Positions 1 to 64,000 of a stretch of DNA of 64,000 bases are shown one piece after another; position 1 is the first letter of the stretch; the number at the start of each line of letters is the position of its first letter. This DNA comes from Eledone cirrhosa (lineage: Eukaryota). The DNA is taken from NCBI GenBank assembly GCA_964016885.1, contig OZ024745.1, forward strand, positions 18,414,001 to 18,478,000. Reading direction: 5' to 3'. The position numbers and the translations under genes are program-made. Under the pieces are notes generated by a model that saw only the letters and a program-made list of their open reading frames with translations, did not search any database and had not been told where the DNA came from.

Positions 1-117
1 TACAAAAAGGGGGTTATACGTGCTTGGTAGACCACCTCTCTCTTTTTCTGATTATATATATATATATATATATGATAAAGAACACAAGAGCGTCTACAAC
101 ATCAACATTTTTTATTG

Positions 118-162
118 GCTTACAATGTTTCTTCCTTACGTAACCGTAGGATTCTTCAGAGC
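118..162 (-). ncRNA. Minimal type I hammerhead ribozyme in PLE pseudo-LTR fragment (slightly degenerate)
   Basis: Minus strand reads gct-CTGAAGA-atcctacggttacgtaaggaa-GAAAC-att-GTA-agc: core boxes present, 3-bp stem I gct/agc, stem II hairpin with an A-A mismatch at its base. Related copy at 13955-13999. Confidence 0.6.
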
Positions 163-798
163 TATAAAAATGGTTTGATTGGTGTTATGGACTCTACCAA
201 CCAAACATTCAAGAACAAAGAGTAAAGAGAGTAAAGAGCAAAAGCAGGGGACAATAAGTCTAACTCAGGTGTGGGAGGGTGGCGTGGGGTCCTTGTTTAC
301 TAGCTGTGGTTATATTCATTCGCGGGAGTCGAGTGGTTAGTGGAGCCATAGATGGGGTGGCATTGATAGTAGGGTGCAGAGGGTGTGCAGAGGCTACACA
401 CACACAAAGGGCATATAATATATATATAACGGAGGAGAAAGTACATGAGGTAATTAGAAATGGAATAATAATAATAATAATTTATAGTTAATAATGTATA
501 ATAAGGCATAGGGAAGATTACACTATAATAAGATATAAAAGTAAGAATAAAATAAAATAAAATATAAGGAGGATAAAAATGAAAATAAAAATAAAAATAA
601 AAAAATATAAAAAATATATAGAGAGAATATATAAAAAATATAAGCAAGTATCAGAAAAGGAAAAACACAATGTAAGAAAATAGATTTTGTTAAATAAAAA
701 TATTATAAATATGGGGGGAGAAAACGGGAGAGAGAAATATAATCATAATGTGATTAGTTGAGAGAATATAAGATGATAATAAGTGTGTCAAATGTATA

Positions 799-840
<42 letters not shown>

Positions 841-877
841 GACAGAGAGAGAGAGAGAGAGAGATAGAGAGATCAAC

Positions 878-1240
878 CCACGACAACCTCCGAAATCTCC
901 TCGTCCACAGTTCCCTTCCTCGACCAACTCCTCCCCAGGATCACATTCCTGCTCCCAAACATGCAGCTTTCTGGACAATACTCTCGCTGGTCTCTACAAT
1001 CAGTCCTTTCGTCTCGTTTATGGGCTCTGCTGCACACTATGCCAGGTCATCAACTACTAGACCAAATTTCGAGCAACTTCGGGACGTCCGCTCTGCGGAC
1101 AATTCACCCGATACCTAACAGTTTTCGGCCTCATTGCTTGCTCCGAACCCCAGAACTCACGCCTCATAAGAGAACGGTGCATAGTCGTTTCTTCGAACAT
1201 TTAGTGGAAACCTCTTAAATGCACCGTCTCTCTTCCTTTA
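878..1240 (+). mobile_element. Decayed Penelope-like element, linker/GIY-YIG region
   Basis: ORF 783-1118 contains NLRNLLVHS (typical PLE RT-EN linker motif) and FEQLRDV (resembles GIY-YIG RFxEH); frameshifted; starts after a (TA)n(GA)n tract. Confidence 0.45.
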
Positions 1241-1704
1241 GTCACCTCCTTTCCAGCACCCACCTTCCATTCACTGTCACACCAACACACATGACCCCAA
1301 CACATATGACTATGTTCAACTACACCCACTCACATACATACACTAACTCACATAGGTACGCGAAAACGCACACACCAGCATAGCTGATTAAATAGTTATA
1401 CCAGTACGACCACCGATACATAGAGACAATTCATTATACTAACACAATTAATTAATGAATTATACTGACATGACCGAATAACCATACTAACATGACTAAT
1501 TAACTATGCCATCACGACTCAAAACCTAACACATCACTATTACTTCTGTATTAACACAACTAACTAATTAATGTAAACTAATATTACATGACCATAGATA
1601 TATAAATAAAATTAATTATACTAACACGACTAATTAATTACTTAATTATAGTGTCATGACCGATTAACTATATTAACACGGCCAGCAAATCAACATTATT
1701 AACT

Positions 1705-1882
1705 GTATCGGTAGAGTGCCTGACGCCATGCTTTGCAGCAAAGACTTAAGGCCCTTTATGGTCTGAGTTCAAATCCCGCCGAGGTTAACTTAGCCTTTCA
1801 TCCTTACGGGGTCGATACAATAAAGTACCAGTAATTTACAGGGATATTTGCTGGCCTTGTGCCAAAAGTAGAAACAATTATT
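1705..1882 (+). mobile_element. tRNA-derived SINE (main family), 5'-clipped
   Basis: B-box-like gagttcaaatcc, central gccgaggttaacttagcctttcatccttacggggtcgata, 3' ctggccttgtgccaaaagtagaaacaatta; flanking attattaa repeat. Confidence 0.9.
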
Positions 1883-2133
1883 AATTAAACCAACACAATT
1901 CCTCAACTACATTAATATGATCACAAACACACCACCAGCTCTAATTAAACCTATGCTGGACTACGTGTTTGCCCTCTTCACATATTTCTTTTTTTTTTTC
2001 CCAACTTCCGAACTTCGGTTTTTCAACCTCTTGAATCTTCGAAATTTTCACATTTCTGATGAAGGCTTTATATCTGATACGTTGAAACAGATATCTTTTT
2101 TTTTTTTTTGCTTGTTTGTTTTGTACATACCAG

Positions 2134-2202
<69 letters not shown>

Positions 2203-2207
<5 letters not shown>

Positions 2208-2414
2208 AATAAGGACGATAGGTTACTCCTTCATTACGTTTATTGGTTGTTGACGCGCGTTTCGCCACTGATCAGCTCAAGGTTCGATCTGTATCCATCT
2301 GGCCCGACTCTGTAATCCACGGCTCGTCAGACCCCTTGTAATGTTAATGGAAAAATACTTAAACATCGAGTGCTCACCCGGGTTAACCTACAGTAACTCC
2401 AAGTTACACTCCCT

Positions 2415-2415
<1 letters not shown>
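2203..2415 (-). mobile_element. PLE pseudo-LTR-like repeat with hammerhead motif (2246-2335)
   Basis: Minus strand CTGACGA-gcc...ggc-GAAAC-gcgc-GTC with palindromic stem III acgcgcgt; flanked by (TA)n; homologous rearranged copy at 54512-54810. Confidence 0.65.
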
Positions 2416-2466
<51 letters not shown>

Positions 2467-2994
2467 CGAAGGAGTTGTGGTAAGGAACCAGAGTACTCAA
2501 TACTTAGGGTAATAGAGTGGGTAATAGGAAAATGTATAACCCCTGACTCAGAAATAGCCGTCGAAACGGCTTGAGCTCTGCCGTCGGCGTCATACATTTT
2601 CCTATATATATATACGTGAAAATAAGAGAGTCAACAAAATAGGTGATTCAGAATATTGGCTTAAATTATAGCGTGTTTGAATGTTCTTATTATATTATTA
2701 AGATTAATATTTCTGAACAATGTGAAGTGTAATCTTTACACCTGGTACTTTTTTTACATAAATGTAACTCTCCTAAATCTAATTAAATTTGCAGATTTTT
2801 AGATAACACGTAATATATATTTAATATTCATAAATATTTGAACAGAAATATGGTTTACTTTCATGACAAGTTGTTTAGTTATCACTCAACTCAACCATAT
2901 TTAAGAGAGCTTAGTGATAAGGCTAGTAGAAGTAATCATATGACGAACTAGGCAACCTCTTAGAGCGTAAGCCACGGAGACATGCATTATTGTA

Positions 2995-3178
2995 GTGAAT
3001 TGGCAGTATCGGTAGAGGGTAGGATACCATGCTTTCCAGCATAGTTACGTCCCTTTACGGACTGAGTTCAAATCCCGTCGAGGTTAACTTTGCCTTCATT
3101 CTTACGGGGTCGATAAAATAAAGTACCAGTAATGTACTGGGATTTGCTGGCCTTGTGCCAAAAGTAGAAACAATTATT
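2995..3178 (+). mobile_element. tRNA-derived SINE (main family)
   Basis: Full family sequence; 8-bp TSD attattgt (2986-2993 / 3173-3180). Confidence 0.92.
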
Positions 3179-3799
3179 GTGACCCTTAAATTGTCACAGT
3201 TTTATAAATATAATATATTTTGAGAGAATCTTTAAATGTCTTTGCCCGTAGCAGAGTTGTGTAAATATCCAAAACGGGGGAGCTTGTCGTACGCTGTTAT
3301 GACTTATCAAATTAATAAATGTATTTATATATTTGTTTCATTTTTCTTCTTTTAGTTTCAAGTCATAATTGAGTTGGTCTTGTGATATTGTTGGTCATAT
3401 TACACTGTCCTCTACATATTTGAGTCCAATACTTATTTTATCGATATTTATTAAGCTATTTCCTAACTTCCGTATGTATCTATACGACGAGCAGCCACAG
3501 TTTCCGTTTGCCAAATTCCATCTACAATGCATTAGTAAAACTTGGGCTTCAGCAGAACTACATTACTCAATGTTTCACTCAGCAAGATAGAAGGTAGGAT
3601 CACGTGATTGCAAACCGAATTCCTTAACTGCAGAGCTATGCTGATGAAGTGGATTCAGTCAATTATAAGACCAATACAATGATAGTGTATTTTATTCAAT
3701 TGAATTCTTAGTATTAAAAATCTGTGAAATATATATATATCGAATATATAAAATGGGTTCGATATACAATTGAAAGCCATTCTCATCACATCGATCTAC

Positions 3800-4004
3800 C
3801 AGATCCCAGACCTTATTCTATCACCGATTGGAACAAGGAAACAATGTTTCCATTGGTCCTTCCATTGCTGATACTATCTACTGGTCACAACTGCTGGCTA
3901 AAAGAGCAACATAAACTAAAAGTGTCTTTCTCAAGGGCATAACGCATAAGGGTATCGAACTCGCAAACTCATGATTGCGAATCCAATTCTCTAATCATTA
4001 AGCC
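3800..4004 (-). mobile_element. Old tRNA/CORE-type SINE remnant (different family)
   Basis: Minus strand ggcttaatgattagag...gagttcgatacc (A/B-box-like) followed by gcccttgagaaagacact resembling the CORE-SINE gtccttgagcaagacact motif. Confidence 0.5.
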
Positions 4005-4932
4005 TTCTCTGATCACAAAAGCACCAATGACTTTTGAAAAAAAACTGTAAAAATTAGATATTGACTTTTTTTCCAATGTTGAGAACATGTGAAAGAAAAT
4101 TAAAGTAGCAGATTGCCAAAACAGACACGGAATCAATATTTCCATTGGGGCTGTTGTCTGGTCGCAACTCCTAGAAGAAGGAAGCAGTGATTTGAACTAA
4201 GAAAGCTAAGAGCCGGATAAGATACCACAAGGCATCACATCATCTCTTTTCACTTTAATAATTCCACGAACACAGCTCTCCTAGACTGATAATGTATCTG
4301 TCAATTCCGAAATGATGAAAGATAATACTAACTTCGGTGGGATGTGGCCCTCTGAGCATGCTGAGTCGGAACAATTTACAAATGATCCTATGACATAATG
4401 ACTCTGCGAATTCGCTCCGATGAGAACATATAGCCCATGCTATATTTTGTAGCAGGTTGTATAACTACATATAATCGATAGATAATATTCGAGAGTGGGT
4501 TGTCATGCTGTTATTTTCTTTGTCGCTTTGAAGTTGTTGTTTTTTTTTGTCTTTTGTTTTCCTGCTTTTCAGAGAATAGCTACTCTCACAACAGCACATT
4601 AGTATATTTGTACTGTCATTTGTGTGTGTAGGGGATATGATGAATTAATAGTCACAGAGGGTCGGGAATTTGAATTCAAAATCCAAAGAGCCAGAACAGA
4701 AGAACAGATATTGTAAAGCATCTTGTCATCAGATGAGATGTGATGCTCTAATATTCCCACCAATCCACCTTCCTTTGACTTGTTTGCATTAATGCAGAGG
4801 AAAGCACTGGACCACGAAGTTCTGACACACAAAATACCAGGAATCCGAAATTAAGTGTCAAAATCAAGCACCACTCCATCAAATAATCTACAAGCCAAAT
4901 ATATATATTTATTTGTTAGTATATGATTTAAT

Positions 4933-5118
4933 TGTTTCTACTTTAGGCACAAGGCCAGCAATTAGCCAGTGCATTACTGGTACTTTGTTTTATCGACCCC
5001 GTAAGGATGAAAGGCAAAGTCAACCTCGGTGGGATTTGAACTCAGATCGTAAAGGGACGTAACTATGCTGGAAAGCATGGCGTCCGACCCTCTACCGATA
5101 CTGCCAATCCACCGCCCC
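4933..5118 (-). mobile_element. tRNA-derived SINE (main family), full length
   Basis: Reverse complement of family sequence; 20-bp TSD ttgttagtatatgatttaat at 4913-4932 and 5119-5138. Confidence 0.95.
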
Positions 5119-5183
5119 TTGTTAGTATATGATTTAATGAGATCTAACAATAGACGTTGTTATATATATATATAAACTCAGAT

Positions 5184-5219
<36 letters not shown>

Positions 5220-5222
<3 letters not shown>

Positions 5223-5581
5223 AATCTGAGTTTTTCGAATATTAATAATAATATTTGATTCGTTTGCAATTATGCAAACAAGCCTCCATTTTATAGCCAT
5301 ATCGGTAGAATGAATCCTTCATTCTTGCTCTTGTGTTGGCATGTGTATTTTTGTGTATTTTTTAAAATAGCATATATTTTCACTAGCTCTGCCAGTTTGG
5401 CAGGTGAACAGTGAGCTGTACTGATGAAGAGTGATACCCAGAAACATTAGTGTCTGCAGTTCTGTTCACGTGTCAACACAAGAGCCAGAATGAAGGGTTC
5501 ATTCTACTGACATGGATATGAAATTGAGGCTTGTTTGCATAATTGCAAACGAATCGAATATTCGAAAAACTCAGATTACAT
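5220..5581. repeat. Inverted repeat (about 110-125 bp arms) enclosing a hammerhead
   Basis: tgtaatctgagtttttcgaatatt...cttgtgttggca (5220-5345) is the reverse complement of tgtcaacacaagag...aaaactcagattaca (5470-5581). Confidence 0.85.
5404..5469 (+). ncRNA. Type I hammerhead ribozyme
   Basis: gtgaaca-gt-gagctgta-CTGATGA-agagtgataccca-GAAAC-attagt-GTC-tgcagttc-tgttcac: 8+7 bp stem I, near-palindromic stem III, GUC triplet; stem II partly decayed. Confidence 0.75.
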
Positions 5582-6023
5582 TTATTGTATTCAGCTATGT
5601 AGGGCGAAATTTTCTTTTATATATGTATATATATATAAAATATACGTAAGAAAGATGTTACATAATCATATTTATTTGATTATACGTATTTCTGTGATGT
5701 TCATGGACTTTCTCAAACATGTAAGCGTTTGACATAATTGTGTTAACATCTGATGGTGTGTCACCGGTGCCAGGTGATGTTGTAATGATTGCATAATAAA
5801 GGGTGTCACTGAAATACATAACTACGATTATGTTGCACCTGTCTTAACGTTTATTACATACAAGGAAACTCCATTGCGTTGGATCACCACTTTAATGTTG
5901 GTTAGTCACAACAGACATCGCATCTTTCTATCTGTTTATTTCTGTCGATCAATGAGACATCATAACACAACATTTTCTGATAAACAACACACCAATCGAC
6001 ATGTGTATATAAATATATAAATA

Positions 6024-6174
<151 letters not shown>

Positions 6175-7001
6175 ATGACACTTGAACATAAACCGACAAA
6201 AATCACTTAATGTCTCACTCTCGGACAGATGAGTTGTCAGATTTTCTTCATCAGAAATCCGCCTGCCTTCAGCAAAAGTCTGTTTCAACAACTATTTACA
6301 TGATCATAAAGAGATCTCATCCTAGACAGTAAAGTATAATAAACAATTATTTTCGCCGAGACCAGTCCTTTATTTAAACATTTAAATGTTCAATTGTTTC
6401 ACAAAATGTTTGATTTGATAAGCACCAACAAATACGTAAAACATTTAAAATTAAAATAACTAAAATCAAATTCAATTTATTAGAAATATTATTTTAATCG
6501 ACACAAAATTCCATTTAAGCATCAAGTTGGTTATTTTTGCTAGTCACTCCGCAATTAATATGTCAGTAAAGGAAAAATTCCATACTGAAATGTTAATGCA
6601 CTTAAAACATTGTTTTGCTTGTAAATATACCTTTTTCTTGTGAACGACAGAGAGAGAATGTCACGTAAGTTAGTTTAGTCACTTGTTAACGAGTTCTTTT
6701 GTAGATATTCGTACAGAAAGTCTGTTGAAAGCTTGTTGAATGAAACATTGCTAAAACGCCTCATATAAGAGAGGTTGTTAATTGCGTTTGAAAGCAAACA
6801 GTGACAATGAGGGAAACAGGAATATAGAAATATGTAGAAGAATTCATTGTAGTAAAAGCAATAGGACGAGTAAATAAATTGAGAAAATAATATATTGCAG
6901 GCGAAAGGAAATCACATCAACAATAATACAAGGAATAAATATTTTTTAATGCAGTAGTCATTATTTACGAAATAAACAAACACATGTTGTATCATTACGA
7001 A

Positions 7002-7095
<94 letters not shown>

Positions 7096-7315
7096 GGTTG
7101 ACGGTATATTTAATCGATTTCCACGTGCTGTTGAAATGTTGGGTAAATATTCTATGGCGAAGAGATTGCTGTCGTTTATTTATCTACTATTTCTTCATAG
7201 GTGCCTTTTAATCTTATAGCCTGGTCTAATTGATTTTTTGTGTCGTTAATTATGCTAATTGGGAGAGGAAATGGTGTATATATATTATCAAACGATTCTT
7301 TGGACATACTTTATA

Positions 7316-7384
<69 letters not shown>

Positions 7385-7413
7385 TTAAGTATCGAGAGAG
7401 AGAAGGGAGAGAT

Positions 7414-8350
7414 AGGCGTAGGTGTTTCGGTGCTAAGATGCTGTGTCTTGGTGATCTGACTGTGGTTAGTTGAGATCACCAAGACACACCACCTTAGCAC
7501 CAATATACCTACACCTGACAACAACTATATCGGCCTTAACGACTCCCTAGCAGCACCCAATAATGCTGGCAACAGCCACTACAGACGCAACCAACATAAA
7601 CGCGACATGACTGGGGAATATGCTGGTGACCACACGGGTCAGCGGATGGCAACGGAAGACGCCGCTGCGTGTGGAATGATAATGGTACTACCCCGCACGC
7701 AGTGGCTTATAATGGTGCTAATGATAGGTGTAGGAGCGTAGTTAACAACGTAGATAGCAATAATAATAGCCTTACCGTGGGAACTAGAAGGACCGCGACC
7801 GAAATTGCAACTGCCGTGACAGGGGACGCTGCCCCCTTAGGGGTAACTGCCTGACTGATAGCGTTATATATAGGTTCACCGTAACTAGCCATAATAGCGT
7901 TAAACATTATATAGGGGCTACCTCTGGCCCGTTCAATAATAGATTTCGAAAACATCTCCACTCTTTCGCAAACAAGAAACTAGGACATTCCACTTCACTC
8001 GCGAACTACATCACAGCATTAATAGACTCAAACATCAGCTTCGCCAAGCACTGGGAAATTGTCGGCAGATCTGCACCGTACAACTTCAAGACGAAGTGCG
8101 AGCTTTGCTTCATGGAGCTTTACCATATCATAACGGCACCCCATGAGCTCATCAACGGCAGAGCTGAAACGACGATAAGCTGTACACACCGCTTAAAAAT
8201 AGCCAACTCCAGATGGAATAAGAATGAGGAGTGGAAACCGTAAACTGGGTCACCTTGCACCAAACTTTAACACCCCGGCGGGCAGGCGCTGCAAAAAACA
8301 TCCGGAAACTAACCATGCATCCCAGACCCGGCATGAATCGACCCAGGCGA
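7414..8350 (+). mobile_element. 5'-truncated Penelope-like element: CxCx5C linker plus C-terminal GIY-YIG endonuclease
   Basis: From 7806 reads CNCRDRGRCPL, then after one frameshift GNCLTDSVIYRFTVTSHNSVKHYIGATSGPFNNRFRKHLHSF...STSLANYI...HWEIVGRSAPYNFKTKCELCFMELYHI; 44-bp fold-back at the 5' end (7414-7457 / 7473-7516). Confidence 0.85.
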
Positions 8351-9199
8351 AATAGTTGAAAAACAACCGTTTATTTAAACGACTGTGGTGAGAGAGAAAA
8401 GAGAGAAGAGAAGGACAAAATAGTGCGAGAGAGAGAGAAGAAAGAAAAAAGGGAAGATGAATAAAAACTCATATAACGTTAATTTGAGGGAAATATATTC
8501 TAAGTATATATCTTAATAGTACGTGTATTTACGATTATTAGTTGTTTAAAATTTGTTTTATAATATATTTTTCTTCTGTTATAAGTAGATAAATAAATAA
8601 ATAAATAAATAAATAGATGGGTATATCATGTTATAGATAATTGTTCTAATGAGTTATGAGGGATATTGGTTTTGTATTTTATGTAAATAAATATTAAGTT
8701 AAATTAAATTAAATTAACTGAGTTAAGAAGAATATTATATCTATATGATTGAAAATGGGAAGATACGGTAAAAAAACTCCGGCTTTATTTATTTATTCTT
8801 AAGTGTGAGACTATTTAGTTAAAATAAGTATAGAAGTTGAAGATTCATTTAGCCAGAATCAGTTAGTGGTTATTAATCTATTGAAAAAATATTGAAAAAA
8901 TATTGAAAAATTATTGAAAAAATATTGAAAAGTTTTGAGAAAATTTTTTTAAGAGAATAATTTTTAAGAGATAAGTAATTTTTAAAGAAATAAAAATTAA
9001 AGAAATAAAAATTATTAAAATAAAAATTTTAAAAATTAGAATTATATCCGTATATATTTTATGAAACTTTAAGAAGTGGAATTACAGCAAATGTTATAGA
9101 TATTATGATTTAGAGATATCAATATATTAAAACCAACTGGATGAAATTGTTATGGAAATTAATAGGAATATTATAAGTATAATTATAAGTTATATATAG

Positions 9200-10450
9200 T
9201 TCTGAATGTTGAATTCTGGCGATGTCTACAAGAATTAAATATATTCGTTCTTAGAATAATAGAGTTTTTACATTTTAGTATGTAAAAAATGTCCTCATTA
9301 GACAATTTGCAGAAACTAGATAAAGCTGTGTTTCAGTACGCGGGCGCTTTTGAAACTGTTTCCCAAGCTAATGAATAGTCTATATTCTTGCATTTTACGT
9401 TCCATATCAGGTTTGAAAGAGACGTTGAAGATTTTTTATCAAATCTTTGGAAAGAGCAGCGAATTTTAAATTCTGTAGAAGTGACACCGACATAGTTAAA
9501 TATATTATCCCTAGTCTTAACTATGCATTTACGTTTTTATCTAAACACTTATTTTGTAAAGGACAGTTTGATTTAATTCTACAGTTACATTTTGCGGAGT
9601 TGTTGTTTTTCGGAACGGTACTATTATGTTGGATATTGCTAGAGATATTACTGCTATTTTGGTTATTTTTGGTTAGGGTTTAAATTTCTATTATTAATTC
9701 TATTTATATGTTGTGCTATGTTCATAGTAGTAGAGTAGGATAGTTTTATAGTATGTCTGTTAAAGATTGAGTGGTATATGTGGGCTTTAAGAAGACATTT
9801 ATCTAGTACTTTAAAGAATAGCTTTGCTAAAGGTATGTTAACGCTTAATGAGAATGGGGTTGAGTACCAAATAATATTTCTAGTCGTAGTTCTGTTAGTT
9901 TTAGAGTTTAAGTTATTTTTTTTTATTATAATTACAATTAATAGTAGGGCCTTATTACTGTTGTCGATGTATTTAATCTTATTTGTATACACTGCTCTAT
10001 TTAAAGCTTCATTATAATATTCAGTCTTATCGTCAAAAATGTTTTATTAGGGGAGATGCGTGAAATCCGTTGTTGGACAGAATTGACAATAGTGTTCTTG
10101 ATAGATCTAGGATGATTAGAGTTAAAACTTACATAATTTAGATTCTCATTAATTGTATGGAATGGATAGTAGAGCCCTGTGTTAAGGTTTAATGTTACGT
10201 CTAAAAAGTTAACAATTTTAAAGTTATTCTCTATTTCTGACTTAAGGTTGTAGCTATTGAAGAATTGTATTATGGATTTTCTTTTCCTATTAATTTCACA
10301 ATTACTATGATTTTCAATTAAAAGCAGCATATCATCACGAATATAAACCACCCGTCATCTCTGGTATTTTTCTATGCAGTGTATTATTAATAAATAGCCC
10401 TTCAAGATCCGTTATCTGCGCCGAGTCAGATGATCCAATGGTGATATCAA
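9200..10450 (-). mobile_element. Decayed Penelope-like element: RT C-half, CxCx5C linker, GIY-YIG
   Basis: ORFs 10001-10351 (YIRDD, VNFLDVTLNL, NSNHP) and 9663-9992 (RNIIWYSTPFS, IFNRHTIKLSYS); downstream KCNCRIKSNCPL, YVGVTSTEFKIR, TSLSNLIW; multiple frameshifts. Confidence 0.9.
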
Positions 10451-10641
10451 AAAGCGTACCAATGTGTTTTGGTACCCTTGAAATATATATAATTAAATAA
10501 ACATGGTTTCATAAATATAGTTTCGATTTATTTAATATCATTGAATATTTACTCCAGGAACTTGTTGAGTTGTTGAGTGCTCTAAATCAGTTATAAACAT
10601 TTATATTTGTCGGACTTCTAACAAATTAAATACCCCTTCTA

Positions 10642-10717
<76 letters not shown>

Positions 10718-10783
10718 TACACGTGTTTTGCAACGGGTCACTTTGTGGCTCAAGGAAAAGTTAATAAATTAAATAATCAGAGC

Positions 10784-10843
<60 letters not shown>

Positions 10844-10850
<7 letters not shown>

Positions 10851-11134
10851 AAAAAGAGATGAAATCGAAAATGCAACTGAAGTCTTGTTTTTTTAAAAAA
10901 TATATATATTTAGTTGGTTCCTTTACCGGTTTCGCAGTTCTTCTGCTTTTCAAAAGGTGATTTGAGATGGAGGGTCTGTGGTTTTTCTGAGAAAAACCAG
11001 AGACCCTCCATCTCAACTCACCTTTTGAAAAGCAGAAGAACTGCGAAACCGGTAAAGGAACCAAATAAATAAATATATTTTTAAAAAAAATAAGACTTCA
11101 GTTGCATTTTCGATTTCATCTCTTTTTCTTTATA
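10844..11134. repeat. Near-perfect 290-bp palindrome (fold-back pLTR-like fragment)
   Basis: Arms mirror around ggtttttct-g-agaaaaacc (centre 10989); contains the HHR 3' half GAAAC-cg-GTA; abuts (TA)n. Confidence 0.9.
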
Positions 11135-11189
11135 CTTTCACTCGTGTAGGACACCTCGGTTATTTTTCATTTTGTAAAAAAAACCTCAC

Positions 11190-11288
<99 letters not shown>

Positions 11289-11335
11289 GTAATAATAATA
11301 AATTTGAAGACTAAAATCCAAATATATATATATAT

Positions 11336-12720
11336 TAGGGTGTTCCAGAATTCCACATTTTACACAAAAGTGTTTTTTTATTAGCTCCCTATGCATTTTC
11401 TCATGCCATGTTGTATATTATCAATTTATAATGTAATTTTGATTATTTCAGACTAATTTAAGCCTTGCCTAATAGTTTCAAATTGGCAGAATAATGACGG
11501 GAACCAGTGGCCCTAGTTGTAGCTACTCGCTACGTTGTGATGATCGAAAAAATGGCTCCTAGGGCAATATGTTACATCCTTTTCACCAAACAAAATACCA
11601 ACAAAGGGGGATATTCTAAGATATTTCTTCTAACAGAAAGATGGTCCTATGAAACACGAAAAGCATGTGAGCTTCAATGGTGCTATTGCGGATAGGCTTG
11701 TGATGGAAGTAGTTAGTCAGTGGGAAAAAGCTGGTGTGGCGACTCAACGAAAAGACAAAGTGAAACTGAAAGTTATGAACATGTGCAGTGAATACAGCAA
11801 TTTACAAAAGAAACAAAGGTTCTAAGTCAAACAAAGAAAAGGAAGCACTATTTATTTCTGAATTGGATTCATATTTCTACATTGCACATACTGATAATGA
11901 AAAGAAAATATTGAAAAACCGTCTTCGTAATAATTGTTTCTACGTTAGGCACAAGGCCAGCAATTTATCCAGTGCATTACTGGTACTTTATTTTATCGAC
12001 CCCGTATGGATGAAAGGCAAAGTTAACCTTGGCGGGATTTGAATTCGGAATGGCCGTCTTCGTAATAATGAACAGAAAATGGAAGATGCTACATTTCTCG
12101 AAGCCCTGCGTTGCCAGAAAAAAGTATCTCTGGGTACTGAAGACAAGGTTTACCAGAAAAAGGTATCTTCAAAGTTTAAGCGTGATCAGGTTTCTGTCGT
12201 TCGTCGAGAGTCAGAGAACCATAGAGAGCGTTTGTCAGGATCTGTAGCAGCACAACTTCCACGTAATGAACTGAGTGATTCAAGTTCAACCAATGATAAA
12301 ACAAAAAATCCAGCTGGAACTCCCAAAGAATCCATTTCAAAGTCCAAAAATGTCTCTAATGGCTGATCTTTTGAACCAGACACTGAGCCAGAGAACAGCA
12401 TTTATGGCATCGATTATTTCTGAGGGTGGGACTGACATAGACGCCACAACTCTCTTCAAGAATAATAGCAGATCAAAACTGTGGGGGCTGAACACACAAA
12501 GGAACAATTTGCTGTACTAGACTTTGTTACCTTGCATTGGGATGGCAAAATAATTCCTGGTGACCACAAGAGGCTAGGTGTGCTAGTTGCTGGAACTCCG
12601 GACTTCAGAGAAGGTAAACTCCTCGGTGTTCCCATAATTCCTGATGGCACTAGAACCACCCAAGCCAAATCATCATTTGATCTTGTTAAACTGAACCTTG
12701 AACACATTATGCTATACGGT
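11336..12720 (+). mobile_element. hATm-type DNA transposon remnant (5' terminus plus decayed transposase)
   Basis: Starts tagggtgttcc (hATm-like terminus); frames give EVVSQWEKAGVATQRKDKVKLKV and LHWDGKII...RLGVLVAG...GKLLGVPIIPDGTRTTQA, matching hATm transposase motifs; no right terminus seen. Confidence 0.75.
11935..12053 (-). mobile_element. 5'-truncated SINE nested in the hATm transposase
   Basis: Family 3' half; 16-bp TSD ccgtcttcgtaataat at 11919-11934 and 12054-12069. Confidence 0.93.
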
Positions 12721-13023
12721 CTGGGATCTTAAACATGTGGGAGTTTTTTATGTTTAAATCTAGCATGTAATTCTTGTTACTAGATGTGATGTTATGTTTG
12801 AGTGATAGTATATATCCAACTATTTTGTACTTTTGAACGATCTACATATGTTGTATTATTTAGACTGATTTGTTATCTACTGACAATCCTATATTTATAT
12901 AACCCCAGACAATCGGGGCATATGTAACCGATTGGTCTAGCCTATACGGTTAATATACATATTTAGTAACTCTTTGCCAGTTGGTTTTACAGTAACTAAA
13001 ACAATATTGTTGGGCTTTTGCTT

Positions 13024-13180
13024 CAGCTCTATCTTACTATAACCCCGATTTGCTTGTGTATGGCTTGCTTTTTATGTGGTACCTGTCTACATACTTGTTA
13101 TACTCAGCTCTATCCTGTAATAACCCCACTTTGCTTGTGTATGGCTTGCATTTATGTGGTACCTGTCTATATACTTGTTG
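13024..13180. repeat. Tandem duplication, about 81-bp period
   Basis: cagctctatc...ataacccc...tttgcttgtgtatggcttgc...gtggtacctgtcta...tacttgtt occurs twice. Confidence 0.8.
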
Positions 13181-13384
13181 AACACCCATGGACTACGTAA
13201 TTCAAGTACCAACCAGTATACCTTGCTTATGTATACTATGGCGAGGATTATAATTACTATGGTCTTTCTGGAGGTACCTTAAGAACCTCTTAGTGCTAAT
13301 ATAACTATAAGTTACGGAGATCTTATCCACTTGTTTTATTAGGGACCAGCGCTTAAATTCCTCTGGCTTTTTATGTGCTTAAAA

Positions 13385-13650
13385 CTTTTTCTTTTTTCTT
13401 TTTTCTTTTTTCTTTTTTCTTTTTTCTTTTTTCTTTTTTCTTTTTTCTTTTTTCTTTTTTCTTTTTTCTTTTTTCTTTTTTCTTTTTTCTTTTTTCTTTT
13501 TTCTTTTTTCTTTTTTCTTTTTCCTTTTTCCTTTTTCCTTTTTCCTTTTTCTTTTTTCTTTTTTCTTTTTTTCTTTTTTCTTTTTTCTTTTTTCTTTTTT
13601 CTTTTTTCTTTTTTCTTTTTTCTTTTTTCTTTTTTCTTTTTTCTTCATTT
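13385..13650. repeat. (CTTTTTT)n heptamer tract
   Basis: Direct reading; source of the poly-F/poly-K ORFs. Confidence 0.95.
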
Positions 13651-13954
13651 TTTCTTTTTAAAATGTTTAACCTTTTTATTTATTTTTTATCTATTTATAT
13701 TATCTTCCTTTTACTTTTTTTATTATGTTTTAACCATTGTTTGTACTCTTTGCTTTTGTGTGCCATCACTTGTATCTACATCTTGTGAAATCTGCTTGTG
13801 CCTTAGCATTTAGCTGTGGTGCTTAATAACAACCCCAACATGTACTCTCTCCTTATTCGCCATCTCCGATCTCCCTATCTTTACCCTCTATTGTATTCCA
13901 ATTGTTTGTGTAACTAAGCTTGGTAGAGCTTATACTCAACACTGTGTTTATTAA

Positions 13955-13999
13955 GCTCTGAGGAATCCTACCCAACGGTATTGATGAAACATTGTAAGC
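13955..13999 (+). ncRNA. Minimal type I hammerhead ribozyme (PLE pLTR type)
   Basis: gct-CTGAGGA-atc-c-tacc-caac-ggta-tt-gat-GAAAC-att-GTA-agc; lies about 45 nt upstream of a (TA)n tract; same family as 118-162. Confidence 0.65.
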
Positions 14000-14044
14000 A
14001 AATATAAAAATTGTTTGAGTATGTAAGCTTTCTTTGATTTCTTT

Positions 14045-14122
<78 letters not shown>

Positions 14123-14808
14123 TACATATTTGTATATATATATATATGTGTGTGTGTGTATAATGTATACAATTATATATATATGTGTGCGTGTATGGAT
14201 ACATTCATATATATATATATATATGTGTGTGTGTAATGTAGTCTCTATCAACAGGAAATATGAAGAATGAACTCAATATAATGAAGAGTGTATTAGGTTG
14301 GAAATATAGTGTCAAATCAATGTACCATATTAGATAAAATTTCACCACACGAATTTCATTGGAAAATTTTGGCTGAAAACTCGTTTAGGCAGTTACATTT
14401 CGTATTCGATGTCCACCACACGTAATTGTCGACAACTGCTGTCATGCCCAATGTAGCTGAAGGAAGGTAACACTTTGGTATTCTTTATATTTGTTTTAAT
14501 TATATCCCTTAGAATGAATATTAACAATATGGTTTTCAACGGATTAGCATAAAATTTAACAAATTTAACTATCACTATGCTCTGTAAAGATGAAGTTTGA
14601 TATGATGTGTCATCATCGTAATTGTCATCTTCATTATCTCAGAGGTGTAGAAAATGGCAGAATATAAAATTGGATAATGGACTGTAACGGCTTCCTTGTT
14701 GCGTTCTATTCATCAGGCAATATGTTGCATTTTTAATAAAAAGACAACTCTAAATTAATACATAATTATTTGATAAGGCAAAACAAAACACATTATTAAT
14801 GGGATCAG

Positions 14809-14995
14809 GTAGGGGGATTGGCAGTATCAGTAGAAGGACGGACGCCATGCTTTACATAATAGAGTTACGCCCATTTATGGTGTGAGTTCAAATCCCGCCG
14901 AGGTTCACTTTGTCTTTCATCCTTACGGGGTCGATAAAATAAAGTACCAGTAATGTACTGGGTTAATTGCTGACCTTGTGCCAATAGTAGAAACA
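14809..14995 (+). mobile_element. tRNA-derived SINE (main family)
   Basis: 17-bp TSD attattaatggga(t/a)cag at 14792-14808 and 14996-15012 (1 mismatch). Confidence 0.92.
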
Positions 14996-16585
14996 ATTAT
15001 TAATGGGAACAGTAAAAGGATAAAAAAACGATATTGAAAATTAGAAAAAGATAATGAAAAAAGATCTTTAAATTTCCAGAAGAGAGAACTTGATTTATTT
15101 ATATTCATATTTCTTTCAATGTAACTGGTATGAAATGATACATAAACGGAGATGGATAAATAATGAATTCCTCTTATCGGGAATTTCGCTATGTGCCCAC
15201 TCCTGTTATATAAACAAAAGCTTTTTATCTAATAACTTAATATAATCTGAACTTACAGTATACAACCTGAACAAAATAATGTGATATTTGCCATTACTAC
15301 TTCTTATAGTTCAGGTTTAATTTCATCGTAACAAATCTTTTATTTTATTCGATGATACAATTGCTATTATATGTCAGAATTAGCGAAAGTTCTAGTTGAG
15401 TTGTTGCGTTGGTGGAATCCATAGATGAAATTAATATATAACTGACAATATTTGGAAAAGTTGCAGACGTATTGGATATTGACGCTATTGGCACAAGCAG
15501 AGAAAGCAATTAATCTTTCAAAACTCGATCAACACGAAAACAATATCGCTTGATTTAAATAATACGTTATGCTATAAAAATAGTTACCAAGTTTTCCATG
15601 GAATCTAGATTTTATTTCTGTTTTCACTTATCATATATACAAAGACGCCAAATTATCAGTGTGATTTTAATATCTGACGGAACGCTACTGTAATTTTCAG
15701 CAGTCAGACTGCTCTCTTCATCTGTTATATTTTTATTCACACTCTCGTATAATATTACAGAATCCGGGAGCCATAACATTGAACGTAAATCCTGGTTTAA
15801 GTGTGAGTATTTACTGTATAACACATTTTTTCAAATAGTGAATACATTAACAATGTATTCACTATTTGCTAGTTATAAAATATAATTTCTGTTCGGGGCT
15901 GTCGATTGGTGGAAATATTGCAGCAAGCAACAAAATGTCTATGGTATTTTTTCGGCTTTTTGCGTTTTTAATTCAAATATTACTGTGAGGTATGTGTGGC
16001 AGATGTTTCACAATGTACATATGATACATATGAGTTTCAAAAGATCCCGTTAAGGGTGAAAGCAGCGATTCTTTGCTTCAACTTTAATCTGTTATTTTAA
16101 TAAATAAATAAATATATATATATATATACAAATGAATATATGAGGGATGAACACCTATACAACTTCCGAGATGTGTGGCAAGTGCTCAATAAATTCTAAC
16201 GAACCAGAGCTACAACATACGTTAAAAGGACGATGGTTAAACCATTATCCGCACACACATAGAAACGACCAAGTAATTCGGGTCAACCAAATAAAAAAAA
16301 TGTGATTGAAAAATTTACCCGGACCCGTGGATGGTTGGTAAAATCCAGCATTTGGATTTCTGCGACTCATAAATCAAGTACTGTCCGCTTAGACAAATAA
16401 TGTTAAGCTTTTGGTATGATTGAACAAGGAAGTCACTTTCTCAACAGGTTTTAGTTCAAGTGCCAGGCCAAGGATTGTCTGTTATATATATATATATAGT
16501 AATAATAATAAATTTGAAGACTAAAATCCAGAGAGGGCTCGAAAAGGATAAATATATATCAAATATATAAGAACCGTAGAGCAAA

Positions 16586-16643
<58 letters not shown>

Positions 16644-16799
16644 TATATTTCACACACATATAATCACATATATATATTCATATATATATATATGTGAGTG
16701 TCTGTGTGTGTGTGTGTGTGTAGCTGTCGAATCTAGCCGTCAAAACGGCCGGAGCTCAGCCGTCGGCGGGGTCTTGATTCTTTTCCTATATATATATAT

Positions 16800-17057
16800 A
16801 TGACGTCACTTTCAGCTTATATCTGGAGTCTCAAAGACAACTACACCCAATATAAGTTACACTGGGAGATCCTAGCTAGGGCTAGATCGTATAACGGAAA
16901 TAAAAGACCATGTGACCTCTGCGCCGCTGAGGCCCTGGAAATACTCTACGCCACAGACCACATCTTAAACAAAAAATCTGAGGCCATTTCGGCTTGTAAA
17001 CACAAATTGCACAAAACTTTCCTGTATTACAGCCCCACATTATACCCTAACGGATAG
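16800..17057 (+). mobile_element. PLE GIY-YIG C-terminal fragment
   Basis: TSLSAYIWSLK...LHWEILARARSYN...CDLCAAE...LNKKSEAISACKH aligns by eye with the GIY-YIG tails at about 7990-8200 and 9200-9420. Confidence 0.8.
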
Positions 17058-17622
17058 TACGATCTATACGCGGATATTTTACGTCTTGAGGTGGTAGCTA
17101 GGTATATGTTATGTTTATACCATTACTTATTTGCATAGGTAAGTATATATTACCTGTATGTTTTGTGAAGGTACGTATACTTTCTCGTACGTATATTTGA
17201 TTGTATATGTTATGGCGTATATTTTATATATTCTGGTACATATGCTTTTGGTTATGTGTATACGTGAGTTTTGCGTGTGTGAGTATGCGGGTTCGTACGT
17301 ATGTAGGGTGTGTGTATATGTGTACTTCGTGTTTTTTGGTTGACGTAGTCTCCGAACATATTGTGTATTTACATGTATGTATGTGTGTGGCTTGTTATAT
17401 ACGTATGTATTTATTTATATTGTTTATTTAACTATTTGTATACACGCACACACACACATATTTATATGTGCGTGTATTTGTATACATATGGCGAGTGTTT
17501 TCGCGTATGCTTGTGTATGCAATATATGGATGCGTGTAAGTATTTATTTAATTTAAATTACCTCTGTATTTTATTTACTTTATTCTTAACTCTGAAGCCG
17601 AGAATCATTCAGTTTCCTAGTT

Positions 17623-17870
17623 AGAATTTTAGTCTACGACTTCAGTTATACCATTTACGTGGTTTTGTCTTTGCGTGCAATTGTTCTCCACGATCCACAT
17701 ATGACGTATTATCTTCGTTTTTTCCGTTCATTGCCAGAGAACGTCTCTATGAACCACCTAAGAGAATATTAGTCTACGACTTCTTTTATACCATAAACGT
17801 GGTTTTGTCTTTGCGTGTAATTGTTTTTCACCGCTCCAAATAATGACGTATTATATTCGTTTTTACTACG
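17623..17870. repeat. Direct tandem duplication, about 140-bp period
   Basis: ttagtctacgacttc...acgtggttttgtctttgcgtg...atgacgtattat occurs twice. Confidence 0.8.
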
Positions 17871-18024
17871 AGCCAAAGTATCATCTTCCTGTGTTCCTCC
17901 GGTTGCAACATTTTTTAAAATATTCACTTCTGCGTTCACAGATTGACTTTGTTAGTTTCAGAAGATCCCGTTAAGGGTGAAAGCAGCGATTCTTTGCTTA
18001 AACTTTAATTTGTTATTTTAATAA

Positions 18025-18133
<109 letters not shown>

Positions 18134-18211
18134 AAGTAAGTCCGTCGGAAAAGTCTCTATATATATATGGAAAACGAAGAATCAGTGATTCATCGGAACA
18201 CAAATTTATTA

Positions 18212-18302
18212 CGTATTACATATATTTCTCCGGCGAATAGCTCGAGGTGCGATCTATCTGTGGATCGCACCTGACTCTGGATTCGCCATTTCTTCAGATA
18301 CA
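18212..18302 (-). ncRNA. Type I hammerhead ribozyme with extended stem II
   Basis: tgtat-CTGAAGA-aatggcgaat...(aggtgcgatc/gatcgcacct hairpin)...attcgccgga-GAAA-tatat-GTA-atacg; 5-bp stem I; base of stem II mismatched. Confidence 0.6.
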
Positions 18303-18380
18303 TCTAGTGATTTCGAAGCAAATCCTCTTTCTGTGTGCTCAACCGGCATACCGCCTATGGACGCATCCAAGCAACCTTAT

Positions 18381-18422
<42 letters not shown>

Positions 18423-19337
18423 AACACATATCTGTATATATATATATATATATATATATTTCCGTGTTTATATTACATATATATCGGTATATAGATAGAT
18501 AGATAAATATACGTATGTATATGTATATATATATGTGTGTGTGTGTATGTGCGTGTGTATAAATATATGCGTGTGGCTTTTTTCTTTTAAAGAAGTTACT
18601 TTTGTGGTTATGTGTGTAGTCTTCTTGAATGTGCGTGACTTAATATCTATCGTACTTGTCTCACACTTGTAACATCACGTGACGTTTTTAAGGAAGAGGC
18701 ATTATTTCCTATTAATCTAGCAAAAATGATTTGTAACTAACTTAAACACTCAGACATGCCACACAATGTCGTGCTGGATCTCCCTGAGAAATACGTTACG
18801 TTTGCACATGTTTGTTGAATCGTCAGCCACTTGTATGTGGATATAACAACAACACTTTTCCGTTACTCGTATCAACTGATATTCTAATCAACTGGAAAAA
18901 CGAACTGTCCGAGGTTCAATTTCTAACAACAACATTAATTTGGCTTCACAAGATTTTAAAATTTCTTACGTTCTTCGTTGCTTTTTTTTGTTTTCGGTTG
19001 TCTTTTTTTTTTCTTTTATTGTTCGATTTTTTTTTTTTACACAAAATATCTTTTCATCCTAAAAATATCACCTTCTTGTTCTAAACCAAAATAAAAAAAA
19101 ATACAAATAACAAAAATCTGTGAGTGATGCATCAGTAAGAAATTTGATAAAGTATCGCCAACCGAAATAATTTATTATTGAATCGGTTGGGGGATTGTGT
19201 TCTTGAGAAGAATCCCCAAGGCCAACATGCCAGGGATATTTCTGTAGACTTTCTTTGAGATTTGGTTGTAAATTCTTGTCGTAGGAATATTTATCTGCTG
19301 CCAAAATAAGATCCAAATAGTAACATGCACATCTATA

Positions 19338-19438
<101 letters not shown>

Positions 19439-20087
19439 TCTGTATGTGTGTATTCATATGTATGTAAACATATATATGTATATATGTACGTATATAAATA
19501 TGTATACATATATAAATATGATTACATATATGTATGTATATATGTGTATGTATATATACATATATATATATATATACATATATATATATGTGTGTATGTT
19601 TATATGTATATGTATATATGCATATGTGTGTGTGTATGTAAGTATGTATGTATATGTATATGAATGTGTATGTAAGTATGTATATATGCATATGAATGTA
19701 TATACGAGTATGTACGCATGTGTATCTGTGTGGCTCTGTGTGTATACGATGGTATGTATGTGTGCGTGTATACGTACATATAACTACCTGGAAGAAAGAG
19801 AATGGAGACACAACAAATAGCACTTTTTCTGACGAAAAAATTACTTGATCGATGGAGAGAACTCCTATCTGTAAATAAAATTGATACTCTCCTTCTATAA
19901 ATCTATTTTTACTTCAGTTAACGAAGATAAATTACTTTCTTCTACATCTCTATCCCCCACTATCACTACCCTCACTTCAACTGTTATTTTCATCTACCCA
20001 GTATTTACATCTTTCCTTGTTGTCTCCCCCCACTCTCTCTCCCTCTCTCTCTCTGTATATATATATATATATATATATAAATTAATA

Positions 20088-20219
20088 ATAATTTCTGAAG
20101 ACAGCATGTATATGTGAAGGTATGTATATTTCCTCTGATAGTTTGTAATATTTTTACATAGATCTATATACTATACATACCAACACACATATATATCCTA
20201 GAAACGATCGTAAAATTAT
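20088..20219 (+). ncRNA. Type I hammerhead ribozyme with about 100-nt stem II insertion
   Basis: ataattt-CTGAAGA-cagcatgtatatgtg...cacatatatatccta-GAAAC-gatc-GTA-aaattat: perfect 7-bp stem I, perfect palindromic stem III acgatcgt. Confidence 0.75.
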
Positions 20220-20579
20220 GAATTTTTTTAATATAAGGAACTTCTTCTTTGTTTTTATTCATTGTTTTTATTGATTTATCTTGACTGTTTTCCTATGATT
20301 TTCATCGAAAATTTTTGAATGCATTTTCTTTTTTCATATTTGGATTACATTGTGTTCTTCATACGGATTGGACACTACCGTATATTTTGGTAGATTTATT
20401 TACATATATATATATATATATAAATATATTTCTCGCTCTCTCTTTCTCTCGTTCACCCTCCTCCCTCTCTTTCTTTCAGTCCACACATGATTTTCTAATT
20501 CTCTATCTATATTTATACCTCTCAGTGTATGTTCTGTATCACCCGCTCCCTCTCGCTCTCTCCCACTTATATATATATA

Positions 20580-23500
20580 TAACTTTGATAACTTTGATAG
20601 GTTTCGGTCAGTATTAGCCCACGCCATGTCTAACTTAATAGCACCACCTGGCGAAGTCTTTCAAATCACCATGGCCCACGAAAGTTATGTTTTACGGAGA
20701 CATATCTGGGTGTAGGAGAATTATCCGGGATTTCTTGAAGGAATTTGTCCAAAGACTTCTTGAACTTTATGGGTTCTGTTTCTGTTTTAATCTGTTTTGG
20801 TGTAATGTTAAAAAGAACGGGGCCAATTGCAGTGAAATAATTGTGCCGTATTGTTGTTATGAGATGCGTGTGTGATTTTTGTTGTGGGCGGATAGCATGG
20901 GGCTCAAGCATTGGGTGTACCTTAAAGGTGATACCAACATCATTTGAGCAATGCTGATGGAATATTTTCCACATCACGCAGATGATGTAGCGCTCACGGT
21001 GACGTTAGAGAGAATAAGTTTTGAGCTTTTTTAGTCGACCCCAATAGTCAAGGTCCATCAAGCCATCTGTCTTTTTGTAATCAACCTTTGAGGTGCTTCA
21101 TCTTTCACGATAATTTGTTTCGTGTGGGGAGACCACAGTTGGACAACAGTATTCAAGGTGTGGTCGTGCAAAAGTGGAGAAGAGAAGGATAACAGTGTGG
21201 ATATCTCTCGATTGGAAAGTTCTGAGAATACAGGAACACATTCTGCAGGCCATGTCAACTTTGCTGTTTATATGAGTGGCCCAGCTTATGTTGTTGTCCA
21301 CAATTACTTCCAAGTCTCTGATGTTGTTGGATGCCACGAGAGTTTCCCCTGAATGAAAGGAGTATGGGAGTTTCAGGGCATCCTCTTTTACAAAGTGGAT
21401 TAACTCAAATTTATCCTCGTTCAGCTGCATATTGTTCTTTTCCGCCCATTGGATAACAGTCAGTAGGTCTGATTGAAGGCAAGTCCGGTCAACCACCTCA
21501 TTGAAGATCTTTTGGAGCTTGGAAACATCTGCAATTATTCTTATGTTGCTGTGCTTGATGATGTCAGTAATGTCATTAATGTACATGATGAAAAGAAGTG
21601 GCCCCAACAAAGTGCCTTGCAGAACGCCGCTGCTGACTTTGGCTGGGCTTTATTTTACTCCTTCGACTACAACATGTTGAGCTCTGTTTGACAGGAAACA
21701 CTTGATCCATTGCAGTAATTTTCTAGAGACACCAATGTTGGATAGATTTTTGGATAGTTTTTTGTTGGATAGAATATTGTGGTCAACCCTGTCAAAGGCC
21801 TTGCTGAAATCAAGGTAGATGAGCCCTCTCCCAAAGCTCTCAAAATGTCATCAAAGTGATGCAGGAGCTGCGTTATGCAGTCCCTTCCATGGAACCCATG
21901 TTAGTTGCAGTTCAGCAGTCTGTTGCTTTCAAAAAGTGGGTTATTTGTGATCTCACCCCCGCCTCTTGAATACCTTGATATGAGAGGTGAGTGAGATCGG
22001 ACATTAGTTCACAGCATGTGACTTGTTTCCTTTTTTGAAAACTGGGACAACAGACTGGGACAGAAAGTTTTCAGGAATATAGCCAGCATTCAGTGAGTTA
22101 ATTCACAGATTAGCAAGAGGGGAGGCAAGATGAGATGCAAGTTTTGTTCACAGGTCTTGGTCGGGTGTGTTTTGCACATATATTTGTGACAGTGTCTACA
22201 AAGATCTGCCAAGATGTTGGTGGAAATGTGTGCGTGTTAAAGACCAGTCAACATGTGATAGTTCGTTCATAATTGCACCCCAGTTGGCATTATGGAGATC
22301 CATGTTATCAAATGGGTGGGCTGGATAGAGATCACTAGGATTAGCTTTCGGCTGGTGGAAACTCAGGATATAAAGAACCATGTCATTGTCTGAAAGAAGG
22401 GATTTGTTCACTATAATATTATGTATAGTGTTAGTGTGGTTACTAAACACTAGGTCCTAAATGTTCTTCTGATATCTTGTTGGTGCAAGGACAAGTTGGG
22501 ACAAACTCATTCATAAAGTCGAAAAGTGATTCTACTGCTGCTTTGTCAGCGGTTGAGGTGGAAGTACCTGGTTTCAAACTGTTTGTAGAACAATCAACGC
22601 AGGATAGATTAAAGTCTCCCACCATAAATATGTTACTAGAATGGCACTGTTGAATAAAGCACTTAATGCTGTTGAGGCATTCTTTAAAGCACAGTATGGG
22701 TGTTTGCGGAGGCCTATAGAGCCCAACTACTACCAGGTCATTGGCTTTGTTGTGAACGGTGGCTGATTCGCAGTAGCCATTGGAGAATGTGATATTTCCA
22801 TCTGCCGTAAAGGAATCATGCAGGAAAATGGCAGTTCCACCCTGCCTTCTGTTGACACAATCAGCGCGGATAGTTGTGAAATTCCTGGCTTTCCCTTCGG
22901 CCTCCAAGTGGGAGTTATCAATGTGGGTCTCAGTAAGAATGAAGAAAGGGGTGTGGAGTGGATGGTTCCCAACGCAATACTCAATGAATTGGATCTTCCA
23001 TTTTTGTGCGTTGATGGGAGGGCTGACACCTTGTGCATTGAGTAGAAATGTGGAGACTAGTGTAGTGGTTGGTTTTGACTGTTGCAGGGGGCTTGTTTTG
23101 TGATTGTTTGTTAGTGACAACAATGGGGGGGGGGTGCACTGGGGTAATAGGATGGTGTCGACTGATGGCTAGAAGGTTTTTTGTGTCTCTTTTGCCAGGT
23201 TCGACATGGCTAAAAAAGAATCTTCCTGCTTAGGGAGCAGTTTTTGACTGGATGTGTGGTTGGATAGGGTTGTAGTTTCCGCTTTTGTTGTTGTTGTATT
23301 TGTGTCTTCGTGAAAAGACTGGACCAGTATTACTGCAGCAGGGGGTGTTTTCACTGTGGTTTGTGTGTTGGCTTGGAGTCCCGTTTCTGTCAGTGCATCA
23401 GATCCCTGGAAGACAGTCACAGGGCTGACATAGTCTCTTGCGTTGGGAATACCAGCAGATTTGGGGACTCCGAGTTACACGTGCTTTAACATTCATTTTA

Positions 23501-23995
23501 CTATTTGGTGGTGTTGATGTTGATGTTATTGTGGGAAGCGTGCTTTGGCTTTGGTTGGTAGTGTTTGTATGGATTGTGCGTCTAGTGCCAGGTAGATGTT
23601 TGAAGATGCAGTCGCTATGAGTGCAGAGCCTCTGATGTAGTGAATAACGTCATATTTTGGTGTTTCTTCTTTGTGTCGTGGGGGCGCATTCTGCTTCATA
23701 ACCTAGGTCAGGCTGAGGTGGCCAAACTCCTCAAATACCGGTCGCTCTCACACAGGTTTGCGGTTGTACCCCTGGTAGTCAAGACTTCTGGTGTCCTCGG
23801 ACCTAGGGCTACCTCCCTACTTACCACCATAGGCGCTGAGCTGGCCAGCCGCAGATGTGGACCCCGCGAGTTGGAGGTGCTTTTCCAGCGCGTCTCTCTT
23901 GCCATCCGCCGGAGGAACGCCTTCTCCATCCTGTCCGCCGGGGCTGGGGGGGGGGGGGACCATCGCGTAACATTCCATATTTAAGTATGTGCACT

Positions 23996-24031
<36 letters not shown>

Positions 24032-24460
24032 TGTTCGATTCTTTTAGTTTTTTTATACTACAGTAGGATTGAGGTGGCGATGAGGGGGAAGAAAGTACGG
24101 CTTATTATTATTAGTTGAGGTGGTAGAAGGCGATAGTGGCAGCGGTGGTGATGATCAAGATAATTGCGGTGGTTGCGGTGAGAGTGGTGGGAGAGAGAGA
24201 GTGATGAAGAGTCATTCAGTAAATTAGCTATTATGCTGGAATTTAGGAGTGGCTCTTCCTGTTGTTGGTGTTTTTCTTGTTGTTCGTGTGGCTGTTGTTG
24301 TTGACCACTCTTTGAAGAGTAAATATATTGAAGTTTTTCAAAATGGCTCTCAATTAGTTTGAAAGAGACCTCGATATGTTTTAGTTTGCTGCGTATCTGC
24401 CTAACAGACCGCGTGTTGGGTATCTGCGCTGATTTTTCGGCAATCTCATTCAGACATATA
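20580..24460 (-). mobile_element. Decayed CR1-type LINE (ORF1, APE endonuclease, RT, 3' tail)
   Basis: APE motifs LLNAQG, ILTETH, GLYRPP, VGDFN (22443-23123); RT motifs LGPLLF, IADV(S), RPHLEYC (21098-21610); 3' tail (atcaaagtt)2; homologous to 57700-61216. Confidence 0.9.
23701..24028 (+). mobile_element. 3' fragment of CRE-like (restriction-like endonuclease) non-LTR retrotransposon nested in the CR1 ORF1
   Basis: AEVAKLLKY...VPLVVKTSGVLG...LFQRVSLAIRRRNA matches the RLE C-terminus pattern (K..KY, P...ET.G, QR.S.A..RGNA); GC-rich; (TA)n tail; absent from the second CR1 copy. Confidence 0.75.
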
Positions 24461-24711
24461 TACATTTGTATATATATGTGCGAATGTGATGTCCGTTTTA
24501 AAATCCTTATATGTCTCATTCTCTATATATATTTCAATCAATGTATCTACCAATCTCGTTTCGTCTCATTATACTCACCTTTATATTTATCCTTATATAT
24601 ATTATACATTTTATATCTCTATTTATCAATTTATGTATATATCTTTCATATTATCGTCTCACATGCTTCTTTAGCCGACTGCACAAAGACATGCACAGAG
24701 ACAAGCACACA

Positions 24712-24813
<102 letters not shown>

Positions 24814-25844
24814 GGATTGTATTTATTAATATGTATGTACATTAAACCCACTGAAACTTAAGTATTCGCGTATGCCACTGTTGTATGTATGCGTGTGTGT
24901 GTAATCAGTTTCAACGGTGGCATACGCGAATATATATATATATATGTGTGTGTGTGTATACGTATATACACATATATACATATATATATACACATATATG
25001 TGCCTGTGTGTGCTTCTGTGCATTGACATATGCGTACAAAGCAAAATCATATATTTGATCGATATGAATCTTTTAATCTATAGGTAAGCACATATAAATG
25101 TCCATACGTACAAATATGCGTATTTGTCCATACACCTATAGTTACACACTTATATGTATACTATTCTGGTTTAATTATTTCATAAATTTCCACTAATAAC
25201 ATGGAAATGAGACTTCTTTCACTAATCTTTAGCATTATATTGACATCTGCCGAGCAGCTCATTTCCACTACTGTGCTTACCATCTGTTCGCCATTCCGAA
25301 TCACCATGTTTGGTCTAATATGTTTGCATTTTATTAGGATTGTAACTTAACATACCACCAGTACTCTTTCATTTTATGTATGTCTTCCCCAACACTGTAA
25401 CTTTTTATGTTTATTTCCAATACTATCCTTTCATTGGATTGCATTGTAAAGTGTCTTGGTCACTACATCATGTATGTACATACGTACGTATGTATATATA
25501 TATAACATAAAAACAGTCTTGGCGCAAAATCAATTTTTTACATTCACATGACCTCTACCGACCAATCAAAATTGTTTTGACCACAAGAATTTTTGCAAAT
25601 TGGAGCCACTTTTTTAACATAAAAACAGGTAGAATTCCCAAAACTAATCAGATCAGAGCAAACAGCACGGACACTCTATCTCAAAATTATTTTTGAAAAG
25701 CATTTAGAAATGCGCAACCGGTAAAAACTTAAAAACTTAAAACCACAACTGAATACTAACCCATACAATCACTAATTCTCTTTTATTCCTAATTAAACCA
25801 TTTTTCAACTGTGAACAATTTGTCAGCATTTTCTATTCCGTTTA

Positions 25845-25899
<55 letters not shown>

Positions 25900-26449
25900 A
25901 CGCATGTATATACGTATTTATGTATGTTCCTATGTATATATGCATCTATGTATGTATGTGTATCTGTGTATATGCATACTTGTATATATGTTTGTATGTG
26001 TATCTGTGTATATGCATACTTGTATATATGTTTGTATCTATGATGGATGGAAGTACGGTTTGATGTATCGATGGGGGTTTGGTGTAGAAATTAAAAATAT
26101 AAGAGAAGAAAACATCAATGTGGCTGCTCAAGGTCATTTAGCAGTTGCTCATCTGAGACACAGAACATCATTGACCAAACTGATAATCAGTTACTGGTAA
26201 CAATAACCTGTCCAGAAGAGCTTCAGTATTTTATGATAATGAAAGAGCCGCTGAATGGAAATACAGGCGATTGTAACAACCAAAGTAAAATTTCCTTTAG
26301 AGTTATCCAGGGCCTTCTAAATTATGTTGCTGCGATTTCATATGAACTGCTGATGGGAAACTAGGCGAATGACCGTACGGAATTCAAATATGACCAGGTA
26401 TGTGGTGAACGACTCTTCGCCTTGTGGGCTATCACCATGCCCTGTATAG

Positions 26450-27200
26450 TGGCTATTTTTAATAAATAATATTCACTTCAAAAAGTCCTTAGACAGCATT
26501 CAAGCAATGCAAAATTCTACGGGATCCCAGAATACTACAATGTTTAGAAGGCTGATTATGGAAATGTTAGATACTGTGAAATACCGATCGGCGTTCGCCA
26601 AGTCGTATAAACTTGTCATTCCTAGTTTTACTAACCTGGGTTTTCATCCTAAAAACGACAGTCGGCAGTAATGGATATGGCATCTTATGGAAAGCTCAGA
26701 GTCAAGTGTTTGATCCGAACTTCGTTCAAAATATTGCATTGTTACTGAGATCCAGAGAACCTGTAACGTCTGAGTCAGAGCCAAAACGAAATGATGAAGA
26801 AACCTGAACTGAGAGCCAGTGAGAATAGACGAAACATGGGACTTGAACAAAGGACAAGAATCATCACCTTGATGACGAACTGATAGTAGAAGACGGGAGC
26901 TGATTCATGTCACTTGGTGGTTTGCAGTGAGAAGAATGTGGCATTGAAATCTATGTTAAGTACAGAATGGAATGGACAACAGAAGTGTTTCAATGAAAGA
27001 ACAGACTTTCGCTCATGAATAACTTCAATTCTAACATCAATACTGACAAACTACTAACAGTGATATATGTAGACGAACCAGCAATAGACATATGCATCTT
27101 CTCAGAAAGTTACTAATTCTTTGCGATGAAACTATTTTGTTGAGAATGATGCCTTTATGTATGGTGCAGGATGGCTAGAGGAAATTTGAAAGAACTACTT
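26450..27200 (+). mobile_element. Highly decayed RTE-type RT remnant
   Basis: ggcgttcgccaag (GVRQ) followed by GILW...FDPNFVQNIALL resembling GI.W...DLDFADDIALL. Confidence 0.5.
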
Positions 27201-28318
27201 TACCTATATATCATCATATAGTATGAATGGGTATACCCTTGATATGATAGAAGAAACTGGTAATAAGAAAAACTGCGGAAGTGACTTCTTTGTCGTAAAC
27301 TAGTTCGAAAAGAAATTACACCCTATTTGGAGATATATTATAGCTATAAATATATATTTTATATCTATAAATTTAATTTCTAGAGATTAATTAAGAGGTT
27401 TATCAATTGCCGAGGTACATTAACAACTATACGTCTATACAAAAACGCAACAAAAGTAATTAGAGCTATAGCTAAGACGGTGAAACATTACAATTGCACC
27501 AACATACTAAATGAATGTTTCACTAACATATGTATATTTATAATTTACAAGTGTTGATGTCGAGATTTCTGTATGTGTAAATAATCGTCTATGTATTATA
27601 TAAAGTAAATATGTACCCATAAACCTTGATCAAATAAAGCCAAAAACCATATTAGTTACTACCTTCAATATACTGTTGCAACACGATTTTCATCTATAAC
27701 TTCATTTTAAGAATTATAAAGGAATTTATGGTCTTTCATCATATGAACCACTATAAATCACATTTACATGCACTTCTACTTGAAAATCCAATATGTAGTA
27801 TTGTAAAACCCGAAAATATATATAGAAAAGTACAGGAATGATATGCGCCTATGTGCATATAATTCTAGTTGAGAATATTACGATGTATGAAATGTAAAAG
27901 TAAAGTAAGATACATTTATATATGTAATGGAAAAATACAAAATATGTAAGGAATGGAAAAAATATAAAATAATATATGACAAGTTGGAGATGTTGAAAGT
28001 ATATGTAAGAAGAGAACATATTCATTTTCTTATGTAAGTTATACATCTATAAAATACAGCATATCTCTGATGTACGTTTAACCCAAGTAGTATTGAACAA
28101 AATTTTAAAAGGCAATAAATTTATCTGCAACATTTCAGAATTAAGAAAAAAGCAGCTAATGCAGTAATAATGGCAAATTTCAGCCTACAATAATGGTACG
28201 CCAAGATGCTTACAAGGAGCAATAAAAGTATCAACAATATATTTGAACCATTAGTTATTGATATATTAGCTGTATTAGGACATAATGTAGTACTATAAAC
28301 TTGCTGGCTTAAAAAAAC

Positions 28319-28425
<107 letters not shown>

Positions 28426-29021
28426 TTGCGAGGTTTTTTATATGAAATCGTGTATATATATATATATACATTGTTATACTTGGGGAGGGTCATATTGTTG
28501 TAATAATATTGCCAGAAATAATAACAGAACACACTCACTGTTTGGTTGGTTTTCGCTTCTGTATCTCTTATATCTCCACAGTTAATTCATTTGGCAATCA
28601 AAGTTTATCATTGACTGACCAACGGTCAAAAATACAGATATAAATACATATATATAGTCTAACAAAGTTCTTTCGTTGCACATATGCAGCATCATCAGTG
28701 GTACTATTATGTTCCTCTTGCTGTAATGTATGTCTACACCATTTTTATTTTATCTGTTTATTTATTTATTAATTTTGTCTTCTTCTCTGCGCATGCGTTT
28801 GCGTGTGTGTATAATGCCTGGTGTGTATGTTCGCGTTTGGGTGACTGTGTTTTGGTTATTTTATTCTATCTTAGTTTATTAGTGTGTGTTTATATGTGTT
28901 TGTTGTTATTGTGCTTGTGTATATATTTATTTATTTATTTATTTATTTATATTTCTCTTAAGTCAGTATTGTTTGACTGGGTGTTGCTCTTTCGGAATTA
29001 CCTAACACATAAAACGATAGG

Positions 29022-29129
29022 AAAATGTTCAAGACCCCGACAACAGCTCAAGGCGTTTCGACGGGTATTTCTGGACTGAAATAGCCGTCGAAACGGCTTG
29101 AGCTCTGCTCTGGCGGTCTTGAACATTTT
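29022..29129. repeat. Palindromic short repeat (gccgtcgaaacggc family)
   Basis: aaaatgttcaagacc...gtttcgacgg / ccgtcgaaacggc...ggtcttgaacatttt; related pieces at 2540-2602, 16721-16786, 51214-51282, all next to (TA)n. Confidence 0.75.
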
Positions 29130-29130
29130 G

Positions 29131-29194
<64 letters not shown>

Positions 29195-30232
29195 TATATA
29201 TGTATGTTGTATAATTGCAGCTATAAATTAATTTAGTTAAGTTTAGATGTATTCTGGAACAATTTCGGTGCGGTATATTATGATTACTTAACTGCCTTTT
29301 CATTAGGATGTGGTAATATCTATTTTGAGTTGAAACTTTGATTATTTGTAAATCCATTATGCCCATATCAGATCATTTTAATACATAACTGTCTAAGTAT
29401 GACTGTTAAAGGTATTAATGCATGATTGTAATTTAAATTTCTCCTACAATAAACCTTTTTGTAGGTTAGAAATTGTTTTTTGAAAGCAACGTTCTAAGTG
29501 ATATCCCATGACCCTTCTACTGCATAACACCATTATTTCAGCGGATGAAAGAGTGAAATAGTTGTTGAGAGAAAGGGAGAGAGGGAAACATAGAAATACA
29601 GAAATAACTATACTTTTTTTTTTACTTCACACGAACATTGTTATTAAATTCGAAATACATCGTACGTTATGCCAGAATTATATCTCCACTGAAGATCCGA
29701 ACTTTTAGTGAAAGATCCTGAGTTATCTCCCATACAAAAGGAGCAAAACTTTAATGAACAAGATACGAGTTATCTATATTTCTCACTGCGTATTGCATTT
29801 TCCCTATAACAGTTCGTTTGGTTTGTTTTTTGTTTTTTGTTTGTTTGTTTTTTTTATATCTGAAACATGAAACAATATTTTTATTTATTTATGTATTTTT
29901 GTCTTTAACATCCGTTTAACTATTTCTTTGGAATACCATCCAGAGAAACATTCCGAATAGCAGGAATGTACACGTCAAAGGCCTTAATGTAACGATGTGA
30001 GTAAAATATGGACGAAGTAAAAAAGCAGAAGATGGGTGAAGGATAAAAAGAAATATATTTGTGTATGAAAATAGATATATGATGTTGTCGGAGATGTGAT
30101 AATTGATGTGATAGAATGTAACGGCTTTTCATAGTGAGGTGAACTGTCCGAGTATTAACTATTCCATCAATGACAATACTATATGTACGATCACCAATTC
30201 TAGGATAGCAGATCCTCTGCTTTGTCTGTTGG

Positions 30233-30725
<493 letters not shown>

Positions 30726-32761
30726 TATAATCATGAAAGAGAATGATCGAGAGGAAGCGAGTGCGAGTGTAAGAACGGAAGAGGTCAGAAGATTTATTGC
30801 ATCATCGTAATGTCCTTTAATATATACAGAACTATCAACGTTAATGAAGACAATCCTATACAAAGCACACATCTATTACAGTACTCTGTGTGTAAAGGAA
30901 TATATTTATGGAATGTTCAGTAGCTTCTATTCAGGCATCAGCATAAATATATACAATTAAGAGAAGATTGAAAGAATAATAAATACTATGTTCTGATGCT
31001 AACTGTTCTGTTGGAAAACTTACATAGAAGTTGACGACTGAAAGGCATACGATGTCTCCTTTCAGATTATGTCTGTTTATATGAAATAGTATACTACCTA
31101 TCTTAAAAATAAGCTATCATTCAAATACATGTTATGTTAAAAGACATGGAATTCTAATGTAAGACGTAGCCTGTCTAGTGAATGTATCTGTGTATGTCTA
31201 TGAAAACCAGAATACATAAAATTTCGAGTGTGTCCGCCACCGTGAAAACAAACACAGTTACTTCAGGCTTTATGTTTCTCAAATTTATAATGTAGTCTAG
31301 CTATCTGCTAAGAGATATCAAGTATTAAATCTAAACTCACTTCTAATTTGAACTACGTGAAAATTAACTGCATGGCATATGGCAATGATTAGTCTGAAAT
31401 TCTCTAATTCGACCTCAAAAGGAAAACTTTAGTAACCAGAAATTATGTGGAGATAAGATTTTGAAGTACGTTTAGTGCAGAGTCTGGGGCAGTTTTAAGG
31501 GAACAGACACAAATAGATTGAATATAACGTTGTTATAATGGTGTTGTGATAGTGAGAAATTTTGTATAAACTTCAAAATTTAGCTTTTCGAAGACTTTAG
31601 TAGTATGTTAACCCTGAATAAGAGAGCATAGCAAAATTCTTGTGTTTATATCTTGTTCTTCCCGATGAAAAATAGGTGTTATGTCACCATACAATGATAG
31701 TTTGACATATCGCAGCGTATACACAATGCATGTCAGGTATACGAGAGTGGGCTGAAAAGTGTTCCATTGGATATGTACCTGCTACCCCCAGAAATATATT
31801 TGTAGGAGAAAATAGAGATTGTATATGAAAGAAAAACGTTATTTTAATGAACGGAGAACCTCAATGTCTGATAATGATTTTCGTCGCTCAAATTATAGCA
31901 GGAAATTTGATCCAACTCCGGTGACTTTTTAGCCAACATATAACACGATAAAATTAGTTGAACCATGATTATTATATTCATAAATGAGGAAGTCACCATC
32001 ACAATTTTGGCATTGAACGGACAAAGCCGAGTTGATAAATTGGATACTGTTACACCACGACGGTTCCAAAATTAATGCGATTTTTTAGGAGAACATTTCT
32101 AAATTTAGAGGAATTAATTATGTAACAGATTAGTTATCCAAAAAGGGTAAACTTCGAAATTGGTGCAAGCAGTGTGAAGTCACTGATAAATGGAAAATTA
32201 ATTTAGATCTTATCGGGAGATACTGAAAATAGAATATTTACACTCGGTTTAACTCTCTTATAGTTCTTTCTTTTTCACCTTAATCGTCTTTCGTTCTCTC
32301 TTTCTCTCTTATAATTTCTCCAAATCCTACCACATTCTCTCCCATCTTCCTTTTGTATTTCTGTATCTTCACTATTTCAACACTTTCTTATTTTATATTG
32401 TTTCTCTTTCCTGATTTTCTGTCCAAGTCTTCCTCTTTTTAACGATTTGTTCTTCTCCCCTTACTTCCGATTTCTAATATGTTATACACGTCTCTCATCT
32501 TCTATTCTTTCCTTTACATTTTAAACGTAACATAATTTCTACTGCAATATTCACATTGTTACGTTTATTTAGCAAGCCCAACGCCCTTACTACGGCTTAA
32601 AACAAACAAGAACGTGTGCTCATATGTGTCTATGAATTCATTATATGAGTAATAACGGTTAATATTTTATTCTTTGTCATTTTTATAAAGAGTTTCTCTA
32701 AATATACTTAGTTCTATGAAATATCGCTTTTATAAAAACAGTAGCGTTTCTTAGATGTGAT

Positions 32762-32856
<95 letters not shown>

Positions 32857-34179
32857 TACTATTTTTATGAACATCTCTTAAAATACTTTGTTTTAATATT
32901 ATGTCCATGCCCAGACTCCTGGCAGCATAGTAAGCCATCTTAAAACAATTAGAACAGTTCTGGGTTCTCTATATTTTAATTGAACCAGCTTTTTCTTCTT
33001 GGTGTGTAACCAATTGAAAGTGATATGATTACCCGATGATACTAGTTGAATCTGTTTTAACTGGAGGCTCGTACCAATTAGTAAACATTCCTAACCACGT
33101 GTAATGCCTTACAAAGCTGTTTATGTTCTACTGCATTATGCTCCATGATTTATGTATAATACCTCACAAATGGTTTCCAACAGCTCGTTATGGTGGAGGG
33201 TTCCACACATGTGGTAGTGCTAACATACCTGCGGTAGTACCAATAACAAAACGAAAACTACATTTTAACGGTGTTTCATCTATAATGAGACCACCGCGAG
33301 TCTGTACAACGACAATTGCAAGAATATGATTAACTGTCAAATAAACCAATACAGACATATTGCAGATGACTATTACAAAGCAAAACAATAAAAATATCCC
33401 CTCCTCGAATGAAGCAGCACCATCACTAAGACAAAAGGTTACAACTATACACCAAGTAATCGAGAAGATTAGATCTTGTTAAGGCATGATTATTTCGACT
33501 GAACCAATAAAACAGCCGATTAGCATCATCCTACGATAGAAAATAAATAAATAGAAAAATCTTCTACTTGCCAAAAGGCCGATAAACAAACACCCATCGC
33601 TAAAATCATTACCTGAGTAGGAGCACAGCTTGAACAACAGGAGTCACATAATTGAGGCCGAAAGAAAATAGAGAAGAATTTAAAGAATAAAAATACATGT
33701 TATTTTGTTTACGGGATGAATCGATAAAAACAGAAAATTGTAAATTGTTAATGTTCGTCAATAATCTATCGAAAAATATTAGCGAATTATTTACATGGTA
33801 TTGGGAACTTAGTGTTCGATCTAAAGTTACGTGTGTTCACGTCTAACTTCGGTACATGCAAGAATTATCTGAATTCTGTCAGTAAATTTTATTCGGAAGA
33901 TAGCAAGGATTTTCCCTAACTGAAAGTGTATCAGTCAAGCGGTACCCATATCCTCACACGCTGTTGTTCGTGCTTTGATCTATAAATTGCTCTTCATGAC
34001 GTATTGTTATCCCCACCCTTCTCTTTATTGTGATTCCTAAATCTCCGATGACAACTTGAAATATCAGGACATTGCCACCGTAATTTTTCTGTTACTTTGG
34101 GATTGAAGATTTCACGTCAGTTTAATATTTCGGATTAATGTCTTCATTTTTCTTCGCTTTTGAGCATGGGGTTAGAATG

Positions 34180-34384
34180 TCTGAGGATAGAATCGCTGGA
34201 TAGATTTTACGAGCAAAACCAACCGGCAGAAGACCGAGTGGTAGACACCGAGCAAGATGGTTGGATAACATCCATGAGCTTCGCTGGTCTCGCTTAGGGA
34301 TTCGACGGGATCAGTGGGGGACGTTTGCTTCTGACAGTACCTACTGGAAGGAGTGTTTGAGGACTCTGCCTCCATGAACTTCTC

Positions 34385-34413
<29 letters not shown>
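34180..34413 (+). mobile_element. RTE-clade LINE 3' end with (AGA)n tail
   Basis: Reads AKPTGRRPSGRHRARWLDNIHEL...YWKECLRTLPP, typical RTE C-terminus, then aagaagaag tail. Confidence 0.75.
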
Positions 34414-34415
<2 letters not shown>

Positions 34416-34940
34416 GTTACATTAGCTTACTACGTCAATTATCAGGTAAAGTGTTTCCATAACGACCGCTAAAATACCCGACATCTTAACTTGTATATTC
34501 TTTTCGGTATGTATGGAAAACTTCTACAGTAGTTTCATCTACGTGTTTTCTCGTACTTACATTTTTGTCACCACAAAAAGGTCATAGCTTTTACTGAGGG
34601 GCAAACCCAAATATTCCAGTTAATTATTGCTGCTATTTTAACATGTTTATGTTTTTTAAACTCGTTTTGTACTAAATGAGAGTATTCTGATTACTTTCCA
34701 CATTATACATTTGAGTGAATAGCCTTGTTTATTGATATCATGCATTATTGATATCATACATTATTGATATCATGGATTCATAGAGTCAGTAGAGCATCGT
34801 GCAAATACATAACTACATTTGTTCCGGTATTTTACGTTCAGAGTACAGTCCTATTGAGATCAATTTTACAGAAAATAAAGTATCAGTAATGGAGTCGGTT
34901 AAACCGATTTTCCATTTCCTCAGTTTGCTAAATTAGAAAA

Positions 34941-35130
34941 GTTCTTCTTCTTCTTCTTCTTCTTCTTCTTCTTCTTCTTCTTCTTCTTCTTCTTCTTCTT
35001 CTTCTTCTTCTTCTTCTTCTTCTTCTTCTTCTTCTTCTTCTTCTTCTTCTTCTTCGCCCACTTAATCCTGGGATCGTCATTGGGGCAGGCTCCTCGAACA
35101 CTCCTCCCAGCAGGTCTTGTCAGGAGCAAC
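34941..35130 (-). mobile_element. Short RTE-type 3' end with long (GAA)n tail
   Basis: (TTC)n 34942-35055 then about 75 bp unique sequence; candidate TSD ttagaaa at 34933-34939 and 35133-35139. Confidence 0.55.
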
Positions 35131-35189
35131 CGTTAGAAATTATCTTTAATAATATGTTAATTACAATTATCATTATTATTATCACTAGT

Positions 35190-35405
35190 AGGGCGGTGGA
35201 TTGGTAATATTGGTAGAGCGTCGGACGCCATACTTAGCAGCATAGAGTTACAGCTCTTTATGATCTGAGTTCAAATCCCGCCGAGGTTAACTTTACCTTT
35301 CATCCTTATGGGGTCGATAAAATAAAGTACCAGTCACGTACTGGGGTCGATTTAATCGACTTTCCCCTCCCCCCAAATAACTGGCCTTGTGCCTATATAA
35401 GAAAC
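35190..35405 (+). mobile_element. tRNA-derived SINE, longer subfamily
   Basis: Family sequence with extra ggggtcgatttaatcgactttcccctccccc segment; 19-bp TSD cattattattatcactagt at 35171-35189 and 35406-35424. Confidence 0.93.
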
Positions 35406-35786
35406 CATTATTATTATCACTAGTCATTGTAGTAGTCGTAGTAGAGAGAATGAGAGAAAGAAACAGAGTGAGAGAGAGAGAAAATGGATAAAATTGTGTG
35501 AATTATGTATGTTAATGATAATAATTTCGACGTCATATGTCCATTTTGTGTAGAAAAGACGGATAGTTGATAGAATGAAGCGACGGAACATGTTTTATCG
35601 ACCGAGACATAATGAAAGTGAGGCTTGACCTGAGGCTGATGTGAAGCCGACACGCAAAGAATGAAACACGATACCGCAGGGCATTAATACGATGGGGTAG
35701 TATGTGTTAAATCACCGCTCTAACAGTTCTTATTAGCTATAATGCAAAGCCAATTAATATCAAACTACATTTTTTTTAGTACAGAC

Positions 35787-35824
<38 letters not shown>

Positions 35825-35837
35825 ATTTATACATATA

Positions 35838-36918
<1,081 letters not shown>

Positions 36919-37106
36919 GAGAAAAAAAAACACGTTGTTTAATAATTGAATCTGTCAATTTTGTAGCTGAAGAACAATTTTCGATTTTTCTTCCACCTTA
37001 TCCCTCGCGTTCAAACACAAATACACCTCCAAACATTTTTTTAGATATGCATGTGTGTGTGCGTATGGCAGTGTCTTGGTGTGTATATGTGCGATTTCTC
37101 CCTCCG

Positions 37107-37180
<74 letters not shown>

Positions 37181-37219
37181 AAATAATGTATATATGTATA
37201 TATTTACACCATTTCTGTT

Positions 37220-37298
<79 letters not shown>

Positions 37299-37419
37299 CG
37301 ATAGAGAAAGAGACGGACAGAATGAATGTGTCGGTGACGCATGCGCATAGAGAATATTGTACCTTTCTACATACGTTCAAAAGTGCATCTAGCTCATACA
37401 TCACACACTTATGTCTGTA

Positions 37420-37762
37420 TGGACATGTGCATGTATACATATGCCGGTGTACTACAGACAAGTGTGTGTATGAATCTGTGTATGTGTACATATGTTGGGG
37501 CACTACAAACAAGTGTGTGTATGTGTATGCTTGTCTGTATACATATGTTGGTACACTAGCAAAAAGTGTGCGTATGAATGCGTGTATATATACATATGTT
37601 GGTGCACTGCAAACAATTGTGAGTGTGTGTATGTTTGCCTGTCTATATATGTTGGGGAACTGCAAACAAGTGAGTGTATATGTGTGCGTATATGTATACA
37701 TATGTCGGTGCACTACAGACAAGTGTGCGTTTGTGAGCATGTCTGGTTGGTGCATTACAAAC
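37420..37762. repeat. Minisatellite, about 50-60 bp unit
   Basis: Recurring tacatatgt(c/t)ggtgcactacagacaagtgtg. Confidence 0.8.
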
Positions 37763-37990
37763 AAGATTGAATTCTAGTTTAATTTTATTTGTAATTGTTT
37801 CTGTTTTTAAATATTTGCATCGGAATTTGTTTTAAAAGAAACCTCTCATCAATGTGTCTATAACATTACGGTCTCATTTTCTTGATGCAGTCAGGTTGTT
37901 GTGTGTTAGTAAGGATGGTCAAACAGATTTTCTCTAAACGCTACACCCAGGATTTAAAATTGGGCCGATGTTTTATTCATTTACATTATT

Positions 37991-38183
37991 AGGGCGGTGG
38001 ATTGGCATTATCGGTAGAGGGCCGGACGCCATGCTTTGCAGCACAGTTACATCCCTTTATGGACTGAGTTCAAATCCCACCGACGTTAACTTTGCCTTTC
38101 ATCCTTACGGGGTCGATAAAATAAAGTACCAGTAATACAGTGGGGTAATTGCTGGCCTTATGCCAAAAGTAGAAACAATTATT
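37991..38183 (+). mobile_element. tRNA-derived SINE (main family)
   Basis: Full family sequence; flanking attattag repeat. Confidence 0.92.
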
Positions 38184-38226
38184 AGTAATATATTTGTTAC
38201 TGCCAATATATATATATATATATATA

Positions 38227-38264
<38 letters not shown>

Positions 38265-38722
38265 GTGGCGACCTATGTAGGGAATCGTATTATCGTGAGC
38301 TCCGCAAAGGTTTGTTGTTTTCAGTTGTTTAAAATTGCCATTTATGGAAAATTGTTATTGTTAACTGTATATAAGTACACATACATTGTTTTCTGAAAAG
38401 GACACTAAAAAATATTGGGGCCTTGAGCCCAAAATTTACACTTTTATAATTATCAAACAAAAATTTCTTTGAAAAAAATCATGGACGACTCACAGTCACA
38501 CCTTCCTCACAAACTAACACCTCACACCGACACCACCATTGTAAATATTACTATGTTTGCCAACACTAAAAATATAAGCAGTAGCAATAATTTAAATATG
38601 TCTCATGCAGACATTCATTTCCCGCCATTACCAATGACTGCAGGTGTTGAAGCCGCCACCCTCACCACCACCACAGCGACAACAGAAACAAAAGAAAAAA
38701 AAAATTATCTCGTGACATCGAA

Positions 38723-40386
38723 ATGGATTCACCCAAAATGGACTCTTCCACACCGAACACCACTGACGCCACAACCAGCACAACTGAAACTAAAAATAAC
38801 AATAACAAAAATAACGATAACAACAACAGCAACAACAGCAACAACAACAATGAGAATAAGAAAACCACCCTGTCTTTTGCCAGAGTAGCAAAAAAGTGCG
38901 AAGCAATACAGGAGGAATTAGATGAAGCCAAGAGAATGGTAAAGAAAGATGGGTACAGGGTCAACCTCACCCCCCCCCCCGCATACACACACACACACCT
39001 AATAAAATGGAGCATCGGCGCCTATACACCGTGTCTTATCGGACGATTAACATAAAATCTCGCCGAGTGGAACGGGCATCCGAGTCCCAAATCCCAAAAG
39101 CTTTGGGACATGTGTGGCCAAAGAAAACCCACATCAGACGTGGGCAGAAATGTGGAACCGTGGACGTGTACTTTGGAACACCACAGGAGGCCAGAGAACG
39201 CTCCATGGTCCCATTAAGAAGTGATAACTTCACACTCGTCCCAAGCTATTGTGGCCAGAGACTCGTGAAGATCAGGGTGACCCACGTTCCACCGGCCATC
39301 AAAATTCCCTGGCTAATGGCTCCCGTCCTCGCTGGCATCGAGGCCAACACCAAGATAATCGAAATAGCGAAAGAAAAGCAGGAGAACTGGTCCGGATCTG
39401 GGATGGAGTTCCTGATCCAAGCGGAACAAAAAAGTATTGAGGAGATCCCAGAGGTAATAGACCTCACTGAAGGCAGCCACCTCACCGTAATCATCGAATG
39501 CAGAAGGCCTAGGTGTGTCGTTTGTGATGAAGGAACCCACCTAAGGGCTTTCTGCCCTCAGGCTAAAAGGTTGAGGCCACCTCTCTTACCCACCCCAGTG
39601 ACTCAACCATCAACACCACCAGCAGCAGAAATGGCAGCAACAACTGTAGCAGCAACAACCCCAGCAAGAGTAGCAAAACCAACGCCACCACACCCAACGC
39701 ACCAGAACTAGCACCAGCGCCTACACCATCCACCATGCCACAACCAAAACTAACGCCTGTGGGGGATTTTCCAATCCCCGACCTATCGCAACTGGAGATA
39801 GATTGGGACGACGAGGAGTGGGAAACGGTATCAGGAAAAAAAGAAAAAAAGAAAAAGAAACCAAAAAGAAAAAAATTCTCTTCCTTCCCCCTCCAAAAAC
39901 AAAATACAGAGGGAAACAAATAAACTATCAAACAAAAAGCTTAGAACAGCTATGCCACCATCCACACCAGTATCACCAACCCCATCACCACAAACACCAA
40001 CACCATCACCAACACCACAAAAGTCACCAAAAAGCGGAACAGAAATCAACCCACAACAAACGCAAACAAAACAAAACAACCAAAACGATACACACTACAC
40101 AGCATTAAATTTGAACAACAACCAATTATTACGGTACATCCAACACAACACCAGCATCACACAACAAGACTACACAACAACCCAAAAGTTCACACCACCT
40201 CCACACAGACAAATCACTCGCATCACACAGAAAACGTACATGACATTAAAACAAAAATTCCCCAAAGACAACGTAGACTTCCGACAAGCACTCTCCAGGA
40301 GGATTTATAAGGACATCCTTCCGGAGGAGGCCACAAGCAGTGAAAAGGATGGAGAAACTATCCTTCCTCTACGAGAAGTAAGGTAA
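38723..40386 (+). pseudogene. LINE ORF1 (gag-like, CCHC zinc knuckle), frameshifted
   Basis: LSFARVA motif, CVVCDEGTHLRAFC knuckle, EWETVSGKK-basic motif; split over ORFs 38723, 39007, 39735 and 39952 in different frames. Confidence 0.8.
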
Positions 40387-40420
40387 GTGGTCTTTCCCAT
40401 CTTTTCCACTCCATTTCAAC

Positions 40421-43400
40421 ATGACCTCACTCAGAATAGGCAGCATAATTGCGCACTGGCTTGGGGTCGTCATGGAAGCAGGGCCACCTGCTCAAAGACC
40501 TCAGGTCACTAAACATAGGTGTAGTGGCCATCAGCGAGACCAGAATCTCCGAAGCACAGGCTTTCGCACCGATCTTTGGCGGCTACGATGTGTACGCATC
40601 TCCCAGCCGTCCGGAATCGGGGGGAGGAGTTGCTGTGCTTTTTCGGAGAGGTTTGGATCTTGCCATACGGGCCATCTTCCTGGACCCAGAGGGAAAGTTG
40701 GTGGTGCTGGACGTGACCAGCGGAGACGGGCAAGCTTTCAGGCTAGTGGCCGTCTATCTCCCGACAGGAGCAGGGCGGCCTGATTTCTTCCGGCGTCTGG
40801 AGACCTTTCTTCGAATGTCCCGCTCTTTAGTGTTAGTGGGCGACAGGAACGGGATCTTAGATGCCCGCTGGGACTGTGTAGGATTAGCGGATAGGGGTGG
40901 AGAGTGCAAGAGCCTCACCAACCTGCTCAGCCGTTTTGAACTGTCTGACAGGTACCGATTGGATTTCCCTAATGTGCCAATGTGGACTTGGACAAATCGC
41001 ATAGGGTCATCCAGATCATATCTAGATAGAGTATTTTGTAGGGAAATAGATAGGTCTAGCATAGGCTGTCCACAATTCAAGATAGTCAGCTACACGGACC
41101 ACAAATTCGTGATCTGTGTGCTTGACTTAGATAGGCTTCATAGACGAGGACCCGGCTACTGGAAGCTAAACGCGTCCTTACCAGCGCGCAAGGCCTACAG
41201 AGACCGGATTAGCGAACTAGTTAAGCGGGCGTTGACGGGGGCCATCGTCAACAACAAGTGGTGGTTTGCTCTGAAAAGAGCAATTAGAATAGAGTCCATT
41301 AGGTTTAGTAAGACTTTAGCAATAGAGAAAAATAGAGCAGAGGGAGAATTAGTTAGAAAATTAGATGAGGCGCTTAGCAAAGGCATCGCGACCGACATAC
41401 TTGCGGCGAAATTGGCCCTTGACCAATTCTTCAATGCAAAGCACGAAGGCTGCGTTGTCAGAGCTAGGGTGCGTGCTCTCAGACACGAGGGGACGAAAGC
41501 CGTTCAATGGGCCCGAGTGGCGGAGGCGCGTCGTGGCAACAAAGCCACGATCCGGTCTTTGGTGGACCACGACGGGCGCATGCTACTCGATCCCGGGCAA
41601 ATGTGTGAAGCTTTTCAGCGACACTTCGCTCAACTGTTCGGGGGCAGTGGCGGGCCGGATCGAGGGATGGACTTTAGTGTCTACCTCGACGGACTGCCGC
41701 GACTTTCGGCCACTGAGGCGGAGTGTTGCGAAAAGCCGATAACAACCGCTGAAGTACGGGATGCAATGACTAGTTGCACAAGGGGTAAATCGCCTGGTTT
41801 GGATGGTCTGCCCTATGAACTTTACGTACAAATGCCAAACTTGTTCGGAGGCCTCTTGGCGGACGTCTACTGCAACTGGCAACAGAACGGGAGAATTCCC
41901 AGCTCTGTGAGCCGAGGAGCGGTGGCGCTGCTGAGAAAGGATCCGAACAAGGGGGATAACATAGATAATTTTAGGCCCATAACTCTGCTAAACACAGAGT
42001 TCAAGATTTTGGCCAAGGTGCTAGCAAAGAGGTTGGCGCTTGTCGTTGGTGGTCTGGTGGGAGAGGCACAGACATGCGCCATTCCCGACAGATCCATCCA
42101 CGACAACCTCCACCTCATGCGATACATCGTAGAGAGGGTAGCTAGGGAACATGGCACGGGTGGGTCTTTGATCAATTTAGATCAGTCGAAAGCCTTCGAT
42201 AGGGTCGACCATCGTTACCTAACGGCAGTCCTGAGGGCGGCTGGCTTTGGGCCCGTCTTCAGAGGCTGGATCGCTGCCATGCACAGCGACATCTGCTCTG
42301 TAGTGAGAGTGAACGGTCACCTTTCGGAACCGTTCAACATCATGCGCTCGGTCCGCCAAGGATGTCCCCTCTCGTCCCTATTGTACGTATTGACTCTCGA
42401 GCCATTACTGCACAAACTGGAGACGTTGAGGGGGGTCCCGCGCGAACTAGGATGCGGAAGATCCGTGTCAGCATATGCCGACGATGTCACCGTAGTGGTG
42501 TCGAACGCCAAACACATCGAGGCGATCGGCACTACACTAAGAGAATACGAAGCGGTGACAGGAGCGATGATCAACCAGGAAAAGTCAGTGGGCCTGCAGC
42601 TCGGCACCTGGAGAGGCAGGTCCATGCCGTCCAACAGCGTCGTCGGGCGCTGGACGGACGGACCGGTTAAATTGCTAGGGGTCTGGTTCGGTCCAGACCT
42701 CCAGACGGACAAAAACTGGGACGAGGTGACGAGCAGGGTGGCTTCTCTCACCCAGAAATGGGCCGAGAGGAAGCTATCCCTGAAAGGTCGAGCGGAGGTG
42801 GCGAATGCGTACATCGCATCCGTCATCTACTACCGCCTGACCGTCGTAACTTGTCCTAAGCCCCGCCTGACTGCGCTGGAGCGTTTGCTCTTTCGCTTCT
42901 TGTGGAAGGGACGCGCTCCGATGGTCAGGCGGTCCATCTGCTGTCAACACCCGCTACGTGGAGGGCTGGGCATGCCGTGGCTGATGATGCGCAGACACGC
43001 GCTCAGGCTACGACATCTCCACCTCTTCCTCGACGGTGATCAGGTGTGGTCGCCGTTTGCAAGACACGTTTTTCCCCAGCTTGTTTCCTTGACGGAGCTG
43101 CAGTCCTGGGTCAAGCGAAGACCGAGAGGGAGCGCTTGGAGACTGGAATGTCTTCAGGCGCTCACAGCCCTCGACCAATCGGGCAATGTGATCGGTGGAA
43201 ACTCCACCTTGGCGTTCTATAGGGGATTAGTGGAGGGGAAGAGCGACGACGTACCCTGGAGAAACTCTAGGCGTCGACGAAAATCAACTAGCCGATCTCT
43301 TCGGAAGGACTTTCGGGCCGGGGCCTATGGACAACTTCCAGAAATCCCTGGCCTGGCAGTGCTACCGAGGAGCTTTGCCAGTTCGGGATAAACTCTACAG

Positions 43401-43842
43401 GCATGGAGGTGCCGTCAGCCGGGCATGTCCGAGATGCGCGCAGGGCGACGAAACCGTCCTGCACGCACTCGTCCAGTGTCCGAGCATTGCTGACTTGTGG
43501 GTTTATGTCGAACACCTGCTGTCACGTGTAGGACGGATCCAGCTATCAGCTGAGTCCATCGTGAGGATTGCCCCACCCCCTTCCTTTAGCCTGGAAGGGC
43601 AGGCAGTTTTTATCTGTCTGGTGGCCATGGCGAAAGAGATAGTATGGTGGACACGTTTGAAAGGGCTGAAGACGAGCACTTACCTCTTCGGTGTTGCCCT
43701 GATTAACTTTTTCAAATTTCATTTGAAAAGGAAAATCAGGGTAGAGAGGGAAGTGCTCTCTTCCCAGCATTTTGTTGAAAGATGGGTGAGAGAAGCAAGT
43801 ATGGCCCGAATGAATGGGCCTTCTCTGAGTATGTGTCTGTAA
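40421..43842 (+). pseudogene. LINE ORF2: APE endonuclease, reverse transcriptase, C-terminal zinc finger; two frameshifts
   Basis: AISET, VGDRN, SYLDR, TDH (APE); GYWKLN; KSPGLDG, FRPITLLN, LDQSKAFDRV, VRQGCPLS, YADD (RT); CPRC...HALVQC; frameshifts near 40456 and 43255. Confidence 0.93.
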
Positions 43843-44084
43843 ATTAAAGGTGGAAAACTGGGAGAGGGCACTTGCCCTGGTGGTCAGGGCCACTGTGGTC
43901 TTTTAATGGGCTTTCTCCACAAATGTCCCTTGGAAGTCTCCCCCCTATTGGGGAATTTTTCTTTGTTATTTTATTTCAACCTCTGTTTTTTTACACGCAG
44001 AAATGCCCATTTGTACCGTCCTGTATTGTCCTGTACTGTCCTTAATGTCTACTTTATGTGAACCCTTGTGGTTAATAAAGAAAA

Positions 44085-44144
<60 letters not shown>

Positions 44145-44326
44145 AGGGCGGTGAATTGGCAGTATCGGTAGAGGATCGGACATGCTTTCCAGCATAGTTA
44201 CGTCCCTTTATGATCTGATTTCAAATCCTGCCACGTTAACTTTGCTTTTCATCTATACGGGGTCGATAGAATAAAGTAGCAGTAATGTACTGAGTAATTT
44301 CTGGCCTTGAGCCAAAAGTAGAAACA
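44145..44326 (+). mobile_element. tRNA-derived SINE inserted at the end of the (TTA)n tract
   Basis: Family sequence; attattattattac repeated on both sides. Confidence 0.9.
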
Positions 44327-44425
44327 ATTATTATTATTACTTTCAAAGTAAAGGGTGTCACGAATGATACAAAATCAAGCATATGTCTTGTCTCTAAAAA
44401 CATAATAATAATTATATATCTGTCC

Positions 44426-44607
44426 GGGGGATTGGCAGTATCGGTAGAGGGTCGGACGCCATGCTTTGCAGCACAGTTACGTCCCTTTACGGACTGAGTT
44501 CAAATCCCGCCGAGGTTAACTTTGCCTTTCATCCTTACGGGGTTGATAAAATAAAGTACCAGTAATACACTGAAATAATTGCTGGCCTTGTGCCAAAAGT
44601 AGAAACA
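44426..44607 (+). mobile_element. tRNA-derived SINE (main family)
   Basis: 19-bp TSD aataattatatatctgtcc at 44407-44425 and 44608-44626. Confidence 0.95.
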
Positions 44608-45021
44608 AATAATTATATATCTGTCCCTTATTTGGTGAGCTGTTTATGTCGAGAGGTTGGACAGCTATTTCTAGCGAGTGCTAAAATTCATGTGTTGATA
44701 CCATATGCGTTTAGAAACTTTCAACAGTGATTAGATGATTTTGAAATTCCCTCACTGATGAACCGTTTCAAAATATCTAATTTCACTGTTATTCGGTGAA
44801 ATTTATTCTGATTTTGTGGAGAATACATATGAGGGAAATTTATTGTTCGTTATCAGTTATTTAGTTTTAAATTTTTTATTAAATGTAATATGATACTCAA
44901 CGAATTATTTAATCTTACTTTCAGTGTAGATTGTCTCTAGTTCTAAGTTTGGATATGTCTTTATGCACACTTATCTGTGTATGAATATATTTCAATCACT
45001 TTCTCATATATATATATATAT

Positions 45022-45703
45022 ATAATAAAGTATATATCCCTACACGTACAAAGCGCATAGGGACACGTGTATTGTCCAACCATATGCCAATGTGGTTCAA
45101 TGGCAGGTTAATAAATTAACGAGCCGGAACATATATAATCAAGGTTTAGCAAATAAGAAAAAGATTTAAAATAAATTTTAAAAAATTAACTTTACTCCCT
45201 ATGGTTACCTTTACCGAATCGGTTTCGAGTTTCAAAAATAAATGGAAAGTCCTTACGGCATCAATTGCAAAGAAAACCTCTAGTCAGAAGGATCTTTTCA
45301 CTCGGAGAATATAAAATTCCCGAGTTCAAATTACGAACTGGCGCTATTCAAAGTTGTTCCCGAGATGAGAGTAAATGATGTGGGAGCAATTCCTTCAAGT
45401 GCCGTGTGTAAAGATAGAAGCAAAGGCAGCGAGGTCAGTCTACTACCACTATAACTAGCAGCAGACAGACTACCCAATTTTTTTTTTTCTCGGCCAAAAG
45501 GAGAATAATAATAAAGTATATATCCCTACACGCACAAAGCGCATAGGGACGCATGTATTGTCCAACCATATGCCAATGTGGTTCAATGGCAGGTTAATAA
45601 ATTAACGAACCAGAACATATATAATCAAGGTTTAGCAAATAAGAAAAAGTTTCAAAATAAATTTTAAAAAATTAACTTTACTCACTATGGTTACCTTTAC
45701 CGA
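45022..45703 (-). mobile_element. Tandem 486-bp unit (1.4 copies) with degenerate hammerhead at 45208-45291
   Basis: 45022-45218 repeats at 45508-45703 (offset 486); minus strand cctt-CTGACTA-gag...ctc-GAAAC-cgattcg-GTA-aagg (G8 to U change). Confidence 0.65.
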
Positions 45704-45812
45704 GACCGTTTAAACATAGTAGGGGTGTATATGAACTCATATATGAACATATAGTATCCGTTTTTATTAACGAATGTATTCATTTATATATTATATATAT
45801 ATGCGTGTGTGT

Positions 45813-45940
<128 letters not shown>

Positions 45941-46284
45941 AATGAATCAATTAACTGGAGAAACTGTTAAACTAAATTGATATTAGTATGCATGTGCATG
46001 AATACGAGAGTGAGAAACAGGCTAGTGTTAGCTAGTGGTAGCTAGTGGTAGCTAGTGGTTCAACGGATATATTGGCTTACATAGAATTGGTATATATTTA
46101 TGCCTATATTTGTGTGTTAAGTGATACATAGGGACTATTAATAAAAATTAGAATTGGAGCTCTGAAATAGCAATATATATATGGATGTATATATAATGTA
46201 TTTTGCAATACACTTTATGCTTAATTAGAAGCATTTTGAAGACCGTAAGCTATTGTTTTAAAGTAGTGACAAATTCACTCACTT

Positions 46285-46379
46285 TGATCTCAGCAAACAG
46301 GGGAGATAAGCCAACAAGACTTGTTTCGCTTTGGTTGAAGCTTATCAAGGCCAACTACCCCACCTGTTTACTGAGATCA
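46285..46379 (-). ncRNA. Type I hammerhead ribozyme, U3-A8 variant (inverted copy)
   Basis: Reverse complement of 46656-46750. Confidence 0.75.
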
Positions 46380-46655
46380 TTGATGTTATATTGTTATAGA
46401 AATCTAGTAAATAATCAGGAGCTGATTATGCAGAGCGGTTGTTGGTCAGGCAGAAATTAAAAATTAGAATTGGAGCTCTTCAAAATGCTTTTAATTAAGC
46501 ATAAAGTGTATTGCAAAATACATTATATATACATCCATATATATATTGCTATTTCAGAGCTCCAATTCTAATTTTTAATTTCTGCCTGACCAACAACCGC
46601 TCTGCATAATCAGCTCCTGATTATTTACTAGATTTCTATAACAATATAACATCAA

Positions 46656-46750
46656 TGATCTCAGTAAACAGGTGGGGTAGTTGGCCTTGATAAGCTTCAA
46701 CCAAAGCGAAACAAGTCTTGTTGGCTTATCTCCCCTGTTTGCTGAGATCA
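46656..46750 (+). ncRNA. Type I hammerhead ribozyme, U3-A8 variant
   Basis: gcc-TTGATAA-gctt-caacca-aagc-GAAA-caagtcttg-TT-ggc; stem I extends through ggggta/tatctc to 17-bp tgatctcagtaaacagg/cctgtttgctgagatca; predicted cleavage after 46722 (GUU). Confidence 0.78.
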
Positions 46751-47878
46751 AAGTGAGTGAATTTGTCACTACTTTAAAACAATAGCTTACGGTCTTCAAA
46801 ATGCTTTTAATTAAGCATAAAGTGTATTGCAAAATACATTATATATACGGACTATTAATAGTTTTTATTGACTACCTATTATCATTTGTGATGAGAAATA
46901 GAATATAACTTTTCCCACCCTTTTCTATCCTGTCCGATACAGCTAAATGCAGTGTTAATTATGGCAGAGAGGACTAGTGACTGAACCCAGATCGAAACAG
47001 TTTTTTTTTCTTCAGTCAAATGCAAATTGATGAAGCGGGTTGGACGTTCATTAATATGTGAAACTCAGGCTCCGCGGTGTTTATATTTTGGAGACTGGTT
47101 ATGTGGCGACGAGTTAAATATCGATATAGAATATGTATTTACAACGAAATGATGATTATGATACAACAGTATTTCAATCAATCCCGGCCCGTCATAAGTA
47201 GTGTTGAATGCCACAAGTATAATTCTCACAAGATATATCTCTACTGTGACGAAGATATCTTTTGAAATCTTAGTATGCATTAAACGTGGTTTATACATTT
47301 ACACACGTATTGCCTTACTGAAACTTGCATGCAAGTCTTAACACCTGATCTATCTTCTTGTTGGTGTTTCTGCTAATTTAATGTAAAGTAAGAACTTCGA
47401 GAATATCTGTAAATGTTAGTTGTCACCTGAGAAAAGGTGTGTTAACCATGAATGTTTCTGATGAAGATAAAAGCTCTAGGACATCTGTGCTTGATTGAAA
47501 GCAACTGTAAGTGATATGTACAGCTCGGAAAAAGTGAAGAAAATCCAAGTCAATGTTAATTTATCAAATGTGTGATCTCGGGGAGGTTGTAACGTGCTTC
47601 TTTTGACTTGAAACATGAAATTCTTTTCTACATCTAAATTATTAAAGAGAAACGATGTATATATATAAGAAAAGCTACAATACTAATTAAATTCAAAACA
47701 CATATATTATATTACTAAATGAAATAATATATTCGACAGATAAATAAGCTGTGTGGTTTGTTAGTTTGTTACAAATAACATAGCTGTCAATTAGATGTTT
47801 TAATATTCGTCAATCAAATTTTTGGCTTCACATTGTTCCCATAAATGTATTCATTCTCCAATAAAATAAATAACCAAG

Positions 47879-47949
<71 letters not shown>

Positions 47950-47958
<9 letters not shown>

Positions 47959-48406
47959 TTAGAAAGCCACAACAATGCAGATGGGAAATCTCGAGGTAAG
48001 AAATGAGTGAGAAATAGGAGAAAAGTGAAAATGAAAATGAAAACAAAACAAAGGTAGAAGGGTTACCGTAGAGGAGATTTAATCCCAATATTTCGGGCTC
48101 ACGCCCATCAACGCCACAGCCTATCAGCGCACACGCATTCTTTCCCTCGTTTGAATTTTCCCTATAACGGCATTCCTAAGTTTTAACGACAATACAACTT
48201 TCTCCGGCTTAGCCTGTTTCCCCCCTTTTGGAACTTTTTCCCCGTTGATGGGCGTGAGCCCGAAATATTGGGATTAAATCTCCTCTACGGAAACCCTTCT
48301 ACCTTTGTTTTGTTTTCATTTTCATTTTCACTTTTCTCCTATTTCTCACTCACTTCTTACCTCGAGATTTCCCATCTGCATTGTTGTGGCTTTCTAAACT
48401 ACATAT
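47950..48406. repeat. Inverted repeat, about 164-bp arms, pLTR-like
   Basis: 47950-48113 is the reverse complement of 48243-48406; contains degenerate HHR-like ttgatg-ggcgtgagccc-GAAAtatt; starts at (TA)n. Confidence 0.85.
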
Positions 48407-48445
48407 TTTACACATTTCACAATGCTTCAAGCAAACTTTAACACC

Positions 48446-48489
<44 letters not shown>

Positions 48490-48493
<4 letters not shown>

Positions 48494-49043
48494 GGAGCAA
48501 AGATTGGGAATAGGGAAGATGATGTGGTTGAGAGGAAGAGCAAAGCCTGGTCGGCGTGCCACAGCTTGAGATCGATGTGAAAGTCGGACCTTCGTAAAGA
48601 CCTGAAAATCCGCCTCTTCATTGCTGTAGTGGAGTCTGTGCTGCTGTACGGGTCTGAGACTTGGGCACTGACACTGACCACTCAGATGGTGGATGGGTGC
48701 TACACGAGAATGCTGAGGATGATTCTGAACATTAATCAGTATACACTGAGGATAAAAAACTCAGAGCTGTATGGGAGCCTCCGAAAAGTCAGCTCAAAAG
48801 TGACACAGAGGAGACTGAGGTTAGCTGGACATGCTCACCGATATCCAGAGTTGACACTACACTCAGTGCTCCTGTGGGAGCCCCTACATGGACACACTGG
48901 AAGAGGAAGACCGAGGTTAACGTATGTTGATGCCCTAAGGACAGACACTGGTCTGTTGGAGACGCAGGACATGACAGCGATAATGAGGGACAGAGACCGC
49001 TGGAGAGAACTCGTTCATGGATCTCGGGAACTTTACCGGCCCT
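48490..49043 (+). mobile_element. RTE-clade LINE 3' fragment in (TA)n
   Basis: [42 protein letters not shown] motifs (ORF 48629-49045); (TA)n on both sides. Confidence 0.9.
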
Positions 49044-49056
49044 AGATATATACATA

Positions 49057-49174
<118 letters not shown>

Positions 49175-49200
49175 TATATACATATACATGTATATATATA

Positions 49201-49277
<77 letters not shown>

Positions 49278-49314
49278 GAGGAGTTGTGGTAACGAACCAG
49301 ATGGACCATAACTT

Positions 49315-49905
49315 AAATTAAAAATTAAAAATTAAAAATTAAAAATTAAAAATTAAAAATTAAAAATTAAAGATTAAAAATTAACTATATTCTTAAGATA
49401 AATTTTTATTAACTTTATAGCAAGTATGAGTTCTTATAAAATAACATATGGTTTATGTTTTAATTATATTCTTAAGATAAAATTTTTAACTTTATAACAT
49501 TTAATCCTTGGAGTCATTTGAGATCTTAAAAAATCACTTCTAACTTCCTTTATACTTCCTTACTGTTTTTATAATATAATTAAGTAGTTATTCCTTTGTA
49601 AACTCTCGTAAATTTTTCATAAATTTAGAATTATTTGGATGTTTAAATTTTGACTTACTAAATATAATTTTGCCAAACTTGCTTTAATAAAATAAACTTT
49701 ACTAGATTTTCTCTAATGTAAAATACTATATATTTATTTAAATAATTTATAATCCTTAACATACACATCTAAACCAATATATTATTACTAATACATCTTA
49801 ATATAATATAAATACTTCTGTTTTAATTTTAATTTTAATTTTTAATTTTTAATTTTTAATTTTTAATTTTTAATTTTTAATTTTTAATTTTTAATTTTTA
49901 ATTTG
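49315..49905. repeat. (AAAATT)n and (TTTTAA)n hexamer tracts in AT-rich PLE-UTR-like DNA
   Basis: 49315-49382 and 49820-49905 are complementary hexamer arrays. Confidence 0.8.
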
Positions 49906-50450
49906 TATTTTTTTATTTTTAATATTAATATTAAATTATTAAATTAAATCTTTAATATTAAGGCAAATTTTAATCTTTAATTTTGATTTCTAATTTTTAA
50001 TTTTAATCTAATTTTTCAACCTATCATTATAAATATTATAATCACAACGTAATGAACCCTACATTATAAATATTATTCTTCCTCGTTAATCTTATTTCTT
50101 CTTTCATTTCTTCTTTCACTTAGATATATTTACGCTGTGTATATTTCTCCATTGAAACTTATTTCTTCATTCACTCTATCTTCACTATCAATATGTATAA
50201 TCGTTCTTTCTTTCCTCTTCTCTCTTTCTCCTTCCTTTTCTTTTTTATCTCTCCCTTGCATATCAACTTCTTCCAACAGTTTAATTTAAATAAATCGTTA
50301 TCTTTTTAACTTTTCGGACACTCATTTGCATACTCACTCATGACTTTGTATTACCCTCAACAAAGTATTATATCCACTATCCAGGAAGCTCCAACGGTTA
50401 AGGTTGTCTTTTTTCCGGGTATGTCAATATTTGTTTATAAAACAAATCTA

Positions 50451-50516
50451 TATTTTATCTGATGAAAGCGCGCCATAATTTGCCTTGGTTGCCCTTGAAA
50501 TATGTATAATAAAATA
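50451..50516 (+). ncRNA. Type I hammerhead ribozyme, apparently intact
   Basis: tattttat-CTGATGA-aagcgcgcca...tggttgccctt-GAAA-tatgta-TA-ataaaata: perfect 8-bp stem I, paired stem II, near-palindromic stem III, AUA triplet. Confidence 0.8.
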
Positions 50517-50732
50517 AATATGGTTTTATAAATATATTTTCCATTTATTAATATATTATATATATATATATATATATAATTTTTAATACAATAACAGAGA
50601 TAGCTTAACGCTAAACTCCGACTGGTAACCATCTCACTCGACAAACATTAGGTTATATGTTAGTATAACCCAATTTAAGTGTTTGGGGTGCTAACTATAT
50701 GTATTTTGTGGAAAGCCAGTTGTATTATTTTA

Positions 50733-50778
<46 letters not shown>

Positions 50779-50824
50779 AGGAAGTTATAGTTCACTTGAA
50801 GCATTGTGTAATGAGGTATAAACG

Positions 50825-51038
50825 TTTGTATATGTATAATAAAGCCAAAACAATGCAGGTATGGACATAGAATAAAGAATGCAAATGCAAAAGATATTGT
50901 TGACAATTAGTCTTTTACCTTAGATTTATTTAAATAAATCTAAGGTAAAAGACTAATTGTCAACAATAACTTTTGCATTTGCATTCTTTATTCTGTGTCC
51001 ATACCTGCATTGTTTCGGCTTTATTATATATATACAAA
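50825..51038. repeat. Near-perfect spacerless palindrome (about 214 bp)
   Basis: Centre gatttattt|aaataaatc at 50931/50932; arms mirror with few mismatches; lies between (TA)n tracts. Confidence 0.9.
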
Positions 51039-51114
<76 letters not shown>

Positions 51115-51544
51115 TATATATATCAGATAGGGTGTAGTAAAAAGCAGCTAGACTCTAGCACGCCAGACTACTCGATACTTGGGGTAGTAGAGTGGGTAGT
51201 ATGAAATAATTCAGTACCCTGATGACTGAGCTCCGACCGTTTCGACAGCCAGATCTAGCTGTCAAGGGTCCTGAATCTTTTCATATATATATACGGTTGT
51301 GTACGTATGTGGCTCTGTATATATGCGTACGATTATATTTGTATTTCTATGGGTGTACATGTTATTTGTACTTGTTTTCATATGAGAATTATTTTGTCAC
51401 TCTTTTTCTTGTTGTTTTTATTGTATTTTCTTTTCCTTTCCTAATGACAGCCCAGTATTATCTGCCTCTGACATGTTTTCTCTAATTTTAATTCCATATT
51501 CTTTGAAATCACAGTGATTTTTATATGATTTTTGTCAGTTATTG

Positions 51545-51790
51545 TGGGTGTGTCTACAAACACACATATTTAATTATATATGCGTGGGTGTGTAAAAAAA
51601 ACCACACATATGTATTTATATTTGTGTGGGTGTGTAAACAAACACACATGTACTTATATGTGCGTTGGTGTGTCAACAAACACACATATGAACTTTAAGT
51701 GCGTGGGTGTGTAGCCAAACAACCACATATATTTATAAGTGCGTGAGTGTGTCAACAAACACACATATGTACTTATATGTGTGTAAATAA
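51545..51790. repeat. Minisatellite, about 40-45 bp unit
   Basis: Recurring gtgcgtgggtgtgt...aaacacacatatgtacttata. Confidence 0.8.
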
Positions 51791-52086
51791 ATACATATGC
51801 ATTATGTATTTATATGTGTGTGTATCATTGTCTTTCTGTGTGTATGTGTGCGTGTGCAATTGGCTTCTTATGTCGTATATATTCATACATGCTATGTCAG
51901 ATAACGAATGTCTTAACATTAAAGTTTAGACAGTCTCTAGAATAATTATATTAATTGTACAATCTAAATAAAGTGGTACTACTTTAGATTTTAAAACATA
52001 TGTTTTACCTTTGGTTAGCTAGTATATTCCGCTTTAAGCATCATATACACGCACATACATACACACACACACAAATATACATATAC

Positions 52087-52165
<79 letters not shown>

Positions 52166-52434
52166 AGTGATTGTGTCACAAAATAAACCATTAGAAGATA
52201 TAAAATTGTTGAAATTACTTTAGAAAGCCAGTAAGCAATGGATTGCAAATTGAAATATCGCAGTGAAAACAAGTGAATTTCTACAAAACACCACTTTAGA
52301 CTTTTACATTATATTTCGATGTCTCATGAATTAAAATCTTTTCATGAAGGGATAATTAAATATGATGACGTTCCCTGTATTTATTTGCACACGTTTTAGA
52401 GACTTAGCAACATTTGTCAGACCAATATTGTCAT

Positions 52435-52590
52435 AATGGTTTCCAATTTAGGGACAAGGTCAACAATTTGGGCGGAGGGAAAAGTCGAGTAAATTGATTC
52501 CAGTGCTTTACTGGTACTTTATTTTACCGACCCAATAATGGTGAAAGATCAATCTAACCTCGGTATTAGATCTCGGAACGTAATGGCACA
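52435..52590 (-). mobile_element. Degenerate SINE (longer subfamily)
   Basis: actggtactttattttaccgaccc...gaaagatcaatctaacctcgg is the reverse complement of the family core. Confidence 0.7.
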
Positions 52591-52944
52591 TTACTCTCTC
52601 TCTGTCAGGCGGTGTGACAGGTAGATAGTATCGGCAACGAATGAGGTCCGGGACCATGATGATCCATTCAACTATAACTACACAGGAACGAGGATAATAC
52701 TTGCAGGGAATAAGTTAATTTTGTATTATTAGGAAGGCCCCGAAAAGGTCTAGGTTTCAATTCTCAAATAGTTTTGTAATAAAAGGCACTGTGAATAACA
52801 ATAAGTTGAATTAAAATTTGACTGTTTGAGAAGTAAGAATGTTATGATAAGTAACATGGTCTCTAACATATCTTTACAGTTTTATATGTATGCTTTATTT
52901 GAGTGCCTTTTTCCTCTTTTCGTAATATATATATATACATATTT

Positions 52945-53173
52945 ATATTTATTAAAATGACAAATAAAGTTTAAGCAAAGAATCGCTGCTTTCACCCTTA
53001 ATGGTATCTTCTGAAACTTTTCAGAAGATCCCGTTAAGGGTGAAAGCAGCCATACTTTGCTTAAACTTTATCTGTTATTTTAATAAATATTTGGTCTACG
53101 GTTCTTATATATTTGATATATATTTATCCTTATCCAACCCTCTTTGGATTTTAGTCTTCAAATTTATTATTAT

Positions 53174-53180
<7 letters not shown>
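52945..53180. repeat. Head-to-head fold-back of a dispersed short repeat
   Basis: Mirror around ctgaaacttttcag (about 53017); family fragments also at 11287-11320, 16034-16106, 16495-16590, 17955-18026. Confidence 0.85.
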
Positions 53181-53218
<38 letters not shown>

Positions 53219-53220
<2 letters not shown>

Positions 53221-54463
53221 CTATTAATAATGAGTTCACAACTCAGGTAGTCCTTTACAAAGAAATAGCTCAAAGAAAGAAGTATTTCTGAGCCGTGTAA
53301 TACAAGTTAATATAAATTAATATATTTGATAAACACAAATACCAACATATCCATGTTTGTATTGTAAACGACTAAGTTAGCTAGATTGAAACATACTAAT
53401 TATACTAATACAGTTTGCCTGTCTCGATTTAAAATAATAAATCAATAAAAACAAAGCATATTGGCAAATGGCCGTGGTGCTTGGACAAATTTAAATTTCA
53501 AAATCAAACCTGTTCCGTAGACTGGTTTAAACCTTAAAATCCAAATAAGTTTCGAAAAATGAAACAGTGAAAGAATACCGCATTTCTATCTACTCAGCAA
53601 GTACCAGAAAAATTGGTATGTTTCACTTCAAAATATTTAAAAAGACTGTTTAACGCACATGGTTTTTCCAACATGGTTATCCAGTGTCTAGCTACCGCAT
53701 ACTCGTGCTGCTAGAAATAACAGCCGTTTATATGGGGTTAAATTTAGCTCTACGTAAGGAGCAGTGATACTATTAATAATGAGTTCAAAACTCAGGTAGT
53801 CCTTTACAAAGAAATAGCTCAAAGAAAGAAGTATTTCTGAGCCGTGTAATACAAGTTAATATGAATTAATATATTTGATAAACACTAATACCAACATATC
53901 CATGTTTGTATTGTAAACGACTAAGTTAGCTAGATTGAAAAATACGAATTATACTAATACAGTTTGCCTGTCTCGATTTAAAATAATAAATCAATAAAAA
54001 CAAAGCATATTGGCAAATGGCCGTGGTGCTTGGACAAATTTAAATTTCAAAATCAAACCTGTTCCGTAGACTGGTTTAAACCTTAAAATACAGATAAGTT
54101 TCGAAAAATGAAACAGTGAAAGAATACCGCATTTCTATCTCCTCAGCAAGCACGAGAAAAATTGGTATGTTTCACTTCAAAATATTTAAAAAGACTGTTT
54201 AACGGACATGGTTTTTCACACATTTTTTTCACACATTTTTTTCACACATTTTTTTCACACATTTTTTTGAAATTTAAATTTGTCCAAGCACCACGGCCAT
54301 TTGCCAATATGCTTTGTTTTTATTGATTTATTATTTTAAATCGAGACAGGCAAACTGTATTAGTATAATTAGTATTTTTCAATCTAGCTAACTTAGTCGT
54401 TTACAATATAAACATGGATATGTTGGTATTTGTGTTTATCAAATATATTAATTTATATTAACT

Positions 54464-54466
<3 letters not shown>
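53219..54466 (-). mobile_element. Tandem 549-bp unit (about 1.8 copies) plus about 200-bp inverted copy, in (TA)n
   Basis: ctattaataatgagttc at 53221 and 53770; inverted piece 54265-54466; minus-strand CTGAGGA...GAAAC boxes at about 54098-54146. Confidence 0.8.
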
Positions 54467-54511
<45 letters not shown>

Positions 54512-54516
<5 letters not shown>

Positions 54517-54802
54517 AGTGTAACTTGGAGTTACGGTAGGTTCACCCGGGTGAGCACTCGGTGTTTAGGTTCACTTCAGTGTCGAGGTGTAGAGTGTATT
54601 ATAGTGAAATAAGATAACAAGGGCGATTGGTTACTCCTTCATTACATTTATTGGTTGGTGACGCCTTTTTCGCCATTGACTAGCTCAAGGTTCGATCTGT
54701 ATCGATCTGACCAGGCACTCTAATCCGCGGCTCGTTAGACTCCTTGTAATGTTAATGGAACCAAGCAATAAAAGTAATGAAGGAGTAACCAATCGTCTTA
54801 TT

Positions 54803-54810
<8 letters not shown>
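54512..54810. mobile_element. Rearranged copy of the 2203-2415 pLTR-like family
   Basis: Shares ggagtgtaacttggagttac, ggttactccttcattac and tcaaggttcgatctgtatc; internal inversions; HHR core mutated. Confidence 0.75.
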
Positions 54811-55900
<1,090 letters not shown>

Positions 55901-55985
55901 GAGGTCAGTTTTATTGTAGTACAATAAAGCAATGCAGATATCGAATAAGAAGCACTCTACAGTTTGTAGGACTGGAGTATAAATA

Positions 55986-56279
55986 ATAATATATAAGATC
56001 AAAAGATGGTTAAAAGAGTTCCATGTATTTTATTATGCGCATTTCAAAAACAAATATCATCATGCAATAACATTTGCGTTTTCGTCAGATAAAATAGGGA
56101 GACATGATATGAAGGTTAAAACACCCTTGTGAATAGTGCAGTAAATAAGTGTGTTTTAACCTTCATATCATGTCTCCCTATTTTACCTGACGAAAACGCA
56201 AATGTTATTGCATGATGATATTTGTTTTTTAAATGCGCATAATAAAATACATGGAACTCTTTTAACCATCTTTTGATCT

Positions 56280-56289
<10 letters not shown>
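55986..56289. repeat. Inverted repeat, about 140-bp arms, each with a hammerhead
   Basis: 55986-56127 is the reverse complement of 56149-56289. Confidence 0.9.
56026..56096 (-). ncRNA. Type I hammerhead ribozyme, apparently intact
   Basis: tattttat-CTGACGA-(stem II about 15 bp, loop gcat)-GAAA-tgcgca-TA-ataaaata; palindromic stem III atgcgcat. Confidence 0.82.
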
Positions 56290-56357
<68 letters not shown>

Positions 56358-56994
56358 AAATATATTACGAAAAGAGATATATATATTTGGACTATTGAAG
56401 TGAACAGACGTGTTTATATTGCTCTCTACCAAGTCAGTAGCCAGCTACCCAGCTTTAAAGCCTATTTGACCGAACATATATTTATGTATATATACTTGTA
56501 ACCACGTGCTTTCCTACCAACTCGTAAGTAAGTACGTTTTCATAACTACAGATTATTATATACACTCGTTTTTCTCTTAATATCTTCAAACAACCAAATA
56601 ACCAAAAGCTTTTAACAACCTTAAACAACCAAATAACCAAATCTCACATCCATAAAAGAGAATACACATCTATATAAATATATACGCTACCTTAATATCT
56701 TCAAATAACCAAAGTCTCACTCACATAAGGAAAAAAAGTATATACAAATACACGTGCTTTCCCTACAAACTCGCAGGTAAGTCTTCTTATCTACAAACTA
56801 TTATATATACTCGTTTTTCCTTGGATATCTTCAAAACAACCAAATAACCAAAAACTATTAACATCCTCAAACAACCAAATTCACATCCATAAGAGAGAAT
56901 CACCACCCCACTCTCAAGAGCGTGAAACTAATAAACCTTTGTTCGTACTGCCTCTCTGTTTTGTTCCCGTTCAATTTTTTACTATATATATATA

Positions 56995-57605
56995 TATATG
57001 TGAAAAATATGGGGGGAAGAATACTGCATGGTTGCACATGGATAACATGTTATAAAATGAGTCCCTCAGCAGTGATTTGCCAACGATCATTGGTATTTCA
57101 TCGCATTAAAAATCATATACTTCACGTTGGTGCGAAAATAACTAAAATAAGTTATTAGGACAATTGAAACGCGTAAAGCGAGTGAGACAAGTAAACAACA
57201 CAGGGGAAAGCTAACCGAAGATGGAAAGAAACACTAGCAACATGGTTATTCTATCAGCATAAGCTGTGTGAATATATGTGCGAGTTAGAAACAGACCTTC
57301 CGCTAGTGAATCCGATGTTAGAAAGAAGGAAAATCCCTTTCGTAGCGAACGGGAGGAAGTAAGAAGGAGAGAAACAGAGAGTGAGTGAGTGGAAGTGCGA
57401 GGAAGAGGTCAGTAGAGAGAAAGTGTTAACTGACATGACAGAGGGGACGAAAGAAAGTAAGAGAAACAGAGAGAACGAGGGAGCAGTAAGAGAGAAAGAG
57501 AGAAACACAGAATCGCAGTTTAGGTAAATATATGAAAAATATGGGGAGAAGAATACTGCATGGTTGCACATGGATAACATGTTATAAAATGAGTCCCACA
57601 TCAGT
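56995..57605. repeat. About 70-bp direct repeats about 530 bp apart (pLTR-like)
   Basis: gaaaaatatgggg...gaatactgcatggttgcacatggataacatgttataaaatgagtccc at about 57002 and 57534. Confidence 0.75.
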
Positions 57606-57699
57606 ACGAATCTTTAATTTCTTCAAATAACCAAAGTTTCTCTCACGTATGAAATAAGAAATATCTTAAAACGCACACAAGGATAATAATAAAAATTTT

Positions 57700-60600
57700 T
57701 TAAAATGACTACTGACCAGCAAGCCCACAACGGAGGAAATTGATCTGAAAATGAAATTGACCTCTTAATGTCACATACATCAAACATTAACGCGTAATGT
57801 CTGAATGAAATTGCTGAAAAAACAGCACAAACATTTACGACGAGTTCTGCTAATCAGATACACAATAAACTAAAACACGTCGAAGTCTCTTTCAAACTAA
57901 TTCAAAACCATTTTGAAAAATTTCGACATATTTACTCTAATGGACAAACATAACAACAACAACAACAACAACAGCAGCCACAACAACAACAACAGCCAGA
58001 AAGCCAGGAGCTACCACTGCTGAATTCAAGCATAATCGCTGAACTACTAGATGACAGTACCACTCAGCCACTCACTCAGCCATCATTATCGCCATCACCA
58101 TCACCATCGTCACCATCTCCTGCCCCACCTACACCAACTGCTAGTAATGGACCACTGCTCTCTCTCCCACCACAGTTGTCATCATCATCATCACCACCAA
58201 TGCTTTCTTCCCCCACATCACCACCACAACCATGCCATAGTCAAAAGAACTATAAAAAAAAAGTTCTATGGAGCTGTATACACCTCCCAGTACACATACT
58301 AGAAACCCCCAAATATGCCGTTACTCACTATGTCAGAGGGTATGCACACGTAGCGCTGTATATTAACCCATTTACCGGGTACTAGGCGCATTAACACTGC
58401 CAGCCATCACCAAAGCACGCTGCCTGCACGTATAGGTCGCAGTCCCAAAATCTGCCAACATTCCCACGTGAGAGGCTATGTCCGCTGACTGACTGCCCCT
58501 TCACTCATCTTCCTGTGACACAACGCACGAACAGAAAATGGGCTTCATGCCAACCCACAAACCACAATAAAGTCAGCCCCTGCTGCGGTAATGCTGCTCC
58601 AGTCTCCTCACAAAGACATGATCACAACAACAAAAACAACAAAAGTAATGCTGCTCCAGTCATGTCACAAAGACACGATCACAACAACAACAAATACATC
58701 AACAAAAATAACGCTGCTCCAGTCTTTTCACAAAGACACAATTACAACTAATACAACAACAACAATAAAAGAGGGAACTGCAACCCTATCCAATGTTGTA
58801 ACCACAAATCCAATCAAAAACTGCTCCCTGAATAAAAAGAAATCTTTTTTTTAAGCCATGAACCTGGCAAAAGAGAAAGAGAAAAACATTTTAGCCATCA
58901 CCCAACTCCATCCTTGCTGTCACTAACACAGAATTACAAAACAAGCCCCCTGCAACAGTCAAAACCAGCCACCACACTAGCACCCACATTCTTACTCAAT
59001 ACACAAGGTATCAGCCCATCCATCAATGCAAAGAAATGGAAGATCCAATTCATTGAGGATTGGGTTGGTAACCATCCATTTCATATCCCCTTCTTCATTC
59101 TTACTGAGACCCACCTTGACAACTCCCACTTGGAGGCCGAAGTAAGAGTGAGAAATTTTACAACCATCCGTGCGGATCGTGTTGGCAGAAGGAAGGGTGG
59201 AACTGCCATTTTCCTGCATGATTCCTTTACGGCAGATGGCAACACAACATTCTCTAATGGAAACTGTGAATCAGTCACTGTGCACAATAAAGCCAATGAT
59301 TAGTTGGGCTCTATAGGCCGCCACAAACACCCATAATCTGTTCCAAATAATGCCCAAACAGTATTAAATACTTTATTAAATAGTGCCATTCTAGCAACAA
59401 ACATTTGATGGGAGACTTTAATATACCCTGTGTCGATTGGTCTATATATAGTTTGAAACCAGACTCCACATCCTCAACCACTGACAAAGAGGTTGTCGAG
59501 TCACTTCTTGACTTCATGAATGAGTTCTTTTGTCCCAACTTATATTTGTACCAACGAGGCACCAGAAGAACATTCTGGATCTAGTGTTTAGTAACCACAC
59601 TAACACTATACATAATATTACAGTGTAAAAAACCCTTCTCTCAGACCATGACATGTTCTTTGTAACCTGAGATTCCACCAGCCGAAAGCTAATCCCAGGG
59701 TCCTCTGTCCAGCCCACCCATTTGATAACATGGATCTCTATAATGCCAACTGGGATGCAATTATGAACGAACTATCGCCTGTCGACTGATCTTTTACACA
59801 CGCTCACACTTCTACTAACATCAAAACATCTTGGCAGATCTTTGTAGACACTGTCACAAATATATGTACAAAACACACACCACCAAAACCTGTGAACAAA
59901 ACCAACTGCAGTATCCCCCAAAACAGAAAAACAATTATCAGAAAATAAAAAGAACAAACAAAAAAGGTAACACACTAAAATACTGCCAACAGCAGCACAC
60001 ACATTCAATGGCTATCACTCTGCTTGAGTCAAAAAATATAACCTCCAGTAATGCATGATGCCATCATCAATAACCAGAGAATAGCTGAAGAGAGGTGGGC
60101 CATTGAGAAAATCAAACTCAACCCCAAAGTGTTCTTCTCATTCGCTAAAAAACACAAGGTCACCGTCTCCAGTAATATCAAGCCCTGCCAAAGTCAGCAG
60201 TGGCGTCCCACTAGACACTGTGTTGGGCCCACTTCTTTTCATCATCTACATTAATGACATTACTGACACATCAAACACAGTAACATCAGAATCTTCGCAG
60301 ATGATTCCGAGCTCCAACGGGTCATCAATGATATCCAATGGGCAGAGATGAATAATATGCTGTTAAATGAGGATAAATTTGAACTAATCCACTTTGGAAA
60401 AAAGGATGCCCTGAAATTACCATACTCTCTTCCTTCGGGTGAAACTCTAGTGGCTTCCAATAACATCAGAGATCTGGGAGTAATTGTGGACACAAATATA
60501 GGCTGGGCCACTCATATAAACAGCAAAGTTGATATGGCCCGCAGAATGTGTTCCTGGATTCTCAGAACTTTCCAGTCGAGAGATATCCACACTGTTGTCC

Positions 60601-61216
60601 TTCTCTTTTCCACTTTTTCCTGACCCCACCTTGAATACTGTTTTCCACTGTGGTCACCCCACACGAAACAAAGTATCATGAAAGTTGAAGCACCCCAAAG
60701 GTCAATTACAAAAACGATAGTTGGCATGACAGGCCTTGGCTATTGGGGTCGATTAGAAAAGCTCAAACTTTATTCTCTTCAATGGCACCATGAGCGCTAC
60801 ATTATCTGTATGATGTGGAAAATATTCCATCAGCTTAGCCCAAATGATGTTGGCATCACCTTTAGTGTACACCAAAGGCTTGGGCCCCGTGCTATCCGCC
60901 CACAACAAAATCCCACTCGCATCACATAACAACAATACGGCACAATTATTTCACCTCAATTGGCCCTGCACTCTTTAACATTACACCAAAACACATTAAA
61001 GCAAAGACAGACCCCATCAAGTTCAAGAAGTTTTTGGATAAATTCCTTCAAGAAATCCCTGATAAGCCTCCTACACCCGGATATGCCTCCGTAAACAATA
61101 ACTCTCTGCTCGAGTGGGTCATGGTGCACAAACACTGATTTGTAAGACTTCGCCAGGTGGTGCTATTAAGTTAGACATGGCCTGGGCCAATACTGGCCGA
61201 AACCTATCAAAGTTAT
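57700..61216 (+). mobile_element. Decayed CR1-type LINE, second copy
   Basis: APE ORF 58914-59303 nearly matches 22443-23123; SSGVPLDTVLGPLLF, FADD, PHLEYC; same 3' end ggccaatactggccgaaacctatcaaagtt; RT N-half deleted near 60175. Confidence 0.9.
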
Positions 61217-61230
61217 GTATATATATATAT

Positions 61231-61543
61231 ATATTGTTATTCTTTGGGAGGGTCATGTTGCCAATAAGAAACACACGCACCAATGATTCACTCCAATTTA
61301 TTATAAATTTAAAAATATTTTCAAAAAAAATTTAAAAAATTCCGGTTGGTTGGTTCCACTGTGACCTCTTCAGTAACTGGGGATTCTTTTCTTTGTTTTG
61401 CGCCTCTCCTTTGTTCTGTCCTACGCCATCTTGTTTTTGTGTGTGTTTTGAAAAGATTTTTTAATTCATAATAAATTGGAGTGAAAGCACATGGTGCGTG
61501 TGTTTCTTATTGGCAACATGACCCTCCCAAAGTATAACAATAT
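61231..61543. repeat. Inverted repeat, about 80-bp arms (pLTR-like family, also at 28420-28560)
   Basis: atattgttattctttgggagggtcatgttgccaataagaaacacacgcacca mirrored at 61463-61543. Confidence 0.8.
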
Positions 61544-61595
61544 CGGTTTCAACACACGTTTTCAGATAAAGAATCTTGCTAAACAAATTCAGAAA

Positions 61596-61683
<88 letters not shown>

Positions 61684-61865
61684 TTTCTCTCGCGAGTCAG
61701 TCCTTCCGTTGCTACGGACCCCGCGGCTGAATTACCGGTCGCTATCTTCAATTTGCAAAGCCCTTTAAACTGTACGTTATTACTCTCGAGTCCTTGCCTG
61801 CACTTCTGAATGCATTCGTCGGCTTATCTGCGGCTCGAGCTTCGAATATGCTGTACTACCATTTG

Positions 61866-61905
<40 letters not shown>

Positions 61906-62006
61906 TATATACATATATATATATATATATTACGAAAAGCGAAAAAAGGCACTCAAGAAAAGCATACGTATAAAACTGTAAAGGAATTTTAGAGACCAAG
62001 TAACCT

Positions 62007-62087
<81 letters not shown>

Positions 62088-62117
62088 GTATGTATATATA
62101 TATATATATATATATAT

Positions 62118-62375
62118 ACTGGTAAGATGTCTCCCAGTACAACCTGTCTCATGGTCGGGTCGTTGGCGACTAAACTGGCAACCCCACCAAGGATTCTTGC
62201 TGAGGAGAGTGACTTTGGTCATCCTGCCGGACTAAAAACAAAACCTGTCAAAGGGCAAAGGAGCTCTTAAGAGTCAATGGCCATCCAAAATCAACGGGAG
62301 AGATAACCCCTTAGCCTTTGTCAAGGCACAATTCTAGGAGAAGGAAAAGTCTGATATAACTCCTGCAACTCTGAT
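62118..62375 (+). mobile_element. Possible RTE-type 5' UTR fragment
   Basis: aaactggcaacccc and aggagaaggaaaagtctga resemble RTE 5' UTR motifs; no ORF follows. Confidence 0.3.
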
Positions 62376-62800
62376 GGTATCCAATGATGTTGACTTGTTC
62401 TTCTTTTTGGTAAATATCATCTTGGTTAAGAGAGTGGGACTGGCTTTGTGCAGTGCCTTTGCTCACTATAAAAGCTTCACGGCACAGGAATTGCTTTATA
62501 TATGGAGATCTCTCTGCACTTGTCGTCATATGGTACCATTGTCCCAGCACTATGTGTCAGTAATTGTCACAATTTTAGTCTTTGTACCAGAGTTTTCAAG
62601 TCGTTGGCTGGACTAAAAAGTCACACTCATTCAGCGCATCGGTAGGGGTTCTCCTACATGGATATAAAGTAGTGGCCGTATTTGAAAACGAGTTGGCAGC
62701 CACCATATATATATATATATACACATACATTTATATATACATATATAAATATATATATATATATATACATACATTTATATATATATATATATATACATAC

Positions 62801-62838
<38 letters not shown>

Positions 62839-62975
62839 GAACGCGTAGGGTCCTACTCGTTCCTATTACCCACTCTACTACCCTAAGTATTGAGTACTTT
62901 GGTGCGTTATGGTCCACCTGGTTCCTTACCACATTTCCTTCGTTATATATTCATATATATATATATATACATACA

Positions 62976-63025
<50 letters not shown>

Positions 63026-63227
63026 TATATACATATTTATACATGCATACGGTGGGCCCTGGTGATTCCATCTACTAAACTATTAAATTCCTCACAGATT
63101 ATAGTAGAAGAAATGTGTCCAAGGTGTCGCGTAGTGGAACTGAATGCAGAACAAGAAGTTTTGTGACAATCAACTGAACCACACAAACATGTAAGTACTT
63201 CTATTTTGGTATACCATTATTATCTTT

Positions 63228-63400
63228 GGCAGTATCAGTAGAGGGTTGGACGCCATGCTTTCTAGCATAGTTACGTCCCTTTACAGTCTGAGTTCAAATC
63301 CCGCCGAGGTTAACTTTGCCTTTCATCCTTACGTGGGTCGATAAAATAAAGTACCAGTAATGTACTGGGTAATTGCTGGCCTTGTGCCTAAATAGAAACA
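63228..63400 (+). mobile_element. tRNA-derived SINE (main family)
   Basis: Family sequence; TSD attatta(t/g)cttt at 63216-63227 and 63401-63412. Confidence 0.92.
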
Positions 63401-64000
63401 ATTATTAGCTTTTACTGTGCCATCATCTAAGTAGCTTAGGTCTAAAATAAAGCGTCTAACAAACTGAGAAATTAGTTAATTTGTCACTGGGGACAGTATA
63501 TCAATTTTTATAGTCTTATTTGCAGTGAACCAGTGTCTGGTGGTTGTTTTCTCCATGGCCTTTGGTTGAATGACAAATCCTCTCGTGTCGCGAAACATTT
63601 CTGAATAATATCGCATGCTGGCTTCATAGCTTTCCACATTGTTTGTTCATTTCAGGTATAGAACGGTGTTTCTGTTATACCTACCTCAACGGTCATGTCA
63701 AATATATATAATAAAGAGTAAATTAATTGAAATAGACGGATTTATCAAACTCGATTTATATCTAACTTTAGCAATCACGCAACTTAACATCAAAGTTGAG
63801 AAGATTTCTCAACATTCTTACTAACACGCAATATAACGAAGATCGTTAGATTTGAGTAAACAAGAGCTTCGCGATAAATCACCAATACGATTAACTGTTA
63901 TCGATACTTAAATGTAATGGACTACACTACTAGAATGTTGTGTTAGAAGTGGTAGATTACGTATTCAAATGACCTACGATCTCGATCTTATAAAAAGGAG

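What the first reader, a model, noticed from the sequence alone, without database searches (positions are those of the whole stretch)
46132..46860. Young genomic copy of a 316-nt circular or multimeric ribozyme RNA (retrozyme-like), integrated with a 5' inversion
Seen: between a 12-bp TSD (ggactattaata) lie two opposite-orientation segments, about 336 nt and about 370 nt. Each runs through a complete 316-nt unit and continues into its own start, and the two begin at different permutation points. They differ at only one position I could find and join at a 3-nt microhomology (tct). The unit has no credible protein but carries a hammerhead. Known: non-LTR retrozymes are non-coding tandem repeats of a few hundred nt with type I hammerheads that yield circular RNAs and are thought to be mobilised by Penelope-like RTs; 5' inversions with microhomology typify twin priming or PLE insertions. 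Inference: this records rolling-circle or multimer reverse transcription of a self-cleaving circRNA, possibly a family not yet described in this lineage.
Basis: partly seen in the sequence, partly recalled or inferred. Interest (0 to 1): 0.9.

Follow-up and report, generated by a model that had tools for sequence, protein, structure and literature searches.

The report
Penelope-driven hammerhead retrozyme, rolling-circle footprint
This is one copy of a repeated, non-coding 316-base element carrying a predicted self-cleaving ribozyme (a retrozyme, a known kind of mobile RNA), and the shape of its many copies suggests that a Penelope-type reverse transcriptase likely copied a small RNA circle round and round from both ends of the cut chromosome.

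Summary
Observation confirmed: 12-bp TSD, two inverted arms (336 and 372 nt) of a 316-nt unit, one mismatch, 3-nt junction homology, type I hammerhead. It belongs to a dispersed family (557 ribozyme matches) within a superfamily of about 19,000 units, and is a non-LTR retrozyme, a known kind. Copy anatomy points to Penelope-like (PLE) machinery: all 55 inverted insertions among 75 examined have sense 3' ends outward, most ends abut (TA)n, and 48 of 49 classifiable ones carry one long and one short 3' end. Three coding PLE families here follow the same rule (18 of 18). In a young sister family, 71 of 73 units match their own insertion's commonest unit across both arms, while insertions differ (8 haplotypes in 11). 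That is the pattern expected from rolling-circle copying of one monomer. Not shown: the RNA, its cleavage or circularity, and the partner PLE (no homologous pLTR found). Corrections: only the 5' junction is permuted, and the clean TSD and GUU triplet are atypical. The scan held no look-alike sequence, only a rotifer hammerhead pair. Verdict: new member of a known kind, with useful mechanistic evidence.

The parts
46132..46143 (+). Left target-site duplication, 12 bp
   Evidence: only clean non-microsatellite TSD among 75 insertions
46144..46479 (-). Arm A, 336 nt: unit positions 150-316 then 1-169 (to 171 with the 2-nt TSD overlap), numbered from the predicted cut; ends at the LONG 3' site
46144..46186 (-). 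3' tail extension present only on arm A (unit 127-169), equivalent of the PLE tail
   Evidence: PMC3846280 passages
46309..46352 (-). Type I hammerhead of arm A, predicted cut 46313/46312
46477..46479 (.). Head-to-head junction, 3-nt microhomology joining the two truncated 5' ends (unit 150 and 71)
46477..46848 (+). Arm B, 372 nt: unit positions 71-316 then 1-126; ends at the SHORT 3' site
46507..46522 (+). Small hairpin upstream of the 3' end sites (repeated at 46823-46838), kept with different sequence in sister families B and C; candidate RT recognition element (inferred)
   Evidence: folds and alignment
46642..46642 (+). Variant 236C found only in this insertion, present in both arms (also 46393)
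46656..46750 (+). Long helix extending hammerhead helix I (46656-46679 with 46727-46750)
   Evidence: z -6.9; recurrent family variants keep pairing
46683..46726 (+). Type I hammerhead of arm B: helix I 46683-86/46723-26; core UUGAUAA 46687-93 (U3-A8); helix II 46694-707; GAAA 46708-11; near-palindromic helix III 46711-21; GUU, predicted cut 46722/46723
46849..46860 (+). Right target-site duplication, 12 bp
   Evidence: junction present in a run contig

Best explanation
This is an inverted two-armed genomic copy of a non-coding 316-nt hammerhead repeat (a non-LTR retrozyme) that was likely written into the chromosome by a Penelope-like reverse transcriptase-endonuclease acting in trans, probably from a circular monomer RNA. 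Proposed steps: (1) a tandem copy is transcribed, and hammerheads, probably paired through palindromic helix III, cut out a monomer (inferred); (2) the monomer is ligated into a circle (inferred from other animals); (3) the PLE endonuclease nicks AT-rich DNA on both strands, here 12 nt apart, leaving two 3' ends (geometry read from the TSD); (4) each end primes reverse transcription, one at the long site (about 166-174) and one at the short site (about 125-141) of the same RNA or the same haplotype (end pattern shown, enzymology inferred); (5) both RTs run through the cleavage site, often several times (shown); (6) the two cDNA ends are joined by microhomology or a few extra bases (junction pattern shown).
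For: All 55 inverted insertions of 75 are tails-out; 48 of 49 classifiable ones have one long and one short end (strict classes 40 of 41, p 2e-11); 97 of 130 3' ends abut (TA)4. Same rule in sister family B (6 of 7 tails-out pairs), family C (11 of 11, read) and three coding PLE families (3 of 3 and 8 of 8; 7 of 7, read). 80 of 130 arms exceed one unit; 209 of 210 cleavage-site crossings carry no deletion. Family C: 71 of 73 full units identical to their insertion's commonest unit, 0.08 differences per pair within (0.07 across arms) against 2.58 between; 8 haplotypes in 11 insertions. This copy has a private variant in both arms. Recurrent variants occur in both arms in 39 of 51 cases. Junction homology of 2 nt or more in 26 of 41 against 19% by chance. 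Ribozyme covariation: pair 3-8 is U-A in 168 of 172 family A and C-G in 39 of 45 related motifs; helix I and the helix III palindrome change compensatorily; circular fold z -6.0. PLE protein primes both strands from two internal sites and is modelled as a dimer (PMC11167929).
Against: No RNA, cleavage or circle was observed. No coding PLE with a homologous pLTR was found, and tail lengths differ (about 30 nt here; roughly 65-75, 77 and 164 nt in the three coding families). In family A, units within an insertion differ (3.4 per pair against 7.2 between); there are 180 singletons, and 21 of 27 private shared variants cover only part of the units, which needs later mutation and conversion. 12 of 51 recurrent variants are on one arm only. 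23 of 130 5' ends lie in the first 30 nt after the cut (p 0.003), which could mean some linear self-cleaved templates. The active fold is 3.7 kcal/mol above the minimum. Eight of nine Xenopus retrozyme dimers did not cleave in vitro (10.64898/2026.07.22.740005).
Confidence: 0.72

Rival explanations
1. Same element and PLE enzyme, but the template is a linear multimeric transcript from tandem arrays; circles, if any, are by-products.
For: Arrays of 26 and about 9 units exist in family A. Ribozyme cleavage was not needed for insertion by a PLE in vitro (PMC11167929). Some 5' ends cluster just after the cut site.
Against: A new mutation in a linear array stays in one unit, yet family C shows 7 haplotypes among 9 insertions of 3 or more units, each fixed across up to 14 units and both arms. 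The 26-unit array's own variants do not recur as a set in other copies (read by eye).
Confidence: 0.15
2. The second arm is a fold-back or self-primed copy of the first cDNA or of an antisense template, as proposed for rotifer PLEs.
For: Would explain identical haplotypes in both arms. Palindromes at inverted junctions were reported (PMC3846280); three junctions here have 7-nt homology.
Against: A fold-back copy of the long-end arm must be the shorter arm, but the long-end arm is longer in only 21 of 48. A short-end arm cannot template a long end. Junction positions are scattered.
Confidence: 0.05
3. Linear self-cleaved monomer copied with repeated end-to-end template jumps.
For: Gives a monomer bottleneck without a circle.
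Against: 209 of 210 crossings show no deletion (insertions at the joint were not scored separately). Jumps between molecules would mix haplotypes, which family C does not show.
Confidence: 0.05
4. The unit is simply the pLTR of a coding PLE, a DNA-level satellite, or an assembly artefact.
For: 5'-truncated PLEs give similar inverted HHR pairs in this genome; the 26-unit array has a 6-unit higher-order repeat, so DNA amplification does occur; one array abuts a PLE frame.
Against: Arms continue unit into unit, not into an ORF, in the 110 loci tested. The array ends at the long site in front of a decayed PLE whose intact relatives have an unrelated pLTR. Family A arrays in the same assembly keep internal differences.
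Confidence: 0.03

Closest known systems
Metazoan non-LTR retrozymes (Cervera and de la Pena 2020, PMC7229834; coral, mussel, axolotl)
   Same: Non-coding tandem unit of 150-450 nt, low GC, type I hammerhead, no LTR/PBS/PPT seen, TSD longer than 4 bp, coexisting with PLEs.
   Different: Different sequence; U3-A8 core; expression and circularity not shown here; in the parts I read, that paper does not analyse insertion ends, inversions or haplotypes.
Non-LTR retrozymes as non-autonomous PLE derivatives (Li, Clavereau, Pollet, bioRxiv 10.64898/2026.07.22.740005)
   Same: Same proposed dependence on PLEs; similar unit sizes.
   Different: Their evidence is co-occurrence and pLTR homology, mainly in vertebrates. 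Here no homologous pLTR was found; the evidence is the insertion footprint.
EN+ Penelope-like elements (PMC3846280, PMC8557442, PMC11167929)
   Same: Head-to-head inverted 5'-truncated copy, TSD of about 9-12 bp, 30-40-nt tail on one arm, two internal RT start sites, AT-rich or (TA)n targets.
   Different: No ORF; arms are multimers of one unit; the tail rule is nearly strict here, where the papers call it optional or frequent.
PLE hammerheads with U3-A8 core or palindromic helix III (PMC4209133)
   Same: U3-A8 covariant, palindromic helix III suggesting dimeric folding.
   Different: Here within a tandem non-coding unit, with a 4-bp helix II and a long helix I extension.
L1 twin priming (recalled, not from a call)
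   Same: Both target strands prime; tails-out inversion with microhomology.
   Different: L1 arms are non-overlapping parts of one polyadenylated RNA; here arms cover the same unit, start at two fixed internal sites and have no poly(A).

Membership tests
Non-LTR retrozyme | Tandem unit of a few hundred nt, multi-copy | tested here: met
   316 nt; 557 ribozyme matches, 0 control; arrays to 26 units
Non-LTR retrozyme | Type I hammerhead in each unit | tested here: met
   Core and helices parsed and covarying; below Rfam gathering score
Non-LTR retrozyme | No protein coding | tested here: met
   34 codons sense, 87 antisense; no PLE ORF joined in 110 loci
Non-LTR retrozyme | TSD longer than 4 bp when present | tested here: met
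   12 bp here; most copies indeterminate in (TA)n
Non-LTR retrozyme | Self-cleavage of the transcript | not testable with these tools
   Needs in vitro transcription
Non-LTR retrozyme | Expressed as circular RNA | tested here: inconclusive
   Indirect only: insertion-wide haplotypes; no direct RNA data available
PLE-mobilised element | Head-to-head inverted 5'-truncated copy | tested here: met
   55 of 55
PLE-mobilised element | Two 3' ends about 30-40 nt apart, tail on one arm | tested here: met
   48 of 49; 40 of 41 strict
PLE-mobilised element | AT-rich or (TA)n targets | tested here: met
   97 of 130 ends; no genome background computed
PLE-mobilised element | Homology to the pLTR of a coding PLE | tested here: inconclusive
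   None in three coding families; tens of thousands of PLE candidates unscored
Autonomous PLE | RT plus GIY-YIG ORF between pLTRs | tested here: not met
Plant LTR retrozyme | Type III hammerhead in LTRs, 4-bp TSD | tested here: not met
   Type I topology, 12-bp TSD

The most novel reading that the evidence does not exclude
Each inverted insertion is made by one dimeric PLE complex whose two RTs, primed from the two overhangs of a staggered cut, start at two different fixed sites on the same circular RNA and roll around it. The strict long/short tail rule would then be a general PLE mechanism, and these arrays a direct genomic record of rolling-circle reverse transcription of a viroid-sized host circRNA evolving as a haplotype swarm.
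Probability: 0.5. Interest if true: 0.8.

Novelty: new member of a known kind. Interest (0 to 1): 0.6.

Why it matters
The papers I read propose, but do not show, that circular RNAs template retrozyme and PLE insertion, and they list the origin of PLE inverted/tail structures as unresolved. This genome gives countable footprints for both: a near-strict one-long/one-short rule shared by non-coding and coding elements, and insertion-wide haplotypes across up to 14 units. It also supplies reagents for a direct test: a 316-nt RNA with two mapped start sites, intact-looking PLE ORFs, and this copy's unique-sequence target, which fixes the cut geometry at 12 nt. The element class itself is not new.

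Tried and rejected
RNA evidence: no RNA holder listed (six rows of unrecorded type). Four runs laid are contigs, and their summed depth says nothing on expression or copy number. The small shares in organisms B-D were not interpreted. Rfam: only sub-threshold HH9 hits; miRNA hits are microsatellite noise. Folding the bare hammerhead gave no signal (z -0.4 and -0.6). Partner search: 32 loci of the 927-aa PLE family, 30 generic hammerhead loci, 7 more, 22 loci of the 719-aa family and a profile search gave only more non-coding relatives. Two apparent chimeras were rejected as adjacent separate insertions: the array next to a PLE frame and L114. No arm from a diverged family was seen at the 5' end of 19 single-orientation copies. 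In family A, cross-arm divergence at the same versus different unit index (1.23 vs 1.36%) was uninformative. The automatic alignment misregistered the core, so pairs were parsed by script. Pair counts were inflated by duplicated segments and are replaced. The first 927-aa family count used a wrong reference and is replaced. Pfam and PDB did not name the 719-aa PLE protein; the Atlas placed it near GIY-YIG, RVT_1 and HTH_animal clusters. Literature searches for octopus+hammerhead+ribozyme, retrozyme+cephalopod and rolling-circle terms listed no description of this family; the lineage is my untested guess.

Full report
Observation. A 12-bp duplication occurring nowhere else in the window encloses arm A (46144-46479, minus, 336 nt) and arm B (46477-46848, plus, 372 nt). 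Both are more-than-unit copies of a 316-nt, 34% GC, non-coding unit; they differ at 46228 only and share TCT at the junction. I number the unit from the predicted cut (1 = 46723). Arm A runs 150-316/1-169(171), arm B 71-316/1-126. The 5' ends meet in the middle and the sense 3' ends face the TSDs.

Ribozyme. Rfam gives only a sub-threshold HH9 hit (21.7 bits), so I tested it by comparison. The core is UUGAUAA...GAAA...GUH, with U3-A8 in place of C3-G8, a covariant reported in Schistosoma PLEs (PMC4209133). A 76%-identical sister family B turned up. Pair 3-8 is U-A in 168 of 172 family A motifs and C-G in 39 of 45 related motifs; helix I changes compensatorily; helix III is a different palindrome in each family, which duplexes (-10.1 and -13.6 kcal/mol) but forms no hairpin alone, suggesting a dimeric ribozyme. 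The four commonest variants in the long helix (24, 18, 7 and 5 insertions) keep pairing, while no pair-breaking variant reaches more than 4. A natural unit folded as a circle has z -6.0 (0 of 100 shuffles). This copy has GUU in both arms; 203 of 210 units have GUC. Activity is untested.

Family. The 3.0-Gb genome gave 230 matches in 40 scored of 726 candidates and 557 exact ribozyme matches against 0 control. A conserved motif counts 19,255 units for the superfamily, and a generic hammerhead pattern 33,758 against 109. I dissected 75 family A insertions: the 40 best BLAST sites and 35 more from the first 100 position-ordered hits on contig 1, dropping one segmental duplicate. The sample favours copies that contain the ribozyme.

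PLE footprint. All 55 inverted insertions are tails-out. 3' ends cluster at about 125-141 (short) and 163-177 (long). Of 49 inverted copies with both ends in these classes, 48 have one of each (six others have an atypical end); with strict classes 40 of 41, p 2e-11. 97 of 130 3' ends abut (TA)4, which blurs the short site towards 140. This copy, the only one with a clean TSD, puts it at 126 with no target homology. Junctions show 2 or more shared bases in 26 of 41 (19% expected); 14 of 55 have extra bases. The same long/short pairing holds in family B (6 of 7 tails-out pairs, the seventh truncated), family C (11 of 11) and three families joined to PLE-like RT and GIY-YIG frames: 3 of 3 and 8 of 8 and 7 of 7, one tails-in pair left out. 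Qualitatively this is known: a 31-bp tail on one of the inverted pLTRs with 9-10-bp TSDs (PMC3846280, passages), often at one end (PMC8557442, passages), and two internal RT starts with both strands extended in vitro by a protein modelled as a dimer (PMC11167929, parts 1-2 of 4). My searches listed no paper beyond these on the point, and I saw no count of the rule in what I read.

Template. 80 of 130 arms exceed one unit and 31 exceed two; 209 of 210 crossings of the cut site have no deletion. The test between circle and linear array is whether units within an insertion are identical. Family A is too decayed to decide (3.4 differences per unit pair within, 7.2 between), though recurrent variants sit in both arms in 39 of 51 cases and this copy carries a private variant in both arms. 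Sister family C (310-311 nt, about 73% alike over the tail region) is younger. In 14 loci, chosen partly for long arrays, 11 had full units: 71 of 73 equal their insertion's commonest unit, with 0.08 differences per pair within (0.07 across arms), 2.58 between, and 8 haplotypes. A mutation fixed across up to 14 units in two inverted arms needs a monomer step followed by amplification, most simply an RT rolling on a circle. This is inference from a relative, extended to family A by shared anatomy. Fold-back copying fails because the long-end arm is longer in only 21 of 48.

Against. No RNA was seen. The partner PLE was not found: three coding families have unrelated pLTRs and other tail lengths, and two apparent links were adjacent insertions. 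Family A has many partly shared variants (21 of 27). 5' ends are enriched just after the cut site (23 of 130, p 0.003), although only one lies within 3 nt of it. Most Xenopus dimers tested in the 2026 preprint did not cleave.

Comparison and novelty. It meets the sequence-level definition of non-LTR retrozymes (PMC7229834, parts 2-4 of 6), which are expressed as circles in coral, mussel and axolotl and proposed to use PLE RTs. The 2026 preprint (parts 1-3 of 5; supplements closed) argues for PLE origin from pLTR homology. Circular templates for PLEs were proposed in PMC4209133 (parts 1-2 of 4). Searches with octopus or cephalopod terms (the lineage is an untested guess from genome size and microsatellites) listed no description of this family. 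The scan's notes held one rotifer hammerhead pair and no look-alike sequence.

Verdict. New member of a known kind. Confidence about 0.9 that it is a PLE-mobilised retrozyme and 0.72 for the full model with a circular template. Interest 0.6, for the testable mechanistic footprints rather than for the element class.

Noticed in passing
window 38427-43842 (+): Near-complete LINE: 980-aa frame with endonuclease and RT (Pfam PF03372, PF00078), a shifted continuation to 43842 and broken ORF1-like frames upstream.
   Followed up: partly
window 7788-8243 (+) and 9663-10043 (-): Relics of Penelope-like elements; the first belongs to a very large family (56,888 candidates) with long open copies, e.g. 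L125 (927 aa).
   Followed up: partly
L125, L126, L132: The 927-aa PLE family also has a U3-A8 hammerhead with palindromic helix III (read), and 3' ends about 164 nt apart.
   Followed up: partly
L227-L240 (contig 1): Sister family C: very young, long homogeneous inverted arrays with a GUA triplet; probably the currently active retrozyme and the best experimental target.
   Followed up: yes
L222:7319-8744, L225:6607-7478, L208:3213-3663: Further tandem or inverted hammerhead repeats with periods of about 470-475 and 407 nt, not found homologous to this unit.
   Followed up: no
L049-L050 (G000:C1:293635222-293643479): 26-unit family A array with a 6-unit higher-order duplication, showing DNA-level amplification after insertion.
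   Followed up: partly
L198, L226, L132 tails versus window 46551-46604: By eye, short motifs (GAG[CT]AC and [GA]CTCTG, able to pair) recur between the two 3' sites of three coding PLEs and, in reversed order, in the retrozyme; untested and possibly chance.
   Followed up: no
L219:6792-7215: Intermediate relative (84-90% to family A) with a UUGAUAU core, again tails-out with ends at 140 and 166.
   Followed up: no
genome-wide: 33,758 matches to one generic hammerhead pattern against 109 control; most of the first 100 belong to one PLE family, often as tiny inverted pairs.
   Followed up: partly
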